The notes under the pieces were generated by a model. The model was given only the letters and a program-made list of their open reading frames with translations, had not been told where the DNA came from and searched no databases. The translations under genes and the position numbers were made by a program. Shown one piece after another: positions 1 through 64,000 of a stretch of DNA of 64,000 nucleotides. The stretch is from Escherichia coli (GTDB lineage Bacteria; Pseudomonadota; Gammaproteobacteria; Enterobacterales; Enterobacteriaceae): assembly GCF_003334385.1 (NCBI RefSeq), contig NZ_QOWN01000013.1. The stretch is one strand, 5' to 3'. How positions within the stretch are numbered: the first letter of the stretch is position 1; the number at the start of each line of letters is the position of its first letter.

Positions 1-182
1 CAGAACGGCTATTCCATTCGAAGGTGAGCGCCATAATGCACTTGATGACGCCCGTTACCAGGCAAAATACGTTTCAGCTATCTGGCAAAAACTGATCCCA
101 AATCAGGCTGATTTTTAATGTTCAACCCCGGTCGTTGCCCACCAGCTATAGTGGCGGCGACCATGATTAGCGAACGACGCTC

Positions 183-431
183 ATGGCAAGACTTATTCTG
201 CTCACTGAGTGGGCAAAAGAGGAATTCAGTGAACCGGTCCCTACTCCGAGTACGTTAAGTAAATACGCTAAAGCCGGAATGATATTTCCTCTCCCCAAAA
301 AAGTTGGAAGACGCTGGCGAGTGGATCCGCAAGCTCGCTTTGTCGGAATGGTAAACAAGCCGGAGGTGATCGCCACAGATCACCCTGCTTTGAAGAGGAT
401 ACTGGAAGATGGCGCGCCCGCGAAAATATAA
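183..431 (+). CDS. Excisionase-like small DNA-binding protein (Xis family)
   Basis: 82-aa ORF directly upstream of and overlapping the integrase start. It is basic, with an LTEWA...IFPLPKKVGRRW motif resembling lambda Xis (LTLQEW...IFPPPVKDGRE). Confidence 0.55.
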   Translation: MARLILLTEWAKEEFSEPVPTPSTLSKYAKAGMIFPLPKKVGRRWRVDPQARFVGMVNKPEVIATDHPALKRILEDGAPAKI

Positions 432-1539
432 AACCGATGTTCCGGGATTATCTCCGTATTTTGACAAAAGAAATAACAAAGTTTACTGGCGTTACAGGCA
501 TCCCATAACAGGCAAAAATCACGGTCTCGGCAGTATTGACCAGAAACTGGCAGAAACTATTGCAGCAGAAGCGAACAGCCGTCTTGCCCGGCAGCAAATG
601 GAACAAATGCTCAGTCTGCAGGAGAAAATTATTAGTGATACCGGCGGTTCATCAACCGTTACCATTTTTCTGAATAATTACAGAAAAATTCAACAGGAAA
701 GATATGAAAACGGCGAGATCAAACTCAACACGCTGAAACAGAAAGCGGCCCCTCTCAGGGTATTTGATGAACGTTTTGGCACCAGACCGTTAGATGCCAT
801 AACCGTAAAAGATGTGGTATCAGTACTGGAAGAGTACAAGGCCAGAGGACATAACAGAATGGGACAAATTTTCAGGAAAGTACTGATCGATGTTTTCCGG
901 GAAGCTCAGCAAACGGGCGATGTCCCGCCAGGCTTTAACCCTGCAGAATCGGCAAAAAAACCGCAGGTGCGGATATCAAGACAGCGACTGACTTTTGATG
1001 AGTGGATGATGATTTATAACGCAGCGGAAAAGAATGGTTACTTTTTACAGCGCGGTATGCTGCTGGCACTGATGACAGGCCAGCGCCTTTCAGATATTTG
1101 CAAAATGCAATTTTCGGATATCCGGGATGGTTATCTTCATGTCGAACAGCAAAAAACAGGAACCCGGATTGCCATCCCTCTGGCTCTGCGTTGCGATAAA
1201 TTAAATCTCACCCTGGATGATGTAGTGTCATCCTGCCGCGATTGCGTTCTTAGTCCGTGGCTATTGCACCACCATCACGCGAAAGGGACAGCTAAGCGCG
1301 GCGGGATGGTTAAGCCAGCAACATTAACCGTTGCATTTAAAAAAGCCCGGGATTCTGTGGATTACAACTGGCGTGCTAATGGCACCCCACCCTCTTTCCA
1401 TGAGCAGAGATCTTTATCAGAGCGATTGTTCAGAGAGCAGGGGGTTGATACCAAAATTTTGCTAGGCCATTCGAATCAAAAAATGACCGATATTTACAAC
1501 GATGTACGCGGTAAGGAGTGGAAAAAACTGGTCATTTGA
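409..1539 (+). CDS. int: Phage-type tyrosine integrase (lambda Int family)
   Basis: 376-aa ORF whose C-terminal catalytic region reads ...GQRLSDICKMQFSDIRDGYLHVEQQKTGTRIAIP...HEQRSLSERLF...LLGHSNQKMTDIYNDVRGKEW, collinear with lambda Int (R-K-H-R-H-Y signature region). Confidence 0.85.
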   Translation: MARPRKYKTDVPGLSPYFDKRNNKVYWRYRHPITGKNHGLGSIDQKLAETIAAEANSRLARQQMEQMLSLQEKIISDTGGSSTVTIFLNNYRKIQQERYENGEIKLNTLKQKAAPLRVFDERFGTRPLDAITVKDVVSVLEEYKARGHNRMGQIFRKVLIDVFREAQQTGDVPPGFNPAESAKKPQVRISRQRLTFDEWMMIYNAAEKNGYFLQRGMLLALMTGQRLSDICKMQFSDIRDGYLHVEQQKTGTRIAIPLALRCDKLNLTLDDVVSSCRDCVLSPWLLHHHHAKGTAKRGGMVKPATLTVAFKKARDSVDYNWRANGTPPSFHEQRSLSERLFREQGVDTKILLGHSNQKMTDIYNDVRGKEWKKLVI

Positions 1540-1545
1540 TGACCA

Positions 1546-1579
1546 GTTTTGCAGAAGAGTTTTGCAGAGGTTTTGCAGA
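1546..1579. repeat. Three direct repeats of GTTTTGCAGA (1546-1555, 1559-1568, 1570-1579) between the int stop and the ompW stop
   Basis: Seen directly in the sequence. Their position next to the int 3' end matches where arm-type Int-binding sites sit in lambda attP (P' arm). Confidence 0.45.
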
Positions 1580-1584
1580 GAAAA

Positions 1585-2238
1585 TTAAAAACGATATCCT
1601 GCCGAGAACATAAACACCCACGGGTCAAGGCGTACATTGTCGCTATAACTGCCTTTAGCCAGTTTACGACCATCAGATTTATACTTCGCGGTGGTATCGA
1701 TATCCATGTACCACACTGACATGTTAACCAACCAGTCACGGTTAATCAGATAATCAACCCCCACCTGCCCGGCAGCTCCCCAGGAATCTTTCAGACTGAG
1801 ATCGGAAAGCCCTGCCTCTTTGCCATGATCGTTAAATCCATTATCAAAGAAGGTGGTGTAGTTAATACCTGCCCCAACGTAAGGACGGAATTTGCTGCTG
1901 GCATCACCAAAATACCACTGCGCCATCAGTGTTGGTGGCAGATGATGAACGGTTGCAATATCGCCGGTCGCCCGGGTGCCGATTTTATGGCGGAACGGCG
2001 TCGCTGCCAGTAATTCCACACCAATGTTGTCGGTCGCCATATAAGTAAACGTAAGGCCCAGTTGCGTGTTATTGGTCACGCTGAATCCACCCAGACTTCC
2101 TAACGTACCACCAGCACCTTCTGTTGGACGTACGGTTGCAGAACCTGCACGCATAAAAAATTCGCCTGCTTCATGCGCAAAGGCACTGCCAGAGAGAAGA
2201 GTTGTTACTGCCAAAGCCGCCACTGTTAACTTTTTCAT
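1585..2238 (-). CDS. ompW: Outer membrane protein W
   Basis: 217-aa ORF with signal peptide MKKLTVAALAVTTLLSGSAFA and OMP C-terminus ...FSAGYRF, in conserved synteny with yciCBA-tonB. Confidence 0.93.
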   Translation of the reverse strand: MKKLTVAALAVTTLLSGSAFAHEAGEFFMRAGSATVRPTEGAGGTLGSLGGFSVTNNTQLGLTFTYMATDNIGVELLAATPFRHKIGTRATGDIATVHHLPPTLMAQWYFGDASSKFRPYVGAGINYTTFFDNGFNDHGKEAGLSDLSLKDSWGAAGQVGVDYLINRDWLVNMSVWYMDIDTTAKYKSDGRKLAKGSYSDNVRLDPWVFMFSAGYRF

Positions 2239-2341
2239 ATCCGCTCCGTCGTTATGGTTATAAAAACGTGACGAATATACCTACATTGGAGTAACAAATG
2301 ATCCTACATAGATCACATTACATATGATAATTCACCCTTTA

Positions 2342-2400
2342 TTGATCTGGATTAATTTAGAAGTTGCATTGAGAATCCTGGTTAATGTGATTTAAATCAA
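2342..2400 (-). promoter_or_regulatory. ompW promoter region with two FNR-type sites (TTGATctggATTAA at 2342-2355; GTGATttaaATCAA at 2387-2400)
   Basis: Both match TTGAT-N4-ATCAA with one mismatch each and their centres are 45 bp apart. ompW is a known FNR-activated gene. Confidence 0.45.
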
Positions 2401-2594
2401 TTTTTAAATATTTTCGCTACGCAAATATTAACTCGGTCGCCACTTGCCGCGATTTGCCCATGCCTGAAGGCCAGCAATTACCTCCGCTTTACAAAGATAT
2501 GCTTTTCCATACAAGACCTGATGCTGCCACCCGAGGCTTAACCAGGGTACAATTGCCCGCTAATTAACACCTGCATAAAACTCAAGGAGAGTGC

Positions 2595-3338
2595 ATGTCT
2601 ATCACGGCGCAGTCCGTATACCGTGACACCGGAAATTTCTTCCGTAATCAATTTATGACCATTCTGTTGGTATCGTTGCTATGTGCGTTTATCACAGTGG
2701 TGTTAGGGCATGTTTTCTCACCCAGTGATGCACAGCTTGCGCAGCTCAATGACGGCGTGCCCGTTAGCGGCAGTAGTGGGTTGTTCGACCTGGTTCAGAA
2801 TATGTCACCGGAACAGCAACAAATTTTGCTGCAGGCTTCAGCGGCGTCCACTTTTTCAGGATTAATCGGTAACGCCATTCTCGCCGGAGGCGTAATATTA
2901 ATTATCCAGCTGGTGTCTGCGGGTCAGAGAGTCAGTGCGCTGCGAGCTATTGGTGCCAGTGCGCCGATATTGCCAAAGTTATTTATTCTGATTTTTCTGA
3001 CTACCCTTTTAGTACAGATTGGCATCATGCTGGTGGTCGTTCCGGGAATTATCATGGCCATTTTACTGGCCCTGGCACCGGTGATGTTGGTACAGGACAA
3101 AATGGGCGTTTTTGCCTCGATGCGTAGCAGTATGCGGCTGACTTGGGCGAATATGCGTCTGGTGGCACCCGCAGTACTGAGCTGGTTGCTGGCAAAAACA
3201 CTGTTGCTGCTTTTTGCCTCTTCTTTTGCCGCATTAACCCCGGAAATTGGTGCCGTACTGGCGAACACCTTGAGCAACCTGATTTCAGCCATATTGCTCA
3301 TCTATCTGTTCCGCCTGTATATGTTGATTCGCCAATAA
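2595..3338 (+). CDS. yciC: UPF0259 inner membrane protein YciC
   Basis: 247-aa multi-TM ORF in conserved K-12 synteny. Confidence 0.9.
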
Positions 3339-3367
3339 CCTTAAGCATTTGATTACGGAATCGTAAA

Positions 3368-3907
3368 ATGAAGCAGTTTCTTGATTTTTTACCGCTGGTT
3401 GTCTTTTTCGCGTTTTACAAGATTTATGACATCTATGCGGCTACTGCGGCGCTGATCGTCGCCACGGCGATTGTGCTTATCTATAGCTGGGTTCGCTTTC
3501 GTAAGGTTGAGAAGATGGCCCTGATCACTTTTGTTCTGGTGGTCGTCTTCGGTGGCTTGACGCTGTTCTTCCACAATGATGAGTTTATTAAATGGAAGGT
3601 TACAGTCATTTATGCTCTATTTGCGGGAGCCCTGTTAGTCAGCCAATGGGTGATGAAAAAGCCGCTAATTCAGCGGATGCTGGGTAAAGAACTCACGCTG
3701 CCGCAACCGGTATGGTCGAAGCTGAATCTGGCCTGGGCTGTTTTCTTTATCCTTTGCGGTCTGGCAAACATCTACATCGCATTCTGGCTGCCGCAAAATA
3801 TTTGGGTCAACTTTAAAGTCTTTGGCCTGACCGCCCTTACCTTAATCTTCACATTGTTAAGCGGTATCTATATCTACCGCCACATGCCGCAGGAAGATAA
3901 ATCCTAA
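3368..3907 (+). CDS. yciB: Inner membrane protein YciB (intracellular septation protein A family)
   Basis: 179-aa membrane ORF, synteny. Confidence 0.9.
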
Positions 3908-4011
3908 CCAGACTGCCAGTCCTTCGGGGCTGGCGCTGTATCTCCTCTGTTCTCCTCAGGAAAATCATAGTAGCATCGCGCCTGTGATTTTCCTTTTAAG
4001 TCGGTTTTACC

Positions 4012-4410
4012 ATGTCTACAACACATAACGTCCCTCAGGGCGATCTTGTTTTACGTACTTTAGCCATGCCCGCCGATACCAATGCCAATGGTGACATCTT
4101 TGGTGGTTGGTTAATGTCACAAATGGATATTGGCGGCGCTATTCTGGCAAAAGAAATTGCCCACGGTCGCGTAGTGACTGTGCGGGTTGAAGGAATGACT
4201 TTCTTACGGCCGGTTGCGGTCGGCGATGTGGTGTGCTGCTATGCACGCTGTGTCCAGAAAGGGACGACATCGGTCAGCATTAATATTGAAGTGTGGGTGA
4301 AAAAAGTAGCGTCTGAACCAATTGGGCAACGCTATAAAGCGACAGAAGCATTATTTAAGTATGTCGCGGTTGATCCTGAAGGAAAACCTCGCGCCTTACC
4401 TGTTGAGTAA
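4012..4410 (+). CDS. yciA: Acyl-CoA thioesterase YciA
   Basis: 132-aa hotdog-fold thioesterase ORF, synteny. Confidence 0.92.
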   Translation: MSTTHNVPQGDLVLRTLAMPADTNANGDIFGGWLMSQMDIGGAILAKEIAHGRVVTVRVEGMTFLRPVAVGDVVCCYARCVQKGTTSVSINIEVWVKKVASEPIGQRYKATEALFKYVAVDPEGKPRALPVE

Positions 4411-4416
4411 TAGTCA

Positions 4417-4443
4417 AAAGCCTCCGGTCGGAGGCTTTTGACT
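4417..4443. terminator. Bidirectional rho-independent terminator between yciA and tonB
   Basis: Perfect inverted repeat AAAAGCCTCCG-gtcg-CGGAGGCTTTT flanked by A/T runs on both sides. Confidence 0.65.
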
Positions 4444-4449
4444 TTCTGC

Positions 4450-5169
4450 TTACTGAATTTCGGTGGTGCCGTTAATTTTAAACAGGATATTCACCACAAT
4501 CCCACTGCCTGGCTTACCCGGCTCATAACGCCATCTGCGCATCGCATTTTTCACCTCACGCTCAAACATGTTCGCAGGCTTGGCTGAGAGGATTTGTACG
4601 TTATCCACGCGACCATCCGGCGTAACGTCAAATTTAACTTTAACCTGCCCTTCAATGCGCAATGCCTGTGCTCGTGCCGGATACTGCGGCTGATTATGGC
4701 TTAATGCGCGTGGTCCTGAAGCCACACTGGTAACCGGCTTGCTGGTTGCAGCCGTTGCTGTACTTGATGTCAGGCGTGCCGGTGCCGTATTTTCAAACGG
4801 TGATGCCGGACGCGACTCTACGGGTTTGACATCGCGTTTTGGCTGCTCCTGTACCTTTTTCACCGGCTTCGGTTTTGGCTTAGGTTTCGGCTTCGGCTTT
4901 TCAATGACCACCGGTGCTTCTTTTGGCGGTTCGGGGATCGGCTCAGGTTCCGGTTCTGGCTCTACCACCGGCTCCGGTGGCGGCTGAACGGCTTGTGGCG
5001 GTTCGAGATCAGCAGGCGTAACCATCGTGACAGAAATCGGCTGCGCAGGCGCAGGTAGTTCAATAACCTGATGTACCGAGGTATAGAGCAGACCCGCCAC
5101 AACAGCACCATGAATGCAGACCGAAAGTAACGTCGGCCAGGGGAAGCGGCGAGGTAAATCAAGGGTCAT
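4450..5169 (-). CDS. tonB: TonB energy transducer
   Basis: Start set at MTLDLPRRFPWPTLL (239 aa); the ORF track extends 17 aa further upstream. Contains the characteristic (EP)n and (KP)n proline-rich repeats. Confidence 0.95.
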   Translation of the reverse strand: MTLDLPRRFPWPTLLSVCIHGAVVAGLLYTSVHQVIELPAPAQPISVTMVTPADLEPPQAVQPPPEPVVEPEPEPEPIPEPPKEAPVVIEKPKPKPKPKPKPVKKVQEQPKRDVKPVESRPASPFENTAPARLTSSTATAATSKPVTSVASGPRALSHNQPQYPARAQALRIEGQVKVKFDVTPDGRVDNVQILSAKPANMFEREVKNAMRRWRYEPGKPGSGIVVNILFKINGTTEIQ

Positions 5170-5392
5170 TGAAGTCATAATCATTTCAGTAGAAAAACCA
5201 GGTCTCGATTTTAAATGCAAATAGCAATCATATTCAATAAGGCAAGACGATCAGGATCAGTGAAAATGTCATTTTTGGCGTAATTACCCTTACTTTATGC
5301 ATGGCCTTAACAAAGACATCATCTTTCCGTTGCAGATCTTCGCCCTTTCAAATAACGTACTTTACAACTTTCCCGAACAAGGAGTTGTGCCC

Positions 5393-5689
5393 GTGTTGTA
5401 TGTTATTTACGCTCAAGACAAAGCTGATAGCCTCGAAAAACGCCTTTCCGTTCGTCCGGCACATTTAGCACGTTTACAGTTACTGCATGATGAAGGTCGT
5501 TTGTTGACAGCTGGTCCAATGCCAGCGGTAGACAGTAACGATCCAGGGGCTGCGGGATTTACTGGCTCAACCGTTATTGCTGAATTTGAATCGCTGGAAG
5601 CAGCTCAGGCCTGGGCCGATGCTGACCCGTACGTAGCGGCAGGAGTCTATGAACACGTTTCAGTGAAACCATTTAAGAAAGTGTTCTGA
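5393..5689 (+). CDS. yciI: YciI-like protein (Dabb-fold)
   Basis: 98-aa product from a GTG start at 5393 preceded by AAGGAG; the ORF track's 130-aa version starts upstream. A terminator hairpin follows (CACGGTTtttgcAACCGTG). Confidence 0.85.
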
Positions 5690-5988
5690 ATAGAGATTCA
5701 ATATTTAAGGGCACGGTTTTTGCAACCGTGTTCTTGTTTGGCCTTTCCTTATAGCCGGTCAGTGCATTCACCACCACAAGCAGATAATAACTTTATCTGT
5801 ATTTCTTTATATGATGTGAGCATATTCAGGAAAAATGACCTTTCCTGAGGTACAGTTGCTCGCTCAAATCCTTTGATTACTGCGGATAAAGTCATCTACT
5901 ATTGTTTAACACATTCACGCGCTGCATGTATGTTCAGAAAATGTGCACGCTAAGATAATTAAACAAAATTGTGGTTACAGAGGTATCA

Positions 5989-7242
5989 GTGAGTCACTGG
6001 GCTACATTCAAACAAACAGCAACAAATTTATGGGTGACCCTTCGGCACGACATTCTCGCGCTGGCCGTCTTTTTAAATGGATTGCTTATTTTTAAAACAA
6101 TCTATGGTATGTCGGTCAATTTGCTTGATATTTTCCATATCAAAGCATTTTCAGAGTTGGATCTCTCCTTGCTGGCAAACGCCCCACTCTTTATGCTCGG
6201 CGTCTTTCTTGTCCTGAACTCCATTGGCTTACTGTTCCGGGCAAAGCTCGCATGGGCAATCAGTATCATTTTGTTGTTGATAGCGCTAATTTACACCCTG
6301 CATTTTTATCCCTGGCTGAAATTTAGTATTGGATTTTGCATTTTTACGCTGGTGTTTTTGCTGATACTGCGCAAAGACTTCTCCCACAGTAGCGCCGCAG
6401 CCGGGACAATTTTTGCATTTATTAGTTTCACGACATTACTGTTTTACTCAACCTACGGTGCGCTTTATTTAAGCGAAGGTTTTAATCCGCGAATAGAAAG
6501 TTTGATGACCGCGTTCTATTTTTCGATAGAAACCATGTCAACCGTCGGCTATGGCGATATTGTCCCTGTTTCTGAATCAGCACGATTGTTCACTATTTCG
6601 GTCATTATTTCCGGCATTACCGTTTTTGCCACATCTATGACCTCAATTTTTGGTCCGCTTATCCGCGGGGGATTCAACAAACTTGTAAAAGGAAACAATC
6701 ATACAATGCATCGTAAAGATCATTTTATTGTTTGCGGACATTCGATTCTCGCCATCAATACGATCCTGCAACTGAATCAACGCGGACAAAACGTAACGGT
6801 TATCAGCAACTTGCCTGAAGATGATATCAAGCAACTTGAGCAACGCTTAGGCGATAATGCTGATGTTATCCCCGGTGACAGTAATGACAGTTCTGTATTA
6901 AAGAAAGCGGGAATCGATCGTTGCCGGGCCATTCTGGCGCTGAGTGATAACGATGCAGATAACGCGTTTGTTGTACTCTCGGCAAAAGATATGAGCAGTG
7001 ATGTCAAAACAGTTCTCGCCGTCAGTGATAGCAAAAACCTGAATAAGATTAAGATGGTACATCCGGATATCATTCTCTCACCGCAACTGTTTGGCAGCGA
7101 AATTCTGGCGCGAGTTTTAAATGGTGAAGAGATTAATAATGATATGCTCGTTTCAATGTTGTTGAACTCAGGTCATGGTATTTTCAGCGATAACGATGAA
7201 CTAGAAACGAAAGCTGACAGTAAAGAATCGGCGCAAAAATAG
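5989..7242 (+). CDS. kch: Voltage-gated potassium channel Kch
   Basis: 417 aa from a GTG start (MSHWATFKQ...). Has the TVGYGD selectivity-filter motif and a C-terminal RCK/TrkA domain. Confidence 0.92.
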   Translation: MSHWATFKQTATNLWVTLRHDILALAVFLNGLLIFKTIYGMSVNLLDIFHIKAFSELDLSLLANAPLFMLGVFLVLNSIGLLFRAKLAWAISIILLLIALIYTLHFYPWLKFSIGFCIFTLVFLLILRKDFSHSSAAAGTIFAFISFTTLLFYSTYGALYLSEGFNPRIESLMTAFYFSIETMSTVGYGDIVPVSESARLFTISVIISGITVFATSMTSIFGPLIRGGFNKLVKGNNHTMHRKDHFIVCGHSILAINTILQLNQRGQNVTVISNLPEDDIKQLEQRLGDNADVIPGDSNDSSVLKKAGIDRCRAILALSDNDADNAFVVLSAKDMSSDVKTVLAVSDSKNLNKIKMVHPDIILSPQLFGSEILARVLNGEEINNDMLVSMLLNSGHGIFSDNDELETKADSKESAQK

Positions 7243-7296
7243 AGTTTAAAGACGGAAGAGTAAACTTATTGGGCACCGCAATGGTGCCCAGTACAT

Positions 7297-7470
7297 TTAG
7301 ATATTGTAGATCGCAAACAATAACGAGTTACGCTGTTTGTTTAGAATGCACTTCCTGATGCTGTGGATACGCATATTTCGGCGCGATTGCCCCTCAAGCC
7401 AACGCGATTTACGTCGGCTAGCCTGACGCTGCATGCGCCAGCGCCCCACTTCCGTTCTACTCCGCTTCAT
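7297..7470 (-). CDS. yciY: Small basic protein, probably YciY (57 aa)
   Basis: Internal Met of the 94-aa track ORF gives a 57-aa arginine-rich peptide MKRSRTEVGRWRMQRQ... in the kch-cls intergenic region. The YciY assignment is from memory of its length and location only. Confidence 0.4.
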   Translation of the reverse strand: MKRSRTEVGRWRMQRQASRRKSRWLEGQSRRNMRIHSIRKCILNKQRNSLLFAIYNI

Positions 7471-7612
7471 GTTAACTACTCTATGCAATAACAGAATGGT
7501 CATTATACCCCCACCCCCGACGCTGACCAGTGCTTTTCCCGCGTTTTTATTTGCCAGATGAATCCATATGCGTAAACTCATAACAATGCGCTTTCAAAAG
7601 GATTTCTAATCT

Positions 7613-9437
<1,825 letters not shown>

Positions 9438-9456
9438 ATAATCGCTTTTAGCGTGA

Positions 9457-9490
9457 AAAAGGGCTGACAACTGTCAGCCCTTATTGTTTT
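9457..9490. terminator. Bidirectional terminator between yciU and oppF
   Basis: Inverted repeat AAAAGGGCTGACA-actg-TCAGCCCTT followed by a T-rich tract. Confidence 0.5.
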
Positions 9491-10494
9491 TAAAGCGGAT
9501 CGACTTTCAGGCAAGAAACGGCGTGTCTGAAACTCCCCTCCAGAACAGGACGTGTTTTGGCGCACTCTGGACCGGCAATCGGGCAACGGGTACGGAAAAC
9601 ACAACCGGAAGGCGGGTTGATCGGCGACGGTAATTCCCCTTCCAGTAACTGGATGGTTTTGTTCTTCTCCAGATCCGGATCAGGTATGGGGACTGCCGAC
9701 ATCAATGCCCTGGTGTAAGGATGTAGTGGATTGTGGTAGACCTCATCATAGGTCCCCAGTTCTACCGCATGGCCGAGATACATCACCAACACACGATCGG
9801 AAATGTGTTTTACCACGGCCAGGTCATGAGCGATAAAAATTAATGACAATCCCATCTCACGTTGCAATTGCTGGAGCAGGTTGACCACCTGTGCCTGAAT
9901 TGACACGTCCAGCGCCGACACCGGCTCATCACAGATAATCAGCTTCGGTTCAAGAATAAGAGCACGCGCAATCCCGATACGCTGGCACTGCCCACCAGAG
10001 AACTCATGCGGATAGCGGTTAATCAGGTTAGGCAATAACCCGACTTTCAGCATCATCGCCTTCACGCGCTCGCGAACTTCCTGGCGTGACATTTTCGGAT
10101 GATAAGTACGCAGTGGTTCAGTGATGATCTCGCCGATGGTCATACGCGGGTTTAGCGATGCCAACGGATCCTGGAAAATCATCTGAATATCACTGCGAAC
10201 GGCACGCCATTCATCGGGTTTCATGCCCAGCAACTCTTTACCTAACCAGGCAACATGACCGTCGGTCGCCTTGACCAAACCGATGATGGCGCGAGCAAAG
10301 GTGGACTTACCGCATCCCGATTCCCCTACCACACCTAATGTTTCCCCTTCATACAGGCGAAGAGTGACACCATCGACGGCTTTGAGCGTTTTCGGCGGTT
10401 GCCAGAACCACTGTTTGCCATCTTTGATTTCAAAGTGCACTTTAAGATCGGCGATTTCAAGGAGGACTTTTCTTCCTTCAGTTACAGCATTCAT
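9490..10494 (-). CDS. oppF: Oligopeptide ABC transporter ATP-binding protein OppF
   Basis: 334 aa with Walker A (GESGCGKST) and ABC signature (LSGGQ-like FSGGQCQR). Confidence 0.95.
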   Translation of the reverse strand: MNAVTEGRKVLLEIADLKVHFEIKDGKQWFWQPPKTLKAVDGVTLRLYEGETLGVVGESGCGKSTFARAIIGLVKATDGHVAWLGKELLGMKPDEWRAVRSDIQMIFQDPLASLNPRMTIGEIITEPLRTYHPKMSRQEVRERVKAMMLKVGLLPNLINRYPHEFSGGQCQRIGIARALILEPKLIICDEPVSALDVSIQAQVVNLLQQLQREMGLSLIFIAHDLAVVKHISDRVLVMYLGHAVELGTYDEVYHNPLHPYTRALMSAVPIPDPDLEKNKTIQLLEGELPSPINPPSGCVFRTRCPIAGPECAKTRPVLEGSFRHAVSCLKVDPL

Positions 10495-11504
10495 AACAGT
10501 TCCTCCACCGGTTTAAAGCAAGCACGCAGACGGCCAGGCGTAAACTCTTCCAGCGGCGGTGCGCTACTACAAATTTCCATCGCATGCGGACAACGTGGCT
10601 GGAACGGGCAACCTTTCGGTAATCGCAGCAGGTTTGGCGGATTACCCGGGATGGTCAACATTGTTTCACCTTCCGCATCGAGACGCGGCACCGCGTTGAG
10701 CAAACCGATAGAATAAGGATGAACGGGTTGATAAAAGACATCGCGCGCGTTGCCATATTCCATCGTGCGCCCGGCGTACATTACCAGCACTTTGTCGCAG
10801 ATCCCCGCCACCACGCCAAGATCGTGGGTGATCATAATGATGGCGGTATTAAATTCCCGCTTCAGTTCATTTAATAGCGTCATGATCTGCGCCTGTACGG
10901 TGACGTCCAGCGCAGTTGTTGGTTCATCCGCAATCAGCAGCTTAGGTCGACATAACAAGGCCATCGCAATCATGACTCGCTGACGCATGCCGCCAGAAAA
11001 TTCGTGCGGGTACATTTTCATGCGTTTACGCGCTTCCGGCATTTTTACCGCATCGAGCATCCGCACCGACTCTTCAAACGCCTCAGCTTTGCTCATGTTC
11101 TTATGCAGCATCAGCACTTCCATCAACTGCTCACCGACGCGCATATAGGGATTCAACGAAGTCATTGGGTCCTGAAAAATCATTGAGATTTGTTCAGCGC
11201 GCAGTTTATTGAGTTCATGCTCTGGCAAATTGAGGATTTCACGCCCATTGAAGGTTGCCGATCCGCCAATACGTCCGTTGGCAGCCAACAGGCCCATCAA
11301 CGCAAATGCAGTTTGCGATTTACCCGAACCAGACTCACCTACAATACCCAGCGTTTCTCCGGCACGTAGGGAAAAATTCAAATCATTGACCGCCGTGACG
11401 TCGCCGTCCGGGGTACTAAAGGTGACACGCAAATCTTTCACGTTCAGCAGTGCGTCAGCCTGTTGTTGTGCGAGCGGCACAGTTGCAGTTTCAATTACGC
11501 TCAT
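10491..11504 (-). CDS. oppD: Oligopeptide ABC transporter ATP-binding protein OppD
   Basis: 337 aa with Walker A (GESGSGKSQ) and signature FSGGMRQR; overlaps oppF by 4 bp. Confidence 0.95.
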   Translation of the reverse strand: MSVIETATVPLAQQQADALLNVKDLRVTFSTPDGDVTAVNDLNFSLRAGETLGIVGESGSGKSQTAFALMGLLAANGRIGGSATFNGREILNLPEHELNKLRAEQISMIFQDPMTSLNPYMRVGEQLMEVLMLHKNMSKAEAFEESVRMLDAVKMPEARKRMKMYPHEFSGGMRQRVMIAMALLCRPKLLIADEPTTALDVTVQAQIMTLLNELKREFNTAIIMITHDLGVVAGICDKVLVMYAGRTMEYGNARDVFYQPVHPYSIGLLNAVPRLDAEGETMLTIPGNPPNLLRLPKGCPFQPRCPHAMEICSSAPPLEEFTPGRLRACFKPVEELL

Positions 11505-11515
11505 GGCTGCACTCC

Positions 11516-12424
11516 TTAACGATCTTTCGGGTCGAGGGCATCACGCAAGCCATCGCCGATAAAGTTGAAACAAAACAGCGTCACCACGAGGAATCCCGCT
11601 GGGAACAACAATAACCATGGAGAGACTTCCATCGAGTTCGCGCCATCACTCAGCAATGCACCCCAGCTGCTTAACGGCTCTTGCGTACCCAACCCCAGGA
11701 AGCTAAGGAAAGATTCAAAGAGGATCATGCTGGGCACCAGAAGTGATGCGTAGACCACCACCACACCGAGTACATTCGGCACAATGTGGCGAATAACAAT
11801 GCCCGATGTCGATACACCGCCAACTTGTGCCGCCTCAATAAACTCTTTGCGCTTCAGACTCAGGGTTTGCCCACGCACAATACGAGCCATATCCAGCCAG
11901 GAAACCATGCCTATCGCCACGAAAATCAGCAGGATGTTTTGACCGAAAAAGGTCACCAGCAAAATGACGAAGAACATGAATGGGAAGGAGTTGAGGATTT
12001 CCAGCAGACGCATCATTACCGAATCCACTTTACCGCCCAGATAACCGGAAAGCGAACCATAAAGTGTCCCGACGACCACAGCCACCAGTGCCGCAGCAAC
12101 ACCGACCATGAGTGAGATACGCCCGCCAATCGCAACGCGCACAAGCAGGTCGCGACCGGATGAGTCAGTACCAAAGTAGTGACCGGACTCCATATCCGGG
12201 GCGCTGGACATCATCGCCCAGTCAGTATCGTCATAGGCAAACTGGGAAAGCATCGGTGCCAGGATTACAAATAACGCGATCAGCACCAGCACTATCAGAC
12301 TGGCAACCGCCGCACGGTTATGCATAAAACGTCGACGTGCGTCCTGCCACAAGCTGCGCCCTTCGACCTCCAGCTTTTCACTGAAATTTTCCAGCGTCTC
12401 GCTGTTTTTCTTACTTAACATCAT
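11516..12424 (-). CDS. oppC: Oligopeptide ABC transporter permease OppC
   Basis: 302-aa multi-TM permease, operon context. Confidence 0.95.
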   Translation of the reverse strand: MMLSKKNSETLENFSEKLEVEGRSLWQDARRRFMHNRAAVASLIVLVLIALFVILAPMLSQFAYDDTDWAMMSSAPDMESGHYFGTDSSGRDLLVRVAIGGRISLMVGVAAALVAVVVGTLYGSLSGYLGGKVDSVMMRLLEILNSFPFMFFVILLVTFFGQNILLIFVAIGMVSWLDMARIVRGQTLSLKRKEFIEAAQVGGVSTSGIVIRHIVPNVLGVVVVYASLLVPSMILFESFLSFLGLGTQEPLSSWGALLSDGANSMEVSPWLLLFPAGFLVVTLFCFNFIGDGLRDALDPKDR

Positions 12425-12438
12425 CGCGAGCTCCAGTA

Positions 12439-13359
12439 TCAGTAACGGATTTTCGGGTCGATAACCGCATATAGCACATCGACAATGGCATTAAACAAAA
12501 TGGTTAAAGCACCAACCAGGATGGTCAGGCTTAACACTAAGGAATAGTCACGGTTCAATGCGCCATTAACGAACAGTTGTCCAATCCCCGGCAAACCATA
12601 AATGGTTTCGATAACCATAGAACCGGTAATAATGCCGACAAATGCGGGGCCCATATAAGAGAGCACGGGTAACAGAGCAGGTTTTAATGCGTGACGTAAA
12701 ATGATCCGCCGCATAGGTAACCCTTTCGCCCGGGCAGTACGAATAAAATTGGAGTGTAATACTTCAATCATAGAGCCACGGGTAATACGCGCAATACTGG
12801 CGATATAAGCGAGTGACAACGCCACCATCGGCAATATCATGAATTTAAGCGCCCCACCATTCCAGCCACCGCCCGGCAGCCAATGCAAAATGATCGCAAA
12901 TATCATGACTAATAATGGTGCAACCACAAAACTGGGGATAACAACCCCGGTCATTGCCAGCCCCATCACGGTATAGTCCCATTTGGTGTTTTGTTTTAAT
13001 GCGGCAATAACGCCAGCACTAACACCCAGTATTACCGCAAGGAAAAATGCTGCGGCTCCCAGTTTGGCAGAAACGGGAAAACTGGATGCAACCAAGTCAT
13101 TGACCGAATAATCTTTATATTTAAACGATGGACCGAAATCACCGTGCGCCAGTTGTTTCAGGTAGCTGAAATACTGTGTCATGATCGGATCATTAAGATG
13201 ATATTTCGCTTCGATATTGGCCATCACTTCTGGCGGTAAAGTACGTTCGCCGGTAAAAGGGCTTCCCGGCGCAAGGCGCATCATAAAGAACGAAATAGTA
13301 ATAAGAATAAATAGCGTCGGAATCGCTTCCAGACAGCGACGTAGAATAAATTTTAACAT
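12439..13359 (-). CDS. oppB: Oligopeptide ABC transporter permease OppB
   Basis: 306-aa multi-TM permease, operon context. Confidence 0.95.
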   Translation of the reverse strand: MLKFILRRCLEAIPTLFILITISFFMMRLAPGSPFTGERTLPPEVMANIEAKYHLNDPIMTQYFSYLKQLAHGDFGPSFKYKDYSVNDLVASSFPVSAKLGAAAFFLAVILGVSAGVIAALKQNTKWDYTVMGLAMTGVVIPSFVVAPLLVMIFAIILHWLPGGGWNGGALKFMILPMVALSLAYIASIARITRGSMIEVLHSNFIRTARAKGLPMRRIILRHALKPALLPVLSYMGPAFVGIITGSMVIETIYGLPGIGQLFVNGALNRDYSLVLSLTILVGALTILFNAIVDVLYAVIDPKIRY

Positions 13360-13444
13360 TGCCCTACCTTCTGGCCTGTGCCTTCTGTAATGCGATAAAA
13401 ATCAGACACCGTGGAGCAGGACACTCCTGCCCCACGTATTGCCA

Positions 13445-15076
13445 TTAGTGCTTCACAATGTACATATTCCGGGTATAGGTATTATCCAGCGGATCTTTGC
13501 CGGTATAGCCACCAACCCACGGTTTCACCAGACGCGCATTCACGTAGTAATAAACAGGAACAATGGCCGAATCCTTATCCAGCTGTTGTTCTGCTTTAGT
13601 GTACAGAGCTGTGCGCTGCGCCTCGTCAGTCACTTTCAGCGTTTCCGCCATAATGCTGTCAAAGGCCGGGCTCTTATAATGCGCGGTATTCATCGAGCTG
13701 TTCGAAAGCATGGTGTTCAGGAAGGAAGTTGGTTCGTTGTAGTCAGCACACCAGCCTGCACGGGCCACATCAAAAGTACCCTGGTGACGGGTGTCGAGGA
13801 ACGTTTTCCACTCCTGGTTAACCAGTTTGACGTTTACACCAATGTTTTTCTTCCACAATGAAGAGGCAGCAATCGCCAGCTTTTTATGCAGATCGGAGGT
13901 GTTATACAACAGGTTGATGGTCAACGGTTTGTCTGCGGTATAACCCGCTTCAGCCAGCAGTTTTTTCGCTTCTTCGTTACGTTTTTCCTGGCTCCAGCCA
14001 AACCATTCTGGCTGAGTCAATTTTGCGCCATCAGTATACGGTGGAGTGTAACCATAGGCGGGCATGTCGCCCTGCGCTTTCACTTTATTAACAATGATAT
14101 CGCGGTCCATACCTAGTTTCAGTGCGGTACGCACACGCACATCGTTGAATGGCGGTTTCTGGTTGTTAATTTCGTAATAGTAAGTGCACAGGTATGGATC
14201 AACGTGAACTTCGTCCGGGATCTCTTTTTTCAGCTTCTGGAACAATTCGATCGGCATGTTGTTATACGTCATGTCGATTTCACCACTACGGTAGCGGTTG
14301 ACATCGGTAACTTCAGAAGCAATAGGCAAATAGGTTACCTGGTTAATAACGGTTTTCGCGTTGTTCCAGTAGGTCGGGCTGCGTTCAAGAACGATTCGTT
14401 CGTTTACGACCCAATCTTTTAAGGTATAGGCACCGTTGGTGACGATATTACCAGGCTGGGTCCATTTTTCGTCGAATTTCTCGATAGCGGCTTTTGGCAC
14501 CGGTGAAGTTGATGGGTGAACAAGTAATTTATAGAAGTACGGAACGGGTTCACTTAAGGTGACTTCTAATGTGTGATCATCAATAGCTTTCACGCCGAGA
14601 TCGGTAATCGGTTTTTTCCCTTCAAGAATTTCATCAATACCGGCGATATGCCCATATTGCAGATAACTGGCATACGGAGAAGCAGTGTTCGGATCAACAG
14701 AACGTTGCCAGCTATACACAAAGTCTTGTGCTGTGACTGGCGTGCCATCAGACCATTTCGCATCTTTACGCAAATGGAAGGTCCAGACTTTCGCGTCTTT
14801 ATTATCCCAGGATTCAGCGACGCCAGGTGCTGGATGACCGTCAAGATCGCTGACCAGTAAGCCTTCAAACAGGTCTCGGCTGATATTAGACTCCGGAACA
14901 CCTTCAATTTTGTGCGGATCTAATGACTGAACTTCTGAACCATTGTTACGTACCAGTGTTTGTTTTTCCGCCAGTGTGACGCCTGCGGGTACATCAGCTG
15001 CCAGCGCGACATTCCCTGCCATTAGCGCAGCCAGAACGCCAGCTGCTACTAAACTTCTCTTGGTGATGTTGGTCAT
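13445..15076 (-). CDS. oppA: Periplasmic oligopeptide-binding protein OppA
   Basis: Start set at MTNITKRSLVAAGVLAALMAGNVALA (signal peptide, 543 aa); the ORF track begins 24 codons upstream. Confidence 0.95.
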   Translation of the reverse strand: MTNITKRSLVAAGVLAALMAGNVALAADVPAGVTLAEKQTLVRNNGSEVQSLDPHKIEGVPESNISRDLFEGLLVSDLDGHPAPGVAESWDNKDAKVWTFHLRKDAKWSDGTPVTAQDFVYSWQRSVDPNTASPYASYLQYGHIAGIDEILEGKKPITDLGVKAIDDHTLEVTLSEPVPYFYKLLVHPSTSPVPKAAIEKFDEKWTQPGNIVTNGAYTLKDWVVNERIVLERSPTYWNNAKTVINQVTYLPIASEVTDVNRYRSGEIDMTYNNMPIELFQKLKKEIPDEVHVDPYLCTYYYEINNQKPPFNDVRVRTALKLGMDRDIIVNKVKAQGDMPAYGYTPPYTDGAKLTQPEWFGWSQEKRNEEAKKLLAEAGYTADKPLTINLLYNTSDLHKKLAIAASSLWKKNIGVNVKLVNQEWKTFLDTRHQGTFDVARAGWCADYNEPTSFLNTMLSNSSMNTAHYKSPAFDSIMAETLKVTDEAQRTALYTKAEQQLDKDSAIVPVYYYVNARLVKPWVGGYTGKDPLDNTYTRNMYIVKH

Positions 15077-15813
15077 TGTTTTTTGGACTCCCTCATTATA
15101 ATTACTGGTATTAACCAGCATGTGTAATCCCGGATTGGGACCCTGCACAGGCTCGGAGACTTTCTGCTGTCAGGTTACTTTATCGTTACGTATTACTATC
15201 ACCGACTTTATTTATTCTGGTGATTCAGACGATCACCTTATGTCGATTCGTACTGTGTCTCCCCTGTCGAGACACATTATTCTTTCGCGACGCTCTTTAA
15301 TTGTTAATTATTCTCATTACCAATAAAGAATCGTCTGGCGGTTGCCCGGAAAGTACCAAATGCGGTTCTTACTCGCCAATACATTTTGCAAAATTGTTAA
15401 GCAATTCTCTTTTATTGACCGTATCAGAATCTATAGCTTGCATCCATGCCTTAACAAACATCTTTCAATTCAATCAAATAGAGATTGGCTAAGCATGTCT
15501 ATCTTTTCTGATTACAGTTCCAGTAGTGAAATGCACAATAATTTAACAATTGATTATTATTTAGCACTTTCCTCTACCAAAGGCAGTGGAATTACTAATA
15601 TCATTTCAATTATTCTTCAGCAAGCCCAGGATTATGATGTGGCGAAAATAACATGATGGTGAGGAGAAGCAGTTAAGGAAATCCTTATAACTAACTGTAA
15701 TTTGAGAAGAATATTTTTACCTATTCCTTTTGCTTTTGATAACTGCGCGGGAACAAAGTAAAAATAATGACGAAGTAAACGGAGCATGGCAGCTCCGTTT
15801 CATTTGAAAGGAA

Positions 15814-16461
15814 TTAATTAAGCAGGCCGGGGAAAATCCCCTTAATACCAGTAACGATAAATTCAATCCCCAATGCCATCAGCAATAGCCCCATAATACG
15901 CGTAATCACGTTGATGCCGGTCTGGCGTAAAACCCGTACCAGCCACGGTGCCATGCGGAACAATCCCCAACAACATAAAGCGAACAATGCAATAGCCACA
16001 AAGAAACCAAACAGATAGCTAATGCTGTGATAACGCGTACCCCAGACGATGGTAGAACTGATCGCCCCTGGCCCCGCCATCAACGGCAACGCCAGTGGCA
16101 CCACACCAATGCTTTCACGTACCGCGGTTTCTGATTTTTCTTGCTTGTTCTGTTTATCCTCGCCAAGCTTGCCGCTGATCATCGACATCGCTATTGTCAC
16201 CACTAGGATACCCCCGGCGATACGGAACGAATCAATTGATATACCAAAAAGTTGTAGAATCGTGTCGCCGAGAAAAAGCGAGATCCACAAGATAATGGCC
16301 ACAGACAGGTTGGCTGTAAGGTTAGTTTTGTTTCGCGCTGCCGCTGTCTGATAACTGGTCATGCTGATAAAGACGGGAATAATCCCTACCGGGTTGACCA
16401 GCGCAAATAACCCGATGAAAAATTTGAAGTAAACGGGAAAATCAAAAAAGGTCTGAATCAC
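15814..16461 (-). CDS. ychE: MarC-family inner membrane protein YchE
   Basis: 215-aa multi-TM ORF, synteny. Confidence 0.85.
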   Translation of the reverse strand: MIQTFFDFPVYFKFFIGLFALVNPVGIIPVFISMTSYQTAAARNKTNLTANLSVAIILWISLFLGDTILQLFGISIDSFRIAGGILVVTIAMSMISGKLGEDKQNKQEKSETAVRESIGVVPLALPLMAGPGAISSTIVWGTRYHSISYLFGFFVAIALFALCCWGLFRMAPWLVRVLRQTGINVITRIMGLLLMALGIEFIVTGIKGIFPGLLN

Positions 16462-16937
16462 GGTTAGCTCCGAAGCAAAAGCCGGATAATGTTAGCCATA
16501 AATAAGGTTGAAAAGACGCGCTGACAATACGCCTTTTGACAGCATTTTTCACCTCCTAACTACTTAAAATTGCTATCATTCGTTATTGTTATCTAGTTGT
16601 GCAAAACATGCTAATGTAGCCACCAAATCATACTACAATTTATTAACTGTTAGCTATAATGGCGAAAAGCGATGCTGAAAGGTGTCAGCTTTGCAAAAAT
16701 TTGATTTAGATCACGTAATCAGTACCCAGAAGTGAGTAATCTTGCTTACGCCACCTGGAAGTGACGCATTAGAGATAATAACTCTAATGTTTAAACTCTT
16801 TTAGTAAATCACAGTGAGTGTGAGCGCGAGTAAGCTTTTGATTTTCATAGGTTAAGCAAATCATCACCGCACTGACTATACTCTCGTATTCGAGCAGATG
16901 ATTTACTAAAAAAGTTTAACATTATCAGGAGAGCATT

Positions 16938-19613
16938 ATGGCTGTTACTAATGTCGCTGAACTTAACGCACTCGTAGAGCGTGTAAAAAAAGCCCAGCGT
17001 GAATATGCCAGTTTCACTCAAGAGCAAGTAGACAAAATCTTCCGCGCCGCCGCTCTGGCTGCTGCAGATGCTCGAATCCCACTCGCGAAAATGGCCGTTG
17101 CCGAATCCGGCATGGGTATCGTCGAAGATAAAGTGATCAAAAACCACTTTGCTTCTGAATATATCTACAACGCCTATAAAGATGAAAAAACCTGTGGTGT
17201 TCTGTCTGAAGACGACACTTTTGGTACCATCACTATCGCTGAACCAATCGGTATTATTTGCGGTATCGTTCCGACCACTAACCCGACTTCAACTGCTATC
17301 TTCAAATCGCTGATCAGTCTGAAGACCCGTAACGCCATTATCTTCTCCCCGCACCCGCGTGCAAAAGATGCCACCAACAAAGCGGCTGATATCGTTCTGC
17401 AGGCTGCTATCGCTGCCGGTGCTCCGAAAGATCTGATCGGCTGGATCGATCAACCTTCTGTTGAACTGTCTAACGCACTGATGCACCACCCAGACATCAA
17501 CCTGATCCTCGCGACTGGTGGTCCGGGCATGGTTAAAGCCGCATACAGCTCCGGTAAACCAGCTATCGGTGTAGGCGCGGGCAACACTCCAGTTGTTATC
17601 GATGAAACTGCTGATATCAAACGTGCAGTTGCATCTGTACTGATGTCCAAAACCTTCGACAACGGCGTAATCTGTGCTTCTGAACAGTCTGTTGTTGTTG
17701 TTGACTCTGTTTATGACGCTGTACGTGAACGTTTTGCAACCCACGGCGGCTATCTGTTGCAGGGTAAAGAGCTGAAAGCTGTTCAGGATGTTATCCTGAA
17801 AAACGGTGCGCTGAACGCGGCTATCGTTGGTCAGCCAGCCTATAAAATTGCTGAACTGGCAGGCTTCTCTGTACCAGAAAACACCAAGATTCTGATCGGT
17901 GAAGTGACCGTTGTTGATGAAAGCGAACCGTTCGCACATGAAAAACTGTCCCCGACTCTGGCAATGTACCGCGCTAAAGATTTCGAAGACGCGGTAGAAA
18001 AAGCAGAGAAACTGGTTGCTATGGGCGGTATCGGTCATACCTCTTGCCTGTACACTGACCAGGATAACCAACCGGCTCGCGTTTCTTACTTCGGTCAGAA
18101 AATGAAAACGGCGCGTATCCTGATTAACACCCCAGCGTCTCAGGGTGGTATCGGTGACCTGTATAACTTCAAACTCGCACCTTCCCTGACTCTGGGTTGT
18201 GGTTCTTGGGGTGGTAACTCCATCTCTGAAAACGTTGGTCCGAAACACCTGATCAACAAGAAAACCGTTGCTAAGCGAGCTGAAAACATGTTGTGGCACA
18301 AACTTCCGAAATCTATCTACTTCCGCCGTGGCTCCCTGCCAATCGCGCTGGATGAAGTGATTACTGATGGCCACAAACGTGCGCTCATCGTGACTGACCG
18401 CTTCCTGTTCAACAATGGTTATGCTGATCAGATCACTTCCGTACTGAAAGCAGCAGGCGTTGAAACTGAAGTCTTCTTCGAAGTAGAAGCGGACCCGACC
18501 CTGAGCATCGTTCGTAAAGGTGCAGAACTGGCAAACTCCTTCAAACCAGACGTGATTATCGCGCTGGGTGGTGGTTCCCCGATGGACGCCGCGAAGATCA
18601 TGTGGGTTATGTACGAACATCCGGAAACTCACTTCGAAGAGCTGGCGCTGCGCTTTATGGATATCCGTAAACGTATCTACAAGTTCCCGAAAATGGGCGT
18701 GAAAGCGAAAATGATCGCTGTCACCACCACTTCTGGTACAGGTTCTGAAGTCACTCCGTTTGCGGTTGTAACTGACGACGCTACTGGTCAGAAATATCCG
18801 CTGGCAGACTATGCGCTGACTCCGGATATGGCGATTGTCGACGCCAACCTGGTTATGGACATGCCGAAGTCCCTGTGTGCTTTCGGTGGTCTGGACGCAG
18901 TAACTCACGCCATGGAAGCTTATGTTTCTGTACTGGCATCTGAGTTCTCTGATGGTCAGGCTCTGCAGGCACTGAAACTGCTGAAAGAATATCTGCCAGC
19001 GTCCTACCACGAAGGGTCTAAAAATCCGGTAGCGCGTGAACGTGTTCACAGTGCAGCGACTATCGCGGGTATCGCGTTTGCGAACGCCTTCCTGGGTGTA
19101 TGTCACTCAATGGCGCACAAACTGGGTTCCCAGTTCCATATTCCGCACGGTCTGGCAAACGCCCTGCTGATTTGTAACGTTATTCGCTACAATGCGAACG
19201 ACAACCCGACCAAGCAGACTGCATTCAGCCAGTATGACCGTCCGCAGGCTCGCCGTCGTTATGCTGAAATTGCCGACCACTTGGGTCTGAGCGCACCGGG
19301 CGACCGTACTGCTGCTAAGATCGAGAAACTGCTGGCATGGCTGGAAACGCTGAAAGCTGAACTGGGTATTCCGAAATCTATCCGTGAAGCTGGCGTTCAG
19401 GAAGCAGACTTCCTGGCGAACGTGGATAAACTGTCTGAAGATGCATTCGATGACCAGTGCACCGGCGCTAACCCGCGTTACCCGCTGATCTCCGAGCTGA
19501 AACAGATTCTGCTGGATACCTACTACGGTCGTGATTATGTAGAAGGTGAAACTGCAGCGAAGAAAGAAGCTGCTCCGGCTAAAGCTGAGAAAAAAGCGAA
19601 AAAATCCGCTTAA
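16938..19613 (+). CDS. adhE: Bifunctional acetaldehyde-CoA / alcohol dehydrogenase AdhE
   Basis: 891-aa ORF with an N-terminal aldehyde dehydrogenase domain and C-terminal iron-containing ADH domain; preceded by AGGAGA RBS and followed by a terminator hairpin near 19707-19736. Confidence 0.97.
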
Positions 19614-19736
19614 TCAGTAGCGCTGTCTGGCAACATAAACGGCCCCTTCTGGGCAATGCCGATCAGTTAAGGATTAGTTGACCGATCCTTAAACTGAGGC
19701 ACTATAACGGCTTCCACAACAGGGAGCCGTTTTCTT

Positions 19737-20633
19737 ATGCCACTTCTCAATGATCTGCTCGATTTCAGTGACCATCCGCTTATGCCTCCGCCCTCTGCAC
19801 AACTATTTGCAGAACACCTTCCCACCGAGTGGATACAACACTGCCTGACGCTTTCTGCTCATGCGACCGTTCGCCGCCGTCGTTTACCGGGGGACATGGT
19901 TATCTGGATGGTGGTGCAATGAGCCAATTACCGATGTTGTTCGCCGTCTGAACCTGAGCGCGGATGGCGAAGCGGGGATGAACCTGCTGGCCCGCAGCGC
20001 TGTCACCCAGGCGCGTCAGCGCGTGGGGGCCGCCCCAGTGGAATGGCTCTTCCGCCAGACCGCACAGACAGGGGCGCGGAACGTTACCTGAAGGATGACT
20101 GGCACGGCCTGCAACTTTTTGCCATTGATGGCGCACAGTTCAGGACACCTGATAAACCCGAGCTGCGTGAATATTATGGGTCTGCCAACACATCCACTAA
20201 GCGGCAGAACGCCTACCCGGTTATGCGTCTGGTGGCCTTAATGAACCTGGGAAGTCACATTCTGCTGAATGCCGTGACCGCACCTTACCGGCAGAGCGAA
20301 ACTGTGCTGGCCCACTCCATGCTCGCCACCATCCCGGATAACTCTATTACGTTGTTTGATAAACTTTTTTACAGCGAAGACCTGCTGCTGACGCTGAACC
20401 AGAAGGGTTGTAACCGCCACTGGCTACTGCCTGCGTGGAAGAATATCGCATCAGAAATGATAGAACTGGGAAACACGGCGTCACCAGGGACCATCCCGAA
20501 ACGACTGGAGCATCTTCGGGGTGCTCTGGAAGTGGTGTTCATAACAAAACGCCCCCGACCATCAAGGCCGAGGTCGGTTAAGATATCAAAAACCCGTTAT
20601 CCTGTGAAACATAGTGCCGCTCCTCTTAAGTGA
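19737..20633 (+). pseudogene. insZ: IS4-family transposase remnant split across frames (insZ/ychG-like)
   Basis: Three consecutive ORFs in frames 0/1/0 (19737-19922, 19861-20091, 20043-20633) resemble collinear parts of the IS4 transposase (...VRRRRLPGDMVIWMV...; ...LFAIDGAQFRTPD...). No intact transposase and no terminal inverted repeats identified. Confidence 0.7.
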
Positions 20634-20914
20634 ACGGCATTGCCCTTCTGGGGCCGTATTTTTTGTTTACCCAAAGCAACTTTTCCATAAACCGACAGCA
20701 TTAGCCTTCATCATATTTGCGACGATGTATAACGCCTAAACACAGGGATATTGTACTTTACAGGTCACAAGTCAACGTCGGTGCTTAAGAGCCCTGTGAG
20801 GCGTATAGCGGCGTTAAAAAACTGCCGAGAAGGGTATATAGCCCGGAAGAAGTGCGTAAAACGAACTGACAGGATAAAAGTGCCCTGCTCACCCTGTCAG
20901 TAAAGAAATTCTTA

Positions 20915-21532
20915 TTAATCGTGGCGATGCCTTTCCTGAATAGCCGTTAATGAGTCGACTTGTAACGCCTCTTTATAGTGTTTACGGCATACAGAAACGT
21001 ATCGTTCATTACCACCAATTACCACCTGCTCACCTTCGTTATAAGGTCTGCCTGCTTGATCAAGACGCAGCACCATGCTTGCTTTACGGCCACAAAAACA
21101 GATGGTTTTTAATTCAACCAGTTTGTCGGACCATGCCAGTAAGTATTGGCTGCCAATAAATAATTCACCTCGAAAATCGGTACGTAAACCATAACAAAGT
21201 ACGGGTATATCGAGTTGATCGACAACCTCCGATAATTCATATACTTGTTGTCTGGTTAAAAACTGGCATTCATCAACCAGTACGCAATGAATTGCCTGCT
21301 GTTCATGTTCCGCACGAATCTCATCAAATAATGATGAATTTTGGTTAAATAATTTTGCAGGCGATGACAAACCTATACGCGAACTGACTTTCCCGGCACC
21401 AAAGCGATCATCAATTTCTGCCGTATATACGACAGTGCGCATGCCGCGTTCCTGGTAATTGTATGAAGATTGCAACAATGCTGTAGACTTACCCGCATTC
21501 ATTGCGGAATAGTAGAAATATAGCTGTGCCAT
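20915..21532 (-). CDS. tdk: Thymidine kinase
   Basis: 205 aa with P-loop ([10 protein letters not shown]), synteny. Confidence 0.95.
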
Positions 21533-22136
21533 CAGCCACAGGCCCTCAATGATATGAAATAAAGTTGGCTGGAGTTTATCATAATTCGTCAGTTTTTCAG
21601 CTCAACAGTATGCACAGAAGTGGGTATATGCGTTCTCCCTTACGAAGCCTTGCATAATCCTTCTGAGCTATCATTACAACTGCCTCGCTTGTTATAAGCG
21701 GGTAAATGACTGCTGGTAACTATTCACAATCTTTAACCTGTTGCGCAAGTAATAGCCCTCTGTTGACCTCCAGGAGATAGTGCAATACTAAGTCCATGCT
21801 CTTATTGCGACTGTTCTACTTTTCATCATTCGCTTAATAGGGAATTCTCGTAAACACAACTAATACAGAAGACTGAAAGGTCGTCAGCCTACGATAATCT
21901 CCCCATAAAATGTGACATGAATCAGGAAGTTTTAACCTCACGTGCTGCGTAATCATCGGTGTAAATAGGGCTATATGCCGCGTCTTTTCTGGCTAATTTT
22001 ATGAAAAGATATTTATTGGCGGCACAAAATAAAGAACAATTTTGAATTCCTTACATTCCTGGCTATTGCACAACTGAATTTAAGGCTCTATTATTACCTC
22101 AACAAACCACCCCAATATAAGTTTGAGATTACTACA

Positions 22137-22550
22137 ATGAGCGAAGCACTTAAAATTCTGAACAACATCCGTACTCTTCGTGCGCAGGCAAGAGAATGTA
22201 CACTTGAAACGCTGGAAGAAATGCTGGAAAAATTAGAAGTTGTTGTTAACGAACGTCGCGAAGAAGAAAGCGCGGCTGCTGCTGAAGTTGAAGAGCGCAC
22301 TCGTAAACTGCAGCAATATCGCGAAATGCTGATCGCTGACGGTATTGACCCGAACGAACTGCTGAATAGCCTTGCTGCCGTTAAATCTGGCACCAAAGCT
22401 AAACGTGCTCAGCGTCCGGCAAAATATAGCTACGTTGACGAAAACGGCGAAACTAAAACCTGGACTGGCCAAGGCCGTACTCCAGCTGTAATCAAAAAAG
22501 CAATGGATGAGCAAGGTAAATCCCTCGACGATTTCCTGATCAAGCAATAA
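22137..22550 (+). CDS. hns: Nucleoid-associated protein H-NS
   Basis: 137 aa beginning [20 protein letters not shown], with the C-terminal [12 protein letters not shown]-binding motif. Confidence 0.97.
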
Positions 22551-22574
22551 TCTTTTGTAGATTGCACTTGCTTA

Positions 22575-22600
22575 AAATCCCGCCAGCGGCGGGATTTTTT
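22575..22600 (+). terminator. hns rho-independent terminator
   Basis: Inverted repeat AAAATCCCGCC-agc-GGCGGGATTTTTT immediately after the hns stop. Confidence 0.7.
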
Positions 22601-22693
22601 ATTGTCCGGTTTAAGACAATTTAATAAGAATAAGCTATAAAAAAACGGCGTCGATTGCTCAACGCCGTTTCGTGGATAACACCGATACGGATG

Positions 22694-34700: not shown

Positions 34701-35489
34701 CGGGGTACGCGTCTGCGGCACGTTTGCCCCCCAGGCGATGATGTAGCTGGAGTTGTACCAGTCAGCAGATTCCGGTACGTCAGTTTGCTCGCCCCAGGTT
34801 TGCGGAGACGCAGGAGGCAAGTCGCAGTACCAGTCGTAGAAGCTTAAGCAAGTACCGCCAATCAGCGAGAGATAGCGTGCACCCGATGCGTAAGAAACCA
34901 TCGACATTGCCGGAATTGGCGAGAAACCAGCAACACGGTCCGGGCCGTAGTTTTTGATGGTGTAAACGTTAGATGCGGCGATCAGTTCGTTCACCTCCTG
35001 CCAGGAAGAACGAACAAATCCACCGCGTCCACGCGCCTGCTTAAAGCTTTTCGCTTTATCGGCGTCTTCAATGATAGAAGCCCATGCCTCAACCGGATCG
35101 CTATGCAGCGCCTTCGCTTCACGCCACATTTTCATCAGGCGTTTGCGCATCATCGGGTATTTCAGGCGGTTGGCACTGTAAAGATACCAGGAGTAGCTGG
35201 CACCGCGCGGGCAGCCGCGAGGTTCATGGTTTGGCAGATCCGGACGGGTACGCGGATAGTCAGTCTGCTGGGTTTCCCAGGTGACCAGACCGTTTTTGAC
35301 GTAGATTTTCCAGCTGCAGGAGCCGGTGCAGTTTACCCCGTGGGTAGAGCGGACGATTTTGTCATGCTGCCAACGCTGGCGATATCCATCCTCCCAGTCA
35401 CGGTTGGTATTGAGAAGCTGGCCATGCCCATCGGCAAAGGTTTCACCCTTCTGTTTGAAGTAGCGAAACCGGTCCAGGAATTTACTCAT
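31746..35489 (-). CDS. narG: Respiratory nitrate reductase 1 alpha subunit (molybdopterin)
   Basis: 1247-aa ORF, N-terminal HGVNCTGSCSW Fe-S motif. Confidence 0.97.
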   Translation of the reverse strand: MSKFLDRFRYFKQKGETFADGHGQLLNTNRDWEDGYRQRWQHDKIVRSTHGVNCTGSCSWKIYVKNGLVTWETQQTDYPRTRPDLPNHEPRGCPRGASYSWYLYSANRLKYPMMRKRLMKMWREAKALHSDPVEAWASIIEDADKAKSFKQARGRGGFVRSSWQEVNELIAASNVYTIKNYGPDRVAGFSPIPAMSMVSYASGARYLSLIGGTCLSFYDWYCDLPPASPQTWGEQTDVPESADWYNSSYIIAWGANVPQTRTPDAHFFTEVRYKGTKTVAVTPDYAEIAKLCDLWLAPKQGTDAAMALAMGHVMLREFHLDNPSQYFTDYVRRYTDMPMLVMLEERDGYYAAGRMLRAADLVDALGQENNPEWKTVAFNTNGEMVAPNGSIGFRWGEKGKWNLEQRDGKTGEETELQLSLLGSQDEIAEVGFPYFGGDGTEHFNKVELENVLLHKLPVKRLQLADGSTALVTTVYDLTLANYGLERGLNDVNCATSYDDVKAYTPAWAEQITGVSRSQIIRIAREFADNADKTHGRSMIIVGAGLNHWYHLDMNYRGLINMLIFCGCVGQSGGGWAHYVGQEKLRPQTGWQPLAFALDWQRPARHMNSTSYFYNHSSQWRYETVTAEELLSPMADKSRYTGHLIDFNVRAERMGWLPSAPQLGTNPLTIAGEAEKAGMNPVDYTVKSLKEGSIRFAAEQPENGKNHPRNLFIWRSNLLGSSGKGHEFMLKYLLGTEHGIQGKDLGQQGGVKPEEVDWQDNGLEGKLDLVVTLDFRLSSTCLYSDIILPTATWYEKDDMNTSDMHPFIHPLSAAVDPAWEAKSDWEIYKAIAKKFSEVCVGHLGKETDIVTLPIQHDSAAELAQPLDVKDWKKGECDLIPGKTAPHIMVVERDYPATYERFTSIGPLMEKIGNGGKGIAWNTQSEMDLLRKLNYTKAEGPAKGQPMLNTAIDAAEMILTLAPETNGQVAVKAWAALSEFTGRDHTHLALNKEDEKIRFRDIQAQPRKIISSPTWSGLEDEHVSYNAGYTNVHELIPWRTLSGRQQLYQDHQWMRDFGESLLVYRPPIDTRSVKEVIGQKSNGNQEKALNFLTPHQKWGIHSTYSDNLLMLTLGRGGPVVWLSEADAKDLGIADNDWIEVFNSNGALTARAVVSQRVPAGMTMMYHAQERIVNLPGSEITQQRGGIHNSVTRITPKPTHMIGGYAHLAYGFNYYGTVGSNRDEFVVVRKMKNIDWLDGEGNDQVQESVK

Positions 35490-35580
35490 CGGTTTTCTCC
35501 TGTGGGAGCCTGTCGGCCCTCTGATAAATCGACATTGCTAATGTTTAAGGGCAAGGTAACGCTCTGAAACAGCGTGGGAA

Positions 35581-35594
35581 TTGATAACGATCAA
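35581..35594 (-). promoter_or_regulatory. FNR site of the narG promoter
   Basis: Perfect TTGATaacgATCAA, centred about 98 bp upstream of the narG start codon; consistent with FNR-dependent activation of narGHJI. Confidence 0.6.
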
Positions 35595-36004
35595 GAGTGA
35601 TGGGGATGAAAAATAAAGTAAATTCCTAAGATACCCCTTTAGGATAATTAACAGCCACCACATAACAGACTGTAAATTAAGACGTTTTATACCTGTAGTT
35701 ATTTAAACTATTAAGATTTTTATGCAGATGGGTATTAAGGAGTATTCCCCATGGGTAACATATTAATGGCTCTTAATGAAATCCGGCGAAATAAACCATA
35801 TAACATTAGTATGTTGTAACTAAATGACGCATAAAAAAAGCGCGACATCATGCCGCGCAAAGGATAATCAAATATTTTACTCTATATAATTCGGTTTACA
35901 GGAAGGCGGCAAGTGAATGAATCCCAGGAGCTTACTAAAGTAAGTGACTGGGGTGAATGAACGCAGCCGCAGCACATGTAACCCGAAGTATGACGAGTAA
36001 CGGT

Positions 36005-37396
36005 TTATTTTTTAGAATGCCGACCATATACCGCCCAGGTAATCACTACGCAGGCGATATAGAAAATCAAAAATACCTTCATTGCGCCGACTGGCGAACC
36101 CGTTAATGCCAGCGAGCTACCAAACGCTTTCGGGATAAAGAAGCCACCAATCGCGCCAATCGCAGAGATGAAACCCAGCGCCGCCGCCGTGTCGGTTGCC
36201 GCTTCACGCATCGCACGTTCGTCAGAACCCCCTTCTGCTTTCACGCGATCCATTGTCAGTTTACGGAAGATCACTGAAATCATCTGGAAAGTGGAACCAC
36301 TACCCAGCCCAGCTGTCAGGAACAGCGCCAGGAAGACCGCGAAGAACGCCATGAAGCTTCCGCCCTGCCCGTCAGTCGGTAAGGTCAGGAACAGCAGGCC
36401 GCTGAAAATCGCCATCAGAATAAAGTTCACCAGCGTGACACGAGTTCCGCCCAGACGGTCAGATAATGCACCACCTGCAGAACGCGCCAGCGCACCAATA
36501 AACGGCCCGAAGAAAGCGTATTGCAGAATCTGAACATCCGGGAACTGCGTTTTTGACAGCATTGCAAAGCCCGCGGAGAAGCCGATGAAGGAGCCGAAGG
36601 TTGCCAGATACAGCAGGCTCATAATCCACAGATGACCCCGTTTGAGTACCGGCAACTGCTCCTTGATGGAGGCTTTCGAGGTAGCAAGATCGTTCATGCC
36701 AAACCACGCCGCAATGGTGAAGATGGCAAGGAACGGCACCCATATCCAGGACGCATTCGCCAGATACAGCTCAGTCCCATCCGGCTGTTTGACGCCCTGG
36801 CTACCAAATACTGCGAAAATCGACAGTGATACCACCAGCGGAGCAACCAACTGCATGACGCTGACGCCCATGTTTCCCAGACCACCATTCAGACCCAGCG
36901 CGCCACCCTGCTTCTGTTTCGGAAAGAAGAAGCTGATGTTTGCCATACTGGATGCGAAGTTCGCGCCAGCAAAGCCGCATAGCAGAGAGATGATGATGAA
37001 GACGCTATAAGGCGTGGAGGTATCCTGCACGGCAAAACCCAGCCAGACGCAAGGAATAATCAGAATACCGGTGCTGAACGCCGTCCAGCGACGACCACCG
37101 AAGATAGGAACCATAAAGGAGTATGGAACACGTAATAACGCGCCAGAAACCGAAGGCAGCGCAGTCAACATAAATAGCTGATCGGTCGTAAAATTAAAGC
37201 CGACTTTCGGTAGGTTCACCGCAACAGCGCTGAACAACATCCATACGCAAAACGCCAGCAGCAGACAGGGAACGGAAATCCACAGGTTGCGGCTGGCAAT
37301 ACGTTGACCGCGTTGTTGCCAGAACGCAGGATCTTCCGGTCGCCAATCTGTAATGACAGCTCCAGTAGCCCTTTCGGGGGCGGATGAGTGACTCAT
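36005..37396 (-). CDS. narK: Nitrate/nitrite antiporter NarK (MFS)
   Basis: 463 aa from MSHSSAPERATG..., 12-TM MFS protein, synteny. Confidence 0.93.
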   Translation of the reverse strand: MSHSSAPERATGAVITDWRPEDPAFWQQRGQRIASRNLWISVPCLLLAFCVWMLFSAVAVNLPKVGFNFTTDQLFMLTALPSVSGALLRVPYSFMVPIFGGRRWTAFSTGILIIPCVWLGFAVQDTSTPYSVFIIISLLCGFAGANFASSMANISFFFPKQKQGGALGLNGGLGNMGVSVMQLVAPLVVSLSIFAVFGSQGVKQPDGTELYLANASWIWVPFLAIFTIAAWFGMNDLATSKASIKEQLPVLKRGHLWIMSLLYLATFGSFIGFSAGFAMLSKTQFPDVQILQYAFFGPFIGALARSAGGALSDRLGGTRVTLVNFILMAIFSGLLFLTLPTDGQGGSFMAFFAVFLALFLTAGLGSGSTFQMISVIFRKLTMDRVKAEGGSDERAMREAATDTAAALGFISAIGAIGGFFIPKAFGSSLALTGSPVGAMKVFLIFYIACVVITWAVYGRHSKK

Positions 37397-37455
37397 AGAC
37401 ACCTCTGATACTCGTTTCGATGTCTGCCACCTTAGTGTCTGTAGCTAAAGGCAAT

Positions 37456-37507
37456 TTGATGTAAATCAAACGATAAGATAACTTTATCTATCATTGATAT
37501 TTATCAT
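37456..37507 (-). promoter_or_regulatory. narK promoter with two FNR-type sites (TTGATgtaaATCAA 37456-37469; TTGATatttATCAT 37494-37507)
   Basis: Site centres are 38 bp apart, matching the known -41.5/-79.5 arrangement of the narK promoter. Confidence 0.55.
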
Positions 37508-37734
37508 TACCCATAGTGAGTACAGTGACTTCATAAAAATTATGAGATTTTTCACGGTGCTGTAAAATCCCTACCCTTACCGATGTAAAGCGACTAACCA
37601 CACGGCAAATAAGGAGTAACTCTTTCCGGGTATGGGTATACTTCAGCCAATAGCCGAGAATACTGCCATTCCAGAATGTATCGTCACATTCATTAAGGTT
37701 ATTGCTCATTTAAAGCCTGAAGGAAGAGGTTTAC

Positions 37735-39531
37735 ATGCTTAAACGTTGTCTCTCTCCGCTCACCCTGGTTAATCAGGTTGCGCTTATTGTGTTGCTTTCT
37801 ACTGCTATTGGACTGGCAGGGATGGCGGTTTCTGGCTGGCTGGTGCAAGGCGTTCAGGGCAGCGCCCATGCGATCAACAAAGCGGGATCGCTGCGCATGC
37901 AAAGTTACCGTCTGTTGGCGGCAGTGCCATTAAGCGAGAAAGACAAGCCCTTAATTAAAGAGATGGAACAAACGGCATTTAGCGCCGAGTTGACTCGAGC
38001 AGCAGAACGAGACGGACAACTGGCGCAATTACAGGGTTTACAAGATTACTGGCGTAATGAACTGATCCCTGCGCTGATGCGTGCACAAAACCGAGAAACG
38101 GTGTCAGCGGATGTCAGCCAGTTTGTTGCCGGGCTTGATCAACTGGTATCTGGTTTTGACCGCACCACGGAAATGCGCATCGAGACAGTGGTACTGGTCC
38201 ATCGGGTAATGGCGGTATTTATGGCACTTTTACTGGTGTTCACTATTATCTGGTTGCGGGCGCGACTGCTACAACCGTGGCGGCAACTGCTGGCAATGGC
38301 GAGTGCCGTCAGTCATCGCGATTTTACCCAACGCGCAAACATCAGCGGGCGCAACGAAATGGCGATGCTTGGAACTGCGTTGAACAATATGTCTGCAGAA
38401 CTGGCCGAAAGTTATGCCGTACTTGAGCAGCGGGTTCAGGAGAAAACCGCCGGGCTGGAGCATAAAAATCAGATCCTCTCTTTTTTATGGCAGGCTAACC
38501 GCCGTTTGCATTCCCGCGCCCCGCTGTGTGAACGCCTGTCACCTGTACTCAACGGCTTACAGAATTTAACCCTGCTACGTGATATCGAATTGCGGGTGTA
38601 TGACACTGATGATGAAGAGAATCATCAGGAGTTTACCTGCCAGCCAGATATGACTTGTGATGATAAAGGCTGCCAGCTCTGCCCGCGCGGCGTATTACCC
38701 GTTGGTGATCGCGGCACGACCCTGAAGTGGCGGCTGGCTGACTCTCATACGCAGTACGGTATTTTGCTGGCGACCCTGCCGCAGGGGCGTCATCTTAGCC
38801 ATGATCAACAACAACTGGTGGATACCCTGGTTGAACAACTCACCGCCACGCTGGCGCTGGATCGCCATCAGGAACGTCAGCAACAGTTGATCGTGATGGA
38901 AGAGCGTGCCACCATTGCGCGCGAACTGCATGATTCTATTGCCCAATCTCTCTCTTGCATGAAGATGCAGGTGAGTTGTTTACAGATGCAGGGCGATGCG
39001 CTGCCAGAAAGCAGCCGCGAACTGTTAAGTCAGATCCGTAACGAACTGAATGCATCCTGGGCGCAGTTGCGTGAATTGCTCACCACATTCCGCTTGCAGC
39101 TCACCGAGCCTGGATTACGTCCGGCGCTGGAGGCGAGTTGCGAAGAGTACAGCGCCAAATTTGGCTTCCCGGTGAAGCTGGATTATCAATTGCCGCCTCG
39201 CCTGGTGCCTTCGCATCAGGCAATCCACTTGTTGCAAATTGCCCGTGAGGCATTAAGTAACGCCCTCAAACATTCGCAAGCGAGTGAAGTCGTGGTGACG
39301 GTGGCGCAAAACGATAATCAGGTCAAACTGACCGTCCAGGATAACGGCTGCGGCGTGCCTGAAAATGCCATCCGCAGCAATCACTACGGCATGATAATAA
39401 TGCGCGATCGTGCGCAAAGTTTACGAGGCGATTGCCGCGTCCGCCGTCGTGAATCAGGTGGCACCGAAGTGGTGGTCACCTTTATTCCCGAAAAAACTTT
39501 CACAGACGTCCAAGGAGATACCCATGAGTAA
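37735..39531 (+). CDS. narX: Nitrate/nitrite sensor histidine kinase NarX
   Basis: 598 aa with two TM segments flanking a periplasmic domain, H-box ([11 protein letters not shown]) and ATPase motifs. Confidence 0.96.
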
Positions 39532-40174
39532 TCAGGAACCGGCTACTATCCTGCTGATTGACGATCACCCGATGCTGCGAACTGGCGTAAAACAGCTTAT
39601 CAGTATGGCACCAGATATCACCGTGGTTGGCGAAGCGAGTAATGGCGAACAGGGTATTGAACTGGCGGAGTCTCTTGATCCCGATCTGATCCTGTTAGAT
39701 CTCAATATGCCCGGCATGAACGGTCTGGAAACGCTGGATAAACTGCGCGAAAAGTCCCTCTCAGGGCGCATTGTGGTATTCAGCGTCTCTAACCATGAAG
39801 AAGATGTGGTCACCGCACTGAAACGCGGCGCGGATGGCTATCTGTTAAAAGATATGGAACCGGAAGATCTGCTGAAAGCATTGCATCAGGCAGCTGCTGG
39901 CGAAATGGTATTAAGCGAAGCATTAACGCCTGTTCTGGCCGCCAGCTTGCGCGCTAACCGTGCCACTACTGAGCGCGATGTTAACCAGTTAACCCCACGC
40001 GAGCGCGATATTCTCAAGCTGATTGCCCAGGGTTTGCCGAACAAGATGATTGCCCGCCGCCTGGATATCACCGAAAGCACAGTAAAAGTGCACGTCAAGC
40101 ACATGCTGAAGAAAATGAAGCTCAAGTCTCGCGTGGAAGCAGCGGTATGGGTGCATCAGGAGCGCATTTTCTGA
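39524..40174 (+). CDS. narL: Nitrate/nitrite response regulator NarL
   Basis: 216 aa from [19 protein letters not shown]; receiver domain plus LuxR-type HTH; overlaps the narX 3' end by 8 bp. Confidence 0.96.
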
Positions 40175-41569
40175 TTACGGTTCCCAGCGCAGTTCGTCGT
40201 TTGACAATGCATCGAACGGTTCGACAAGCGTTAGCGTGATCTCATTGGAGGAGACACGCTGCCCCTGGTTATCTTCCACCACCACAGACAATCGCCAGTG
40301 ATTGCTTGCCCCTTCCCCGTTCTGCCAGTCAGGCATGATCAGCGTCCAGCCCTCCGCGCTGTTGGCTTGTGCGCCCGGCGTCAAACTTAATATCTGCGTA
40401 TCGCCCTGCCAAATCAGTTGCCGAATACCGTAACGACTGCGGATTTGTAATTTCAGCGGCACTGTTTCGCCAGGTTTTAGATCCCACGGCGGTGTCGCCA
40501 GAAACACCGTTAACGTTTTTCGCTGTCGGTACTCAAGAGTCGGTAGATTATTTCGCTGCGGATTGTCATAGCGACTACCACGTAACGACTGACTTTCGGC
40601 AACCTCGCCCGCAGAAAGTTGTTTTTTGAGCGGTACACCAAAGCGGTAATTAAGATTCAGCCCGAGGTTATTTTGATTTTCGCCACTTTCACCCTGTTTA
40701 TGCTGGGCCGTCACAGTGACTAATGGCACAGGGGTGTAATTTAATCCCAGACTCAACGCGACGGGATTGTGATAACCCGTACCAGAGTTAAACAAATCAA
40801 CACGATCACCAAAATACTGTTCTAGGCTGACACTGGTATTGAGGTGTTGATAGAACGGCATGCGCATCCGAGCTGTCAGGTCGTACCCGCGCGCCATCCG
40901 TTGTTCCTGCGTGGCTGTCTGTTCATGCCATGCAGCAAACGGCTGATAAAAGTTTGCCGATAATCGCAAATATTCGCCCCACGCTTCGGCACCAAAGCCC
41001 GCTCGCTGAAGATTTTCGTCCAGCAAGTTGTCATAAAAAGTGTTATAACCCACCAGCCAGTTGCCGCGCGCCCAGCGTTGCCCAACGCCCACATTGCTCA
41101 CCAACCCATTATCCTGCTGAGTAAGACCAAGCTGGCTCCAGGTGAGATAACGATCATTATCTTGTAACGGCACAAACCAGCTTCCACGACTGCCGGTGAA
41201 ATGTCCTTCGTTATCCACTTTGACGTCAACACTGGCATTTCCCCACGGTGATAGCCAGGACTCTACGTGCTGATTAACCTGTTGACTAAGCGCGTCGCGG
41301 ACTTTTCCCAATGCGAAAGCTTTTGCCTGCTCGCCAGTATCCAGCCCGTTATCATTCATACTGGTTTCGCCGAAATCTTTCACAATTTCAGCAAAGTGTT
41401 TTTCCCCATCATGATTTTCGGGAGCCATGCCTAAATCCGGCAGACCATCATTGTTATTATCAAAGGGATTTGCCGCTTTTTGCTCGAAGGTAGATTGTGC
41501 GTTAGCTGTACCGCCTGCTACAAGCAAGAGTAAATAAAACGGGATAATGCGAGGAACGAAACGGCTCAA
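40175..41569 (-). CDS. ychO: Putative invasin/intimin-like outer membrane protein YchO
   Basis: 464-aa ORF with an N-terminal signal-like segment, convergent with narL; synteny. Start codon choice not verified. Confidence 0.8.
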   Translation of the reverse strand: MSRFVPRIIPFYLLLLVAGGTANAQSTFEQKAANPFDNNNDGLPDLGMAPENHDGEKHFAEIVKDFGETSMNDNGLDTGEQAKAFALGKVRDALSQQVNQHVESWLSPWGNASVDVKVDNEGHFTGSRGSWFVPLQDNDRYLTWSQLGLTQQDNGLVSNVGVGQRWARGNWLVGYNTFYDNLLDENLQRAGFGAEAWGEYLRLSANFYQPFAAWHEQTATQEQRMARGYDLTARMRMPFYQHLNTSVSLEQYFGDRVDLFNSGTGYHNPVALSLGLNYTPVPLVTVTAQHKQGESGENQNNLGLNLNYRFGVPLKKQLSAGEVAESQSLRGSRYDNPQRNNLPTLEYRQRKTLTVFLATPPWDLKPGETVPLKLQIRSRYGIRQLIWQGDTQILSLTPGAQANSAEGWTLIMPDWQNGEGASNHWRLSVVVEDNQGQRVSSNEITLTLVEPFDALSNDELRWEP

Positions 41570-41591
41570 AACGTCGGTAACTTCCGGTAAT

Positions 41592-41631
<40 letters not shown>

Positions 41632-41632
41632 A

Positions 41633-41736
<104 letters not shown>

Positions 41737-41753
41737 GAATACAGGAGTAAATA

Positions 41754-42107
41754 ATGCAAAAAATCGTGATCGTTGCCAATGGCGCACCTTACGGGAGCGA
41801 ATCCTTGTTTAACAGCTTGCGGCTGGCCATTGCGTTACGAGAGCAGGAGAGCAATCTGGATCTGCGTCTGTTCCTCATGTCTGATGCGGTCACAGCCGGG
41901 TTGCGCGGGCAAAAACCAGGGGAAGGCTACAACATTCAGCAAATGCTGGAGATCCTTACCGCTCAGAATGTACCGGTGAAATTGTGCAAAACCTGTACCG
42001 ACGGGCGCGGGATTAGTACACTTCCTCTGATTGATGGGGTGGAAATCGGTACTCTTGTGGAACTGGCGCAATGGACGCTGTCAGCCGATAAAGTGCTCAC
42101 ATTTTAA
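41754..42107 (+). CDS. ychN: DsrE/DsrF-like protein YchN
   Basis: 117 aa, synteny. Confidence 0.88.
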   Translation: MQKIVIVANGAPYGSESLFNSLRLAIALREQESNLDLRLFLMSDAVTAGLRGQKPGEGYNIQQMLEILTAQNVPVKLCKTCTDGRGISTLPLIDGVEIGTLVELAQWTLSADKVLTF

Positions 42108-42150
42108 TGTTTGAGGGGGCGTCTGACGCCCCACTATGCGGGAAGTTTAC

Positions 42151-42846
42151 TCAGGCGAATCCCGGACGTAACACACCATCCGGAAAATTCTCCGCCAGCA
42201 GTTTTTTTACCGATACCAGCAAATCATTCAGCCCATCGTCCTGCATTCCTAGTTTGATAAGCTCCTGTTCCAGTGAAAACAGGTATTGTGCGTTGGTTCC
42301 CAGCGGACCGCTCGCCGCCGCAATCAACGGCGCGATGACCTGAGCGCGAGTATCAGATTCATATTCTGGATGTCGCGGGTCCATAATAAACACAATGGCG
42401 TTTACTGTGCGTCCATCATCAAGATCAAGCTGACACCAGGTTGGCAGATAACAGCCGGTAATCATCTCTCGCTTCCACAACAGGGTTAGTTCCTGCTCCA
42501 GCGTCTCTTCTGGCAGTCGATAGGCGACGCCTGTGGTGCGTCCGCCCTCTTTCAGTGCAAGCATCCGTCCCGGCTGGTGCGCAGTCCCGCGCCCGGCGGT
42601 CAGGCGCAGGCAAAATGCGCGATGCCATCCAACCAGTGTACCGGTGCACGATTCGGTAAACTCCAGTGCCGGATTCCACATCAACGATCCATAGCCGAAG
42701 ATCCACACCGGTCCCTCATCAGGTCGACAAGCCAGCGTCGCCGCCAGCGAAGCCGCCCGTTGTTCTGCTGACCATAAGAGTGATTCTTCAATGGCACCAA
42801 ATGCCGTTTTACAATCGGCATTCATCAAGAAATCACGCGTTATCAC
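42151..42846 (-). CDS. chaC: Glutathione-specific gamma-glutamylcyclotransferase ChaC
   Basis: 231 aa from the GTG start (ITRDFLMNAD...) with the ChaC-family motif FGYGSLMWNP. Confidence 0.9.
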   Translation of the reverse strand: MITRDFLMNADCKTAFGAIEESLLWSAEQRAASLAATLACRPDEGPVWIFGYGSLMWNPALEFTESCTGTLVGWHRAFCLRLTAGRGTAHQPGRMLALKEGGRTTGVAYRLPEETLEQELTLLWKREMITGCYLPTWCQLDLDDGRTVNAIVFIMDPRHPEYESDTRAQVIAPLIAAASGPLGTNAQYLFSLEQELIKLGMQDDGLNDLLVSVKKLLAENFPDGVLRPGFA

Positions 42847-43003
42847 CTTACACCTCCGCCACTGCATACTTCCCTGCGACAACTTTTTGGTGTCTTCCGG
42901 ACATTTTTACTGCTCATTTTGAAACCACTAACGGGACAATATGCAATCCACGGACCACTTGCAAGGCAACACCGCACGAATAGCTTTAACTAAGCGACCG
43001 GTT

Positions 43004-43234
43004 TTACGATTTTTTATGCCATTTATCATCATCCCCTTTGGCATATTCATGCTTCACAGCAGCCCAGGCCACTTTATGCGCGGTTTCTTCGCGACTGGCG
43101 TCATCACGCCGATCTTCTTTATCTTTATATTGATCCCATGCGCTGTTGAACGCTTCTTTATAGATATCCTGGGCATGAGACGGTAGAACGTGCTTTACGC
43201 TTTCCGGCAGATCGCTTTTCGTTTTATACGGCAT
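43004..43234 (-). CDS. chaB: Cation transport regulator ChaB
   Basis: 76 aa beginning MPYKTKSDLPESVKHVLPSHAQDIYKEAF. Confidence 0.9.
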   Translation of the reverse strand: MPYKTKSDLPESVKHVLPSHAQDIYKEAFNSAWDQYKDKEDRRDDASREETAHKVAWAAVKHEYAKGDDDKWHKKS

Positions 43235-43503
43235 CGTTGACTCCTTTTACAAAGTTGAACATTAAGTGTGGTCAACAATATCTACTCTTGCCAAAACATA
43301 AGAATTTTCAGGTCAGACTCTTCTTAAGAAACGCTAAAACAAACATTGTCTAAACGTAATACTTATTTTTATGCCCCAATGAGTAAAAAATCGACAGCGG
43401 GGTAAAAATTCGTAAAATGTTACCGATATCCAGACACTTTCTGTTATTTTTCCTACCTATTTTTTACATTTTCGATAAATTCATCTGCAAAGGGATAACC
43501 ATA

Positions 43504-44604
43504 ATGTCAAATGCTCAAGAGGCGGTAAAAACCCGCCACAAGGAGACTTCGCTTATTTTCCCGGTTCTGGCGCTGGTAGTGCTGTTCCTGTGGGGAAGCA
43601 GCCAGACACTACCAGTGGTCATTGCCATCAATCTTCTTGCGCTTATTGGTATTTTAAGTAGCGCCTTTAGTGTTGTCCGTCATGCGGACGTATTAGCCCA
43701 TCGCCTGGGAGAACCTTACGGTTCGCTTATTCTTAGCCTTTCAGTGGTTATTCTTGAAGTCAGTTTGATTTCAGCTTTAATGGCAACCGGCGACGCCGCG
43801 CCAACGCTAATGCGTGATACGCTCTATTCAATCATTATGATTGTTACCGGTGGGCTGGTTGGCTTTTCATTATTGTTGGGCGGTCGTAAGTTTGCCACCC
43901 AATATATGAATCTGTTTGGTATCAAGCAGTATTTAATTGCGCTGTTCCCCCTGGCGATAATCGTACTGGTATTTCCAATGGCTCTGCCTGCGGCGAATTT
44001 TTCAACCGGTCAGGCGTTACTGGTAGCATTAATTTCTGCGGCAATGTATGGCGTATTTTTGCTGATCCAGACCAAAACGCATCAAAGTTTGTTTGTCTAC
44101 GAGCACGAAGATGACAGTGATGATGACGACCCGCATCACGGTAAACCGTCTGCCCATAGCAGCCTGTGGCATGCTATCTGGTTGATTATCCATCTGATTG
44201 CCGTTATTGCGGTGACCAAAATGAACGCCAGCTCGCTGGAGACATTGCTCGACAGCATGAATGCCCCTGTCGCCTTTACTGGCTTCCTGGTGGCACTGTT
44301 GATTCTGTCGCCGGAAGGTTTAGGTGCATTAAAAGCAGTGTTGAACAACCAGGTTCAGCGCGCGATGAATCTGTTCTTTGGTTCAGTGTTAGCAACCATT
44401 TCGCTTACCGTACCTGTCGTCACGCTAATTGCCTTTATGACGGGTAACGAATTGCAGTTTGCACTTGGTGCGCCAGAAATGGTGGTGATGGTGGCCTCTT
44501 TAGTGCTGTGCCATATCTCCTTCTCCACCGGACGTACTAACGTGCTCAATGGCGCAGCGCATCTGGCACTGTTTGCCGCCTATTTGATGACGATATTTGC
44601 CTGA
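43504..44604 (+). CDS. chaA: Ca2+/H+ (Na+/H+) antiporter ChaA
   Basis: 366 aa from MSNAQEAVKTRHK; multi-TM with acidic loop (EHEDDSDDDDPHHG). Confidence 0.92.
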   Translation: MSNAQEAVKTRHKETSLIFPVLALVVLFLWGSSQTLPVVIAINLLALIGILSSAFSVVRHADVLAHRLGEPYGSLILSLSVVILEVSLISALMATGDAAPTLMRDTLYSIIMIVTGGLVGFSLLLGGRKFATQYMNLFGIKQYLIALFPLAIIVLVFPMALPAANFSTGQALLVALISAAMYGVFLLIQTKTHQSLFVYEHEDDSDDDDPHHGKPSAHSSLWHAIWLIIHLIAVIAVTKMNASSLETLLDSMNAPVAFTGFLVALLILSPEGLGALKAVLNNQVQRAMNLFFGSVLATISLTVPVVTLIAFMTGNELQFALGAPEMVVMVASLVLCHISFSTGRTNVLNGAAHLALFAAYLMTIFA

Positions 44605-44889
44605 CAGTTATATCTCCTCCGATGACGGTAATCGGGGGAGATAATATAAATTCCTGCTTATTGTATTTCTTCATACTACCTGGACAGGTCGTTAATCAGA
44701 ATTGCGAGCCTGTACCACACCCTGCACGAAACCACTGCAACAGCTGTTGAAAAGCCGGAATGTACTCTTCATTGCAAACATTTCAGGGATGAAGTGAAGA
44801 TGAATTGCGACGTAGTATCCACACCAAGCCGGCGTTATCCGGTGAGGCGCAATGTTGCGGGGCTTTATCCCTGGTGGCATTGGTTGCTG

Positions 44890-44959
44890 GAAAGAGAAAC
44901 CCCCCGCACGTTGAGAGGTAAAACCTGACAACAAAACGGGGGCTAATCTTGAAACCAGA
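44890..44959 (-). ncRNA. rdl: Rdl antisense RNA (type I antitoxin), copy 1; coordinates approximate
   Basis: Minus-strand sequence GUCUGGUUUCAAGAUUAGCCCCCGUUUUGUUGUCAGG...CGUGCGGGGGGUUUCUCUUU ends in a hairpin plus U-run and has a TTGTAA-17-TATTCT promoter upstream. Matches my recollection of Rdl RNA. Confidence 0.5.
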
Positions 44960-45006
44960 CACTTCAAGAATAGCCGCAAAATGTTGTCATTACAACAAGG
45001 CGGCTA

Positions 45007-45114
45007 TATGACGCTCGCGCAGTTTGCCATGATTTTCTGGCACGACCTGGCAGCACCGATCCTAGCGGGAATTATTACCGCAGCGATTGTCAGCTGGTGG
45101 CGTAACCGGAAGTA
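45007..45114 (+). CDS. ldr: Ldr type I toxin peptide (35 aa), copy 1
   Basis: MTLAQFAMIFWHDLAAPILAGIITAAIVSWWRNRK, followed by a rho-independent terminator (GGCCGCAGGggtaacagCCTGCGGCC + T-run). Confidence 0.85.
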
Positions 45115-45425
45115 AGGTGAAAACGGGCGTCAGGCTGCCGTGATGGCAATATGCGCCCGAAACCGGCCGCAGGGGTAACAGCCTGCGGCCATTTTTGTCT
45201 TTATCTCTTCCACAAGTAAATATTGGCAACCCGAGCTGGAAGCATCATCCAGAGCACTCATGAAACGACTGCAACAGCTGTTGAAAAGCCGGAATGTACT
45301 CTTTATTGCAAACATTTCAGGGATGAAGTGAAGATGAATTGAGACGTAGTATCCACACCAAGCCGGAATTATCCGGTGAGGCGCAATGTTGCGGGGGCTT
45401 TATCCCTGGTGGCATTGGTTGCTGG

Positions 45426-45495
45426 AAAGAGAAAACCCCCGCACGTTGAGAGGTAAAACCTGACAACAGAACGGGGGCTAATCTTGAAACCAGAC
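45426..45495 (-). ncRNA. rdl: Rdl antisense RNA, copy 2; coordinates approximate
   Basis: Same arrangement as copy 1, with a few substitutions. Confidence 0.5.
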
Positions 45496-45542
45496 ACTTC
45501 AAGAATAGCCGCAAAATGTTGTCATTACAACAAGGCGGCTAT

Positions 45543-45650
45543 ATGACGCTCGCGCAGTTTGCCATGATTTTCTGGCACGACCTGGCAGCACCGATCCTAG
45601 CGGGAATTATTACCGCAGCGATTGTCAGCTGGTGGCGTAACCGGAAGTAA
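45543..45650 (+). CDS. ldr: Ldr type I toxin peptide (35 aa), copy 2
   Basis: Peptide identical to copy 1; terminator hairpin downstream. Confidence 0.85.
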   Translation: MTLAQFAMIFWHDLAAPILAGIITAAIVSWWRNRK

Positions 45651-45798
45651 GGTGAAAACGGGCGTCAGGCTGCCGTGATGGCAATATGCGCCCGAAACCG
45701 GCCGCAGGGGTAACAGCCTGCGGCCTTTTTTGTATCCGGCACCCATGAAAAAAGTCTTAACGCAGAACGCTAATACTTTATTTTTCAAGCAAAAAAGA

Positions 45799-46662
<864 letters not shown>

Positions 46663-46688
46663 TTAATCTTGAGTAAAATGTCGATTAA

Positions 46689-47498
46689 TTAATGCAGCAC
46701 AATATGTTTATGCGCGATGTTATTTATTTGCGCACGGATCATTTCGCTGATCGGGTCTTCCGGACACTGTTCAACGAAATAACTTAAATCGTTCAACGCA
46801 ACGTGTTCGCAATCCAGTTGCGCATAAATCAACCCGCGATCGCGAATTTCATAGGGATCTTCAGGGTTGAATTGTAATAAAGCTTCGCTGGTGCGTAACG
46901 CCAGCTCCATCTGATTTTCTTCCATCAACGAGGCTTTGAGTGTATCCAGCAATTTGCGGATTACCTCAATGTTATCAGCTTCATCAAGGTCTTCATAAAA
47001 CAGTTCCGCCGACGGGCTGATATTTCCCTTTAACCATACGTCCAGCATATGTTCGCTTAACGATTCACCGTTAAAAGGATTAATCAGCCAAATTTCGCCA
47101 TCCGGACATTCAATGCGCAATATCAGCTGCGTAGGGAAAATCACCGGCAGCAGCGGCAAATCGAGACGATTCGCGACCCATAATAAAACCGCACCTAATG
47201 ATACCGCACTGCCCTGTCGATTCTTTAACACCTGGTCCAGCCATAATGCATCGGAAAGACGATAAACACCGCGTGAGGCTTTAAATCCCCAGTCGCCGTA
47301 AAACAGCGCGATCAGTTTTTCCAACTGCTCTTCTAAAGGCAGAAGCTGGCTGATTTCTTCCTTCGCCAGACTAACGAGACGCTCCAGTTCGTCGTAAACA
47401 TCTTGCGAGGGAAAATCGCGGCGGATTGCTTCGCAAGCCAGGATCATGCCTTCGCACAATGGCGCTTTATTAAATTCGAAATCAGCTAACGATCTCAT
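46689..47498 (-). CDS. sirB1: SirB1-family protein (YchA)
   Basis: 269 aa, position in the prfA-prmC-sirB2-sirB1-kdsA operon. Confidence 0.85.
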   Translation of the reverse strand: MRSLADFEFNKAPLCEGMILACEAIRRDFPSQDVYDELERLVSLAKEEISQLLPLEEQLEKLIALFYGDWGFKASRGVYRLSDALWLDQVLKNRQGSAVSLGAVLLWVANRLDLPLLPVIFPTQLILRIECPDGEIWLINPFNGESLSEHMLDVWLKGNISPSAELFYEDLDEADNIEVIRKLLDTLKASLMEENQMELALRTSEALLQFNPEDPYEIRDRGLIYAQLDCEHVALNDLSYFVEQCPEDPISEMIRAQINNIAHKHIVLH

Positions 47499-47501
47499 GA
47501 C

Positions 47502-47894
47502 TTACCCCAGTAACGGTACTTTTGTGGTGGCGAGTTTAATGATGATGTACAGCACCACCAACGCCAGCGGGAAGGCAATAATGCGCGCCTGCTGACTGTG
47601 CATACGACGATAATCGAGTGCAATAAAACCCAAAACGATATAAATGATAACTCCAAACAGCTTTTCAGTCAGCCACTGTGCCTGCCCGGAAAATGGCAGG
47701 ATGTGCGCTTTAGCCATCAACGCAATGCCGCTTAACAGTAACAGCGTATCGACAACCGGCGGCACAATGCGCGTCCAGCGAGCAAATGCCTGTGGATGCT
47801 TCTGATAACGTAGCCAGAAACGTAAGGTTAATAGCCCAACAGAAAGCGCGATACTAATAAGATGAACACTAAGCAGTGTAGAAAAACTTGTCAT
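47502..47894 (-). CDS. sirB2: SirB2-family inner membrane protein (YchQ)
   Basis: 130-aa multi-TM ORF, operon position. Confidence 0.85.
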   Translation of the reverse strand: MTSFSTLLSVHLISIALSVGLLTLRFWLRYQKHPQAFARWTRIVPPVVDTLLLLSGIALMAKAHILPFSGQAQWLTEKLFGVIIYIVLGFIALDYRRMHSQQARIIAFPLALVVLYIIIKLATTKVPLLG

Positions 47895-48724
47895 TGATAA
47901 TAGCGGCCGAGCGTTACGCGCTCGTTATCACCATAGTCACGGCAGGTTTCGACGTCATGATACCCCGCGAGGATAAATGCTTGTCGCACCGCTTCGCCCT
48001 GCTGCCAGCCATGTTCCAGAAGCAGAAAGCCGCCGGATACCAGCGCGTTACGCGACTGTTCGATGATATGCACGATGTCTGCCATTCCACTGTCTGCCGC
48101 AACCAGCGCAGTGAGCGGCTCAAAGCGGACATCGCCTTGTTGAAGATGAGGGTCCTGCTCGTCAATATACGGCGGATTGCTGACAATCATCGCAAACTGC
48201 TGCCCGGCTAGCGCGCTAAACCAGTCGCTTTGCAGAATGTGGATATTTTTGATCGCCAGATGCTGGGCATTACGTTGTGCCAGGGAGACAGCATCAGGCA
48301 TACGATCTACAGCGATAATTTCGCAGTCCGGGCGCTCGCTAGCCAGCGCAAGCGCAATCGCCCCGGTACCCGTCCCGAGATCGAGAATACGGCAAGGTTG
48401 TTCAGGCAACCGCGCCAGTGCCTGCTCCACCAGACACTCCGTATCCGGGCGCGGAATTAAGGTCGCTGGCGAAACAAATAACGGCAACGACCAGAATTCT
48501 CGCACCCCGGTTAAATGAGCAATGGGTTCACCATCGCGACGACGTGTCAGTAGCGCATCAAGTTGCTGACATTGTTCGTCAGTCAGCTGCGTTTCACCAA
48601 AGGCGAGAATAAAAGTACGCCCTCTGCCGGTAACATGCTCCAGCAGGATTTCAGCATCACGCCGCGGGCTTTCGCTCGCCTGAAGTTGGCTTATTGCTTC
48701 ACGTAACCAGTGTTGATATTCCAT
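47891..48724 (-). CDS. prmC: Release factor glutamine N5-methyltransferase PrmC (HemK)
   Basis: 277 aa with SAM-binding motif (DLGTGTGAIALA) and NPPY catalytic motif. Confidence 0.95.
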   Translation of the reverse strand: MEYQHWLREAISQLQASESPRRDAEILLEHVTGRGRTFILAFGETQLTDEQCQQLDALLTRRRDGEPIAHLTGVREFWSLPLFVSPATLIPRPDTECLVEQALARLPEQPCRILDLGTGTGAIALALASERPDCEIIAVDRMPDAVSLAQRNAQHLAIKNIHILQSDWFSALAGQQFAMIVSNPPYIDEQDPHLQQGDVRFEPLTALVAADSGMADIVHIIEQSRNALVSGGFLLLEHGWQQGEAVRQAFILAGYHDVETCRDYGDNERVTLGRYYQ

Positions 48725-49806
48725 TATTCCTGCTCGGACAACGCCGCCAGTTGGTCGGCCTGATGTTCCTGGATAATCGGTTCAATCAGCATATCCAGCT
48801 TACCTTCCATCACTTCATCCAGGCGGTAGAGCGTCAGGTTGATGCGGTGATCGGTAACGCGCCCCTGCGGGAAGTTGTAAGTACGGTTACGGTCGCTGCG
48901 ATCGCCACTCCCCAGCAGGTTACGACGGGTAGACGCTTCGGCCTGTTGGCGTTTTGCCATTTCAGCAGCGTGGATGCGAGCACCGAGAACAGAAAGTGCT
49001 TTAGCTTTGTTTTTATGTTGTGAACGTTCGTCCTGACATTCAACAACAATCCCGGTCGGCAAGTGAGTAATACGAATTGCCGAATCGGTGGTGTTAACGT
49101 GCTGACCACCCGCCCCTGACGAGCGGAAAGTATCAATGCGTAAATCTGCTGGGTTGATGTCCGGCAGTTCTGCGTCAGGCAGTTCTGGCATTACCGCAAC
49201 GGTACAAGCAGAAGTATGAATACGACCCTGCGATTCCGTAGCAGGAACACGTTGCACGCGATGACCGCCGGATTCAAATTTCAGACGACCATACACACCA
49301 TCACCGCTAATTTTGGCGATGATCTCTTTATAACCACCATGTTCACCCTCGCTGGCGCTCATGATTTCTACCCGCCAGCGGCGGGCTTCGGCATAACGGC
49401 TGTACATACGGAACAGATCGCCCGCGAACAGCGCCGCTTCGTCGCCGCCGGTTCCGGCTCGGACTTCGAGGAAGGCGTTACGTTCGTCATCAGGATCTTT
49501 TGGCAGTAACAGAACCTGTAATTGCTGTTCCAGTTGCTCGCTTTTTTCTTTAGCTTCGCGCAGTTCCTCCTGCGCCATCTCACGCATTTCAGGATCATCG
49601 AGCATCATCTGTGCGGTTTCGATATCTTCCTGAACCTGTTGCCAGTCAGTAAAACAGCGCGAAACATCACTTAACTGCGCATATTCGCGTGATAATGCGC
49701 GAAAACGTTCCTGGTCGGCGATAGTTTGCGCGTCACCCAGCAACGCCTGAACTTCTTCATGGCGTTCATGCAGGGCTTCCAGTTTGGCAACGATAGAAGG
49801 CTTCAT
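48724..49806 (-). CDS. prfA: Peptide chain release factor 1
   Basis: 360 aa with GGQ motif (SGAGGQHVN) and PxT stop-codon recognition region. Confidence 0.97.
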
Positions 49807-49847
49807 AGGCGTAAATGCACCCTGTAAAAAAAGAAAATGATGTACTG

Positions 49848-51104
49848 CTACTCCAGCCCGAGGCTGTCGCGCAGAATATTCAGGCGTTCGTTATCCCCGT
49901 CACGGGCGGCCTGTTGAAGTGATTTCGTTGGCGCATGGATCAAGCGGTTAGTCAGTTTCCATGCCAGATCCTGCATAATGGCTTGCGCGTCGCCGCCCTG
50001 CTCAAGGGCCGCTAACGCTTTGGCGGTTAACTCATCGCGAACTTGCTCTGCCTGGCTGCGATACTCGCGAATGGTTTCGCTGGCGCTTTGTGCTCGCAGC
50101 CACGCCATAAATTCGCTGGTTTCCTGAGCGACAATAGTTTCCGCCTCAACCGCTGCGGCTTTACGCTGCGCCAGGTTGTGCGAAATGATGCTTTGCAGAT
50201 CATCAACGCTATAAAGATAAGCATTCGCCAGTTTGCCAACTTCCGGCTCAACATCGCGCGGAACGGCAATATCCACCAACAGCATTGGTTGGTTGCGACG
50301 GCTTTTTAATGCACGCTCCACCATGCCTTTCCCGATAATCGGTAACGGGCTGGCGGTGGAACTGATGATGATATCGGCTTCGCGCAGACGTTCGTCGATA
50401 TCACTCAGGGCAATCACTTCCGCGCCGACTTCATCTGCCAGAATTTGGGCACGTTCGCGAGTGCGGTTGGCGATAATCATCTTCTGTACTTTGTGTTCGC
50501 GCAGATGACGCGCCACCAGCTCGATAGTTTCGCCCGCGCCTACCAGCAACACTGTGACCGTAGAGAGCGATTCAAAGATCTGCCGCGCCAGCGTACAAGC
50601 CGCAAAAGCGACAGACACAGCGCTGGCACCGATATCTGTTTCAGTGCGAACGCGTTTCGCGACAGAGAAAGATTTCTGGAACATGCGTTCCAGTTCGCTG
50701 GCCTTCATATGACCTTTTTGCGAATCGGCAAACGCTTTTTTAACCTGACCGAGGATCTGCGGCTCCCCCAGAACCAGTGAATCCAGGCCGCTGGCAACAC
50801 GCATTAAATGGCTAACCGCGTCGTTATCCTGATGCCAGTAGAGGCTTTTACGCAGATCTTCTTCATTAAGATTGTGATAATCGCAAAGCCAGCGGATTAA
50901 CGCCTCTTGCAGGTTGTCCTGCTCTTCAACGCTAAGATAAAGTTCCGTGCGGTTGCACGTCGACAGCACCACGCCGCCCTGCACCATCGGCTGCGCAAGC
51001 AGGCTGTCAAGCGCCTGATCGAGCTTATCCGGCGAAAACGATACACGTTCTCGCAGCGATACAGGTGCCGTTTTATGGTTGATACCGAGTGCTAAAAGGG
51101 TCAT
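49848..51104 (-). CDS. hemA: Glutamyl-tRNA reductase
   Basis: 418 aa from [21 protein letters not shown]; the ORF track extends 66 codons upstream with no stop. Confidence 0.95.
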
Positions 51105-51248
51105 GTCTGCGGGAAATAATACCAACGTTGATAGGGTTAGTCTGCTTGCATCATACAGGATGCGTAAGATCAATAAAAGAGAGCGCCCCCTTTTGGAGTA
51201 ATTGCCGAAAGCCGTTAGATTCTGGCAATTAAGACAACTTGAACATAG

Positions 51249-51940
<692 letters not shown>

Positions 51941-51941
<1 letters not shown>

Positions 51942-52792
51942 TGCGGACACAGTGGCCCTCTCCGGCAAAACTTAATCTGTTTTTATACATTACCGGTCAG
52001 CGTGCGGATGGTTACCACACGCTGCAAACGCTGTTTCAGTTTCTTGATTACGGCGACACCATCAGCATTGAGCTTCGTGACGATGGGGATATTCGTCTGT
52101 TAACGCCCGTTGAAGGCGTGGAACATGAAGATAACCTGATCGTTCGCGCAGCGCGATTGTTGATGAAAACTGCGGCAGACAGCGGGCGTCTTCCGACGGG
52201 AAGCGGTGCGAATATCAGCATTGACAAGCGTTTGCCGATGGGCGGCGGTCTCGGCGGTGGTTCATCCAATGCCGCGACGGTCCTGGTGGCATTAAATCAT
52301 CTCTGGCAATGCGGGCTAAGCATGGATGAGCTGGCGGAAATGGGGCTGACGCTGGGCGCAGATGTTCCTGTCTTTGTTCGGGGGCATGCCGCGTTTGCCG
52401 AAGGCGTTGGTGAAATACTAACGCCGGTGGATCCGCCAGAGAAGTGGTATCTGGTGGCGCACCCTGGTGTAAGTATTCCGACTCCGGTGATTTTTAAAGA
52501 TCCTGAACTCCCGCGCAATACGCCAAAAAGGTCAATAGAAACGTTGCTAAAATGTGAATTCAGCAATGATTGCGAGGTTATCGCAAGAAAACGTTTTCGC
52601 GAGGTTGATGCGGTGCTTTCCTGGCTGTTAGAATACGCCCCGTCGCGCCTGACTGGGACAGGGGCCTGTGTCTTTGCTGAATTTGATACAGAGTCTGAAG
52701 CCCGCCAGGTGCTAGAGCAAGCCCCGGAATGGCTCAATGGCTTTGTGGCGAAAGGCGCTAATCTTTCCCCATTGCACAGAGCCATGCTTTAA
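51941..52792 (+). CDS. ispE: 4-diphosphocytidyl-2-C-methyl-D-erythritol kinase
   Basis: 283 aa, GHMP kinase motif ([14 protein letters not shown]). Confidence 0.95.
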
Positions 52793-52816
52793 GCCGGGCA
52801 AGCTGAGTTTCGGTGA

Positions 52817-53890
<1,074 letters not shown>

Positions 53891-53906
53891 TCGAACCCGG
53901 CTCAAA

Positions 53907-53929
53907 GACCCGCTGCGGCGGGTTTTTTT
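53907..53929 (+). terminator. prs rho-independent terminator
   Basis: AAAGACCCGCtgcgGCGGGTTTTTTTG. Confidence 0.7.
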
Positions 53930-54014
53930 GTCTGTAATATCCATTTGTATGACCTATGCCTCCTTCACCTGCCATTTAGTTGACAGATGATGCGCTCACG
54001 GATGAAACATTATT

Positions 54015-55694
54015 GTGAACAAAATATTTTCCTCACATGTGATGCCTTTCCGCGCTCTGATCGACGCTTGCTGGAAAGAAAAATATACTGCCGCACGGTT
54101 TACCCGTGACCTGATTGCCGGGATAACCGTCGGGATTATTGCTATCCCGCTGGCGATGGCGTTGGCTATTGGTAGTGGTGTGGCACCCCAGTACGGTTTA
54201 TATACCGCAGCTGTTGCGGGGATTGTCATTGCTCTGACGGGTGGGTCACGCTTTAGCGTTTCCGGTCCGACTGCGGCATTTGTGGTAATTCTCTATCCCG
54301 TGTCGCAACAGTTTGGACTGGCAGGACTGCTGGTTGCGACCTTGCTGTCGGGGATCTTTTTGATTCTGATGGGTCTGGCACGCTTTGGTCGCCTGATTGA
54401 GTATATTCCGGTTTCCGTCACCTTAGGTTTCACCTCGGGTATCGGGATCACCATCGGTACCATGCAGATTAAAGATTTTCTCGGTCTGCAAATGGCCCAT
54501 GTCCCGGAACATTATCTACAAAAAGTCGGCGCATTATTTATGGCGCTGCCGACCATTAATGTGGGTGATGCTGCCATTGGCATTGTGACGCTAGGTATTC
54601 TTGTTTTTTGGCCGCGTCTGGGCATTCGTTTACCCGGTCACCTTCCGGCCTTGCTGGCTGGTTGCGCGGTGATGGGGATTGTTAACCTGCTCGGCGGACA
54701 TGTTGCTACCATCGGTTCGCAATTCCACTACGTCCTGGCCGATGGTTCTCAGGGTAACGGTATTCCGCAACTGCTGCCGCAACTGGTGCTGCCGTGGGAT
54801 CTGCCTAATTCAGAATTCACGCTAACCTGGGATTCTATTCGCACACTGCTGCCTGCGGCATTCTCAATGGCAATGCTCGGCGCAATCGAATCTCTGCTCT
54901 GCGCCGTGGTGCTGGATGGTATGACCGGGACGAAACACAAGGCGAACAGCGAACTGGTTGGACAGGGACTGGGGAATATTATCGCTCCGTTCTTTGGTGG
55001 TATTACCGCTACAGCTGCCATCGCGCGTTCTGCCGCTAACGTCCGTGCCGGGGCAACGTCCCCTATCTCGGCGGTGATCCACTCTATTCTGGTTATTCTT
55101 GCCCTGCTGGTACTGGCACCGCTGCTCTCCTGGCTGCCGCTTTCCGCCATGGCAGCCCTGCTGTTGATGGTGGCGTGGAACATGAGTGAAGCGCACAAAG
55201 TGGTCGACTTGCTGCGTCATGCGCCGAAAGATGACATCATCGTCATGCTGCTGTGCATGTCGCTGACCGTGTTGTTTGATATGGTTATTGCCATCAGCGT
55301 GGGGATCGTGCTGGCATCGCTGCTGTTTATGCGTCGTATCGCACGTATGACTCGCCTGGCACCGGTAGTCGTAGATGTTCCAGACGATGTCCTGGTTCTG
55401 CGCGTTATTGGCCCGCTGTTTTTTGCTGCTGCTGAAGGCTTATTCACGGACCTGGAGTCACGTCTTGAAGGCAAACGGATTGTGATTCTGAAGTGGGATG
55501 CCGTTCCGGTACTTGATGCTGGTGGTCTTGATGCGTTCCAGCGTTTTGTGAAGCGTCTGCCCGAGGGATGTGAACTGCGCGTGTGCAACGTGGAATTCCA
55601 GCCACTGCGCACTATGGCTCGCGCTGGCATTCAACCGATCCCGGGACGCCTGGCGTTCTTCCCGAATCGTCGCGCGGCGATGGCGGATTTATAA
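54015..55694 (+). CDS. dauA: SulP-family C4-dicarboxylate transporter DauA (YchM)
   Basis: 559 aa with multi-TM SulP core and C-terminal STAS domain. Confidence 0.93.
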
Positions 55695-55748
55695 GTACGA
55701 GATTGACCAGTCAGCGCAAACTGACTGGTCAGCAAACTGCATTATTTG

Positions 55749-56027
55749 TTAGCTATGACGGCGATTATCGCTACGGCGGCAACGTTTGTCATAGTGGCGA
55801 ACCCACCAGTAACGGTCGCACACCTGTTCATGCCCGCCAACACGGGCACCCGCCAGCCAGAGAATGGCACCGACGAAAATACTTAGCACTGCACCATGTG
55901 CGAAATACTGGGGCATATTAAACTGTGGTAACTGGTTGAGGATTGAATACCCCACGCCGACCACCATTACCACCAGACCCAACCCCATGAGCACGTTACC
56001 GAGTAACGAAGCGTTTTTGCGTTTCAT
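55749..56027 (-). CDS. ychH: Small inner membrane protein YchH
   Basis: 92 aa with two TM helices, synteny. Confidence 0.85.
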   Translation of the reverse strand: MKRKNASLLGNVLMGLGLVVMVVGVGYSILNQLPQFNMPQYFAHGAVLSIFVGAILWLAGARVGGHEQVCDRYWWVRHYDKRCRRSDNRRHS

Positions 56028-56304
56028 ATGTCACCTCCGGAACTTTCTGGGTTGTAACAGGGAATACCCCTCTTCCTTATGTGTAAAGTATAGACAACAC
56101 TCAGTGGGTTATGTGCGGGCGTGATCACAATTACAACCCTTATTTCAACAAAACTTTACAAATAAACGCCTGAACACCTTGACTTTCTAATAGTCCACTC
56201 AGGCAATTATTACGTTATCTGCATTTGATACGCAGTTTTTTGTCAAGCGGGGCCGCAACCAGTAAACTACGCGCCAGTTATGTACACACTCAGGACAAAA
56301 AAAC

Positions 56305-56889
56305 GTGACGATTAAATTGATTGTCGGCCTGGCGAACCCCGGTGCTGAATACGCCGCAACGCGACATAATGCTGGTGCCTGGTTCGTTGACTTACTGGCA
56401 GAGCGTTTGCGCGCTCCGCTGCGCGAAGAGGCTAAATTCTTTGGTTATACTTCGCGAGTCACTCTTGGAGGCGAAGATGTCCGCCTGTTAGTCCCGACTA
56501 CATTTATGAATCTCAGCGGCAAAGCCGTTGCGGCGATGGCCAGTTTTTTCCGCATTAATCCGGACGAAATTCTGGTGGCCCACGACGAACTGGATCTGCC
56601 TCCTGGCGTCGCCAAATTTAAATTGGGCGGTGGCCATGGTGGTCACAATGGACTGAAAGACATCATCAGTAAATTGGGTAATAACCCTAACTTTCACCGT
56701 TTACGCATCGGAATCGGTCATCCGGGCGATAAAAATAAAGTTGTCGGTTTTGTGTTAGGCAAACCGCCTGTTAGTGAACAGAAGTTAATTGATGAAGCCA
56801 TTGACGAAGCGGCGCGTTGTACTGAAATGTGGTTTACAGATGGCTTGACCAAAGCAACGAACCGATTGCACGCCTTTAAAGCGCAATAA
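56305..56889 (+). CDS. pth: Peptidyl-tRNA hydrolase
   Basis: 194 aa beginning [29 protein letters not shown]. Confidence 0.96.
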
Positions 56890-57005
56890 GTCGTTGTCTG
56901 CGGCATTTTTGCCGAGTGCCGTGTATAATAGGCAAAGTTATTTCCATTTCTGCAATCTGTTAGCAATAACAGGTTGATTATTAAGATATTAAGGTGATTT
57001 AAATC

Positions 57006-58097
57006 ATGGGATTCAAATGCGGTATCGTCGGTTTGCCCAACGTCGGGAAATCTACCCTGTTCAACGCGCTGACCAAAGCCGGTATTGAAGCGGCCAACTT
57101 TCCATTCTGCACCATTGAGCCGAACACAGGCGTCGTACCAATGCCTGATCCTCGCCTGGATCAACTGGCTGAAATCGTAAAACCGCAGCGTACGCTTCCC
57201 ACGACCATGGAATTTGTCGATATCGCCGGTCTGGTAAAAGGCGCATCGAAAGGCGAAGGTCTGGGTAACCAGTTCCTGACCAACATCCGTGAAACCGAAG
57301 CGATCGGTCACGTTGTTCGCTGCTTTGAAAATGACAACATCATTCACGTTTCCGGCAAAGTTAACCCGGCTGACGATATTGAAGTTATCAACACCGAACT
57401 GGCGCTGGCAGACCTCGACACCTGCGAACGTGCGATTCATCGCGTACAGAAGAAAGCCAAAGGTGGCGATAAAGACGCGAAAGCTGAGCTGGCGGTCCTG
57501 GAAAAATGCCTGCCCCAGTTGGAAAATGCAGGTATGCTGCGCGCGCTGGATTTAAGCGCTGAAGAGAAAGCGGCTATTCGTTACCTGAGCTTCCTGACGC
57601 TGAAACCAACAATGTACATCGCCAACGTCAACGAAGACGGTTTTGAAAACAACCCATATCTTGACCAGGTGCGTGAAATCGCGGCGAAAGAAGGTTCTGT
57701 TGTGGTTCCGGTTTGTGCTGCTGTTGAAGCAGACATTGCCGAACTGGACGACGAAGAACGTGACGAGTTTATGCAGGAGCTTGGGCTGGAAGAGCCGGGC
57801 CTGAACCGTGTGATCCGTGCCGGTTATAAACTGCTGAACCTGCAAACTTACTTCACCGCTGGGGTGAAAGAAGTGCGTGCATGGACCATTCCGGTTGGAG
57901 CAACCGCGCCGCAGGCAGCGGGCAAAATCCATACTGATTTTGAAAAAGGCTTTATCCGTGCACAAACCATCTCGTTTGAAGATTTCATCACTTACAAAGG
58001 TGAACAAGGCGCGAAAGAAGCAGGCAAAATGCGTGCAGAAGGTAAAGATTACATCGTGAAAGATGGCGATGTGATGAACTTCCTTTTCAACGTCTAA
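57006..58097 (+). CDS. ychF: Ribosome-binding ATPase YchF
   Basis: 363 aa, Obg-family P-loop (GLPNVGKST) and C-terminal TGS domain. Confidence 0.96.
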
Positions 58098-58154
58098 TTA
58101 ATTTATTGTCTCATGAGGTTTCGCTAAATCTCATGAAGAGCGCAAAAGTATATA

Positions 58155-58180
58155 AAATCCACGCAATTGCGTGGATTTTT
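58155..58180 (+). terminator. ychF rho-independent terminator
   Basis: AAAATCCACGCaattGCGTGGATTTTT. Confidence 0.7.
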
Positions 58181-58865
58181 CATTTCACCGAGTCCTAATC
58201 ATTCTTGTAACATCCTACACTTTTGTGCTTATTGCCTATAGTGAACCACGAGAATAATTAAAGACATAAGTGTTCAGATGACGGATATCTCATTAGCAGT
58301 GATATAACGTAAGTTTTTGTATCACTACACATCAGCCCCCTTCACAGCTGATCAAAATTGATCACGCTCCAATATGCTGGCAAGATGAAAATGATAACCA
58401 GTAGCACAATAACAACGATAGGCCAGAAAACCCATTGACCAAAAATGAATATCGATGTTTTTTGCTTTTTCTTATTAGTAATGCAAAAATGGCGCATATT
58501 GTTTTTGTTATGCAGATACATCAAGCGAAATTCCCATAACTAATTAGGATTATTACAAAAAATCTTCACCAAATTTTTTAACCGCTGTTTGTTGTAATAT
58601 TTTTGCCATATTTATAGTAACGAATTGGAATAAGTAACGACAACTTAGGGAATAACTCGATATAAACTCACCTTTGTAAGGGGGATGTTAAATATATATT
58701 AATTCCTGTGTTCCTGATTTTGCCCGGTAATAGAGAATTATTCTCTGAGAAGCTCATCATGATTGCACCATACAAATATCATGATGATAAGAGGATATTA
58801 TTCATTGATTTAAACAAAATGACAAAATCCATAGACCCATAGTCTGGGTACTATATAGGAGTGGT

Positions 58866-61732
58866 ATGGGCATCAAACAACACAATGGGAATACCAAAGC
58901 AGATCGTCTCGCTGAATTAAAAATCCGTTCGCCCTCAATTCAACTGATAAAATTTGGCGCTATTGGTTTGAATGCAATTATCTTTTCCCCCCTGCTGATA
59001 GCTGCTGATACAGGAAGTCAATATGGCACCAATATTACTATTAATGATGGTGACAGAATTACAGGAGATACCGCCGATCCATCAGGAAACCTCTATGGTG
59101 TAATGACCCCAGCAGGAAACACGCCTGGCAATATCAACCTGGGTAATGATGTCACCGTCAATGTCAACGACGCCTCTGGATATGCAAAAGGAATCATTAT
59201 TCAGGGCAAAAACAGCTCCCTGACAGCTAACCGACTCACAGTAGATGTTGTTGGTCAAACCTCTGCCATCGGCATTAACTTAATTGGTGACTATACCCAT
59301 GCTGACTTAGGCACAGGCAGCACCATTAAGAGTAACGATGACGGCATCATTATTGGGCATAGCTCAACACTAACAGCCACTCAATTCACCATTGAAAACT
59401 CGAACGGTATAGGCCTAACCATCAATGACTATGGCACCAGTGTCGATCTTGGAAGCGGAAGTAAAATCACGACCGATGGAAGTACAGGTGTTTATATCGG
59501 TGGTCTCAACGGCAATAACGCCAATGGTGCTGCGCGTTTTACGGCTACAGACCTGACAATCGATGTTCAGGGCTACAGCGCCATGGGGATAAACGTACAG
59601 AAAAACTCTGTTGTCGATCTCGGAACAAACAGTACCATTAAAACCAATGGCGATAATGCTCACGGCCTCTGGAGCTTTGGCCAGGTTAGCGCGAATGCAC
59701 TCACTGTTGATGTAACTGGAGCCGCGGCCAATGGCGTCGAAGTTCGTGGTGGTACAACCACTATCGGTGCAGATAGCCATATTTCTTCCGCGCAGGGCGG
59801 TGGCCTCGTCACCAGTGGTTCAGACGCGATAATCAATTTTACTGGCACGGCAGCGCAACGAAACAGCATCTTTTCCGGCGGTTCTTATGGTGCCTCGGCC
59901 CAGACGGCAACGGCTGTTGTCAACATGCAAAATACCGATATTACAGTTGATCGTAATGGCAGTCTGGCGCTGGGTTTGTGGGCTCTCAGCGGCGGTAGAA
60001 TAACCGGAGACAGTTTGGCTATCACCGGCGCGGCAGGAGCCAGGGGAATTTATGCCATGACCAACAGCCAGATCGACCTCACGAGCGATCTGGTCATTGA
60101 TATGAGTACACCCGACCAGATGGCCATCGCAACGCAACATGACGATGGTTATGCCGCCAGCCGCATCAACGCCTCGGGTCGTATGCTTATCAACGGTAGC
60201 GTTCTTTCCAAAGGTGGGCTAATCAATCTGGATATGCACCCTGGGTCGGTTTGGACAGGTTCCTCCCTCAGCGATAATGTCAATGGCGGAAAACTGGACG
60301 TTGCAATGAATAACAGCGTCTGGAACGTAACAAGTAATTCTAATCTCGACACGCTGGCGCTGAGCCATTCAACTGTCGATTTTGCCAGCCACGGGTCAAC
60401 TGCCGGCACATTTGCCACATTAAACGTAGAGAACCTGAGCGGTAACAGTACCTTTATTATGCGTGCTGATGTTGTTGGCGAGGGTAATGGCGTTAATAAT
60501 AAAGGGGATTTATTGAATATCAGCGGGAGTAGTGCTGGTAATCACGTATTGGCTATCCGCAACCAGGGCAGCGAGGCCACAACGGGAAATGAAGTTCTGA
60601 CAGTGGTAAAAACCACTGACGGCGCGGCCTCGTTCAGCGCGTCTTCTCAGGTTGAGTTGGGGGGATATCTGTACGATGTGCGTAAAAATGGCACTAACTG
60701 GGAGCTTTACGCTTCCGGGACAGTTCCGGAACCGACTCCTAATCCTGAACCCACACCAGCTCCCGCTCAGCCTCCCATAGTCAACCCCGATCCTACGCCT
60801 GAACCCGCTCCCACGCCTAAACCCACCACGACCGCAGATGCTGGCGGCAATTATCTCAATGTCGGTTACTTATTGAACTATGTTGAAAACCGTACGCTGA
60901 TGCAACGGATGGGTGACCTGCGAAATCAGAGTAAAGACGGTAATATCTGGTTGCGCAGTTATGGGGGAAGCCTGGACTCCTTTGCCAGTGGCAAACTGAG
61001 CGGCTTTGACATGGGTTACAGCGGTATCCAGTTTGGTGGGGATAAACGTCTCTCTGATGTAATGCCGTTGTATGTCGGTCTGTATATTGGCTCAACACAT
61101 GCATCGCCGGACTATAGCGGAGGCGACGGTACCGCACGTTCAGACTACATGGGAATGTACGCCAGTTACATGGCACAAAACGGTTTTTACAGCGATCTCG
61201 TTATAAAAGCATTGCGCCAGAAAAATAGTTTCCACGTACTGGACAGTCAGAACAACGGCGTTAACGCCAACAGCACTGCGAATGGAATGAGCATCTCCCT
61301 GGAAGCCGGGCAGAGGTTCAACCTGTCCCCTACTGGTTATGGGTTCTATATAGAGCCGCAAACCCAGCTTACATACAGCCACCAGAATGAGATGACTATG
61401 AAGGCGAGTAATGGCCTCAATATACATCTGAATCACTACGAATCGCTGCTGGGGCGTGCCAGCATGATACTGGGGTATGACATCACCGCAGCAACAGCCA
61501 GCTGAATGTCTATGTGAAGACTGGCGCTATCCGCGAGTTTTCAGGGGATACCGAATATCTGTTGAACAACTCCCGGGAGAAGTACAGTTTCAAAGGTAAT
61601 GGCTGGAATAACGGCGTGGGAGTCAGTGCACAGTATAACAAACAGCACACATTCTATCTCGAAGCGGATTACACGCAGGGTAACCTCTTTGATCAGAAGC
61701 AAGTCAACGGAGGATATCGCTTCAGCTTTTAA
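58866..61732 (+). pseudogene. ycgV: Autotransporter adhesin YcgV, reading frame broken near 61480-61505
   Basis: The passenger and most of the beta-domain lie in one frame (58866-61505, 879 aa, ending ...DITAATAS*). The last ~76 residues including the terminal aromatic ...GGYRFSF lie in the +2 frame (61481-61732). One extra base near 61498-61503 would restore a ~955-aa protein. Confidence 0.75.
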
Positions 61733-61831
61733 GTGCGGGATAGACAAGCCCTTAAACGATGCTGAAAATTGTTAGCGTGCGCCGGAATGAAATACAGATC
61801 ACTCTGATGTATCAGAAATCGTTTCTGTCTT

Positions 61832-63751
61832 TCATACCCGGCGCTTAAACTGCCCTGCATCAATGCCATGTTGCTTCATTTTCCGCCACAGCGTAGTGCG
61901 GCCGATCCCAAGTAAAGCCGACATTTCCTGAATGCGACCGCCTGTGACCTGGGCTGCGTTAATAATTGCCTCTTTTTCAACTTCCGCAAATGACAGACTG
62001 GTGGAAAGGCGGGTGGCGCTGACATCATCTGTCGCCTGCTCGGTAAACAGATGTTCCGGCAAATCACTGACGCGAATGCGCCCGTTATCACTACTCAGAG
62101 CAAGATTCTCGATGACGCTGTAAAGTTCAAAATCGTTGCCTGGCCATGCACAAGAAACCAGGCGAGCGAGGGCATCGTCATCAATTTTCAGCCGCGTAGA
62201 GAAGCGTTTTTCAAGACTGCGTAATTTGTTATTCACCAGCGCCGGAATGCTGCCACGCCGCATACGCAGAGGCGGGATGGTAATTTCAAATGCATGCAGC
62301 GCGTAATACAGCTGGCGACTAAAACGATTTTGTTCCACCAGCATTGCGAGGTCCGCGGTCGTTGTTGCAATCACTTTGACATCAATTGGTATTAAACGCC
62401 GCGCATCCAGTCGCGTGATAACCCCCTGCTTGATAACCTGAAGCAAAGCAGACTGTAACTCCACCGCCAGATATTCAATCTTTTCAAGAAACAGCGTGCC
62501 GCCGTGTGCCAGTTCCAGCCGACTCAGACGGCCATTTTCATTGTCCGTGCGATCGCCACCAATAAATTCTTCCGCCAGCGCAGCATCACCATATAACTCA
62601 CAATTGACGGCGATATAAGGACCTGCAGCACGCTCGCTTTCATTATGAATTGCCTGACTTAGCAGTGCCTTGCCCACGCCCTCTTCTCCACAAAGCAGGA
62701 CAGGAAAGCTACTGCGCGCCGCCTGGCGACCAAAATGAATCAAGCGGCGGGTTTGCGGATCGTCCTGTGGCATATGAGCGAAGGTATGGCTGACTTTTCC
62801 TAATTGACTGGTCATCAACTGCCGCATCTGTTCCACAGGATGGAGCAACAAAATAAAGCTGGTTCCCTGCGTTTCTATTATCGGTTTAAGGGTTATCACC
62901 GCATCAATAAACTGGTGCTGGCTTTCAAAGGTTGCTTCTACGTGTTTGAGCGGATGTGCCTGTTTTATTGCTTGTTGCAATACGGCGGGTAACGTTAAGA
63001 GTTCAGTGATTGCCCGTCCCTGACTTGCCGTCGCGTCAAGGCGCAAGACCCGCGCCGCCTGGGCATTAATAAATTGCAAATTACCCTGCTCGTCCCAGCT
63101 AATCACGCCATCATCCATACTTTCTAACAGGGCATTAAGTTGATTTAAATGACGGTTAGTTTCAGCGAGCAAACTGTCCGTCAGCAGTAAATTTCCGACC
63201 TCGCGGGCGATTGCCAACGTCAACGGCAAATCAGCTGCGGTAGTTTGCTCAACCGGACACGCCAGCGCTATTGTTCCCGTCAATCGGCCCTTGCTGTCAA
63301 ACAACGGCGTTGCACAAAAGGCCCAGTTCCAGAGTACCTGTTTGAAATGTTGATCGGCCATCGTTTTCACGGCCTGACCAGAGATAGCCGCTAACGATAG
63401 CGCACAAGTACCAATAATTCCCTCGGCGCAATACGTGCCGTCATTGAATCCCAGTGCACTTAGCTGCTGCAAGGTTTGCGGATCGCCATTACGGCTGAGA
63501 ATGCAGGCGGTTTCATCGAGGATAAACAGCGCACACTCTCGCGGTGCCATATATTCCCAGGCATCTTCCAGCGCAGCCTGCCCGAGCGTCAGCATCGCTT
63601 TCTTACGCCGATAAATAGAAGCAAATGTCACGCCCTGGGCCTGATGTGGTACGTTCCATGTCTCCCGTTTCATCAGCTTATTGCATCGCTCCCAGGAGGT
63701 TGCAATTAAGGGAGATATGCCCCGACCATCGTTGTTAAAAGCGCCACTCAT
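61832..63751 (-). CDS. dhaR: Sigma-54-type transcriptional activator of the dihydroxyacetone kinase operon
   Basis: 639 aa from MSGAFNNDGRG, with GAF/PAS N-terminal domains, AAA+ sigma-54 interaction domain (GEEGVGKALLSQAIH...) and C-terminal Fis-type HTH. The ORF track extends 3 codons upstream. Confidence 0.93.
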   Translation of the reverse strand: MSGAFNNDGRGISPLIATSWERCNKLMKRETWNVPHQAQGVTFASIYRRKKAMLTLGQAALEDAWEYMAPRECALFILDETACILSRNGDPQTLQQLSALGFNDGTYCAEGIIGTCALSLAAISGQAVKTMADQHFKQVLWNWAFCATPLFDSKGRLTGTIALACPVEQTTAADLPLTLAIAREVGNLLLTDSLLAETNRHLNQLNALLESMDDGVISWDEQGNLQFINAQAARVLRLDATASQGRAITELLTLPAVLQQAIKQAHPLKHVEATFESQHQFIDAVITLKPIIETQGTSFILLLHPVEQMRQLMTSQLGKVSHTFAHMPQDDPQTRRLIHFGRQAARSSFPVLLCGEEGVGKALLSQAIHNESERAAGPYIAVNCELYGDAALAEEFIGGDRTDNENGRLSRLELAHGGTLFLEKIEYLAVELQSALLQVIKQGVITRLDARRLIPIDVKVIATTTADLAMLVEQNRFSRQLYYALHAFEITIPPLRMRRGSIPALVNNKLRSLEKRFSTRLKIDDDALARLVSCAWPGNDFELYSVIENLALSSDNGRIRVSDLPEHLFTEQATDDVSATRLSTSLSFAEVEKEAIINAAQVTGGRIQEMSALLGIGRTTLWRKMKQHGIDAGQFKRRV

Positions 63752-63978
63752 ATCCCGCATCCCTTATGACAAAAGGTGTTCCGGCTCGCAATTTTAAGTA
63801 TTAATACACGTAAAAGTTTCAATATGGAACATTCATTAAAGCATATGTTTCACTATGAAACATAATTTGGGCTAATTTTCTTTTCCCTTGCCTGATGCAC
63901 AATGGATTCATCGGCAGTCAGTGGTCGCCGTGTCGTTGAACATCATCCATGCCCTACCGTAATTGCTGGAGCAAAATA

Positions 63979-64000
63979 ATGAAAAAATTGATCAATGATG
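63979..64000 (+). CDS. dhaK: Dihydroxyacetone kinase subunit DhaK, first 7 codons only (truncated by window end)
   Basis: ATG at 63979 encodes MKKLIND..., divergent from dhaR. Only 22 nt lie in the window. Confidence 0.6.

Follow-up and report, generated by a model that had tools for sequence, protein, structure and literature searches.

Genes and signals at the integrase end

The DNA analysed here, referred to as the window, is a stretch of 64,000 nucleotides from Escherichia coli, and its first 2238 positions hold the end of an exonuclease gene, xis, int and, on the opposite strand, ompW, together with several shorter elements situated between or inside these genes (Table 1). The xis gene lies immediately upstream of int and overlaps it by 23 nt; int ends with a TGA codon at 1537-1539, and the stop codon of ompW occupies 1585-1587. 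The original prediction described a lambda-type xis-int pair convergent with ompW with 45 bp between both stop codons, and 1540-1584 are exactly 45 bases. The complete exonuclease gene, 2472 nt long, is found in the genomes of VR50 and H3; in the window, its last 38 residues match PHROGs exonuclease families, and the gene end shares 96-98% identity with its counterparts in lambdoid coliphages.

Table 1. Features of positions 1-2238 of the window, with the evidence used for each assignment
Feature	Position	Strand	Evidence
Exonuclease gene, 3' end (Exo VIII-like)	1..118	+	annotation in identical genomes, PHROGs, coliphage identity
xis, excisionase, 82 aa	183..431	+	phrog_629, E 3.7e-35
int, lambda-type tyrosine integrase, 376 aa	409..1539	+	Pfam domains, lambda Int structures
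Terminator-like hairpin, CTGGTCAT-TTG-ATGACCAG	1527..1545	.	folding of both strands, conservation
Three direct repeats of TTTTGCAGA, putative P' arm-type sites	1547..1579 (starts 1547, 1560, 1571)	+	motif search
ompW, 217 aa	1585..2238	-	ORF list, NCBIfam OmpW equivalog
Phage-borne replacement ompW 3' end, stop + 35 codons (TAKYKSDGRKLAKGSYSDNVRLDPWVFMFSAGYRF)	1585..1692	-	divergence from K-12, displaced native copy
Attachment-site common core, GGTATCGATATCCATGTACCACAC	1693..1716	.	sole stretch common to attL/attR/attB
Chromosomal ompW part (5' four fifths), own promoter region beyond 2238	1717..2238	-	identity to K-12

The integrase (Int) can be divided into an N-terminal arm-type DNA-binding domain (Pfam PF09003, Arm-DNA-bind_1, residues 2-71, E 1.6e-21), a central core-binding domain (PF22022, Phage_int_M, E 1.1e-4) and a C-terminal catalytic domain (PF00589, Phage_integrase, E 1.9e-16), and it aligns over its full length with the lambda Int structures 1z1b and 5j0n (E about 1e-55). 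The catalytic set R226, K249, H331, R334, H354 and Y363 is conserved and aligns with R212, K235, H308, R311, H333 and Y342 of lambda. A search of NCBIfam with Int and Xis returned no useful family; Pfam, PHROGs and PDB were the informative sources. With its arm domain, its core-binding and R-K-H-R-H-Y catalytic domains and a cognate xis, Int is a lambda-type (arm-binding) tyrosine integrase, sharing with lambda the three-domain architecture, the catalytic residues and the xis-int overlap, at 36% identity between both proteins. The integrases of e14 and phage 21 are its closest characterised relatives (IntE and the phage 21 Int are about 50% identical to it), and Xis is 38% identical to e14 XisE.

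The convergent stop codons are accompanied by a hairpin which overlaps that of int. Its stem is a perfect 8 bp, or 12 bp if the flanking A and T runs are included: on the + strand A6 precedes it and T4 follows, and on the - strand A4 precedes it and T6 follows. The hairpin is the dominant element in the predicted folds of the two strands, being present in their minimum-energy and centroid structures (z-scores of -2.8 and -3.1), and in isolation it folds with -14.9 and -14.4 kcal/mol. It is also conserved in six other PPompW junctions (the prophage family discussed below), with one stem mismatch in TW11681. A simple promoter and terminator scan flagged nothing between int and ompW, probably because the stem runs into the flanking T run. 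The statement that no terminator is evident between these genes has thus to be corrected, given the terminator-like hairpin found there, which looks like a phage-supplied bidirectional intrinsic terminator whose stronger direction would serve ompW; only four T follow it on the int strand, and some read-through is possible.

An attachment core inside ompW

The attachment core was defined by comparing attL, attR and attB, using the lysogens VR50, O145:H28 132418 and Ecol_656 against K-12. The uninterrupted order ompW-yciE is seen in K-12, with ompW followed by yciE-yciF-yciG, as stated in the original prediction. An identity block of 31 bp (1688-1718) was considered as the core, and was narrowed to 1693-1716 once O145:H28 and Ecol_656 were added. 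The resulting crossover core reads GGTATCGATATCCATGTACCA[C/G]AC in the three lysogens and K-12 attB, contains the inverted repeat GGTA-12 nt-TACC, and is located 108-131 nt inside ompW, upstream of its stop codon, where it encodes VWYMDIDT (codons 175-182 of 217). On these alignments, 1693-1716 are the true prophage/chromosome boundary and the core of attL (B-O-P').

The proposed prophage end was 45 bp away from the stop codon of ompW, with the attachment site within 1540-1600, and an alignment of the int-ompW junction with the K-12 ompW-yciE junction had been suggested as the way to define it. The core falls outside the proposed stretch and inside the ompW coding sequence, and the phage is the source of the 45-bp spacer, the ompW stop codon and the 35 codons before it. 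A boundary in the spacer, with an att overlapping the ompW stop or terminator and ompW being entirely chromosomal, could appeal to two 20-bp blocks identical between phage and K-12 at the extreme 3' end of ompW, from 1583, and to the 121-bp "duplication" annotated in GenBank PPompW records, which begins at the same position. However, 1603-1687 show many substitutions relative to K-12 ompW as well as a 15-nt insertion; in the same lysogen, the copy beside yciE stays K-12-like through ...CACACTG, with phage DNA only beyond; and 1693-1716 are the only stretch common to the three lysogens. The annotated 121-bp duplication itself, the "att" of these records, turned out to be diverged, and is neither an exact repeat nor an exact core (81% identity to E. 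coli ompW; PMC8112680). We consider a boundary in the spacer extremely unlikely.

From the core onwards, ompW equals that of K-12 in the aligned stretches (to about position 1790), and the encoded protein is identical to K-12 OmpW (PDB 2mhl, 2f1t) through DIDTTA, with differences only beyond. On the other side of the core, 1585-1692 diverge from K-12 ompW and carry 15 extra nt, lengthening a loop by five residues, so that OmpW has 217 aa in the window vs. 212 in K-12. The hybrid protein is nevertheless encoded by an intact ORF, and scores 394 bits against the NCBIfam OmpW equivalog over its whole length. The native ompW 3' end is found at the opposite prophage end, adjoining yciE, as an annotated pseudogene fragment. 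Taken together, the sequence comparisons show 1585-1692 to be phage DNA rebuilding the ompW reading frame.

Alternatively, the divergent 3' end could be a variant chromosomal allele, or the product of homologous recombination, rather than a phage-carried cassette. In favor of this explanation, the displaced native fragment of Ecol_656 encodes EVKYKSNGAVLPAGRYSDN, equal in length to the loop of the window and similar in pattern. On the other hand, the cassette on the int side differs from the displaced native fragment in each lysogen examined, and the same cassette accompanies the same int in unrelated hosts (O157, O145, UTI89). In no genome does a window-type cassette lie beside the yciE intergenic region (best full-length match, 89.9%). 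Furthermore, the cassette is included in the GenBank PPompW records, whose att ends were checked by their authors against sequenced attP circles. A chimeric query joining the yciE intergenic region to a window-type tail, which is blind to lineages lacking yciEFG, detected no prophage-free carrier of the cassette in 5426 genomes. A chromosomal origin is thus rated as very unlikely, and the phage-borne origin is retained.

Between the cassette and int, the three copies of TTTTGCAGA are the only ones in the 64-kb window, and the array was also reported by Tandem Repeats Finder. Three divergent phages have a fourth copy in their other arm, at a distance of 145-146 bp from the start of the core; it is exact in two of them and has one mismatch in O145. 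This 3 + 1 distribution over both arms is conserved across phage variants, and the repeats are maintained while the neighboring ompW cassette diverges; one O157 strain has four copies. On sequence and position, they are probably arm-type binding sites of Int in the P' arm. The three tandem copies occupy the place just downstream of int where lambda has P'1-P'3, and the remaining copy is on the opposite arm; the lambda arm consensus differs from the motif of the window. The distance of the repeats from the core, 113-146 bp, exceeds that of the arm sites of lambda, because the ompW tail sits between. No match to the IHF consensus was found in the P' arm of the window at zero or one mismatch, and the search of the arms gave one match, in a single phage variant.

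The prophage body and its known relatives

The insertion is absent from K-12, and its body had been predicted to lie upstream of the window. This is supported by H3, VR50 and other genomes that match the window at 100% identity over 25 kb, where a lambdoid prophage of 41.6-50.9 kb extends upstream and ends at the displaced ompW 3' fragment beside yciE. Its genes include those for replication, Q antiterminator, holin, lysozyme, terminase, portal, capsid, head and tail; structural and lysis genes and the second att junction, and not core genes alone, are thus present upstream in these identical genomes. H3 has lost tail genes and has neither the tape measure nor the J gene; in VR50, the tape measure gene is frameshifted. 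The int-ompW junction is far from universal, being present in 1720 of 5426 complete E. coli genomes (about 32%), and is at least 99% identical to that of the window in about 110 of the 1720.

The suggested comparison of Int with phage proteins led to the integrases of the O145:H28 PPompWs, with 99.5% protein identity and 100% coverage. PPompW is the name given to the lambda-like prophage integrated in ompW, reported in 44% of 767 complete genomes (Nakamura et al., 2021, PLoS Pathog, PMC8112680). In that work, membership was defined by an integrase >90% identical over >90% of its length to that of O145:H28 PPompW, a range into which the Int of the window falls. The split ompW locus is likewise found, with attL in the window and attR in the identical genomes VR50 and H3, and the lambda-like gene content is read in these same two genomes. 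Positions 1-1600 have 99.3% DNA identity to the GenBank "Enterobacteria phage PPompW_*" records, which annotate intE, xisE and an insertion-caused duplication. The PPompW phages (LC567822 and related) have the same integrase, xis, exonuclease, target gene, core and lambda-like early region as the window, and differ in the ompW tail: the window has a minority form with 15 extra nt and the loop AKYKSDGRKLAKGSYSDN, and O145, O157 and UTI89 have AKYKSGVTTVKDS. Copies from STEC and EPEC also carry T3SS effector loci and a 21-bp internal attB, none of which appears in the annotation listings of VR50 or H3. PPompW is thus an ordinary, known element, already described, named, deposited and surveyed, and few intragenic prophage hotspots of E. 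coli are better known than ompW.

The int-xis pair could also be ascribed to a non-phage integrative island or to an ancestral fixed remnant, considering that no more than int, xis and an exonuclease gene end falls within the window, and that defective copies are what the closest genomes carry. Nonetheless, genes for replication, Q antiterminator, lysis, terminase, portal, capsid and tail lie upstream in the identical genomes, and the junction is missing from about 68% of E. coli genomes; we concede only the slightest chance to this reading. We hold with high confidence that 1-1692 are the int-proximal end of a lambda-like temperate or defective PPompW prophage, with the attL core at 1693-1716 and a phage-borne ompW tail.

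In the proposed mechanism, a lambda-family Int would recombine the attP of the phage with the roughly 24-bp core inside ompW, at the codons for VWYMDIDT. The ompW 3' end carried on the P' arm of attP is a diverged version, and integration consequently does not inactivate ompW: the chromosomal 5' part is fused in frame to the phage tail, with its 35 codons and own stop, followed by a 38-nt 3' UTR and the phage hairpin as predicted terminator. The native ompW 3' end is displaced about 42-51 kb away, beside yciE, as a dead fragment. The three TTTTGCAGA repeats between cassette and int, and the fourth in the P arm, would be probable sites for the N-terminal domain of Int, driving excision together with Xis. 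In O145:H28, the attP of the circles formed by PPompWs after mitomycin C was confirmed by PCR and sequencing, and PPompWs are generally packaging-defective, with excision but no packaging reported (PMC8112680). Excision and circularisation are known from these phages. Judged on the closest genomes and the literature, the full set of properties of an active phage (complete morphogenesis genes, excision and particles) is not found, and the prophage may be a grounded rather than a live phage.

The same strategy has been adopted by phage 21 and e14, whose integration at the 3' end of icd duplicates that end (Bobay et al., PMC3603311). In both cases, the phage enters a protein-coding gene within its 3' portion and supplies a substitute end that preserves the ORF, and the original end persists as a pseudogene at the opposite junction (icdC in K-12); the intragenic crossover, restored ORF and displaced native end that characterize this type are all found at ompW. 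Unlike in the window, the target gene is icd, with a different core sequence, and the int of e14 does not adjoin the junction. The icd substitute 3' end is largely synonymous, whereas the ompW tail of the window alters the protein, with a different and longer surface loop. In lambda, attB is intergenic, between gal and bio.

Boundary annotation and the OmpW surface loop

The practical value of this analysis is the corrected boundary, with the prophage edge inside ompW. If the boundary is put after the ompW stop codon, annotation pipelines and readers will count 108 nt of phage DNA as chromosomal, and the 217-aa OmpW is misread as a chromosomal allele.

At least three phage-borne forms of the OmpW loop are found, AKYKSDGRKLAKGSYSDN, AKYKSGVTTVKDS and ASYKSNGTPVKDA, besides the native K-12 form ANYKLGGAQQHDS, and all variation of the cassette lies between the last two beta-strands (within the last 35 OmpW residues). 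By the topology of the eight-stranded barrel (PDB 2f1t, 2mhl; PMC2649078), the variable loop would correspond to extracellular loop 4; a single-sequence AlphaFold2 model of the 217-aa protein gave a pLDDT of 28. OmpW is a known receptor for colicin S4 (PMC2649078), for the T-even phage RB68 (bioRxiv 10.64898/2026.04.02.716166) and, in conjugation, for TraN-alpha of F-like plasmids (bioRxiv 10.1101/2023.02.09.527952). Nothing on loop conversion emerged when the literature was searched for prophage-associated OmpW alleles or variants. We tentatively suggest, as a possibility we regard as rather doubtful, that the polymorphism of the PPompW cassette is a lysogenic conversion by 3'-end replacement, able to alter susceptibility to colicin, phage or conjugation. 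If true, lysogenisation would rewrite a surface loop of the receptor protein OmpW, and PPompW-dependent versions of this exposed loop are the one lead worth pursuing.

Position of the prophage end within ompW

The original prediction described a lambda-type xis-int pair convergent with ompW and a 45-bp gap between the stop codons, and both the gene identities and the gap were borne out by the sequence, the ORF list and the domain matches: exactly 45 bases (1540-1584) separate the int and ompW stop codons, and xis and int overlap by 23 nt in the ORF list. Int (376 aa) contains all three lambda integrase domains (Arm-DNA-bind_1, Phage_int_M and Phage_integrase in Pfam), matches crystal structures of lambda Int over its full length (E about 1e-55), and retains its complete catalytic set (6/6: R226, K249, H331, R334, H354, Y363).

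Features of the int-ompW junction (window positions)
Feature	Position	Size or layout	Evidence or remark
3' end of exonuclease gene	ends at 118	118 nt	ORF list; putative exonuclease in PPompW records
xis, excisionase	183-431	82 codons	phrog_629, E 3.7e-35
int, lambda-type integrase	409-1539	376 codons	Pfam domains and lambda Int structures
Perfect hairpin	1527-1545	CTGGTCAT-TTG-ATGACCAG	overlaps int stop codon
Direct repeats of TTTTGCAGA	starts 1547, 1560, 1571	three copies	
Substitute ompW 3' end	1585-1692	35 codons and stop	in frame with chromosomal part
ompW	1585-2238	217 codons, strand opposite int	NCBIfam equivalog, 394 bits

The boundary was first traced by aligning the int-side junction of the window (attL) with the yciE-side junction (attR) of the complete genome VR50 and the uninterrupted K-12 locus (attB), where yciE, yciF and yciG come after ompW, as the original prediction had stated. 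Read from yciE, the VR50 junction resembles K-12 across the ompW 3' end up to ...GTACCACACTG, and phage DNA starts only after this point; in the window, phage DNA runs from int through the ompW stop and 100 nt more, and K-12 identity starts at GCGGTGGTATCG... The addition of both ends of one O145:H28 PPompW (the lambda-like prophage in ompW) and both ends of that of Ecol_656 narrowed the core to the only stretch that all the attL, attR and attB sequences compared have in common, GGTATCGATATCCATGTACCA[C/G]AC, at 1693-1716. These 24 bp encode OmpW VWYMDIDT (codons 175-182 of 217) and contain a short inverted repeat, GGTA-12 nt-TACC. Judging from these alignments, the crossover must fall within this core, so the prophage end is placed 108-131 nt inside ompW, and not 45 bp beyond its stop codon; the attachment site, likewise, does not lie at 1540-1600, where it had been expected. 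A 121-bp “duplication” in database records (window 1583-1703), with 81% identity to E. coli ompW according to the record authors (PMC8112680), was rejected as an exact repeat, being a diverged duplication.

The prophage and its distribution

GenBank records named “Enterobacteria phage PPompW_*” are 99.3% identical to window 1-1600, and are annotated with intE, xisE, a putative exonuclease and a “duplication due to insertion”. They originate from Nakamura et al. (2021; PLoS Pathog, PMC8112680), who described a lambda-like prophage integrated into ompW, confirmed its att sequences from sequenced attP circles after mitomycin C, and, in a set of 767 complete E. coli genomes, found it in 44%, generally as a defective copy. 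Like icd, ompW had been described as an intragenic integration site, among the most occupied hotspots (Bobay et al., 2013; PMC3603311). The original prediction had also considered whether the int-ompW junction might be universal in E. coli: it occurs in 1720 of 5426 complete genomes (1706 with a longer query), a share that makes it frequent but nowhere near universal. It is an ordinary feature, described before this analysis.

Over its first 25 kb the window matches several complete genomes at 100% identity; H3 and SW070917 rank highest and VR50 follows closely. Upstream of window position 1, VR50 and H3 carry an exonuclease, dicB, repressor-type regulators, replication genes and rusA, together with a Q antiterminator, tRNAs, holin, lysozyme, terminase, portal, capsid and tail genes; the predicted lambda-type prophage, with its body upstream of the window and missing from K-12, is supported by these phage genes and by the K-12 locus. 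At its far end in both genomes, a 126-bp pseudogene (“OmpW family, missing N-terminus”) adjoins yciE-yciF-yciG-trpA, and from core to core the VR50 prophage spans 50.9 kb and that of H3 41.6 kb. The tape measure gene is frameshifted in the VR50 copy, and the H3 copy lacks the tape measure, J and neighbouring tail genes; therefore, the copy behind the window is likely defective as well.

Several other loci of the window were recorded. The tyrT locus (27427-28649) holds three tRNA-Tyr(GTA) genes (27437, 27731, 28025) and five RtT elements, laid out as 294-bp and 178-bp tandem repeats; in the otherwise near-identical VR50 genome two tRNA-Tyr and five RtT are annotated, arranged differently, so the difference is one of copy number, produced by unequal recombination. 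Two rdlD antitoxin RNAs (44895-44960 and 45430-45495, - strand) belong to ldr/rdl type I toxin-antitoxin repeats, and three Ldr toxin genes are annotated at this locus in VR50, so this is a further tandem difference in copy number. Between adhE and tdk (about 19737-20633) lies a frameshifted IS4-family transposase pseudogene, according to the VR50 annotation; K-12 has a similar remnant, insZ. Within the ompW-yciC intergenic region (about 2478-2567), the RefSeq annotations of VR50 and KCJ3K291 place a fragment of 90 nt labelled “YkgJ family cysteine cluster protein”; another intra-prophage attB has been traced to the ykgJ-ecpE region (Nakamura et al., PMC8112680).

Putative terminator and arm-type sites

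From int to the core, the phage arm comprises the hairpin, the direct repeats and the substitute ompW 3' end. No terminator had seemed evident between the convergent genes, and folding of both strands revealed a terminator-like hairpin at 1527-1545, which is the main structure in the minimum-energy and the centroid fold of each (z-scores -2.8 and -3.1) and reaches about -14.5 kcal/mol in isolation. Six A precede and four T follow it on the + strand, and four A precede and six T follow it on the ompW strand; it looks like a putative bidirectional intrinsic terminator, more favourable to ompW than to int, and it stands in place of the GC-rich hairpin that natively separates ompW from yciE. Some read-through of int into ompW antisense may occur.

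TTTTGCAGA occurs nowhere in the 64-kb window but in these three repeats, which were kept in every junction sampled. Three phages that otherwise diverge have a fourth copy in the opposite arm, 145-146 bp from the start of the core; it matches exactly in VR50 and Ecol_656, and with one mismatch in O145. In lambda, three tandem arm sites adjoin int and further sites lie in the other arm. Because Int has an arm-binding domain, and given this lambda site layout, the repeats are most likely candidate arm-type Int sites. The O157:H7 3-5-1 junction (L010 about 400-460) has four copies instead of three, by a 13-bp tandem duplication in the int-adjoining arm.

The replaced OmpW tail

The hybrid OmpW equals K-12 OmpW (PDB 2mhl, 2f1t) as far as ...DIDTTA, after which it reads KYKSDGRKLAKGSYSDN versus NYKLGGAQQHDS in K-12, with the last strand VRLDPWVFMFSAGYRF conserved in both; it has 217 aa versus 212, five residues more. 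Periplasmic termini are the usual OMP topology and, assuming them, the changed segment, which joins the last two barrel strands, should be extracellular loop 4 by barrel topology. Single-sequence structure prediction gave a pLDDT of 28, and the assignment rests instead on topology, the barrel being eight-stranded (PMC2649078).

The loop differs among PPompW copies, being AKYKSGVTTVKDS in the O145, O157, UTI89 and Ecol_656 junctions and ASYKSNGTPVKDA in that of TW11681. The cassette (the phage-borne 3' end) of the window is a minority form, about 110 of 1720 junctions being at least 99% identical to it, and a collection search found in no genome a window-type cassette adjoining the yciE intergenic region without phage. 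The displaced ompW fragment of Ecol_656 carries a comparably long native loop, EVKYKSNGAVLPAGRYSDN, which suggests that phage cassettes may derive from host alleles. In this genome (NZ_CP018979; L015 3550-4547), whose native OmpW has the long loop, the displaced fragment is directly followed by trpA, yciE-yciF-yciG being absent, and ompW homology in the PPompW P arm (phage DNA flanking the core) runs a few bases past the core. A second, unrelated route to ompW tail replacement is found in the prophage-free KCJ3K291 (NZ_CP054407; L013 1222-3060), where an IS5-like ISKpn26 in the ompW 3' part leaves an 81-nt ompW fragment adjoining yciE and a 588-nt ompW ORF with a new end.

The window Int shares 36% identity with lambda Int and about 50% with each of e14 IntE and phage 21 Int, and Xis shares 38% with e14 XisE. 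In the textbook case, e14 and phage 21 integrate in the icd 3' end, supplying a replacement end of their own and displacing the native one as a pseudogene, icdC (PMC3603311); PPompW follows the same strategy at another target. OmpW is a receptor for colicin S4 (PMC2649078), for phage RB68 (bioRxiv 10.64898/2026.04.02.716166) and for TraN-alpha of F-like plasmids, where one loop-3 residue already shifts specificity (bioRxiv 10.1101/2023.02.09.527952). A single lead has some novelty: PPompW variants bring differing versions of an exposed OmpW loop, and a phenotype could possibly follow from such a swap.

What the first reader, a model, noticed from the sequence alone, without database searches (positions are those of the whole stretch)
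1546..1579. Three direct GTTTTGCAGA repeats at the int/ompW junction, candidate arm-type Int sites
Three copies of a 10-mer with 13- and 11-bp spacing sit immediately after the int stop. This mirrors the position of the P'1-P'3 arm-type sites of lambda attP. If they are Int arm sites, the recombination core lies just to their right, within about 30 bp of or inside the ompW 3' end.
Basis: inference. Interest (0 to 1): 0.4.

Follow-up and report, generated by a model that had tools for sequence, protein, structure and literature searches.

The report
Integrase arm sites of ompW prophage
Three exact copies of a 10-base motif just after a prophage integrase gene are very probably the docking sites that the lambda-type integrase uses to assemble its recombination complex, which is an ordinary mechanism in a common E. 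coli prophage family where these sites had not been pointed out.

Summary
GTTTTGCAGA occurs three times (window 1546-1555, 1559-1568, 1570-1579; spacing 13 and 11), between the int stop (1539) and the ompW stop (1585). There is no other exact copy in 64 kb.

The element is a "PPompW" prophage, present in about a third of complete E. coli genomes. Its Int is a full-length lambda Int homologue with the arm-DNA-binding N-domain.

The same prophage has a fourth exact copy, in the same orientation, 135-144 bp beyond the core on the far arm. That matches the geometry of lambda P1. Empty ompW sites lack the repeats.

The triple, with its 13/11 spacing, recurs after int genes only 44-53% identical that target other genes. 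Serratia and Erwinia elements at icd carry the same motif. Phage 21-like 4A7 and relatives at dcp and potC carry TTTTGGGGA. E14 carries TTTTGATAA. In the three intact-attP elements or complete prophages, the far-arm copy matches the near-arm motif.

One correction: the crossover lies at 1688-1718, 109 bp right of the repeats and about 100 bp inside ompW. The phage carries its own ompW 3' end.

Binding has not been shown. This is a new member of a known kind, of modest interest.

The parts
183..431 (+). xis, encoding a lambda-type excisionase of 82 aa
   Evidence: ORF. Pfam Exc PF07825, E 1.4e-7. Annotated as excisionase in matching records.
409..1539 (+). int, encoding a heterobivalent lambda-family tyrosine integrase of 376 aa
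   Evidence: PDB lambda Int 1z1b/5j0n, E about 1e-55 over residues 14-375. Pfam Arm-DNA-bind_1 PF09003 over residues 2-71, E 1.6e-21, plus Phage_integrase.
1524..1550 (.). Hairpin overlapping the int stop codon and the first 5 bases of R1. It has an A-run on one side and a T-run on the other, so it is a possible bidirectional terminator for the convergent int and ompW genes.
   Evidence: RNA fold of 12 pairs: -14.9 kcal/mol on + (z -3.3) and -17 kcal/mol on - including a small second stem (z -5.3). The simple terminator scan did not call it. Function is inferred.
1546..1555 (+). R1, candidate arm-type Int site (lambda P'3 position)
   Evidence: Exact 10-mer. Invariant in 8 junctions and in Serratia/Erwinia icd elements.
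1559..1568 (+). R2, candidate arm-type Int site (lambda P'2 position)
   Evidence: Exact 10-mer. Invariant, while the R1-R2 spacer varies: AGA, GGG or GGA in E. coli, and AGA, AAA or ATA in Serratia/Erwinia.
1570..1579 (+). R3, candidate arm-type Int site (lambda P'1 position)
   Evidence: Exact 10-mer. TTTTGCAGA is invariant; the first base is G or A.
1585..1687 (-). Phage-borne replacement of the ompW 3' end. It encodes loop L4 and the last beta-strand and forms the spacer of the int-proximal att arm.
   Evidence: This segment differs from the host version, which is retained at the far end of the prophage. At least 5 alleles of the encoded loop exist.
1688..1718 (.). Crossover (core) block GCGGTGGTATCGATATCCATGTACCACACTG. 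Strand exchange must occur inside it.
   Evidence: It is the only stretch identical in the phage and host versions distal to the diverged segment. The phage version stays on the int side and the host version at the far end. GGTATCGATATCCATGTACCA (1693-1713) is present in all but one of the junctions compared; L013 has one substitution, GGTATCAATATCC. Exact cleavage positions are not determined.
1585..2238 (-). Hybrid ompW gene (217 aa): host 5' part joined to the phage-supplied 3' end
   Evidence: ORF. Annotated ompW in NZ_CP025903.1. Empty-site homology starts at about window 1583.

Best explanation
R1-R3 are the int-proximal (P'-arm) arm-type binding sites of the PPompW prophage integrase. 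The N-terminal Arm-DNA-bind_1 domain of Int protomers would bind these three tandem sites and a fourth co-oriented site (R4) on the far arm. R4 lies outside the window, at L003 29742-29751. The C-terminal domains of the same protomers would bind and cut the core inside ompW (window 1688-1718). With DNA bending, this bridging builds the intasome for integration and, with Xis, for excision, as in lambda. In the prophage state seen in the window, R1-R3 belong to the int-proximal junction, equivalent to lambda attL. Shown here: the repeats, the Int domain architecture, the fourth copy, the crossover block, and the conserved layout across relatives. Inferred: that Int binds these sites and that they are required for recombination.
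For: (1) There are three exact copies in 34 bp and none elsewhere in 64 kb; the shuffle expectation is 0.21. (2) Int is a full-length lambda Int homologue (E about 1e-55) with the arm-binding domain PF09003 (E 1.6e-21). Xis is lambda-type. (3) The source genome matches the window at 100%. At the far end of the same prophage there is an exact GTTTTGCAGA in the same orientation, 135-144 bp beyond the core centre. The same arrangement is seen in an intact attP, phage 204576. The chance of that 10-mer on either strand of a 300-bp arm of this composition is 6.6e-4. (4) The geometry matches lambda when read from J02459. P'3-P'2-P'1 start at the int stop codon, and P1 is co-oriented with them 132-142 bp beyond the core centre. 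(5) TTTTGCAGA x3 is invariant in 8 diverged int-ompW junctions, while the spacer and the neighbouring ompW' segment vary. R4 is kept at the same distance in 6 diverged far-arm classes, and similarity between classes ends just after it. (6) Empty ompW sites lack the repeats. (7) The identical triple with 13/11 spacing follows int genes only 48-53% identical that are inserted in icd in Serratia and Erwinia, so the motif goes with int and not with ompW. (8) Relatives at 44-51% identity keep the layout with other motifs. 4A7 (icd) has TTTTGGGGA x3 at 13/12 spacing plus a fourth copy 360 bp on. The Klebsiella (dcp), 640R1 (potC) and Providencia phages have near-arm triples at 13/11 built on the TTTTGGGGA variant; the copies are imperfect (TTTTGGAGG, TTTTGGAGA and TTTTGGTGG also occur). 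E14 has TTTTGATAA x3 at 13/11 plus one far-arm copy. Near-arm and far-arm motifs agree within each of PPompW, 4A7 and e14 but differ between them, as expected for sites read by one protein.
Against: There is no binding or functional data for this element. No inverted P2-like copy was found with up to 2 mismatches anywhere in attP, so the site set differs from lambda's 2+3. The near arm is long: R3 lies 109-133 bp from the core centre against 54-63 bp for lambda P'1. Its length differs by 15 bp between alleles, which would change the helical phase. One relative, L022, has the GCAGA triple but GTTTTGATAA at the R4 position. N-domain residues do not cleanly track motif class: R/K28 against Q separates GCAGA from GGGGA, but e14 IntE also has R. 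Xis and Int are co-inherited, so comparative data cannot strictly assign the sites to Int rather than Xis. R1 overlaps a hairpin tail, so part of its conservation could serve termination.
Confidence: 0.8

Rival explanations
1. The repeats are binding sites for the excisionase (Xis), which in several phages coats three to five tandem, helically phased direct repeats to set the direction of recombination.
For: There are three tandem direct repeats at 11-13 bp spacing, about one helical turn apart. A lambda-type Xis is encoded next to int. Xis is inherited together with int, so the comparative data do not formally separate the two proteins.
Against: A co-oriented copy sits on the other arm at the lambda P1 distance. 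Sites on both arms are the signature of Int bridging. Established knowledge of lambda, not tested here, is that Xis sites lie on one arm only, the arm far from int. The repeats occupy exactly the place of P'1-P'3 in the homologous xis-int-attP layout.
Confidence: 0.07
2. The repeats are part of a transcription-termination or 3'-UTR element for the convergent int and ompW genes, or bind some other host or phage factor, and play no direct role in recombination.
For: A stable hairpin (1524-1550) flanked by A- and T-runs overlaps the first half of R1. Integration removes the native ompW terminator, which stays at the far end, so a substitute terminator is needed here.
Against: The hairpin touches R1 only, which leaves R2, R3 and the far-arm copy unexplained. 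Relatives such as 4A7, the Klebsiella phage, 640R1 and e14 keep the triple and the 13/11 spacing without this hairpin next to it. The simple terminator scan did not call the site.
Confidence: 0.08
3. The repeats are a functionless tandem duplication produced by replication slippage that has hitch-hiked with the prophage.
For: They are short tandem copies, which can arise by slippage.
Against: The same triple and spacing are kept downstream of int genes only 44-53% identical, in other genera and at other target genes, while the flanks are unrelated. The spacers vary while the repeats do not. A separate far-arm copy is conserved.
Confidence: 0.02

Closest known systems
Lambda attP arm-type sites P'1-P'3 and P1 (Int N-domain sites)
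   Same: The xis-int-attP order is homologous and Int has the same three-domain build. Three tandem co-oriented roughly 10-bp sites begin at or just after the int stop codon. A single co-oriented site lies 132-144 bp beyond the core centre on the other arm.
   Different: The motif is GTTTTGCAGA rather than the lambda ATAGTGACCT type. Spacing is 13/11 against about 10/10. The near arm is 55-70 bp longer because it contains a phage-borne ompW 3' end. No inverted P2-like site was found. The core lies inside a protein-coding gene.
Phage 21 and e14, integrases that insert in the 3' end of icd
   Same: These are the closest characterised relatives. E14 IntE is 49.6% identical and the phage 21-like 4A7 Int is 50.8% identical. 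Each carries a replacement 3' end of the target gene between core and arm sites. Each has a triple repeat at 13/11 or 13/12 spacing plus one far-arm copy. From memory, not verifiable here: Wang et al. 1997, J Bacteriol 179:5705, placed the minimal phage 21 attP between 366 and 418 bp. That span includes outermost repeated dodecamers proposed as arm sites. It fits the 403 bp from R1 to R4 in 4A7. The paper's existence is confirmed by the citation in PMC10111431.
   Different: The target is ompW, not icd. The motif is GCAGA, against GGGGA (21-like) and GATAA (e14). In e14, about 3 kb of cargo (ymfD, ymfE, lit) separates intE from the sites.
PPompW prophages of STEC O145:H28 (Nakamura et al. 2021, PMC8112680)
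   Same: This is the same element family, with int-att DNA 99% identical. That study sequenced attP from excised circles and defined a 121-bp att duplication.
   Different: That paper's text contains no mention of arm-type sites or of a narrower crossover region. Here the crossover is narrowed to a 28-31-bp block and four candidate arm sites are proposed.

Membership tests
Arm-type sites of a lambda-family heterobivalent tyrosine integrase attP | The cognate integrase has an N-terminal arm-DNA-binding domain | tested here: met
   Pfam Arm-DNA-bind_1 PF09003 over residues 2-71, E 1.6e-21. Alignment to the lambda Int N-domain 1kjk and to full-length 1z1b.
Arm-type sites of a lambda-family heterobivalent tyrosine integrase attP | Repeated short motif, different from the core sequence, lying in the att arms outside the crossover region | tested here: met
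   R1-R3 lie 109-142 bp from the crossover block at 1688-1718. The motif is absent from the core.
Arm-type sites of a lambda-family heterobivalent tyrosine integrase attP | Copies on both arms of attP | tested here: met
   Exact fourth copy at L003 29742-29751 in the same prophage and at L004 4323-4332 in an intact attP. P about 6.6e-4 by chance.
Arm-type sites of a lambda-family heterobivalent tyrosine integrase attP | Sites belong to the element, not to the host target locus | tested here: met
   Empty sites have an unrelated ompW 3' flank. The same triple follows int in icd-inserted elements of Serratia and Erwinia.
Arm-type sites of a lambda-family heterobivalent tyrosine integrase attP | Conservation of the sites and co-variation of near- and far-arm motifs among relatives | tested here: met
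   Invariant in diverged PPompW junctions and far arms. PPompW has GCAGA on both arms, 4A7 GGGGA on both, and e14 GATAA on both. The exception is L022, which is mixed.
Arm-type sites of a lambda-family heterobivalent tyrosine integrase attP | Specific binding by the Int N-terminal domain (EMSA or footprint) | not testable with these tools
Arm-type sites of a lambda-family heterobivalent tyrosine integrase attP | Requirement of the sites for integrative or excisive recombination (minimal attP) | not testable with these tools
   There is only indirect support: far-arm similarity between classes ends just past R4.
Arm-type sites of a lambda-family heterobivalent tyrosine integrase attP | Bending-protein (IHF) sites between arm sites and core | tested here: inconclusive
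   By eye on the alignment, TAACTGATTGATT fits YAANNNNTTGATW perfectly in three far-arm classes and with one mismatch in the others. No convincing site was seen in the near arm. No dedicated scan was run.
Exact lambda-type site set (P1, P2, P'1-P'3) | An inverted P2-like site on the far arm | tested here: not met
   No inverted copy with up to 2 mismatches in the PPompW attP. So this is a 1+3 layout, not lambda's 2+3.
Xis (recombination directionality factor) binding array | Tandem sites confined to one arm, between the core and the Int arm sites | tested here: not met
   The motif occurs on both arms and at the outer ends of attP.

The most novel reading that the evidence does not exclude
The PPompW / phage 21 / e14 integrase clade may be a natural specificity-swap series. 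It shows a fixed 3+1 arm-site scaffold with rigid 13/11 spacing, at least three interchangeable arm motifs (GTTTTG followed by CAGA, GGGA or ATAA), and arm motif uncoupled from core target (ompW, icd, dcp, potC). If so, it would let the recognition code of the Arm-DNA-bind_1 domain be read from sequence and then re-engineered. In addition, integration may act as lysogenic conversion by rewriting surface loop L4 of the outer-membrane protein OmpW with one of several phage-borne alleles.
Probability: 0.3. Interest if true: 0.45.

Novelty: new member of a known kind. Interest (0 to 1): 0.3.

Why it matters
PPompW-type elements sit at ompW in roughly a third of complete E. coli genomes. In STEC they carry type III effector genes and serve as landing pads for Stx2a phages (PMC8112680). 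Knowing the functional extent of their attP and the true crossover block helps in several ways. The proposed attP runs about 290-300 bp from R1 to R4, and the crossover block is 28-31 bp rather than 121 bp. This allows exact prophage boundaries to be called, shows which remnants can still excise, and supports the design of integration vectors for the ompW site. The conserved 13/11 scaffold with swapped motifs across the clade is a modest but usable data set on how arm-binding domains choose their DNA. Mechanistically nothing is unexpected: this is the lambda paradigm.

Tried and rejected
(1) The simple terminator scan did not call the hairpin at 1524-1550. Folding shows it is stable, but it explains R1 at most, so I rejected it as the explanation of the triple.

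(2) I searched for an inverted P2-like copy in the PPompW and 4A7 attP. There was none with up to 2 mismatches in PPompW, and only a weak TTTTGGCTA in 4A7.

(3) I looked for N-domain residues that track motif class. Positions 7, 23 and 28 separate GCAGA from GGGGA, but e14 IntE (GATAA motif) shares R28 with the GCAGA class. There are too few sequences, so I make no claim.

(4) Literature. There was no hit for the motif together with integrase, and nothing on arm sites of phage 21, e14 or PPompW in the open library. Wang et al. 1997 is not held.

(5) NCBIfam gave nothing useful for Xis or Int.

(6) A repeat search of the far arm for candidate Xis sites gave only weak A/T-rich matches.

(7) Most of the 111 viral contigs with two tandem TTTTGCAGA copies have no Int homologue nearby and look like unrelated or chance arrays.

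(8) One-mismatch copies elsewhere in the window are at chance level in number and scattered, so I did not pursue them.

Full report
**Observation.** The window reads ...ctggtcatTTGAtgacca-GTTTTGCAGA-aga-GTTTTGCAGA-g-GTTTTGCAGA-gaaaa-TTA.... The three exact 10-mers are at 1546-1555, 1559-1568 and 1570-1579, with start-to-start spacing of 13 and 11. They are the only exact copies on either strand of the 64-kb window. Shuffles give 0.21 on average and never 3. One-mismatch copies elsewhere are scattered and near chance level. The int ORF (409..1539, +) ends 6 bp before R1. The ompW ORF (1585..2238, -) ends 5 bp after R3.

**Context.** The window is E. coli chromosome, in the order xis-int | ompW-yciC-yciB-yciA-tonB. 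It matches strain 300709 (NZ_CP025903.1) at 100%. The int-att DNA is 99% identical to the deposited 'PPompW' prophages of STEC O145:H28. In those phages, excision and attP were shown by PCR and sequencing after mitomycin C treatment (PMC8112680). The int-ompW junction is present with at least 80% coverage in 1,715 of 5,426 complete E. coli genomes.

Int is a full-length lambda Int homologue. It aligns to 1z1b/5j0n at E about 1e-55 over residues 14-375. It has Pfam Arm-DNA-bind_1 (PF09003, residues 2-71, E 1.6e-21) and the catalytic domain. The upstream 82-aa ORF is a lambda-type excisionase (Pfam Exc, E 1.4e-7).

**Where the crossover is.**
- Genomes without the element align to the window only from about 1583 rightwards. 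Their ompW 3' flank is an unrelated terminator sequence, so the repeats are not host DNA.
- The deposited records annotate a 121-bp imperfect duplication of the ompW 3' end.
- I compared the int-side junction (window; L001), the far junction of the same prophages (L003, L001), an empty site (L002) and an intact attP (L004). The diverged middle of that duplication segregates. The phage version stays next to int and the host version stays at the far end.
- Exchange must therefore occur in the distal shared block, window 1688-1718 (GCGGTGGTATCGATATCCATGTACCACACTG). Within it, GGTATCGATATCCATGTACCA (1693-1713) is present in all but one of the junctions compared; L013 has a single substitution.
- The core is thus 109 bp to the right of R3 and about 100-130 bp inside ompW. 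The phage restores the gene with its own 3' end.

- *Other end of the element.* The window holds only the int end. In the source genome the prophage is a 29-kb remnant ending at an ompW fragment next to yciE. There, an exact GTTTTGCAGA lies in the same orientation at L003 29742-29751, 135-144 bp beyond the core centre. The 31.5-kb record 'phage 204576' has the junctions joined as an intact attP, in the order int stop, R1-R3, ompW', core, then R4 at 4323-4332. A 10-mer hit on either strand of a 300-bp arm of that composition has P about 6.6e-4.
- *Host flank.* This is excluded, as described above.

**Conservation within the family.**
- In eight int-ompW junctions differing by up to about 13% in DNA, TTTTGCAGA x3 is invariant. 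The R1-R2 spacer is AGA, GGG or GGA. The adjacent ompW' segment exists in several very different versions, one with a 15-bp insertion.
- Six diverged far-arm classes (77-98% identical to the L004 far arm) all keep GTTTTGCAG(A/G) at the same distance from the core. Similarity between classes stops within about a dozen bases after it. This marks the outer edge of the conserved att module.

**Comparison with lambda.** I read the layout from J02459 rather than relying on memory. Along the int coding strand, the stop codon TAA is the start of P'3 (TAATGATTTT). It is followed directly by P'2 (ATTTTGACTG) and P'1 (ATAGTGACCT), at 74-83, 64-73 and 54-63 bp from the core centre. P1 (ATTAGTGACCT) is co-oriented with them, 132-142 bp beyond the core centre. 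P2 is inverted. The PPompW layout has the same plan: three tandem sites starting just after the int stop, and one co-oriented site 135-144 bp beyond the core. The near arm is lengthened by the ompW' segment, so that R3 to R1 lie 109-142 bp from the centre in L004 and 124-157 bp in the window. No P2-like inverted site is detectable.

**Relatives.**
- A scan of IMG/VR for two tandem copies gave many unrelated hits. It also found two loci, L022 and L047, whose Int is only 49-52% identical. They have the identical triple, spacing and position, and unrelated flanks.
- Their downstream DNA encodes an icd C-terminus, not ompW.
- A scan of 100,044 species-representative genomes for the full triple found six loci. 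One is a PPompW type in E. albertii. Five are in Serratia and Erwinia, with Int 48-53% identical over at least 120 residues in four of them (the fifth has only a 36-aa int fragment at its contig end). All five are inserted in the 3' end of icd.
- The arm motif is therefore uncoupled from the core target. This is expected for heterobivalent integrases.
- In the phage collection, the next relatives (44-51% identity) keep the architecture with another motif. Phage 4A7 carries an icd 3' end like phage 21. It has GTTTTGGGGA x3 at 13/12 spacing after the int stop, and a fourth co-oriented copy 360 bp on.
- Klebsiella phage ST13-OXA48phi12.4 (next to dcp), vB_EcoS-640R1 (next to potC) and Providencia PSTCR8lys have imperfect TTTTGGGGA-type triples at 13/11.
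- E14 in a K-12-like genome has TTTTGATAA x3 at 13/11 just past its icd' copy, and one co-oriented far-arm copy. IntE is 49.6% identical to the window Int.
- Near- and far-arm motifs agree within PPompW, 4A7 and e14 but differ between them. L022 is mixed, with a GCAGA triple and GTTTTGATAA at the R4 position.

**Interpretation.** The best explanation is that R1-R3 and R4 are the arm-type sites read by the Int N-domain, bridging the arms to the core inside ompW (confidence about 0.8).
- The Xis-array rival is weakened because the motif sits on both arms and at the lambda P' and P1 positions.
- The terminator rival explains at most R1, which overlaps the tail of a stable hairpin at 1524-1550 (not called).
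- Functionless slippage is excluded by conservation across integrases that are about 50% diverged.
- What is missing is any binding or deletion experiment. The open literature I could search has none for this family.
- From memory only: Wang et al. 1997 delimited the phage 21 attP to 366-418 bp, including outer 'dodecamers' proposed as arm sites. The paper's existence is confirmed, but its text is not held. That span fits the 403 bp from R1 to R4 in 4A7.

**Verdict.** The finding is real and its interpretation is essentially right, with the core position corrected. It is a new member of a known kind, namely lambda-type arm sites in the phage 21/e14-related PPompW integrase clade. It is useful for annotation and engineering but mechanistically ordinary. 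Interest is 0.3.

Noticed in passing
window 1585-1690 (- strand); L001, L005-L008: Integration replaces the last roughly 35 codons of ompW with a phage-borne version. The encoded segment between the last two beta-strands is presumably surface loop L4 (strand and loop assignment from memory, not tested). It comes in at least five alleles: K-12 ANYKLGGAQQHDS; window AKYKSDGRKLAKGSYSDN (5 aa longer); PPompW AKYKSGVTTVKDS; others ASYKSNGTPVKDA and AKYKSGVNTVKDS. This might alter an outer-membrane receptor surface, as a form of lysogenic conversion. From memory, OmpW is a colicin and phage receptor. No function was tested.
   Followed up: partly
window 1524-1550: A 12-pair hairpin spans the int stop codon, with an A-run on one side and a T-run on the other. 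It has the shape of a bidirectional terminator for the convergent int and ompW genes. The native ompW terminator is left behind at the far end of the prophage. Fold energies are -14.9 and -17 kcal/mol. The simple scan did not call it.
   Followed up: partly
L132 1444-1476 and 16287-16295 (E. coli K-12-like e14): E14 has its own 3+1 set of TTTTGATAA repeats with the same 13/11 spacing, next to its icd' copy. About 3 kb of cargo (ymfD, ymfE, lit) has been inserted between these sites and intE.
   Followed up: partly
L001 43771-43792; L004 4285-4320 (far arm, outside the window): Other far-arm blocks are conserved across classes: TTTTTTATAC, GTGTTTTTAAC(T/C)G and TGATTTT. One of them, TAACTGATTGATT, fits the IHF consensus YAANNNNTTGATW perfectly in three classes. 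These are candidate IHF or Xis sites.
   Followed up: partly
L022 5280-6060: This viral contig has an attP-like junction: int, the GCAGA triple, icd', then non-icd AT-rich DNA and a hicAB pair. It has the e14-type motif GTTTTGATAA where R4 is expected, so it is a mosaic of arm-motif classes.
   Followed up: partly
L003 1090-29990 (source genome, outside the window): The prophage that supplies the window's int end is a 29-kb remnant. One 4.2-kb ORF is annotated as a terminase but runs into tail-fibre genes, so most of the morphogenesis region is deleted. Int, xis and all four candidate arm sites are nevertheless intact, so the remnant may still be excisable.
   Followed up: no
L133 5632-5800 (Escherichia albertii NBRC 107761): A PPompW-type int (99.7% identical) with the triple and the core block is followed, after the core, by sequence that is neither ompW nor the usual far arm. 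This suggests a rearranged or secondary insertion site.
   Followed up: no
L051, L093, L100; L024, L035, L040; L036 (viral contigs): Unrelated viral contigs carry arrays of 3-5 TTTTGCAGA-containing repeats with no homologue of this Int nearby. Their role is unknown.
   Followed up: no
window ~2380-2470: Matching RefSeq genomes annotate a short YkgJ-family pseudogene fragment between ompW and yciC.
   Followed up: no

Follow-up and report, generated by a model that had tools for sequence, protein, structure and literature searches.

Two FNR sites upstream of Escherichia coli ompW almost certainly correspond to its characterised activating and repressing operators and are unevenly conserved across Enterobacteriaceae

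FNR-regulated promoters related to ompW

Among the promoters with which ompW can be compared, ansB carries tandem activators, with FNR near -41.5 and CRP near -91.5, and narG and narK are activated by FNR and NarL together. FNR sites that are more distal than the class I positions can still activate transcription. By the definition in the literature, class I FNR promoters have their site at -61.5 or -71.5 and are activated through the alpha C-terminal domain (alpha-CTD) of RNA polymerase, and in class II promoters the FNR site lies near -41.5.

Other parallels are found in cydAB and focA-pflB, to which Xiao et al. (PMC4886647) and Myers et al. (2013) themselves likened ompW. Like ompW, they have at least two sites for FNR with opposite effects, activating and repressing, come under the additional control of ArcA and H-NS, and reach a transient (microaerobic) peak in the aerobic-to-anaerobic shift; for ompW, the opposition of the two sites is published data (PMC4886647). 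The positions of the sites differ, however: cydAB has one at -53.5 (Myers et al. 2013), whereas the -41.5-type position at ompW is that of CRP.

The ompW promoter itself has been dissected in E. coli K-12 by Xiao et al. (2016, Front Microbiol 7:799; PMC4886647). Their 5' RLM-RACE gave one product, which maps a single transcription start to a G located 29 nt 5' of the ATG and agrees with an earlier genome-wide map. When FNR D154A was used in gel shifts, the promoter yielded two shifted bands, a single one when either site was mutated, and none when both were (PMC4886647). An ompW-lacZ fusion, the mRNA (RT-qPCR), and the OmpW protein (western blot) all rose approximately 3-fold anaerobically, and this rise was lost in an fnr deletion (PMC4886647). 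The two sites act in opposite directions: mutating the one at -81.5 lowered lacZ expression approximately 3-fold, to the level of the fnr deletion, and abolished anaerobic induction, whereas mutating or deleting the one at -126.5 raised ompW expression 2-3 fold; the double mutant showed the phenotype of the -81.5 mutant alone (PMC4886647). After an anaerobic shift, ompW expression peaked at about 10 minutes and then fell, unless the -126.5 site was deleted (PMC4886647).

Several other regulators meet at the same promoter. H-NS represses ompW aerobically and is counteracted by FNR, and ArcA repression requires FNR (PMC4886647). CRP activates from -42.5, where deletion of TGTGA is sufficient to remove the effect of galactose on the lacZ fusion, and NarL represses from -18.5 in nitrate (PMC4886647). 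In the ChIP-seq data of Myers et al. (2013), ompW has an FNR peak at -126.5 and is listed as under direct partial repression. A footprinting paper from 2026 uses the ompW promoter as a well-annotated benchmark for footprinting software and reports that its sites are in RegulonDB (PMC13058942).

The ompW locus in the window

The window (the whole stretch of E. coli DNA that was analysed, 64,000 nt) carries ompW on its minus strand, divergent from yciC. Its parts are given below, with promoter numbering based on the published start (window position 2267) and not on a sigma-70 scan.

1585..2238, minus strand: ompW coding sequence, 217 aa, from the list of open reading frames and annotated as ompW in matching genomes; the A of the ATG is at 2238
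2267, minus strand: ompW transcription start (+1), a G; published 5' RLM-RACE places it at a G 29 nt 5' of the ATG, and the window base is G
2274..2279, minus strand: -10 hexamer TATATT (-12 to -7), assigned by position from the published start; invariant in 24 Enterobacteriaceae promoters
2278..2293, minus strand: NarL site TACTCCAATGTAGGTA, centre -18.5, nitrate repression; exact match to the published site
2302..2317, minus strand: CRP site TGTGATCTATGTAGGA, centre -42.5, a class II-type position; exact match to the published site
2342..2355, minus strand: proximal FNR site TTAATCCAGATCAA, centre -81.5, activating; 9/10 consensus, identical to the published site in sequence and position
2387..2400, minus strand: distal FNR site TTGATTTAAATCAC, centre -126.5, repressing and dependent on the proximal site; 9/10 consensus, identical to the published site and in agreement with the ChIP-seq assignment
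2595-3338, plus strand: yciC, divergent from ompW and followed by yciB, yciA, and tonB

The promoter is identical to that of K-12 MG1655 at all 221 nt compared, a segment that begins at about -184 and ends shortly after the ATG, and this identity, together with the gene order ompW / yciC-yciB-yciA-tonB, marks the locus as orthologous. Set against the K-12 promoter (PMC4886647; RegulonDB as reported in PMC13058942), the window has the same FNR, CRP, and NarL sites at the same positions, and the promoters do not differ. The functional evidence comes from K-12 rather than from this strain, the two being identical at the level of promoter DNA. A sigma-70 consensus scan of positions 2150-2700 found no promoter on the ompW strand; it is uninformative for that strand because the ompW -35 element is poor, as expected of an activator-dependent promoter.

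On the plus strand, positions 2342-2355 read TTGATCTGGATTAA and positions 2387-2400 read GTGATTTAAATCAA. Each differs at one position from TTGATNNNNATCAA, the inverted repeat TTGAT-N4-ATCAA, and thus agrees with FNR-site consensus at nine of the ten specified positions. The motif centres (2348.5 and 2393.5) lie 110.5 and 155.5 nt 5' of the ompW ATG and are 45 bp apart, so the coordinates and distances given by an earlier, sequence-only reading of this DNA (two FNR-type sites about 110 and 155 bp upstream, with 45-bp spacing) hold. Both 14-mers are, letter for letter, the FNR sites of Xiao et al. (PMC4886647). We are therefore almost certain that they are the two FNR operators already characterised in the ompW promoter of E. 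coli, where their centres lie at -81.5 and -126.5 relative to the single mapped start. That FNR controls ompW by way of precisely this pair is already known and was published in 2016. The FNR dependence that the sequence-only reading had proposed is confirmed by the published gel shifts, the approximately 3-fold fnr-dependent anaerobic induction, and the ChIP-seq peak; the checks that it suggested, 5' RACE and ompW-lacZ expression in fnr+ and fnr- strains, had already been published with clear results.

The same reading had offered a class II (-41.5) or a dual-site arrangement. The dual-site part stands, but the class II part does not: the FNR sites lie at -81.5 and -126.5, and -42.5 is taken by CRP. 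[quoted passage not shown] The proximal site is 20 bp (about two helical turns) 5' of the class I position at -61.5 and on the same helical face, -71.5 being the other class I position. The layout resembles tandem promoters of the ansB type in that an activator near -42 is combined with a second site of the CRP/FNR family about four helical turns upstream. The roles, on the other hand, are swapped, with CRP promoter-proximal and FNR upstream at ompW.

The window also contains narGHJI, narK, and narXL (at about 31.7-39.5 kb). Over its whole length, eight matches with at most one mismatch to TTGAT-N4-ATCAA were found, against 3.07 ± 1.66 expected from shuffles. Placed by means of the annotated genome of strain ML35, the six matches other than those at ompW are 5' of narG, narK (two), and adhE and inside purU and ycgV; the count thus reflects real FNR targets, considering the matches 5' of narG, narK, and adhE. 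Like ompW, narG and narK are FNR targets with consensus sites 5' of the gene. Their nitrate response is the opposite, since NarL represses ompW. The proposal that ompW belongs to the same anaerobic regulon as the nar genes is therefore right for the shared FNR control and wrong for nitrate. The correction of the class II assignment and the contrast in nitrate response between ompW and the nar genes of the same window are two of the uses of this analysis.

Some details of these other matches can be added. A perfect match to the FNR consensus at 35581-35594 is 98.5 nt 5' of the narG ATG, and the pair 5' of narK (37456-37469 and 37494-37507) combines a perfect match with a single-mismatch one at a spacing of 38 bp. 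The match at 16701-16714 is about 230 nt from the adhE ATG. Those at 26901 (purU) and 61689 (ycgV) are within coding sequence and look like chance.

Conservation of the promoter parts

Within E. coli, the ompW-yciC intergenic region was present in 5423 of 5426 complete genomes. In the variants sampled, the most divergent one included, substitutions fall outside both FNR 14-mers, whereas the flanking bases vary.

For a wider comparison, loci in other genera were located with a degenerate pattern taken from the ompW coding sequence and hence independent of the sites. A scan of species-representative genomes, in which the pattern missed the closest genera (Salmonella, Klebsiella, and Citrobacter), gave 26 loci from Enterobacter, Cedecea, Buttiauxella, Atlantibacter, Phytobacter, Lelliottia, Kosakonia, Huaxiibacter, Dryocola, and another lineage. 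Four of these were set aside (two truncated or lacking an identifiable start, one with a short upstream region, and one needing a corrected start codon). The remaining 22, a second E. coli, and the window itself make up the 24 promoters compared.

The proximal FNR site is present in all 24 promoters, agreeing with the consensus at 8-9 of 10 positions, and its centre keeps a distance of 107.5-117.5 nt to the ATG, mostly 110.5. The CRP site likewise keeps its place throughout and forms a stronger palindrome, TGTGATC-N6-GATCAC, in most promoters outside E. coli. The -10 hexamer TATATT is invariant (24/24). These results agree with published work, in which conservation in Salmonella, Yersinia, Klebsiella, and Enterobacter is noted for the site at -81.5 and for that of CRP (PMC4886647), and the footprinting study from 2026 is likewise in line with the fixed positions of the activating FNR site, CRP site, and -10 element. 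On this comparative evidence, these three elements form an ancient, position-locked module across Enterobacteriaceae.

The distal site behaves differently. In full form (at least 8 of 10 positions, at a spacing of 44-45 bp) it was found in only 7 of the 24 promoters, namely the two E. coli, three Atlantibacter, Phytobacter, and UBA7338, whereas its left half, AAAATTGAY (TTGAY), is kept at 44-46 bp in 16. Because the distal site is poorly conserved outside Escherichia, the logic of activating and then repressing may be lineage-specific. With the repressing site complete in few lineages, the microaerobic expression peak may be a later addition. This comparison (proximal site, CRP site, and -10 element in all 24 promoters against a full distal site in seven) is what is new here.

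Two sequence differences between E. coli and the other genera were observed alongside. A block directly 3' of the proximal FNR site, TRAATGTTAAATTA, is almost invariant in the other genera (loci L006-L031), whereas the E. coli version has diverged to TAAAGGGTGAATTA (window positions of about 2325-2341, minus strand). In the CRP site of E. coli ompW, the downstream half is degraded, TGTGATCTATGTAGGATCAT, as opposed to the near-perfect palindrome of most other Enterobacteriaceae.

Alternative readings of the two sites

Could the two motifs simply be chance matches in AT-rich intergenic DNA? The ompW-yciC region has 40% G+C, one-mismatch matches do arise by chance, and two of the eight matches in the window sit within the coding sequences of purU and ycgV. 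However, two matches with at most one mismatch occurred in just 15 of 20,000 dinucleotide-preserving shuffles of this 356-bp region, neither site varies within E. coli and the proximal one is conserved across genera, and binding and mutational evidence for them has been published (PMC4886647), which makes coincidence vanishingly improbable. It is also extremely improbable that the proximal motif is a class II site at -41.5, which would call for a start about 69 nt 5' of the ATG, near position 2307. Most FNR-activated promoters are class II, and a -10-like hexamer, TATCAT, does lie downstream of the proximal site (at about 2323-2328, minus strand). As the only good candidate for an alternative -10 element, it was nonetheless rejected: it would place the proximal site near -31.5 instead of -41.5, and it is not conserved across genera. 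Furthermore, the one RACE product starts 29 nt 5' of the ATG and matches the earlier genome-wide map (PMC4886647), and the conserved TATATT and the CRP site at -42.5 fit that mapped start.

The remaining alternatives concern the distal site, for which repression of ompW by FNR is the preferred reading. It might be a mixed CRP/FNR site that CRP also binds, with an effect that depends in part on the carbon source. Its two halves are CRP-like (GTGAT) and FNR-like (TTGAT), and plus-strand positions 2386-2401, TGTGA-TTTAAA-TCAAT, agree with the CRP core TGTGA-N6-TCACA at eight of ten positions; the published CRP gel-shift fragment spanned only -120 to -3 and so did not include it (PMC4886647). We consider this quite unlikely, given that the TGTGA deletion at -42.5 by itself removes the galactose effect (PMC4886647), that FNR binding, as seen in gel shifts and ChIP-seq, is enough to explain the site, and that CRP binding data for it were looked for and not found. 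The distal site could also serve, or once have served, the divergent side of the intergenic region, which ompW shares with yciC. Positions 2478-2567 (plus strand) encode the last 29 codons of a YkgJ-family cysteine-cluster gene, annotated by NCBI as a pseudogene in other E. coli, and an intact CxxCxxCC gene of 133-156 aa (as the ORFs were called) occupies the same position, divergent from ompW, in Atlantibacter, Phytobacter, Enterobacter sp. Ag1, and Enterobacter sp. R1. In Atlantibacter, the ATG of this gene is 267 nt 5' of the ompW ATG and about 112 nt from the distal FNR-like site; the two FNR-like sites are almost mirror-symmetric, with about 111 nt between each of them and the start codon on its side, so that the distal site stands to the YkgJ-family gene as the proximal one does to ompW. 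An intact divergent ykgJ-like gene was accordingly considered as the cause of distal-site conservation, but site quality does not support it: the distal site is weaker (6-8 of 10) where the gene is intact than in E. coli, which lacks the gene and has 9/10. These weaker sites make a divergent-gene origin very unlikely, as does distance, the yciC ATG being 201.5 nt away from the distal site and the single promoter-like match on the yciC strand about 166 nt away. In addition, mutation or deletion of the site changes ompW expression directly (PMC4886647), and the ChIP-seq peak was assigned to ompW (Myers et al. 2013). A broader version, in which the distal site would not be solely an ompW repressor site but also an operator that the divergent YkgJ-family gene shares or has left behind (or, as a variant, one that CRP also binds, one half being TGTGA), is unlikely as well. 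If it were true, an orphaned activator site would have been turned into a brake on ompW in E. coli.

How the promoter most probably works

Taking the distal site as an FNR operator that represses ompW, the published data and the positions of the sites can be combined into a scheme. According to the published results, an active FNR dimer binds the proximal site as oxygen falls and raises ompW transcription approximately 3-fold (PMC4886647); the authors of that study proposed that FNR activates here by relieving the silencing that H-NS imposes. Once active FNR becomes more abundant, the distal site takes up a second dimer and ompW expression is lowered again, a step that needs the proximal site and is accompanied by FNR-dependent repression by ArcA. 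The outcome is a transient expression peak during the shift to anaerobiosis. CRP at -42.5 makes the class II-type activator contact, and NarL at -18.5 shuts the promoter down in nitrate.

Geometry allows some refinement of this scheme. As -81.5 is two helical turns 5' of -61.5, FNR at the proximal site may also act in a class I-like manner via the alpha-CTD of RNA polymerase, together with CRP at -42.5 and in addition to H-NS displacement. The 45-bp spacing between the two FNR sites corresponds to about 4.3 turns, so the two FNR dimers do not share a face of the helix.

Prophage at the 3' end of ompW and other features of the window

The other end of ompW differs from that of K-12. OmpW has 217 aa here and 212 aa in K-12, the 3' end of the gene being altered by a prophage in this strain; the two proteins are 94% identical, with the differences confined to residues 185-199. 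A phage integrase gene (409-1539) adjoins the 3' end of ompW, and excisionase and exonuclease genes are annotated beside the integrase in matching genomes. It looks like a prophage (window positions 1-1584) has inserted in the end of ompW and supplied a replacement C-terminus (3' end of ompW, window positions 1585-1700). Positions 1-2600 of the window are matched over at least 80% of their length in 1706 of 5426 complete E. coli genomes.

Two sets of repeated segments were assigned by mapping onto strain ML35. Those at about 27700-28500 are tandem tyrT tRNA-Tyr/RtT units, and those at 44700-45750 are three tandem copies of the Ldr type I toxin.

What the first reader, a model, noticed from the sequence alone, without database searches (positions are those of the whole stretch)
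7297..7470. Small arginine-rich ORF in the kch-cls intergenic region
A 57-aa highly basic peptide (MKRSRTEVGRWRMQRQASRRKSRW...) is encoded on the minus strand. I believe this corresponds to YciY, but the assignment is from memory of length and location only; its function is unknown.
Basis: inference. Interest (0 to 1): 0.15.

Follow-up and report, generated by a model that had tools for sequence, protein, structure and literature searches.

The report
Known small basic protein gene yciY
The 57-codon arginine-rich ORF is the already annotated and translated E. coli small-protein gene yciY, a real and strongly conserved gene always paired head-to-head with the cardiolipin synthase gene, whose function has still not been studied.

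Summary
Window 7297-7470 (minus strand) encodes exactly the quoted 57-aa peptide (pI 12, net +15).

The sequence is identical to UniProt YCIY_ECOLI / RefSeq WP_001309467.1, scores 109.8 bits on NCBIfam NF033701 (cut-off 30), and is present in 5423 of 5426 complete E. coli genomes. Published tetracycline ribosome profiling puts a start-site peak on this ATG, and a chromosomal Venus fusion is expressed (PMC4909307).

What I added:
- The ORF is intact in 80 of 80 species genomes, under purifying selection (dN/dS about 0.065) in this frame only.
- The E. coli 94-aa upstream extension is not conserved.
- The gene has its own conserved promoter (invariant TATAAT), an AGAG ribosome-binding motif and a hairpin right after the stop codon.
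- It lies divergent from cls-yciU in all 80 species loci and all six distant-lineage loci (about 142 bp start to start in the 80, 143-254 bp in distant lineages); kch is a neighbour only in Escherichia.
- AlphaFold2 predicts one long helix, with conserved residues on every face.

Function is unknown. My best inference is an arginine-rich helix that binds RNA or another polyanion. A link to ClsA/cardiolipin or to YciU is the main rival. This is an already known gene and interest is low.

The parts
7297..7470 (-). yciY coding sequence (57 codons plus TAA stop at 7299-7297); start ATG at 7470-7468
   Evidence: Translation; RefSeq CDS at the same coordinates; TetRP start peak with identical sequence; dN/dS 0.065 in this frame only; NF033701 109.8 bits.
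7479..7482 (-). AGAG Shine-Dalgarno-like motif, 8 nt upstream of the ATG
   Evidence: Read directly from the sequence; AGAG is conserved at this position in most of 24 genera aligned. Its function as a ribosome-binding site is inferred.
7502..7529 (-). yciY sigma-70-type promoter: -35 TGGTCA (7529-7524), 16-nt spacer, -10 TATAAT (7507-7502); transcription start inferred near 7495, giving a 5' UTR of about 25 nt
   Evidence: Consensus scan, 10 of 12 matches; TATAAT present in 80/80 loci and invariant in the alignment. The 7 nt after the -10 average 67.5% G+C against 41% for the intergenic region. The transcription start site was not measured here.
7533..7552 (-). Conserved A-tracts (GGAAAAG 7539-7533; AAATAAAAAC 7552-7543) between the two divergent -35 hexamers; resembles an UP element
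   Evidence: Conserved columns in the 24-genus intergenic alignment. The UP-element reading is inference from the known consensus and was not tested.
7270..7290 (-). Hairpin UGGGCACC-AUUGC-GGUGCCCA starting 6 nt after the yciY stop; probable terminator, shared with convergent kch in E. coli
   Evidence: RNA fold -17.7 kcal/mol, z = -4.25, 0 of 200 shuffles as stable. The GGGCACC/GGTGCCC stem follows the stop in all 24 Enterobacteriaceae genera examined, and a different hairpin plus T-run occurs in a Dickeya-like locus. The simple terminator scan did not call it because the T-run is weak in E. coli.
7551..7578 (+). Divergent cls promoter (TTGCCA, 16 nt, TAAACT), back-to-back with the yciY promoter; context rather than part of yciY
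   Evidence: Consensus scan; both hexamers conserved across genera. The distance from the cls ATG to the yciY ATG is about 142 bp in 80/80 loci.

Best explanation
Shown: this is yciY, a genuine, independently transcribed and translated small-protein gene. It forms a compact unit of about 225 nt with its own promoter, short leader, 57 codons and a hairpin straight after the stop codon. It is conserved across Enterobacterales under protein-level purifying selection, and in the 80 species genomes and four distant lineages sampled it is always divergent from cls-yciU. Inferred: the product is a soluble, extremely basic (+15) single long alpha-helix. It most likely works as an arginine-rich-motif-type ligand of a polyanion. 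RNA is the most probable target (rRNA/ribosome or a specific RNA), with the helix held on all sides by its partner. Arg side chains would contact phosphates and bases, and the two invariant Trp residues (W11, W24) would stack or pack, as in the lambda N and HIV Rev peptides. The promoter anatomy (consensus -10, A-tracts upstream of the -35, G+C-rich discriminator) resembles growth-rate/ppGpp-controlled promoters of the translation apparatus, which weakly favours a ribosome-linked role. Identity as yciY is near certain (above 0.97). The stated confidence refers to the polyanion/RNA-binding mechanism.
For: Identity and reality: exact YCIY_ECOLI; 5423/5426 E. coli genomes; TetRP start peak and Venus fusion, PMC4909307; 80/80 intact, dN/dS 0.065, third-position entropy 1.08 against 0.19-0.32; codons 1-40 pN/pS 0.10 against 0.059 for cls in the same genomes; upstream extension not conserved. 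Transcription unit. Mechanism (inferred): pI 12, net +15, 23% Arg, no transmembrane segment, hydrophobic moment at most 0.54 with mean hydrophobicity about -0.85, so not a membrane-surface helix. AlphaFold2 predicts a single helix over residues 5-56, mean pLDDT 90.4. There are 19 invariant residues including the RWRM and RWLE motifs. Conservation is spread evenly round the helix (moment 0.02), with an Arg stripe R5/R12/R19/R23/R30/R34. The resemblance to arginine-rich RNA-binding peptides is from established knowledge, not a test.
Against: No binding partner was tested or can be tested with these tools. No chain resembling YciY exists in 252,289 PDB entries, which from my own knowledge include many E. 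coli ribosome structures. The only hit is a non-significant match to mitochondrial uS14 (E = 0.23), so YciY is not a stoichiometric component of ribosomes solved so far. The only invariant genomic neighbour is a membrane lipid enzyme gene, not a translation gene. The promoter reading is consensus-based only. High pLDDT for an isolated helix is weak evidence of its real conformation. A natural IS1 insertion removes the C-terminal 17 codons in one isolate, so at least that part is dispensable.
Confidence: 0.4

Rival explanations
1. YciY is functionally tied to cardiolipin synthesis. The basic Arg/Trp helix binds anionic phospholipid (cardiolipin/PG) or ClsA itself and tunes ClsA activity, stability or localisation, or it feeds back on the shared divergent promoter region.
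For: cls is the only invariant neighbour. It is divergent with an ATG-to-ATG gap of about 142 bp in 80/80 species loci and is still divergent (143-254 bp) in four distant lineages whose downstream genes all differ. The two promoters sit back-to-back with conserved hexamers. From general knowledge, Arg/Trp-rich peptides have affinity for anionic lipids.
Against: There is no amphipathic face: conserved residues lie all round the helix (moment 0.02), and the hydrophobic moment is at most 0.54 at mean hydrophobicity -0.85, with no transmembrane segment. Head-to-head linkage can persist simply because overlapping promoters are hard to separate. From general knowledge cls occurs far beyond Enterobacterales, while YciY relatives form only 39 clusters in 1.84 billion representative proteins. 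No functional data were found.
Confidence: 0.22
2. YciY is a DNA-binding or nucleoid-associated peptide, or the natural ligand of the co-located dsDNA-mimic protein YciU, whose acidic surface would sequester the basic helix.
For: YciU (annotated as an HI1450-family dsDNA mimic) is 109 aa, pI 4.05, net -23, and lies in the same locus in 84/86 loci; the two exceptions are truncated contigs. YciY is +15. The opposite charges and constant co-location are suggestive.
Against: An AlphaFold2 model of YciY-linker-YciU with a paired 23-genome alignment gave pTM 0.47, and the YciY segment fell from pLDDT about 90 to 45-78, so no confident docking. This is a crude test with a shallow alignment and no PAE available. 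The co-location is fully explained by yciU lying directly downstream of cls. No conserved operator-like element stands out beyond the two promoters and ribosome-binding sites in the intergenic alignment.
Confidence: 0.13
3. The ORF acts in cis as a leader or regulatory peptide, or the conservation reflects an RNA or DNA element rather than a protein.
For: It is a short ORF in an intergenic region beside a promoter. It has many Arg codons, including a conserved AGA at codon 5 (seen in the alignment). It is followed by a stable hairpin.
Against: Substitutions fall mainly on third codon positions, and dN/dS is 0.065 in this frame only, so the amino-acid sequence itself is selected. The hairpin follows the stop directly, and the downstream gene differs between lineages and is often convergent, so there is nothing consistent to attenuate. 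No Rfam family matches here.
Confidence: 0.03

Closest known systems
YciY family (UniProt YCIY_ECOLI; RefSeq WP_001309467.1; NCBIfam NF033701; Pfam PF26518)
   Same: Identical sequence, length, strand and position; this is the family's founding member.
   Different: Nothing differs. The family has no assigned function.
Arginine-rich-motif (ARM) RNA-binding peptides such as lambda/P22 N and HIV Rev/Tat (functional analogy only, from established knowledge)
   Same: Very high Arg content, predicted helical conformation, conserved Trp residues within Arg runs (RWRMxRQ, RWLE), and small size.
   Different: No sequence homology was detected and no RNA target is known. YciY is longer (a conserved core of about 40 residues) and is chromosomal in Enterobacterales, with no PHROGs hit.
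Small basic ribosome-associated proteins (for example bS21, bL34, Sra) and the N-terminal helix of uS14
   Same: Small, helical and pI around 12. There is a weak profile similarity to the uS14m N-terminal helix, and the promoter anatomy resembles that of translation genes.
   Different: The uS14m match is not significant (E = 0.23). YciY is absent from all solved structures, and it is not in a ribosomal-protein operon.
Small protein regulators of membrane enzymes and transporters in E. coli (for example MgtS, AcrZ, MgrB; from established knowledge)
   Same: Small size and being encoded next to a membrane-protein gene.
   Different: Those regulators are hydrophobic single-pass membrane peptides. 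YciY has no transmembrane segment and GRAVY -1.14.

Membership tests
YciY family (NCBIfam NF033701 / YCIY_ECOLI) | Whole-protein HMM score above the curated cut-off | tested here: met
   109.8 bits against a cut-off of 30, E = 5e-32, profile positions 1-55 of 56.
YciY family (NCBIfam NF033701 / YCIY_ECOLI) | Sequence identity to the reference protein and the same annotated locus (between kch and cls in E. coli K-12) | tested here: met
   Exact-sequence look-up returns YCIY_ECOLI. The RefSeq MG1655 CDS maps to window 7297-7470. The nucleotide and protein sequences are identical to those in the PMC4909307 supplement.
YciY family (NCBIfam NF033701 / YCIY_ECOLI) | Pfam PF26518 (YciY) domain | tested here: inconclusive
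   The on-demand Pfam-A scan found nothing, probably because it uses an older library. All homologues, including the 94-aa E. coli form, carry precomputed PF26518.
Bona fide protein-coding gene | Purifying selection on the encoded amino acids, and evidence of translation | tested here: met
   dN/dS 0.065 and a frame-specific third-position excess; 80/80 intact ORFs; TetRP peak and Venus fusion.
Arginine-rich-motif RNA-binding peptides (works-like class) | Arg-rich helical segment | tested here: met
   23% Arg, net +15; predicted helix over residues 5-56, pLDDT 90.
Arginine-rich-motif RNA-binding peptides (works-like class) | Specific binding to an RNA target | not testable with these tools
   Needs CLIP/RIP, EMSA or gradient co-sedimentation.
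Ribosomal or ribosome-bound proteins | Homology to a known ribosomal protein, or presence in solved ribosome structures | tested here: not met
   A profile search of 177,635 distinct PDB sequences found only uS14m at E = 0.23. Foldseek against the PDB gave 0 hits.
Small membrane-protein regulators / type I toxins | Hydrophobic transmembrane helix | tested here: not met
   GRAVY -1.14, with no window of positive mean hydrophobicity longer than the last roughly 11 residues.
Phage or defence-system proteins | Match to a PHROGs or PADLOC model | tested here: not met
   No families at E <= 1.

The most novel reading that the evidence does not exclude
YciY is not a generic polycation but a dedicated third component of the conserved yciU-cls/yciY locus. 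In this reading an all-round-contacted basic helix couples cardiolipin synthesis to a nucleic-acid-linked process. It could do so by regulating ClsA directly, or by being buffered by the dsDNA-mimic YciU. That would explain why cls stayed the gene's only constant neighbour in every Enterobacterales lineage sampled here.
Probability: 0.15. Interest if true: 0.45.

Novelty: already known. Interest (0 to 1): 0.12.

Why it matters
As a finding it changes little, because yciY is annotated in every E. coli genome and its translation has been published. Its value is as a well-behaved orphan. It is as constrained as a housekeeping enzyme over its first 40 residues (pN/pS 0.10 against 0.059 for cls). 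It is restricted to Enterobacterales, has its own conserved promoter and terminator, and is linked to cardiolipin synthase in every locus sampled here, yet it has no functional study. That makes it a reasonable low-cost target for small-protein functional work, but not a surprise.

Tried and rejected
1. The 94-aa form starting at ATG 7581 (some pipelines call it; P0001, P0159). Rejected because the extension carries stop codons in most genera and is not conserved, and TetRP maps the start to 7470.
2. A known RNA family here. Rfam gave only a chance-level CRISPR-DR35 hit inside kch (E = 0.77).
3. Phage or defence origin. There are no PHROGs or PADLOC hits.
4. Homology to a solved structure. There is only a non-significant uS14m hit. 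Foldseek of the single-helix model found nothing, as expected for a lone helix.
5. Fusions to larger proteins that could reveal function. The deep profile search found 39 clusters, all small. The one 819-aa hit is a repeat artefact.
6. YciY-YciU docking by a linker-fused AlphaFold2 model. pTM was 0.47, so there is no support.
7. A membrane or amphipathic-helix reading. This is not supported by hydrophobic moment or hydrophobicity, or by the even spread of conservation round the helix.
8. A bZIP-like reading (basic region plus zipper). The C-terminal 17 residues show no heptad leucine repeat, read directly from the sequence. This was considered only and is not pursued.
9. Literature. Whole-word and substring searches for yciY and b4595 gave one relevant paper, one incidental use of the locus as an insertion site, and noise. 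The iModulon supplement has no entry. Li 2014 and Hemm 2008/2010 are not held, and two small-protein papers have no held supplements.

Full report
OBSERVATION. The minus strand of window 7297-7470 translates to MKRSRTEVGRWRMQRQASRRKSRWLEGQSRRNMRIHSIRKCILNKQRNSLLFAIYNI followed by a stop codon. The peptide has 13 Arg and 4 Lys against 2 Glu, a pI of 12.0, net charge about +15 and GRAVY -1.14, with no transmembrane-length hydrophobic stretch. It lies between kch (5971-7242, +) and cls (7613-9073, +). The mechanical ORF continues upstream to an ATG at 7581, giving 94 aa. ORF length alone is not evidence, because the same list holds many 50-107-aa ORFs in wrong frames of neighbouring genes.

IDENTITY. 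A megablast of window 7200-7640 against 5,426 complete E. coli genomes finds the region in 5,423 of them, annotated 'yciY: YciY family protein' between kch and cls. In K-12 MG1655 the RefSeq CDS (WP_001309467.1) maps to exactly window 7297-7470 on the minus strand. An exact-sequence look-up returns 'Uncharacterized protein YciY, RepID=YCIY_ECOLI', seen on at least 1000 contigs. NCBIfam NF033701 (yciY_fam) scores 109.8 bits against a curated cut-off of 30. The on-demand Pfam scan was empty, but every homologue carries precomputed PF26518 'YciY'.

TRANSLATION. Nakahigashi et al. 2016 (PMC4909307) list a tetracycline-inhibited ribosome-profiling start peak at this ATG, with identical nucleotide and protein sequences (supplement). 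They used a chromosomal yciY-Venus fusion (IVP3) as the positive control for expression in LB and minimal medium.

IS IT A PROTEIN GENE OR A CONSERVED DNA/RNA ELEMENT?
- Intactness. A scan of one genome per species returned 309 loci encoding a relative, of which I analysed the best 80, drawn from about 25 genera. The ORF is intact in all 80: 57 aa in 72 loci and 59 aa in 8.
- Variation by codon position. Across 78 distinct coding sequences, column entropy by codon position is 0.32/0.19/1.08. Median Nei-Gojobori dN is 0.095, dS is 1.24 and dN/dS is 0.065.
- Other frames. The two shifted sense frames and two of the antisense frames give pN/pS of 1.6-2.6. The antisense frame that shares third positions gives 0.31, the expected mirror artefact.
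- Comparison with cls. In the same genomes pN/pS is 0.059 for cls, 0.10 for yciY codons 1-40 and 0.24 for codons 41-54.
- Conserved residues. Nineteen residues are invariant in a 30-sequence alignment, including E7, V8, R10-W11-R12-M13, R15-Q16, R23-W24-L25-E26 and Q28-S29-R30.
- Upstream extension. The E. coli 94-aa extension has in-frame stops in most genera and no conservation.
The conserved gene is therefore the 57-codon ORF, and selection acts on its amino-acid sequence.

TRANSCRIPTION UNIT.
- Promoter. A sigma-70-type promoter lies on the minus strand: TGGTCA (7529-7524), a 16-nt spacer, then TATAAT (7507-7502), matching 10 of 12 positions. TATAAT is present in 80/80 loci and invariant in a 24-genus alignment.
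- Other upstream signals. That alignment also shows conserved A-tracts upstream of the -35, and a conserved AGAG 8 nt before the ATG.
- Discriminator. The 7 nt after the -10 average 67.5% G+C, against 41% for the whole intergenic region.
- Hairpin. Six nucleotides after the stop codon lies a hairpin, UGGGCACC-AUUGC-GGUGCCCA (7290-7270). It folds at -17.7 kcal/mol with z = -4.25. The same GGGCACC/GGTGCCC stem follows the stop in every Enterobacteriaceae genus examined, and a Dickeya-like genome has a different hairpin with a T-run. Covariation is limited because the stem is conserved mainly in sequence.
- Status. The transcription start (about 7495) and the terminator function are inferred, not measured.

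GENOMIC CONTEXT.
- cls pairing. In all 80 loci yciY is divergent from cls, with start codons about 142 bp apart. kch is the other neighbour only in Escherichia, in 6 of 80 loci.
- cls promoter. Its hexamers (TTGCCA 7551-7556, TAAACT 7573-7578) are conserved back-to-back with the yciY promoter.
- Distant lineages. Four distant family members (54-60% identical) are still divergent from a 486-aa PLD-type cardiolipin synthase followed by DUF440/yciU. Their downstream neighbours all differ: a chemoreceptor, an unknown gene, yciI and an Rce1-like gene.
- yciU. It is present in 84 of 86 loci, and the two exceptions are truncated contigs.
- Range. A supplement of PMC11188072 lists YciY-family small ORFs in Dickeya, Edwardsiella, Morganella, Pantoea, Pectobacterium, Proteus, Providencia, Serratia and Yersinia.
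- Family size. A profile search of 1.84 billion representative proteins finds only 39 clusters. All are small proteins except one repeat artefact.
The family is narrow, apparently confined to the order Enterobacterales, never fused to another domain, and its only constant neighbour is cls-yciU.

STRUCTURE AND MECHANISM (INFERRED).
- Fold. AlphaFold2 with the 30-sequence alignment predicts one continuous helix over residues 5-56, with mean pLDDT 90.4.
- Conservation pattern. Conservation has no preferred helical face (moment 0.02). One face carries an Arg ladder (R5, R12, R19, R23, R30, R34), and the invariant Trp, Val, Met and Ile residues lie on the other faces.
- Not a membrane helix. The hydrophobic moment is at most 0.54 at a mean hydrophobicity of about -0.85, which is not the profile of a membrane-surface helix.
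- Reading. A helix constrained on all sides and carrying +15 charge is what one expects of a peptide enclosed by a polyanionic partner. By analogy with arginine-rich-motif peptides (established knowledge), RNA is the most likely partner. The promoter features weakly point to the translation apparatus.
- Evidence against a ribosomal role. No PDB chain resembles YciY. The best hit is mitochondrial uS14 at E = 0.23, which is not significant, so YciY is not a stoichiometric part of solved ribosomes. Foldseek gives nothing.
- Confidence. I put about 0.4 on the RNA/polyanion-binding mechanism.

RIVALS.
(a) A ClsA/cardiolipin link, confidence about 0.22. It is supported by the constant head-to-head pairing in the sampled loci. 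It is weakened by the lack of an amphipathic or membrane-seeking face, and by the fact that interlocked divergent promoters are hard to separate.
(b) DNA binding or pairing with the acidic dsDNA-mimic YciU (pI 4.05, net -23), confidence about 0.13. A linker-fused AlphaFold2 model with paired sequences gave pTM 0.47 and reduced confidence in the YciY segment. That is no support, but the test was crude.
(c) A leader peptide or non-protein element, confidence about 0.03. It is contradicted by frame-specific selection and by the variable, often convergent downstream genes.

DISPENSABILITY. In E. coli C3728 an IS1 insertion truncates yciY after about 40 codons, and the record annotates it as a pseudogene. 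At least the less conserved C-terminus is therefore dispensable in one natural isolate.

VERDICT. The feature is the already known, already translated, functionally uncharacterised gene yciY. Novelty is 'already known' and interest is low (0.12). The comparative results are useful context but do not make the finding surprising: strong constraint, a self-contained transcription unit, order-wide pairing with cls-yciU, and an all-round-conserved basic helix.

Noticed in passing
window 7270-7290: The hairpin between convergent kch and yciY keeps the same stem sequence (GGGCACC/GGTGCCC) across Enterobacteriaceae genera that lack kch, even though synonymous sites in yciY are near saturation (dS about 1.2). 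Sequence-level conservation of a terminator stem is stronger than structure alone would require.
   Followed up: partly
window 5971-7242 (kch); loci L002-L081: kch sits next to yciY only in Escherichia (6 of 80 species loci). Elsewhere other genes occupy that side (yciI directly, a chemoreceptor, an Rce1-like gene), so kch looks like a lineage-specific insertion between yciY and yciI-tonB.
   Followed up: partly
window 7471-7581 (minus strand): In E. coli and E. albertii the yciY frame stays open upstream to an ATG at 7581, giving a 94-aa ORF that overlaps the cls promoter. Several pipelines call this long form (P0001, P0159, P0160), but it is not conserved outside Escherichia.
   Followed up: yes
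window 7495-7552 (minus strand): The yciY promoter combines a perfect, invariant TATAAT, a G+C-rich discriminator (67.5% against 41% background) and conserved A-tracts upstream of the -35. This anatomy is reminiscent of ppGpp/DksA-sensitive, growth-rate-controlled promoters. It was not tested.
   Followed up: partly
window 9108-9437 (yciU, +): YciU (HI1450-family dsDNA mimic, 109 aa, pI 4.05, net -23) lies just downstream of cls and so always sits in the same locus as the +15 YciY. A linker-fused AlphaFold2 model gave no support for a complex (pTM 0.47).
   Followed up: partly
L088 (E. coli C3728, NZ_CP196347.1) 1749-2622: An IS1A element is inserted in yciY, leaving the first roughly 40 codons, and the gene is annotated as a pseudogene. 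This is a natural partial knockout in a human faecal isolate.
   Followed up: yes
summary; Several database oddities appeared. 13 matches to this region lie on records labelled plasmids. YciY proteins are labelled Listeria monocytogenes (P0043, a 252-bp contig) and Chryseobacterium sp. 18061 (L074, with an Enterobacter-like cls). A 45-aa member is named 'chpB toxin' (P0158). These are probably contamination or annotation errors.
   Followed up: no
L043 (Kluyvera genomosp. 3 YDC799): The cls match here is only 67.7% identical over 526 alignment columns, unlike 86-99% elsewhere. This suggests a frameshifted or disrupted cls, or a sequencing error, next to an intact yciY.
   Followed up: no
window 7150-7185 (+): There is a sub-threshold Rfam hit to CRISPR-DR35 (19.3 bits against a gathering score of 35, E = 0.77) inside the 3' end of kch. 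I judge it a chance match.
   Followed up: no

Follow-up and report, generated by a model that had tools for sequence, protein, structure and literature searches.

The ychE–oppA spacer of an Escherichia coli chromosome: very probably the promoter region and long 5′ untranslated leader of oppABCDF, faced by an accidental open frame

The window, by which we mean the whole 64,000-nucleotide stretch of DNA analysed, is a piece of Escherichia coli chromosome in an orientation reversed relative to K-12. The oppA and oppB genes lie on its minus strand, together with ychE, and adhE lies on the plus strand. A preliminary description of this DNA had named oppA and ychE correctly. The landmarks of the locus are:

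15076-15074, minus strand: ATG start codon of oppA (MTNITKRSLVAAG...), in agreement with the RefSeq oppA call
15077-15813: ychE–oppA spacer, 737 bp
15814-16461, minus strand: ychE
16938-19613, plus strand: adhE

The spacer has a GC content of 0.373, versus 0.497 for the whole window, and falls to a lowest point near 0.33. The AT-rich intergenic region of about 740 bp that had been described is therefore real, but the start coordinate given for it, 15149, is wrong and should read 15077. The error arose because the mechanical list of open reading frames extends oppA (13445-15148) to a GTG at 15148, upstream of the ATG at 15076. As the true start codon lies at 15076, the last 72 nt of the leader, which contain the Shine-Dalgarno (SD) sequence and a predicted GcvB site, had fallen outside the span. 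Of 5426 complete E. coli genomes, 5424 contain the spacer, nearly always at 95-100% identity.

The architecture of this region is already known, and its leader is among the better-studied bacterial ones. Using primer extension, Carrier, Lalaouna and Masse (RNA Biol 2023, PMC9988348) confirmed that oppA has two transcription starts, P1 (+1) and P2 (+246), both of which were first seen by Igarashi et al. 1997, as cited in that paper. The same study identified the former “P3” at +341 (Igarashi 1997) as an RNase E processing site, demonstrated that pairing of the small RNA MicF at +372..+393 activates oppA translation via an adjacent A/U-rich enhancer, and placed the action of GcvB and Hfq at the oppA ribosome-binding site. 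A polyamine-responsive SD/AUG structure and transcriptional control by Lrp are cited there as well.

We placed the published positions on the window via the oligonucleotides of Table S3 of that paper (EM5064, EM4528, EM5095), so that the start sites given here rest on PMC9988348 and its oligonucleotide table, with P1 and P2 mapped in K-12. For the P1-promoter fusion, the reverse primer finishes with ...AATTCCA; ATCGACATAAGG is the beginning of the T7-oppA template, whose first position is the cleavage site at +341; and the deletion named 399 (oligo EM5095) starts at +399 and takes out GTAACGATAAAGTAACCTGA. These three independent anchors concur in setting +1 at the A at 15587. Across the published oligonucleotides the window and K-12 differ by a single base, and the two start sites, 245 nt apart, and the RNase E site at +341 all fall at the published sequences. 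The AUG is thereby placed at +512, and the leaders that begin at P1, at P2 and at the RNase E end measure 511, 266 and 171 nt. The transcription-control elements in the upstream part of the spacer are:

15777-15800, minus strand: hairpin read from the sequence, candidate intrinsic terminator of ychE (AAACGGAGC / GCUCCGUUU)
15587-15653, minus strand: oppA promoter P1, start A at 15587, 511-nt 5′ UTR
15653-15646, minus strand: invariant element GTTATTTT upstream of P1
15623-15618, minus strand: probable P1 -35, TTGCTG, assigned from spacing
15603-15595, minus strand: probable P1 extended -10, TGaTATTAG, assigned from spacing
15534-15573, minus strand: conserved block AGAGGAAAGTGCTAAATAATAATCAATTGTTAAATTATTGTG (+15..+54 of the P1 transcript), conservation 0.79-0.84 across genera
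15414-15533, minus strand: leader spacer between P1 and P2, identity to other genera 0.25-0.35
15342-15413, minus strand: oppA promoter P2, start A at 15342 (+246), 266-nt 5′ UTR
15413-15374, minus strand: near-invariant block AAAAGAGAATTGCTTAACAATTTTGCAAAATGTATTGGCG upstream of P2
15358-15350, minus strand: probable P2 extended -10, TGgTACTTT
15300-15320, no strand assigned: Fur-box-like sequence GGTAATGAGAATAATTAACAA, downstream of P2

To follow these elements across the family, the locus was fetched with YchE from one genome per species. In 76 species of Enterobacteriaceae ychE is followed by oppA in the same arrangement, with the spacer running from ychE to the start codon of oppA, on the strand of oppA; its length ranges from 664 to 878 bp and is mostly 745-775 bp. 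Averaged over the non-Escherichia genera, identity to the window is only 0.25-0.5 in most of the spacer, and the conserved islands, with identities of 0.65-0.92, coincide with known elements. These islands comprise P1 (15653-15594), the block at 15573-15534, P2 with its upstream block (15413-15345), the Fur box, GAAUCGAC at the RNase E site, the MicF site, and the region from UAAUUAUAAUGAG to the SD.

The hairpin that follows ychE would function as its terminator. In the 76-species alignment its stem has compensatory substitutions between genera, with GGCGGCG/CGCCGCC-like variants in Salmonella and AGCAGAAU/AUUCUGCU in Buttiauxella. The U-tract after the hairpin is weak in E. coli and is a clean U-run in most relatives; a simple scan did not call the terminator because the T-run is interrupted.

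The layout of P1 can be read as TTGCTG-N17-TATTAG with a TG before the -10. The P1 block is 65-92% identical across the non-Escherichia genera, and GAAATGATATTAG is nearly invariant. The -10 TATTAG found in the window is the family-wide form, from which the K-12 hexamer, TATTAT, differs by one base, and this base is the sole departure of the window from the published layout. The strength of P1 in the window strain is inferred. For P2, a TTGGCG located 18 bp upstream of TGgTACTTT may be the matching -35, judging from sequence and spacing. Conservation in the P2 region reaches 0.88-0.92, and in 66 of 66 species exactly 53 bp separate the -10 from the upstream block. Both promoters look to be of the extended -10 type. 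A consensus promoter and terminator scan of the spacer returned sites no more numerous than in shuffled sequence; it picked up the TTAACA-17-AAGAAT site predicted from genomic SELEX (see below) and missed P1 and P2, both probably of the extended -10 type with weak hexamers. Motifs for Lrp, ArcA, IHF, CRP and FNR were sought by eye in the invariant blocks, and none was convincing. Within the block at 15534-15573, TGTTAAATTATTGTG may resemble ArcA-type direct repeats.

In 67 of 75 species the P1 and P2 -10 blocks lie 254-256 bp apart, and Escherichia has 247 bp between them; this length is kept although the intervening ~145 nt are unconserved. Stable RNA structure was considered as an explanation and rejected, since the P1–P2 spacer has no excess folding energy (mean z -0.7 sense, -0.4 antisense).

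Downstream of P2, a 21.5-bit cluster of Fur sites has been reported at -233 from oppA and gave a gel shift with Fur; Fur repression, the authors remark, was not seen on microarrays (PMC2189734). Counted from the ATG at 15076, -233 corresponds to about 15309, within the Fur-box-like sequence, in which GATGAGAAT.ATT is kept across genera. Genomic SELEX returned an RpoD-holoenzyme site, TTAACA-17-AAGAAT, which falls at 15307-15279 in the window, and flagged H-NS binding in the ychE–oppA spacer (PMC3946193).

The 3′ third of the leader carries the processing site, the small-RNA sites and a set of RNA helices:

15254-15276, minus strand: leader hairpin 1 (+312..+334), with a covarying stem and a conserved loop ACAGGG
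15242-15248, minus strand: RNase E processing site, new 5′ end at the A at 15247 (+341), within the invariant GAAUCGAC, leaving a 171-nt leader
15219-15237, minus strand: leader hairpin 2 (+351..+369), immediately 5′ of the MicF site
15195-15216, minus strand: MicF pairing site (+372..+393), AAUAAAUAAAGUCGGUGAUAGU
15170-15189, minus strand: A/U-rich putative translational enhancer (+399..+418), GUAACGAUAAAGUAACCUGA, removed in the deletion-399 construct
15142-15174, minus strand: leader helix CCUGACAG / CUGUGCAGG (+414..+446)
15074-15118, minus strand: translation-initiation region, AUG at 15076-15074, SD GAGGGAG at about 15092-15086
15118-15105, minus strand: hairpin GCUGGU/ACCAG of the initiation region

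When the last 210 nt of the leader were analysed with RNAalifold in 73 species, six helices were predicted. The structure comprises 32 consensus pairs with 96.4% of the cells paired, and 19 of the 32 pairs have changes on both sides. Doubly changed cells number 256, compared with 79 ± 11 in shuffled alignments (none of 500 shuffles reached 256), and the covariation score is 0.386, whereas a shift of the partners by 1-3 columns gives no more than 0.112. Four helices covary, at +312..+334, +351..+369, +414..+446 and +470..+483. All seven pairs of hairpin 1 are changed on both sides, with 92-96% of cells paired (RNAalifold and pair counts); hairpin 2 has compensatory changes in five of its seven pairs, with 95.7% of cells paired, as does the helix at +414..+446 (five of seven, 95%); and the pairs of the GCUGGU/ACCAG hairpin are 98.6% paired, two of them with compensatory changes, next to an invariant UAAUUAUAAUGAG. 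A fifth helix is predicted between AUCGAC, at the 5′ end generated by RNase E, and GUCGGU, inside the MicF site; it would be paired in 99% of cells and its sequence is invariant. The palindrome of hairpin 1 also appeared as “terminator-like” on the plus strand in the scan.

Conservation of GAATCGAC at the RNase E site is 90% or more. Small-RNA duplexes were located with seed-restricted scans; whole-length folding over-extended the interactions. When nucleotides 1-33 of MicF were scanned against the whole leader, the best site was +371..+394 (ΔG -20.2 kcal/mol), in line with the protection from lead acetate seen at +372..+392/393 (PMC9988348). The MicF-complementary site lies about 120 nt upstream of the AUG, and AAGTCGGTGATAG within it is nearly invariant in the 73 species. 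The neighbouring +399..+418 region, proposed as an enhancer exposed by MicF (PMC9988348), is A-rich and poorly conserved in sequence. For GcvB, a duplex with its R1 region is predicted at -10..+17, across CCAAAAAACAAUGACCAACAUCACCAA (ΔG -23.7).

Taken together, the spacer opens with the probable ychE terminator, followed by two sigma-70 promoters, P1 (15587) and P2 (15342), whose transcripts carry leaders of 511 and 266 nt; cleavage by RNase E at 15247 yields the 171-nt form. Several post-transcriptional inputs are integrated in the structured 3′ third. MicF, by pairing at 15216-15195, raises translation in E. coli by exposing the adjacent A/U-rich enhancer, GcvB with Hfq blocks the oppA ribosome-binding site, and polyamines alter the structure around the SD and AUG, while the DNA of the spacer itself, according to the literature, is bound by Lrp, Fur and H-NS. 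Published experiments have demonstrated both start sites, the RNase E cleavage, the pairing and effect of MicF, repression by GcvB/Hfq and the Fur gel shift. The placement on the window, the conserved length and blocks across the family, the covariation of four helices and the lack of coding constraint on the open frame come from the present analysis, and the precise hexamers, the GcvB pairing coordinates and the function of the terminator are inferences. We consider it very probable that this spacer controls the transcription of oppABCDF and encodes the long 5′ untranslated leader of the operon, and that the open frame on its plus strand is accidental. The preliminary description had already favoured an extended oppA leader and promoter region over a gene, and this view matches the published architecture of P1, P2, RNase E, MicF and GcvB/Hfq. 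Its statement that oppA mRNA is a GcvB target is likewise established (PMC9988348), although GcvB is just one of several regulators of the leader. The 104-aa open frame, which had been counted as part of the leader, is very probably not a gene, but it runs antisense to the leader rather than in the leader's own orientation:

15342-15656, plus strand: 104-codon frame from a TTG at 15342; 98 aa from the ATG at 15360 and 53 aa from the ATG at 15495

The frame is antisense to promoter P1 and to +1..+246 of the leader. Its annotation is inconsistent: of 30 genomes sampled evenly, about 21 carry a PGAP/RefSeq “hypothetical protein” call for the version from ATG 15360 (98 aa, WP_001211520/21/24), the 53-aa version is annotated in at least one other genome, and no version is annotated in others. 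The earlier remark that the 104-aa frame lacks a ribosome-binding site holds insofar as no good SD precedes TTG 15342 or ATG 15360, but a weak GGAAAG is found 8 nt before ATG 15360. In 3000 dinucleotide-preserving shuffles of the spacer, an open reading frame of at least 104 aa arose in 3.2% and an equal stop-free run in 4.7%, and some open frame of at least 100 aa also occurs in 21 of 76 orthologous spacers. The length of the frame is thus borderline, somewhat above what is typical by chance (P about 0.03-0.05).

The frame is intact in most of the sampled E. coli and is broken elsewhere. Stops or frameshifts interrupt it in each of the five further Escherichia species and in every other genus (2-11 stops per genus). 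In the closest sister species, whose DNA is 94% identical, codon 21 is a stop and the ATG of the 53-aa version is gone. Among E. coli strains, O157:H7 SS52 and FDAARGOS_946 have an in-frame stop at codon 42, and the MG1655 reference carries an IS5 inside the frame. A comparison of synonymous with non-synonymous changes, which had been proposed as a check on the frame, came out against a gene on both the ratio and the broken frames of the relatives. It was carried out on 13 sampled sequences, 12 from E. coli and one from the closest sister species, and gave the following values:

104-codon frame: pN/pS 0.58; variable sites by codon position 18/15/14
The five remaining frames of this DNA: pN/pS 0.50-0.97
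oppA, first 600 nt: pN/pS 0.03; variable sites by codon position 3/2/26
ychE: pN/pS 0.04; variable sites by codon position 10/0/30

A homology search among 5.8 billion proteins returned 51 matches of 53-143 aa, all named ones being “hypothetical”. All but one of these come from Escherichia/Shigella or from unnamed records, and the exception is labelled Enterobacter hormaechei. No relevant domain was found in the 51 homologues, no Pfam or NCBIfam model matched the frame, and papers naming both ychE and oppA mention no such protein. Two peptide stretches that seem conserved, ANTFCKIVKQFSF and ITNIISIILQQ, come from the P2-upstream and P1 blocks read as reverse complement, so that parts of the frame look conserved because the opposite strand is a functional, conserved leader.

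Could the frame nevertheless be a young, E. coli-restricted de novo coding gene of 98-104 aa, or of its 53-aa C-terminal part, antisense to the oppA leader? Its intactness in most sampled E. coli, the PGAP calls and a length slightly beyond chance speak in this direction, as does a promoter-like match on the plus strand, which is however located inside the frame at 15532-15560 and not upstream of it. Against this, purifying selection is absent, with a pN/pS like that of the other frames and variation that is flat across codon positions, and premature stops in the two E. coli strains and the sister species, as well as the IS5 of MG1655, interrupt the frame. A GC content of 34%, the lack of a convincing SD and of any domain or family match point the same way, and conservation at the peptide level falls exactly on promoter blocks that are conserved as DNA in all genera whatever the frame. 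Frame preservation, purifying selection and wider homologues or domains, which would mark a protein-coding gene, were each lacking. A de novo gene is on these grounds very unlikely, and we judge the 104-codon frame to be a chance open frame, intact in just part of E. coli, that encodes no functional protein. The RefSeq “hypothetical protein” coding sequence at this position is probably spurious. The frame resembles spurious open frames in AT-rich, H-NS-bound DNA in its restricted taxonomy, variable length and start, lack of a domain and of selection, and inconsistent annotation, and differs from typical ones in that it faces a functional conserved leader on the opposite strand. It should not be counted as an orphan gene.

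Two further readings concern the spacer as a whole. Its main product in E. coli might be a stand-alone or leader-derived Hfq-binding small RNA that acts in trans, either an equivalent of Salmonella OppX or the “ychE-oppA” small RNA of Raghavan et al. 2011. Matera 2022, as cited in PMC9988348, describes OppX-L, -M and -S (410, 190 and 109 nt) as leader-derived Salmonella RNAs that sponge MicF, an Hfq-dependent RNA-seq signal named “ychE-oppA” is attributed to E. coli in secondary citations of Raghavan 2011, and the MicF site and its flanking hairpins are near-invariant and covarying across the family. In E. coli, however, no stable fragment of the oppA 5′ UTR was detectable and MicF acts on the full oppA mRNA (PMC9988348), and no Rfam 15 family matches. 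Specifically, a scan of 14800-16100 at E ≤ 1 returned no model for the leader or OppX; a MIR399 match with E = 0.14, far below the gathering score, was dismissed as chance. We regard a trans-acting RNA as the main product as improbable, although less so than a de novo gene. An origin of the AT-rich spacer by horizontal transfer, from a mobile element or as the remains of a decayed gene, silenced by H-NS, has next to no likelihood. Its GC content of 0.373, the H-NS flag in genomic SELEX and the repeated IS insertions in laboratory strains would fit such an origin, but 76 species from many genera share the position of the spacer and, nearly, its length, its promoter and RNA blocks are up to 92% conserved with covarying helices, it is found in all but two of the 5426 E. 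coli genomes, and the copy in the window contains no IS or repeat remnant. A horizontal or mobile origin of this DNA is rejected on the grounds of synteny and conservation, and the promoter and leader of oppABCDF remain the preferred reading.

The oppA region of E. coli K-12 (Igarashi et al. 1997; Yoshida et al. 1999; PMC9988348) is the same locus, with its elements at the expected spacing. In Salmonella the orthologous region is that of OppX; both S. enterica subspecies sampled, arizonae and diarizonae, retain the RNase E motif and the MicF site together with hairpins 1 and 2. The two systems differ in that OppX is described, in the work cited above, as a sponge for MicF, whereas in E. coli MicF activates oppA translation and a stable fragment was not detected (PMC9988348). 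The oppA mRNA also resembles dppA and tcyJ, the other GcvB-repressed mRNAs for periplasmic binding proteins, in its C/A-rich initiation region and in the predicted pairing with the G/U-rich R1 of GcvB. GcvB nevertheless accounts for just the last 30 nt or so of the 511-nt leader, the rest of which contains the other elements.

At this locus the usual laboratory lineages depart from wild type, which matters when the regulation of oppA is extrapolated from them: K-12 has the base change in the P1 -10, and IS5, IS2 and IS1 copies have inserted. The IS5 of MG1655, which the window lacks, lies within the conserved block downstream of P1, with its target duplication at 15561-15564 (+24..+27 of the P1 transcript). 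W3110 carries an IS2 near the P1 -10, and JM83 an IS1 inside the MicF site; in total, K-12 laboratory lineages carry three IS insertions of independent origin in the vicinity of P1 and the MicF site.

The frame of 104 aa that runs antisense to the oppA leader (15342-15656, + strand) is treated unevenly in public genomes. RefSeq/PGAP calls a 98-aa "hypothetical protein" (WP_001211520/21/24) at 15360-15656 on the + strand in roughly 21 of the 30 complete E. coli genomes that were sampled. A 53-aa version (15495-15656) is annotated instead in at least one genome, that of strain KFu014, and further genomes carry no annotation of the frame. The CDS annotation at 15360-15656 is inconsistent between genomes and very probably spurious.

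The following blocks of the ychE-oppA spacer, where oppA is read from the − strand, are near-invariant across Enterobacteriaceae:

15646-15653, GTTATTTT, upstream of the P1 −35
15534-15573, AGAGGAAAGTGCTAAATAATAATCAATTGTTAAATTATTGTG, +15 to +54 of the P1 transcript
15374-15413, AAAAGAGAATTGCTTAACAATTTTGCAAAATGTATTGGCG, −71 to −32 of P2

In 66 of 66 species, exactly 53 bp separate the AAAAGAGAATTGCTTAACAATTTTGCAAAATGTATTGGCG block from the P2 −10. The P1 −10 block and the P2 −10 block (window 15350-15603) lie 254-256 bp apart in 67 of 75 species and 247 bp apart in Escherichia, and other segments of the oppA leader vary more in length than this distance does. The stretch of about 145 nt that separates the conserved P1 and P2 blocks is itself unconserved in sequence, and a search of it for excess RNA folding energy found none. 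The P1 −10 reads TATTAG in the window (the final G at 15595, − strand), in 10 other E. coli and in all 74 of the other species examined; it reads TATTAT in sequences of the K-12 lineage (MG1655, O16:H48 PG20180058 and JM83), and K-12 is the strain used for the published mapping of P1.

Insertion sequences have entered this spacer in K-12. The MG1655 reference carries an IS5 (IS5U, insH21; 2000-3194 of L004, the retrieved NC_000913.3 locus) at a TTAG corresponding to 15561-15564, that is, +24 to +27 of the P1 transcript, within both a conserved block and the 104-aa frame; the window strain is without IS5 at this site. In JM83, an IS1A (1332-2099 of the retrieved locus L095), flanked by a 9-bp duplication of window 15200-15208, interrupts the MicF pairing site and cuts oppA off from both P1 and P2. 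An IS2 has been reported in ychE-oppA of W3110, at U00096.2 position 1298687 (PMC2072959). This position translates to about 15595 in the window, in the P1 −10, with 519 bp between it and the oppA start codon downstream. Three K-12 lineages have thus acquired independent insertions in the spacer.

In the consensus fold of the leader, AUCGAC (+341 to +346, 15242-15247), the 5′ end after RNase E cleavage, is paired with GUCGGU (+382 to +387, 15201-15206), part of the MicF site. The helix is 99% paired and invariant among 73 species, and because of this invariance it has no covariation support. Once the leader has been processed, this predicted helix might make the MicF site inaccessible.

The mechanically called oppA ORF (13445-15148, − strand) begins at a GTG at 15148 and so adds 72 nt ahead of the true start codon, the ATG at 15076. 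Since this extension holds a covarying hairpin and the near-invariant UAAUUAUAAUGAG as well as the SD, it is leader rather than coding sequence. A small ORF lies farther upstream:

15632-15787, − strand (that of oppA), 51-aa ORF whose start closely follows the terminator hairpin of ychE

It overlaps the 104-aa frame at the latter's 3′ end, and two of four retrieved public assemblies (L088 and L089) annotate it as a gene. Conservation within the spacer is lowest where this ORF lies (identity 0.23-0.49). Upstream of ychE, the window also contains the 17-codon small ORF ychT (16492-16545, − strand; K-12 b4771), which RefSeq relatives carry as an annotated feature.

Follow-up and report, generated by a model that had tools for sequence, protein, structure and literature searches.

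What is the broken transposase sequence that lies between adhE and tdk in this Escherichia coli genome, and how did it come to lie there? In the window (the whole stretch of DNA analyzed, 64,000 nucleotides) the gene order is oppA, ychE, adhE, the remnant, tdk, hns, galU and rssB. The sequence in question, at 19737-20633, is transposase-like and has no intact ORF, the longest one encoding 196 aa. Its left neighbor is adhE (16938-19613, plus strand) and its right neighbor is tdk (20915-21532, minus strand). We are confident that the element as a whole occupies 19654-20642 and that it is ISZ (pseudogene insZ), a fossil left in the adhE terminator by an IS4-subgroup insertion sequence that measures 1430 bp when intact. 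It is an ordinary IS fossil, already catalogued in K-12. As a known pseudogene of the best-studied bacterium it has little at stake; what is useful here are the corrections to its description and the context in which it is found.

Identity and boundaries of the element

The pseudogene is readily identified. PGAP labels exactly 19737-20633 as 'IS4 family transposase, frameshifted', and at the same coordinates the RefSeq record of MG1655 carries the pseudogene insZ (b4573; formerly ychG). A mobile-element feature of that record, 'insertion sequence: ISZ', corresponds to 19654-20633 of the window. The K-12 locus is the same and so is its sequence, save for one mismatch in the 1351 bp compared (19600-20950), at 20465, where the window has A and MG1655 has G. 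Strain SCU-104 is 100% identical to the window over the compared region. ISZ'/insZ is also listed as a K-12 element in the E. coli W genome paper (PMC3032704). The profile NF033592 (NCBIfam, IS4 family transposase) matches three conceptual peptides co-linearly (19737-19922, 19861-20091, and 20043-20633), covering profile positions 1-36, 28-91, and 99-234 of 332. The E-values are, in order, 0.018, 2.7e-07, and 2.9e-23, and the scores 14.2, 30, and 82.5 bits, each below the 115-bit cut-off. The initial annotation had read the sequence as a transposase pseudogene of the IS4 family, in the place of insZ in K-12, and the profile matches, the PGAP label and the MG1655 features all bear this out.

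The pseudogene is only part of the element. When the window is aligned with an empty adhE-tdk spacer, with an intact copy of the element and with a third allele of the same spacer, the remnant comes to 989 bp, at 19654-20642 on the plus strand, and is internally deleted. It extends past 19737-20633 by 92 bp, 83 bp at the left end and 9 bp at the right. The initial annotation had seen no recognizable terminal inverted repeats and had proposed searching the flanks for repeats of the IS4 type and for target-site duplications. Both are present. The 18-bp inverted repeats, CAATGCCGATCAGTTAAG and CAATGCCGTTCACTTAAG, match at 16 of 18 positions, the termini of the remnant being CAATGCCGATCAGTTAAG and the reverse complement of CTTAAGTGAACGGCATTG. 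The left repeat (19654-19671, plus strand) belongs to the first 21 bp of the element, which are identical to those of the intact copy; the right repeat, CTTAAGTGAACGGCATTG (20625-20642, minus strand), constitutes the last 18 bp, again identical to the intact copy. Outside the repeats lies the 10-bp target-site duplication CCCTTCTGGG, at 19644-19653 on the left and, as a perfect direct copy, at 20643-20652 on the right. In the adhE terminator, the left copy covers the loop and the inner part of the stem.

It should be noted that the ISZ feature of the MG1655 RefSeq record ends at the stop codon of the pseudogene and so falls 9 bp short of the outer end of the right inverted repeat. It records neither the target duplication nor the terminator that was the target. 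The boundaries are to be corrected accordingly, to 19654-20642 for the element and to 19644-53 and 20643-52 for the duplication.

These ends bear on a different reading, in which the sequence is a scrambled scrap of transposase with neither inverted repeats nor a duplication, and with a history beyond recovery. The annotated features could give that impression, the pseudogene at 19737-20633 reaching neither end and the MG1655 ISZ feature stopping 9 bp short on the right. Both 18-bp repeats, the perfect 10-bp duplication and the known empty site speak against it, and the alignment to the empty site and to the intact copy refutes it; we consider it extremely unlikely. Judged by its sequence, the remnant is structurally a non-autonomous element with both ends complete and the interior partly deleted.

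The intact relative, the lesions and mobility

The intact relative that we used for comparison is a 1430-bp element encoding a 445-aa transposase (WP_029488891.1) on plasmid NZ_CP062888.1, at 33002-34431 (excerpt L002:2507-3936). The IS4 family is defined by D(60-110)D(100-150)E spacing and a Y(2)R(3)E(6)K motif (PMC2266710). In the intact relative the catalytic residues are D137, D214 and E318 (spacers of 76 and 103), the motif reads Y311-x2-R314-x3-E318-x6-K325, and the single ORF has the domains Nterm_IS4 (PF13006, 1.7e-30) and DDE_Tnp_1 (PF01609, 5.1e-22) that are expected of the family. The window copy keeps only D137 and D214. It is best regarded as a member of the IS4 family by descent and not by function.

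Membership in the IS4 subgroup is indicated by the ends and by size. The terminal signature of the subgroup is -AATR--------WTW---- and its target duplications range from 10 to 13 bp (PMC2266710, Table 1 for the signature). CAATGCCGATCAGTTAAG agrees, having AATG at positions 2-5 and TTA at positions 14-16. The duplication is of 10 bp here and of 10-11 bp at six other ISZ sites, and the intact length of 1430 bp falls within the 1400-1650 bp of the subgroup; the window copy measures 989 bp only after its deletions.

The closest named element is IS4 itself (insG), the type member of the subgroup, with 1426 bp as against 1430 bp for intact ISZ. The two have much in common. Their 18-bp inverted repeats start alike, with (T/C)AATGCC, and their left ends are similar for the first ~35 bp; a hairpin and a T run, differing in sequence, stand directly 5′ of the ATG in each; and both make duplications of 10-13/14 bp, with a preference for dyad-symmetric, terminator-like targets between A and T runs. 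Beyond the left end, however, no similarity between the two DNAs is detectable by megablast, and K-12 genomes show only one megablast place for the remnant although they carry IS4. By the convention of ISfinder, isoforms share >95% identity in DNA or 98% in protein. The intact ISZ transposase is only 39% identical to IS4 InsG (E = 3e-86), which makes ISZ a distinct element of the IS4 subgroup and not an isoform of IS4. No ISfinder-style name for the intact element appears in the chromosome or plasmid annotations, where it is called only 'IS4 family transposase'.

Compared with the intact copy, the remnant has 935 identities in 989 positions (94.5% over all retained bases) and deletions of 17, 1, and 423 bp. 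The inverted repeats are identical, as is the left-end region with its promoter-like and hairpin sequences. The intact element differs in being full length, in encoding the 445-aa DDE transposase, and in occupying other sites, with duplications of 10-11 bp. The alignment divides the coding sequence of the remnant (all on the plus strand) into the following segments. Segment 1 (19737-19915) comprises codons 1-59/60 of the 445-aa protein and ends at the 17-bp deletion, which follows 19915 and affects codons 60-66. Segment 2 (19916-20070), codons ~66-117, is in another frame and ends at the 1-bp deletion, in a G run at ~20070/20071 (codon 118). The next segment, 3a (20071-20449), codons ~119-244, returns to the frame of segment 1 and keeps D137 and D214. 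It is joined in frame to segment 3b (20450-20633), codons ~386-445 and the stop, the intervening 423 bp (codons ~245-385, 141 codons) being deleted. This third deletion removes E318 and Y311/R314/K325. Its junction is ambiguous within ~20443-20456, and it is flanked by direct repeats that match at 13 of 14 positions, TATCGCG(G/A)CAGAAA, namely TATCGCGGCAGAAA and TATCGCGACAGAAA.

The initial annotation had spread the transposase over at least three frames, and had suggested aligning the conceptual peptides to place the frameshifts. The alignment does place them, at the 17-bp and 1-bp deletions. It also reduces the frames to two: the three segments include two in one frame, that of the ORFs starting at 19737 and 20043, because the first two deletions add up to 18 bp. 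The absence of an intact ORF from 19737-20633 is confirmed, the two frameshifting deletions and the 141-codon deletion leaving 196 aa as the longest ORF. As an autonomous IS, then, the window copy fails for want of an intact transposase frame. Since the catalytic E318 and the YREK motif are deleted, even with both aspartates kept the remnant cannot encode an active enzyme, and the transposase is dead.

Could the frameshifts be errors of sequencing or assembly, and the gene really be intact? This is a general possibility for any frameshifted gene and nothing else recommends it. The 989-993-bp form is present as a single copy in all 27 of the sampled carrier genomes, which are independent assemblies, and in MG1655; because the lesions recur in this way they are not sequencing errors. 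Moreover, 441 bp are missing relative to the intact copies. The recurrence and the missing bases refute such errors, whose probability we put at practically nil, and no intact frame is recoverable by sequence correction in any of the 27 sampled carriers.

The lesions are genuine. ISZ came to rest in the adhE terminator, across the loop and the inner part of the stem, and made the 10-bp duplication; losses of 17 bp, 1 bp, and 423 bp came later, the largest between the 13/14-matching direct repeats. The 5.5% divergence of the fossil from the intact copies is more than in-place decay within E. coli would readily give. The fossil was probably derived from a diverged variant of ISZ, one that was not recovered intact.

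Can the remnant still move? The initial annotation held this to be unlikely. The judgment stands as regards self-movement, given the deletion of E318 and the YREK motif. It otherwise holds only where an intact helper copy is absent, and full-length copies (≥80% of 1430 bp) are present in 162 of the 5,426 complete E. coli genomes, and also on plasmids. In principle the remnant could be mobilized in trans by an intact ISZ. Like a MITE, it retains both of the ends to which transposase would bind, its first 21 bp and last 18 bp matching intact copies exactly. The other mark of a MITE would be the deleted form dispersed in several copies, and this was not found in the 27 sampled records: the 989-993-bp match is the single best place in all 27, with no second copy of the deleted form, and 25 of the records are without any second megablast place. 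As no extra copy of the deleted form was found, there is no sign that the remnant has moved.

Other traces of ISZ were met in the course of the searches. A near-intact copy, of 1429 bp and 99.4% identity, annotated as frameshifted, is present in ATCC 8739 (NC_010468.1, 3748227-3749655) and also in ETEC H10407. It lies between silE and copM, genes of the silver/copper resistance island, in the terminator of the former, and is bordered by the 11-bp duplication CCCCGTCAGGG. Solo left-end fragments of 86-87 bp (IS positions 1/2-87, ~92% identical) are common on conjugative E. coli plasmids, ~370 of them (e.g., NZ_CP005931.1, 67719-67804), and occur on some chromosomes as well (e.g., UTI89, NC_007946.1, 4865536-4865622).

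Three alleles of the adhE terminator

The empty site makes clear what was hit. It is the intrinsic (Rho-independent) terminator of adhE, AAACGGCCCC-TTCT-GGGGCCGTATTTTTT, with a fold of -23.7 kcal/mol. The ISZ duplication spans the terminator loop and the inner stem, and 989 bp now separate the arms of the stem. Half of the terminator has been re-formed at the right junction, as a residual 5-pair stem (GCCC..GGGGC) followed by the T run (20642-20664, plus strand).

To see how the site is occupied across the species, we compared the 19600-20950 segment by megablast with 5,426 complete E. coli genomes, in 5,424 of which the region is present. The ISZ fossil is found in 1,884 of the 5,426 (~35%, at ≥80% query coverage). 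A second element occupies the same point in 1,138 (~21%), including the type strain ATCC 11775. In strain EC69 (NZ_CM128670.1; excerpt L003:556-1700), for example, it lies at the point equivalent to 19653/19654 of the window. It is IS4 proper, reduced by internal deletion to 1145 bp and 97.8% identical to the insG IS4 of K-12, with perfect inverted repeats (18/18) and a 12-bp duplication, CCCCTTCTGGGG. The remaining ~2,400 genomes (~44%) appear empty, and examples of the empty site were seen. This last count is by subtraction: a 352-base query made from the empty site was uninformative, having its insertion point at ~45-55 and a right piece that covers 88% of its length, and it reached ≥80% in 5,409 genomes. 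The adhE-tdk spacer thus serves as a marker with three alleles, the ISZ fossil at ~35%, the IS4 fossil at ~21%, and the empty site at ~44%.

The two occupied alleles are in the same site and in the same orientation, and the first ~35 bp of their left ends are similar. One might suppose from this that both descend from a single ancient insertion that later diversified or was exchanged. We regard such a descent as very unlikely. The duplications differ, being of 10 bp (CCCTTCTGGG) in one case and of 12 bp (CCCCTTCTGGGG) in the other; the transposases are 39% identical while the flanks are 93-99% identical; and the IS4 allele shares 97.8% identity with free IS4. Recurrent hits, besides, are normal for these elements, IS4 having entered the raiA/bamD terminator one way round in some strains and the other way round in others. 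Because the duplications differ in length and the proteins share 39% identity between flanks that are 93-99% identical, the ISZ and IS4 alleles represent two independent transpositions into the same hairpin. In the spacer, nature offers a clean case of one terminator hairpin that IS elements entered repeatedly and independently.

In E. coli O157:H7 the adhE-tdk site is empty and another ISZ-like fossil is found elsewhere (e.g., NZ_CP014314.1, 4027709-4028432). This fossil is of ~724 bp in 3 pieces, is 93.8% identical, and is annotated as 'transposase domain-containing protein'.

Target choice and putative element-borne terminators

Why should one terminator be hit more than once? The other sites of ISZ and IS4 offer some guidance. 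ISZ was found at seven distinct sites, adhE and six others. At the sites after ypjA, silE, and gndA the spacer has a GC-rich hairpin with an A or T run on one side and a T run on the other, in the form of an intrinsic terminator, and the 10-11-bp duplications span the loop of the hairpin. None of the three others, which are in the NZ_CP062888.1 plasmid, a umuD-like gene and DUF932, is clearly a terminator. In a strict test of centered symmetry, four of the seven sites show 10 or more symmetric pairs out of 14, where random positions of the window have a mean of 3.5 and a probability of 0.0007 of reaching 10. The plasmid, umuD-like, and DUF932 sites score 4-5/14 in the test, two of them having hairpins offset by one base. 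IS4 was found at the mug/rpoD and raiA/bamD terminators. The target consensus that Mayaux et al. reportedly derived for IS4 in 1984 is AAA-N20-TTT; it was re-derived here from five distinct IS4 sites, four of which, adhE included, fit it. The resident IS4 of K-12 is at a site without a hairpin. The rule is therefore a preference and not absolute, considering the three low-scoring ISZ sites and the K-12 resident. ISZ is co-directional with the upstream gene at 5/5 terminator sites. We do not take this orientation bias for a rule because IS4 occurs both ways at raiA/bamD, where full-length copies are seen in the hairpin AAAAAAACGGCAGCTCAAGGGCTGCCGTTTT in opposite orientations in different strains (S43, elppa5, EC0585).

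If transposases of the subgroup recognize dyad-symmetric targets, which for IS4 are of the form AAA-N20-TTT, the adhE terminator would be a hot spot. By analogy with IS4, whose biology is known, it is a near-ideal target, and its repeated occupation would be expected. Insertion into palindromes is not peculiar to these two elements. The IS4-family member ISRm22 targets REP palindromes, and IS1397/ISKpn1 and IS621 also insert in GC-rich extragenic palindromes (PMC1525189). All are thus alike in the choice of GC-rich palindromes. The targets differ in that ISRm22, IS1397/ISKpn1, and IS621 use REP/BIME repeats, whereas ISZ and IS4 use single-copy intrinsic terminators and make a duplication that spans the loop.

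The element also brings hairpins of its own. At its left end a hairpin of 10 pairs, with the T-rich tail TTTTCTT, ends at the ATG of the transposase (19706-19738, plus strand; terminator scan and RNA folds). It resembles an intrinsic terminator, and its 3′ arm holds the GGAG ribosome-binding site, which would be buried. The same hairpin is found in intact ISZ and, with a different sequence, in IS4. Near the right end the terminator scan reports an inward-facing, terminator-like hairpin (20553-20573, minus strand), again present in the intact copy. Upstream of the left hairpin, TTGACC-19 nt-TATAAC (19678-19708, plus strand) can be read as a weak, promoter-like sequence; the equivalent place in IS4 has TTGACC-16-AAGAAT. 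A promoter scan flagged no ISZ promoter in the remnant or in the intact copy, the spacer being of 19 nt. No family reached its threshold in an Rfam scan. The best candidate, ctRNA_p42d at 19704-19740 (plus strand), scored 33.4 bits (E = 3.6e-05), where the gathering score is 50; we rejected it as an RNA gene, the match being sub-threshold and most likely a generic similarity to a terminator hairpin.

In a live element the left hairpin would shield the transposase from read-through, and the hairpins at both ends may stop or silence transcripts that enter from outside. In the fossil, the left hairpin and its T tract may now stop the transcripts of adhE. Because the fossil splits the adhE terminator, the adhE mRNA of K-12-type strains probably ends at the IS-derived hairpin, which would place its end at ~19735-19740. 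Such an IS-derived 3′ end would be of relevance to those engineering adhE, or mapping its 3′ end, in K-12-type strains.

Has the remnant, then, been kept because the host found a use for it? The left hairpin and T tract could have been co-opted as the terminator or 3′ UTR of adhE, or the 196-aa ORF (20043-20633) or a transcript could have acquired a host function. The original stem is split, and among the terminator-like structures 3′ of adhE the strongest is now the hairpin of the IS, at 19706-19731. The element is also near-invariant, being ≥99% identical in 1,874 records. We think co-option unlikely, all the same. About 44% of the genomes are without any insert and 21% have a different element, and the flanks are just as well conserved, in keeping with a recent ancestor common to the carriers. 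A replacement terminator would be a passive consequence of the design of the IS and is not evidence of selection. As to a transcript, no Rfam family is at threshold. A domesticated 196-aa ORF was rejected, the catalytic E being absent and most genomes being without the element.

We also entertain, with some doubt, a more general idea, that elements of the IS4 subgroup (IS4, ISZ) are 'terminator-seeking': they would recognize terminator dyads, insert in the loop, and bring an inward-facing replacement terminator that excludes read-through. Were this so, host terminators would be safe and reusable landing pads, which would explain the repeated, independent hits at adhE and raiA/bamD, and the adhE fossil would be one record of the strategy. 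That IS4 prefers such targets has long been known; the logic of the replacement terminator and the recurrence of insertion on the scale of the population may be undescribed.

A further terminator-like hairpin with a T-rich tail lies outside the IS, at 20869-20888 (minus strand), just 3′ of the tdk stop codon, and is presumably the terminator of tdk.

Follow-up and report, generated by a model that had tools for sequence, protein, structure and literature searches.

The interval 35581-37507 of the stretch of E. coli DNA analysed here (64 kb in all, hereafter the window) very probably belongs to the E. coli chromosomal nar locus, with narL-narX divergent from narK-(NarS)-narGHJI, the native control DNA in place and the whole reversed in the window (probability about 0.95). 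The feature is ordinary and already known, being none other than the K-12 nar control region, which was elucidated in that laboratory strain decades ago. Two points are only mildly new, namely that the distal narK FNR box is restricted to one lineage and that an ERIC insertion is polymorphic, and neither changes this verdict. The strain carries a complete, unaltered anaerobic nitrate-respiration module together with its FNR/NarL/IHF control DNA, the importance of which is small beyond bookkeeping. The original prediction had presented the module as expected core biology, and this is borne out by identity with K-12, by published footprints, and by promoter-proximal FNR boxes that are nearly invariant in the Enterobacteriaceae.

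Identity and gene content of the locus

We computed K-12 identity, motif positions, enrichment, conservation, and the integrity of the genes. Aligned base by base, positions 35400-37800 of the window are 100% identical to E. coli K-12 MG1655, and a megablast search with the same segment finds the nar region, annotated as narG / narK / narX, in 5416 of 5426 complete E. coli genomes. The window comes from the E. coli chromosome and runs in the orientation opposite to the K-12 reference.

The narGHJI operon, encoding respiratory nitrate reductase A, occupies 28827..35489 on the minus strand and comprises narI (28827-29504), narJ (29504-30214), narH (30211-31749), and narG (31746-35489, ATG at 35489), all full length as judged by K-12 lengths and by the RefSeq annotation of an identical strain, 720632. 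The nitrate/nitrite antiporter gene narK (36005-37396, minus strand) is identical to that of K-12. So is the narXL operon (37735..40174, plus strand), which encodes the nitrate sensor kinase and response regulator; narX (37735-39531) and narL (39524-40174) are both full length, as had been claimed for them, and the cognate NarX-NarL two-component system is thus present and intact. All seven Nar proteins are intact and free of internal stops, and their only differences from K-12 are NarG S255A and NarI I204V. The bulk of the interval 35581-37507 consists of the narK coding sequence, the small RNA NarS, and an ERIC repeat, none of which figured in the original prediction. Since fnr, narQ/narP, and ihf are not encoded within the 64-kb window, their presence is assumed.

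In its control DNA the narG promoter does not differ from that of K-12, with which it shares the whole narK-narG intergenic sequence, the FNR site with its predicted centre at -41.5, and NarL heptamers at -89, -185, -195, and -208; the differences are confined to the two protein substitutions. The narK/narXL control sequence is likewise the same as in K-12, with the proximal FNR box at a predicted -41.5, the distal box 38 bp farther upstream, and heptamers at -90, -194, and -214.

FNR boxes and predicted transcription start sites

As predicted, there is a perfect FNR box upstream of narG: TTGATAACGATCAA (TTGATCGTTATCAA on the minus strand) at 35581..35594, with a predicted centre at -41.5 and located 92 bp upstream of the narG start codon. 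Two boxes had also been claimed for narK, 38 bp apart. Their coordinates and spacing are right, and one of the two is perfect. The proximal box, TTGATGTAAATCAA (TTGATTTACATCAA on the minus strand), spans 37456..37469, matches the consensus perfectly, and has a predicted centre at -41.5. The distal box, TTGATATTTATCAT (ATGATAAATATCAA on the minus strand), spans 37494..37507 and has one mismatch. The box centres are at 37462.5 and 37500.5, a spacing of 38 bp, so that narK has a tandem arrangement in which the second box lies at the expected distance upstream of the first. The distal box would be the site labelled -79.5, a designation that agrees with the geometry measured here. At 35581-35594 and 37456-37469, the two perfect boxes have the consensus of a class II FNR-activated promoter.

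Start sites were placed 41.5 bp downstream of the centres of the promoter-proximal boxes, the value tabulated for these promoters (PMC3688515). At both promoters the predicted +1 base would be an A, at 35546 for narG and at 37421 for narK. Both are preceded on the minus strand by -10-like hexamers at the proper spacing for an FNR centre at -41.5: TACCTT at 35553..35558 for narG and TAAGGT at 37429..37434 for narK. The -10 regions are also conserved between species, as 'GTTAC-T' across 17 genera at narG and as 'CTAA-GT-GCAG' at narK.

A general scan for sigma-70 promoters returned three sites, compared with 3.0 expected, and none of them falls at the FNR-dependent promoters. Absence of matches at narG and narK is what one would expect, because these promoters depend on an activator. 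A sigma-70-like element directed at narK (TTTACA-16-CATAAT, 10/12) is visible on the minus strand at 37539-37566, upstream of both narK FNR boxes; it may be a chance match, since the region has no excess of such elements.

Conservation of the control regions

By scanning with a degenerate pattern for the NarG N-terminus, we collected 117 loci from Enterobacteriaceae and their relatives and compared about 100 species. At narG the FNR box matches the consensus perfectly in 104 of 109 loci, and its distance from the ATG is 93-102 bp except in six of the 109. Conservation of the proximal narK box is as strong: it is perfect in 59 of 60 loci, at 66 +/- 2 bp from the start codon. In both boxes the half-sites are invariant and the 4-bp spacer varies. 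Upstream NarL heptamers keep their register with the FNR box as well, exactly so for the narG -195 heptamer in 73 of 103 loci, and within 1 bp for the narK -194 and -214 heptamers, which form invariant blocks, in 53 of 59. The conserved core of the design consists of the FNR box nearest each promoter and the NarL heptamers farther upstream.

Outside E. coli, the narG promoters of Klebsiella, Kluyvera, and Raoultella have the FNR position, the -10 hexamer, the -195 heptamer, and blocks of the 5′ UTR as in E. coli. The region around -89 differs. Klebsiella and Kluyvera have a perfect 7-2-7 inverted repeat there (TACCACC TT GGTGGTA), and that of Raoultella is near-perfect, whereas in E. coli (window 35625-35645) the left heptamer is degenerate when compared with loci L083, L074, L076, and L047. 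This agrees with the published description of E. coli narG as a promoter that lacks 7-2-7 sites (PMC4549865).

Within the species, no less than 95% identity is retained in each of the 5416 E. coli genomes over the 81 bp that surround the narK boxes and over the 106 bp that surround the narG box. We sampled divergent strains at both promoters (L003), at narK (L123 and L124), and at narG (L125). In these strains the substitutions spare the covered FNR boxes and the -89/-90 heptamers.

The distal narK FNR box

The distribution of the distal narK box is very different. Allowing up to two mismatches at the 38-bp offset, we find it only in E. coli and E. albertii among 59 species. In Escherichia sp. 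MOD1-EC7003, whose NarK is 99.4% identical, both half-sites are broken, and in other genera only an ATGAT followed by a run of T is kept at this position. With so narrow a distribution, the distal box is best described, from these alignments, as an apparently young, Escherichia-specific accessory site outside the conserved wiring. The prediction that the whole regulatory wiring is preserved is supported, with the caveat that the distal box does not belong to the conserved design. In the literature we found nothing useful on tandem FNR sites at narK.

One may ask whether functional wiring is limited to two of the three boxes, the distal one being a recent, lineage-specific near-consensus that contributes little or is otherwise employed, for example in damping narK or the divergent narXL promoter. 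We regard the odds of this as even. The narrow distribution among the 59 narK promoters, together with the broken site of MOD1-EC7003, speaks for it. So do the reported FNR repression of narXL (PMC1805755) and a ChIP-seq table that appears to give a single narK site (PMC3688515). The lack of conservation and the apparently single ChIP-seq site together make the contribution of the distal box uncertain. On the other hand, the box is unchanged in all three divergent E. coli sampled at this promoter (L003, L123, and L124), and it sits within the 81 bp that are highly conserved in the 5416 genomes. The 38-bp spacing would moreover place both FNR dimers on nearly the same face of the helix. Curated K-12 databases also list the distal box as an FNR site.

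Specificity and chance expectation

The perfect pattern TTGAT-N4-ATCAA occurs three times in the 64-kb window, compared with 0.08 expected, and none of 100 shuffled sequences reached three. When one mismatch is allowed, the window has eight matches against an expectation of 3.07. The third perfect match, TTGATGCTTATCAA at 26901-26914, is inside the purU coding sequence, where it may have arisen by chance or be silent.

As members of one protein family, FNR and CRP have similar 22-bp palindromes as their targets, which raises the idea that the palindromes are bound by CRP and not by FNR. The half-sites are TTGAT/ATCAA for FNR and TGTGA/TCACA for CRP, and the boxes carry the FNR-specific form. 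FNR ChIP peaks are also reported at both promoters (PMC3688515), and we consider binding by CRP in place of FNR highly improbable. In K-12, ChIP-seq places FNR at -41.5 of narG and narK (PMC3688515), and a ChIP-chip study found occupancy at narG and narK, with narX/narK listed as a target (PMC1802558). Anaerobic, fnr-dependent transcription is described in the literature on K-12 (PMC3688515, PMC8139620).

That the palindromes arose by chance in intergenic DNA rich in A/T, without a regulatory role, is less credible still: the match inside purU does show that perfect matches can occur at places that do not look regulatory, but with 0.08 expected per window, a start-codon distance that two boxes keep in about 100 species, invariant half-sites around a freely varying spacer, and ChIP data on the identical K-12 sequence (PMC3688515, PMC1802558), this explanation is effectively refuted, above all by the conservation across species.

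NarL heptamers and the probable IHF site

The original prediction had proposed scanning the two intergenic regions for NarL heptamers and IHF sites. The heptamers are there, seven in all, and the strict IHF consensus is not. The pattern TACYYMT occurs four times in the narK-narG intergenic region, compared with 0.71 expected from dinucleotide shuffles (P ~0.007), and three times in the narX-narK intergenic region, compared with 0.52 expected from the same kind of shuffles (P ~0.015).

Numbered from the predicted start sites, the narG heptamer TACCCCT (35632..35638, plus strand) lies at -89 in the high-affinity NarL region, within a conserved GGGGTA/GGTGGTA block. Three more are found by the heptamer scan at 35728..35757 on the minus strand, TACCCAT (-185), TACTCCT (-195), and TACCCAT (-208). 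Footprints of phosphorylated NarL have been published at narG -89 and -195 (PMC4549865), and the positions from our scan coincide exactly with both, as would be expected of a NarL-activated promoter. At narK, TACCCAT (37508..37514, plus strand) is at -90, in a block (TACTCAC..GGGTA) that is conserved in other genera, and the scan also finds TACTCCT (-194) and TACCCAT (-214) at 37612..37638 on the minus strand.

For IHF, the consensus WATCAANNNNTTR has no strict match, and a relaxed scan with two mismatches gives matches at background level. Consensus scanning being uninformative, we used the alignment to place the site. An A/T-rich block with a CA...TTA core at 35664..35676 (minus strand), near narG -124, is the probable IHF site, given that its columns are conserved in a 17-species alignment. 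IHF is said to act at narG near -125, a finding reportedly made by Schroder and colleagues in 1993. The protein is required for narG expression (PMC3688515, PMC4549865).

A cluster of three TACYYMT matches in the chaA-chaB intergenic region (~43360-43460) was dismissed as weak and unpatterned.

Control of narXL

The region had been described as an FNR-dependent control region for narK, narGHJI, and narXL alike. This fits narK and narG. It does not fit narXL, for which repression is reported and from which the boxes are placed at some remove, their positions being those of narK sites: the proximal narK box is ~272 bp from the narX ATG. The sole statement that we found on FNR at narXL is that the operon is repressed by FNR and activated by NarL and NarP (PMC1805755). 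The heptamers at 37612-37638, which for narK are the -194 and -214 sites, lie 120 and 100 bp, respectively, upstream of the narX start codon; located 100-120 bp upstream of narX, they may serve narXL autoregulation.

The NarS small RNA and the ERIC repeat

The small RNA NarS, from the 3′ end of narK, maps to 35833..36016 on the minus strand by transfer of the K-12 annotation b4813 to identical sequence. A terminator scan finds an intrinsic terminator shared by NarS and narK, with a hairpin at 35840-35858 followed by a U7 tract (minus strand). The anti-Shine-Dalgarno seed (~35861-35873, minus strand) lies upstream of the terminator and is single-stranded in the predicted fold, which has a z-score of -4.6. 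The locus thus has the narK 3′ UTR, the intrinsic terminator, and the single-stranded seed that characterise NarS, and in position, terminator, and seed it is like K-12 b4813. Since searches of Rfam gave no NarS family match at gathering or E-value thresholds, we base membership on the K-12 annotation and on the description of NarS (PMC7038943). There, NarS is a narK 3′UTR-derived, Hfq-dependent small RNA that represses nirC (Wang et al. 2020, PMC7038943).

An ERIC/IRU repeat of 123 bp is embedded in the narK 3′ UTR and the NarS precursor at 35877..35999 (no strand assigned). Its point of insertion is 3 nt upstream of the NarS seed. The repeat forms a long hairpin and matches the ERIC2 primer sequence in 20 of 22 bases. 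The repeat also has a weak full-length match to RF02818 in Rfam, and further copies with 80-90% identity are found elsewhere in E. coli genomes. It is, as expected of an ERIC/IRU element of ~125 bp, an imperfect palindrome with the ERIC core, multicopy, and situated in a transcribed intergenic region.

The insertion is polymorphic. It is present at the narK locus in 2570 of 5426 complete E. coli genomes (~47%) and is missing from the B2-type strain L003 as a 123-bp indel. NarS has the 123-bp repeat here and in K-12, whereas it is missing in Salmonella and in roughly half of the E. coli strains. With ERIC present in about half of E. coli, the NarS precursor of these strains would contain an additional long hairpin. 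For K-12 NarS a '170-nt insertion' has been described (PMC7038943). In the literature we found nothing relevant on ERIC at narK and no discussion of the polymorphism of the insertion across E. coli.

We considered whether the distal FNR box and the ERIC hairpin, two Escherichia-specific elements in a design that is otherwise common to the enterobacteria, are functional innovations that together retune the control of nitrate/nitrite transport. We think this unlikely. If it were true, ERIC-plus and ERIC-minus E. coli lineages would differ in NarS processing and in the repression of nirC.

Proposed mechanism

For start sites, protein binding, and regulatory outcome, we infer from published work on K-12, which has the identical sequence. 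During anoxia, dimeric [4Fe-4S] FNR would bind the TTGAT-N4-ATCAA boxes centred at -41.5 of narG and narK and there recruit RNA polymerase as a class II activator. With nitrate present, NarX would phosphorylate NarL, and NarL-P would occupy the TACYYMT heptamers at about -89/-90 and about -185 to -214 of each promoter. At narG, IHF would bend the DNA near -125 and so bring the upstream NarL cluster (-195) to the promoter. Maximal transcription would be reached only when anoxia and nitrate coincide. The narK transcript is predicted to stop at the intrinsic terminator (35833), with its 3′ end processed into NarS, which would repress nirC. The second narK box (-79.5) would be an Escherichia-specific accessory site.

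Other features of the window and of public records

Among the one-mismatch FNR boxes elsewhere in the window, two (2342-2355 and 2387-2400) are 45 bp apart and lie ~120-180 bp upstream of ompW, which is known to be targeted by FNR (PMC3688515). A further one, at 16701-16714, is ~230 bp upstream of adhE.

Two observations concern nar sequences in public records. Contig L113 (CACSKA010000003.1), labelled Chryseobacterium sp. 18061, has an enterobacterial narK-narG junction and a NarK that is 86.5% identical to that of E. coli; contamination or mislabelling of the public assembly is the probable cause. There are also 13 matches to the nar promoter fragments (37440-37520 and 35540-35645) on records labelled as plasmids, which may reflect misassignment of replicons or the presence of long stretches of chromosome on plasmids.

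At the tyrT locus (27437-28643), three tRNA-Tyr genes (at 27437, 27731, and 28025) are accompanied by five RtT repeats. In K-12 the tRNA-Tyr genes number two (tyrT and tyrV), and the three found here indicate a copy-number expansion of the tandem unit. At 44692-45495, there are only two matches to the rdl antitoxin RNA (44895-44960 and 45430-45495), each with its ldr toxin partner, whereas the number of ldr/rdl copies is three in K-12 and in strain 720632.

Between ychE and oppA, the window lacks the IS5 copy (IS5U) found there in K-12, and the flanks are joined directly at 15561-15564. At the beginning of the window, the sequence beyond ompW (1-1582) is not collinear with K-12 on the yciE/F/G side; its match is to the end of a prophage (integrase Arm-binding protein, excisionase, and exonuclease) that is integrated beside ompW in ~1700 E. 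coli genomes.

Follow-up and report, generated by a model that had tools for sequence, protein, structure and literature searches.

The interval between the genes chaA and kdsA in the analysed window, a stretch of 64,000 nt of Escherichia coli DNA (contig NZ_QOWN01000013.1), was confirmed to contain an LDR array of two tandem ldr/rdl type I toxin–antitoxin modules. The module adjacent to kdsA is a hybrid of two units of strain K-12, and the two-unit state probably arose from a K-12-like array of the order C-B-A by one unequal exchange, the modules presumably operating according to the Ldr/Rdl scheme. The array is an ordinary polymorphism of a known system. The units LDR-A, LDR-B and LDR-C of K-12, located at 27.4 min between kdsA and chaA, were described by Kawano et al. 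(2002), as cited in PMC4147584 and PMC7232551, and the ldr/rdl system, its tandem layout and its lineage-specific duplication and loss are already known from the same work, as cited, and from PMC2887945. New in the present analysis are the frequencies of arrays with different numbers of units and the multiple recombination joints found on one haplotype.

The left flank of the array is represented by chaA, encoding the Na+/K+:H+ antiporter (43504..44604, plus strand), the reading frame of which ends at 44604 and the start of which was placed from the 1101-nt coding sequence of K-12; the final 936 nt show 100% identity to chaA of K-12. The right flank is represented by kdsA (45799..46653, minus strand), a reading frame of 284 aa, and 996 nt on this side are 100% identical to K-12. 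Between these genes the repeat finder detected direct repeats at 44859-45158 and 45394-45693, with 99% identity over 300 nt and a spacing of 535 nt, and a more variable 5' part of 205 nt at 44658-44862 and 45192-45396, with 81% identity and a spacing of 534 nt. The LDR repeats are characterized by a length of about 500-535 bp, tandem arrangement and location between chaA and kdsA, and all these features were found here, with two units and a period of 535 bp (534 bp upstream of an indel) in place of the unit size of about 536 bp given in the preliminary description. The repeat finder, Pfam and Rfam agree on the two LDR units that had been proposed for this interval.

From the repeat families and site-by-site typing, the core of unit 1 (44725..45190, plus strand) belongs to the LDR-C type of K-12. 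Unit 2 (45259..45725, plus strand), typed by diagnostic sites, combines a 5' part of LDR-B with the coding and 3' part of LDR-A. The spacer between the units (45191..45258) shows weak similarity to the segment 44658-44724 upstream of unit 1. Pairwise alignment of the two cores revealed seven substitutions and one 1-nt indel, all of them upstream of 44935, while the tract 44935-45190 (256 nt, from -73 to +182 relative to the ATG), which includes the toxin genes, has no differences between the units.

Both units contain the 35-codon reading frame MTLAQFAMIFWHDLAAPILAGIITAAIVSWWRNRK, located on the plus strand at 45008..45115 in unit 1 and at 45543..45650 in unit 2 (35 aa and a stop codon). The two genes are identical in DNA and protein, and the peptide is identical to LdrA and LdrC of K-12. 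It matches the Pfam family PF13940 (Ldr_toxin) over its full length (1-35 of 35; E-value 1.8e-24, 85.9 bits), and thus the identical 35-aa Ldr toxin expected in each unit was found. The search of NCBIfam with the 35-aa peptides gave no matches, which is read as a gap in that library because the Pfam match is strong. The features of the Fst/Ldr superfamily, namely a transmembrane helix with the motif PXXXG followed by conserved tryptophan and a charged C-terminus (PMC7472228), are present in the translation as P17-I-L-A-G21, W30-W31 and R32-N-R-K35. Ldr is a single-pass peptide of the inner membrane; on its overproduction, ATP synthesis is inhibited, the nucleoid becomes condensed, and the cells are killed or arrested (PMC12643268, PMC7472228, PMC4147584); toxicity on overproduction and its counteraction by Rdl are known for LdrD and LdrA (PMC4147584, PMC12643268). 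No phenotype of deletion is known for the Ldr family (PMC7472228).

Intrinsic terminators of the ldr mRNAs were found by the terminator scan at 45165..45197 for unit 1, where a stem of 9 bp with 8 G-C pairs is followed by ATTTTTGT, and at 45700..45732 for unit 2, both on the plus strand; the hairpins themselves occupy 45165-45190 and 45700-45725. The scan yielded 7 sites against 1.2 expected, and both the ldr and the Rdl RNAs are closed by terminators. The scan for consensus promoters with a threshold of 9/12 positions called no promoter, and the position of the ldr promoter was not located by it.

Genes of the antisense RNA are represented by full-length matches to the Rfam family RF01813 (rdlD; gathering score 50) on the minus strand, at 44895..44960 in unit 1 (Rdl1; 84.3 bits, E-value 4e-17) and at 45430..45495 in unit 2 (Rdl2; 91.4 bits, E-value 6e-19). 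Both matches span the positions from -113 to -48 relative to the ATG, that is, they lie over the 5' leader and leave the start codon uncovered, in agreement with the initial view that an antisense Rdl covers each ldr leader. Rdl2 is identical to K-12 RdlB in all 66 nt. Rdl1 corresponds to K-12 RdlC with the substitution U61G, which alters the last pair of the stem and shortens the U-run of the terminator; two non-canonical pairs are flagged in its Rfam alignment. The stems of the Rdl terminators end near 44899 and 45435. Of the 5,397 records that match, only 7 have the C allele at 44900, which corresponds to nt 61 of Rdl1; since these seven other genomes belong to different haplotypes, the change 44900 A>C is a rare real allele and not an obvious error.

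A plausible promoter of Rdl1 was recognized by eye on the minus strand at 44967..44995, with 8 of 12 consensus positions, under the threshold of the scan. It consists of the -35 element TTGTAA (44995-44990), a spacer of 17 nt and the -10 element TATTCT (44972-44967), and it ends 6 nt ahead of the 5' end of Rdl; the same elements are present 535 nt downstream. The leaders contain short reading frames with an ATG, one of 20 aa (44852-44914) and one of 25 aa (45386-45463), as candidates for ldrX. Because of the 1-nt indel, the leader reading frames of the two units are in different frames, and those of the K-12 units C and B, which carry the same indel, differ likewise. Judged from these reading frames, the difference would not fit easily with a conserved LdrX peptide. 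On the plus strand, matches to the Rfam family 'sok' of 25-29 bits were obtained, below the gathering score of 59, and the identity of these segments as sok was rejected.

According to the scheme adopted here, each unit would be transcribed rightward into an mRNA with a long leader, encoding the 35-aa membrane toxin Ldr, and leftward into the Rdl RNA of about 66 nt, from a promoter situated between leader and start codon. Rdl, complementary throughout to the segment from -113 to -48 of its mRNA, would prevent translation of Ldr by pairing. From the literature, Rdl may act by blocking the leader reading frame ldrX in the manner of hok/sok, and the duplex may be cleaved by RNase III. Rdl overlaps the leader rather than the ribosome-binding site (PMC4147584); a hok/sok-like scheme with translation of ldr coupled to ldrX was proposed by Gerdes and Wagner and, as presented in PMC4147584, was unconfirmed in 2014. 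The duplex of ldrD and rdlD cut by RNase III was captured in vivo, and a stable ldr mRNA and an unstable Rdl were reported for the same pair (PMC7373196).

Among known systems, the module ldrD/rdlD (LDR-D) belongs to the same Pfam and Rfam families and has the antisense RNA over the 5' leader with the start codon uncovered (PMC4147584), but it is a single unit at another locus, on the bcsG side, with about 81% DNA identity to the units of the window. The measurements of toxicity, RNA half-lives and cleavage by RNase III come from the D module, with toxicity measured for LdrA as well, and not from leader/Rdl pairs of types B and C such as those of the window. The proposed analogue hok/sok, of plasmid R1 and chromosomal, is similar in its long leader, in the antisense RNA placed off the ribosome-binding site of the toxin and in the leader reading frame, mok corresponding to ldrX (PMC4147584); its toxin family, Hok_Gef, is unrelated to Ldr, and Pfam gave Ldr_toxin alone and no Hok_Gef for the 35-aa peptides, which do not belong to hok/sok. 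The ibs/sib systems, like the LDR array, comprise small toxins and cis-antisense RNAs in tandem in one intergenic region (PMC2887945). The Fst/Ldr superfamily signature is common to the Ldr of the window and to Fst of the system Fst/RNA II (par of pAD1) (PMC7472228), but antitoxins of Fst use the 3' end and direct repeats for pairing, and the regulation is distinct (PMC7472228, PMC2887945).

Few differences between the units had been noted, some of them inside the Rdl/leader duplex, and these were found at 44900 (C in unit 1, A in unit 2) and 44934 (A in unit 1, G in unit 2). The further proposal that such differences affect the specificity of pairing between the copies was not borne out. Rdl1 and Rdl2 differ at 2 of 66 nt: nt 27 is located where the RNA is unpaired, between two helices, and nt 61 belongs to the last stem pair, at the start of the U-run, while the 5' tail (nt 1-16) and the apical loop are identical. 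Cross pairs are complementary at 64 of 66 positions, and one mismatch of Rdl1 with the mRNA of unit 2 is a G-U pair. Energies predicted for the cognate duplexes amount to -133.5 and -133.8 kcal/mol and those for the cross-duplexes to -127.2 and -123.1 kcal/mol; the latter hold 92-95% of the cognate stability. Because only two positions differ, outside the likely sites of nucleation, and the cross-duplexes are nearly as stable, copy-specific pairing is unsupported, and on the basis of these predictions the two Rdl RNAs should cross-repress both mRNAs.

It is accordingly highly unlikely that the differences create two insulated Rdl/ldr circuits, as in Sib/ibs. Discrimination between near-identical cis-antisense RNAs is documented for Sib/Ibs, where Sib RNAs distinguish their targets by defined recognition domains (PMC2943612), and two of the eight differences between the units fall in the 66-nt duplex; however, they miss the 5' tail and the apical loop, the variant of nt 61 is a rare allele of seven genomes and not a conserved determinant, and Rdl2 is the RdlB of K-12, from which K-12 RdlC is just 1 nt away. 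RdlA of K-12 is distinguished from RdlB and RdlC by four positions of the 5' tail and one of the loop; discrimination, if there is any among the Rdl RNAs, would belong to the A type, lost here. If these differences of RdlA do discriminate, as in Sib/Ibs, three-unit strains would have two insulated circuits and the strain of the window one. With a circuit shared through cross-repression, the reduction of the array would mean a lower dose of essentially one circuit, with its specificity unchanged.

Comparison with K-12 revealed the composition of the two units. In MG1655, ldrA/rdlA, ldrB/rdlB and ldrC/rdlC are located between kdsA and chaA, in the order ldrC-ldrB-ldrA from the chaA side, and the three copies ascribed to K-12 at this locus are thus present. 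Over 32.9 kb outside repeats, 11 substitutions and 1 indel separate the window from MG1655, and 1 kb on either side of the array is identical; the strain is a very close relative of K-12, yet not K-12. The insertion IS5U of MG1655 is absent from the window, and a third tRNA-Tyr gene is present. In a ranking with the 20-kb query, strain 5735 appeared as the nearest relative, but this ranking favours two-unit genomes by construction, and the candidate was rejected: in repeat-free flanks MG1655 is closer (11 substitutions and 1 indel) than strain 5735 (about 41 substitutions and 1 indel).

Unit 1 is identical to K-12 LDR-C except for 44900 A>C and 45064 G>A. Unit 2 has the LDR-B allele at all 16 sites diagnostic for B against A from -336 to -46, covering the promoter, leader and Rdl, and the LDR-A allele at all four diagnostic sites +25, +44, +84 and +183, together with the flank on the kdsA side. 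B-type alleles extend as far as site 45497 (-46), and those of the A type begin at site 45568 (+25); the single switch thus lies in the interval 45498..45567 (plus strand), the 70 nt of which are identical in all unit types. Judging by the arrangement of the diagnostic sites, such a single-switch B/A hybrid is the probable footprint of in-register loss of one 535-bp period. The array therefore shares with LDR-A/B/C of K-12 the locus, the flanks, the 535-bp period and the toxin (LdrA/LdrC), but it has two units in place of three, unit 2 is a B/A hybrid, and the A-type leader with RdlA and the LdrB peptide variant (I9T, S29G) are absent. Further differences from the K-12 array are the private synonymous codon CTA, carried by both toxin genes, and the rare U61G of Rdl1.

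The near-identity of the flanks to MG1655 makes a K-12-like three-unit parent plausible. In an ancestral array of the order C-B-A, units B and A would have undergone a single in-register exchange by unequal homologous recombination within the identical segment 45498-45567. Lost with the 535 bp would be the leader and antitoxin of the RdlA type, the sole divergent one, and the variant peptide LdrB. Gene conversion would later have carried a synonymous change, G>A in Leu19, between the units, leaving 256 nt identical. The array of the window is derived and not ancestral in this scheme because the A-type leader adjoins kdsA both in K-12 and in the distant O157:H7.

The opposite direction, with the two-unit array older on this haplotype and the third unit of K-12 gained by duplication, is most improbable. 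K-12 units C and B are separated by only about 13 sites of the 466-nt core and A is more divergent, which suggests a C/B duplication in the history of E. coli, and the array of O157:H7 consists of two units; however, the kdsA-side unit of the window is without the A-type leader found there in K-12 and O157:H7, and deriving K-12 B and A from unit 2 requires, with flanks diverged by 0.03%, at least 16 substitutions over about 300 nt, whereas a single exchange from C-B-A accounts for every site. The two units of O157:H7, with the A-type leader adjoining kdsA, are built differently from those of the window, and judging by this comparison the class of two-unit arrays appears to be heterogeneous.

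Unequal recombination or collapse of repeats in the assembly had been put forward as the origin of the reduced array, and the single-switch LDR-B/LDR-A hybrid supports an origin of this kind. A real deletion is strongly favoured over assembly collapse, although both would leave the same sequence. In the case of an artefact, a true C-B-A array would have had B and A collapsed via the identical 70 nt, by the assembler or in a reference-guided step, and the coding regions would have been homogenised by polishing; this is rather unlikely. The collapse, or a path of the assembler jumping from B to A, leaves exactly the same single-switch hybrid. The RefSeq genomes GM4792 and CP010445, labelled K-12 and carrying the MG1655 allele at every flank site that distinguishes MG1655 from the window, have two units with differing joints, which indicates that laboratory loss of units or assembly collapse does occur. 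The one-unit array of NRG857c was noticed earlier and ascribed by its authors to an assembly error of the same type (PMC7232551). Against the artefact, B and A alleles are not intermixed in the hybrid, which is clean, whereas polishing with mixed reads would more likely give majority alleles; unit 2 retains the B-specific minority alleles at -238 and -175/-174, which also argue against unit 2 as a simple majority consensus of collapsed units, and this variant was rejected, though a jump of the path in the assembly graph would be compatible with these alleles. The population frequency of reduced arrays favours real deletion, as arrays of one and two units prove to be a normal natural state.

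The number of units was determined in 5,426 complete E. coli genomes with queries that included 1-kb flanks, and genomes covered at 80% or more were counted. One or two units were found in 2,835 genomes (2,830 with the 20-kb query) and up to three units in 5,143. A synthetic one-unit query and the two-unit query gave one and the same set of 2,835 genomes; the former has no one-unit specificity because the search joins two pieces from two-unit genomes, and the inter-unit spacer 45191..45258 was hence used as a junction probe, which detected two or more units in 4,086 of the 5,426 genomes. About 13 records that match solely via ldrD-like sequence (80-90% identity) were counted as lacking the array. 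Accordingly, one unit is estimated for about 1,330 genomes (about 24.5%), two units for about 1,500 (about 28%), three units for 2,308 (42.5%), and four or more units or an otherwise rearranged array for about 270 (about 5%); these are classes of BLAST coverage and not annotations of each genome, and arrays interrupted by IS elements blur them by perhaps 1-2%. Evenly spaced samples of the ranking (7, 9 and 13 of 30 rows) are consistent with the estimates, as is a second evenly spaced sample, with one unit in 10 of 40 rows and two units in 11 of 40.

The possibility that two copies are the standard state, considered in the preliminary description, thus holds in part: two units are one of three common states (about 28%) but not the standard one, three units being found in 42.5%. 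As a common natural variant, the two-unit array is ordinary rather than notable.

In both toxin genes Leu19 is encoded by CTA and not by CTG (45062-45064 and 45597-45599, with the changed bases at 45064 and 45599). An exact match to the CTA-bearing segment of 76 nt was found in none of the 5,426 complete genomes, the best match having one mismatch. In the metagenome scan CTA also had no matches, but the common CTG control had just 4, and the comparison is thus powerless. The presence of CTA in both copies, inside the 256-nt tract without differences, most simply suggests recent gene conversion, as judged from the alignment of the units. Alternatively, the codon could have been shared through homogenisation by polishing with multi-mapping reads, and its occurrence in both copies and nowhere else among these genomes is a point in favour of the assembly artefact considered above.

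Five or more array architectures were found among genomes of one K-12-like haplotype, in which the 1-kb flanks on both sides are the same. Strain 5735 and GM4792 carry C and a B/A hybrid with the joint between +84 and +183; in PSJ-23 the B/A joint lies between +25 and +44; in CP010445 a C/B hybrid precedes an intact A; and CFSAN061761 has a single C/A unit. Different joints with identical flanks indicate that the exchange was repeated on one haplotype. Insertions of IS150 in the array arise during evolution experiments (PMC5419217). It may tentatively be supposed, though with considerable doubt, that the LDR array between chaA and kdsA is a locus of fast turnover, at which recombination alters the dose and the number of independent circuits; under this reading the private CTA shared by the copies would capture concerted evolution in progress.

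The biological import of the two-unit array is small, as the system is known and the variant ordinary. Since arrays of one and two units are common (about 24.5% and 28%), assembly error is not to be presumed for them, in contrast to the guess made for NRG857c. Studies of copy number or expression at chaA-kdsA need reads that span the entire array. The units recombine at many points, and the K-12 labels ldrA, ldrB and ldrC are therefore unreliable in other strains: the kdsA-side gene of the window has a leader and an antitoxin of the B type and a toxin of the A/C type.

Two RefSeq assemblies labelled as K-12, GM4792 (CP011342.2) and CP010445.1, contain only two LDR units each. Their flanks are identical to those of MG1655 at all sites separating MG1655 from the window, and the hybrid joints of the two arrays differ: GM4792 carries an LDR-C unit followed by a B/A hybrid, while CP010445.1 carries a C/B hybrid followed by LDR-A. 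Either a unit was deleted from them in the laboratory, or the assemblies collapsed the arrays.

In unit 1 of the window, the substitution A>C at position 44900 corresponds to U61G in the antisense RNA Rdl1 (44895-44960, minus strand), breaking the last pair of the stem and leaving UUU in place of UUUU as the U-run of the terminator. The C allele was found in only 7 of the 5,397 matching records. HUE1, the sole carrier whose flanks were compared, has clearly divergent flanks; STEC276 encodes the same non-K-12 variant of the ChaA protein.

Upstream reading frames are represented by ATG-initiated leader ORFs of 20 aa in unit 1 (44852-44914) and 25 aa in unit 2 (45386-45463). A 1-nt G indel near 44858 puts the two in different frames, and it also sets LDR-C of K-12 apart from LDR-B and LDR-A. 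This frame difference bears on the unconfirmed model in which translation of a leader ORF, ldrX, is coupled to that of ldr. Each ldr start is also preceded, at a distance of 27 nt, by an in-frame ATG codon (44981 and 45516); initiation there would yield an N-terminally extended product of 44 aa (MLSLQQGGY-). These codons fall in the spacer separating the -10 and -35 boxes of the Rdl promoter assigned by eye (minus strand).

Insertions of IS150 and IS200C within or beside the LDR array are recurrent in natural genomes, including STEC276 and ETEC4067. In evolution experiments, IS150 insertions were reported at chaA/ldrC and ldrC/ldrB (PMC5419217).

A second tandem copy-number polymorphism within the window, besides the LDR array, is the tRNA-Tyr/RtT array. 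Three tRNA-Tyr(GTA) genes in tandem, with a period of 294 bp, and five RtT repeats are located at 27437-28643, whereas K-12 MG1655 contains two tRNA-Tyr genes, tyrT and tyrV, at the same site. Strain 5735 also has two tRNA genes, yet six RtT repeats.

At the window edge, ORFs for an excisionase-like protein of 82 aa and a tyrosine-integrase-like protein of 376 aa (183-1539) adjoin ompW (1585-2238, minus strand). Window positions 1-1582 gave no match to the yciE side of K-12, and this part of the window resembles one end of an integrated element missing at the same site in K-12. IS5U of MG1655 (1,195 bp, ychE-oppA interval) is missing from the window at 15561-15564, where the two window/MG1655 alignment blocks share 4 bp, as many as IS5 duplicates at its target.
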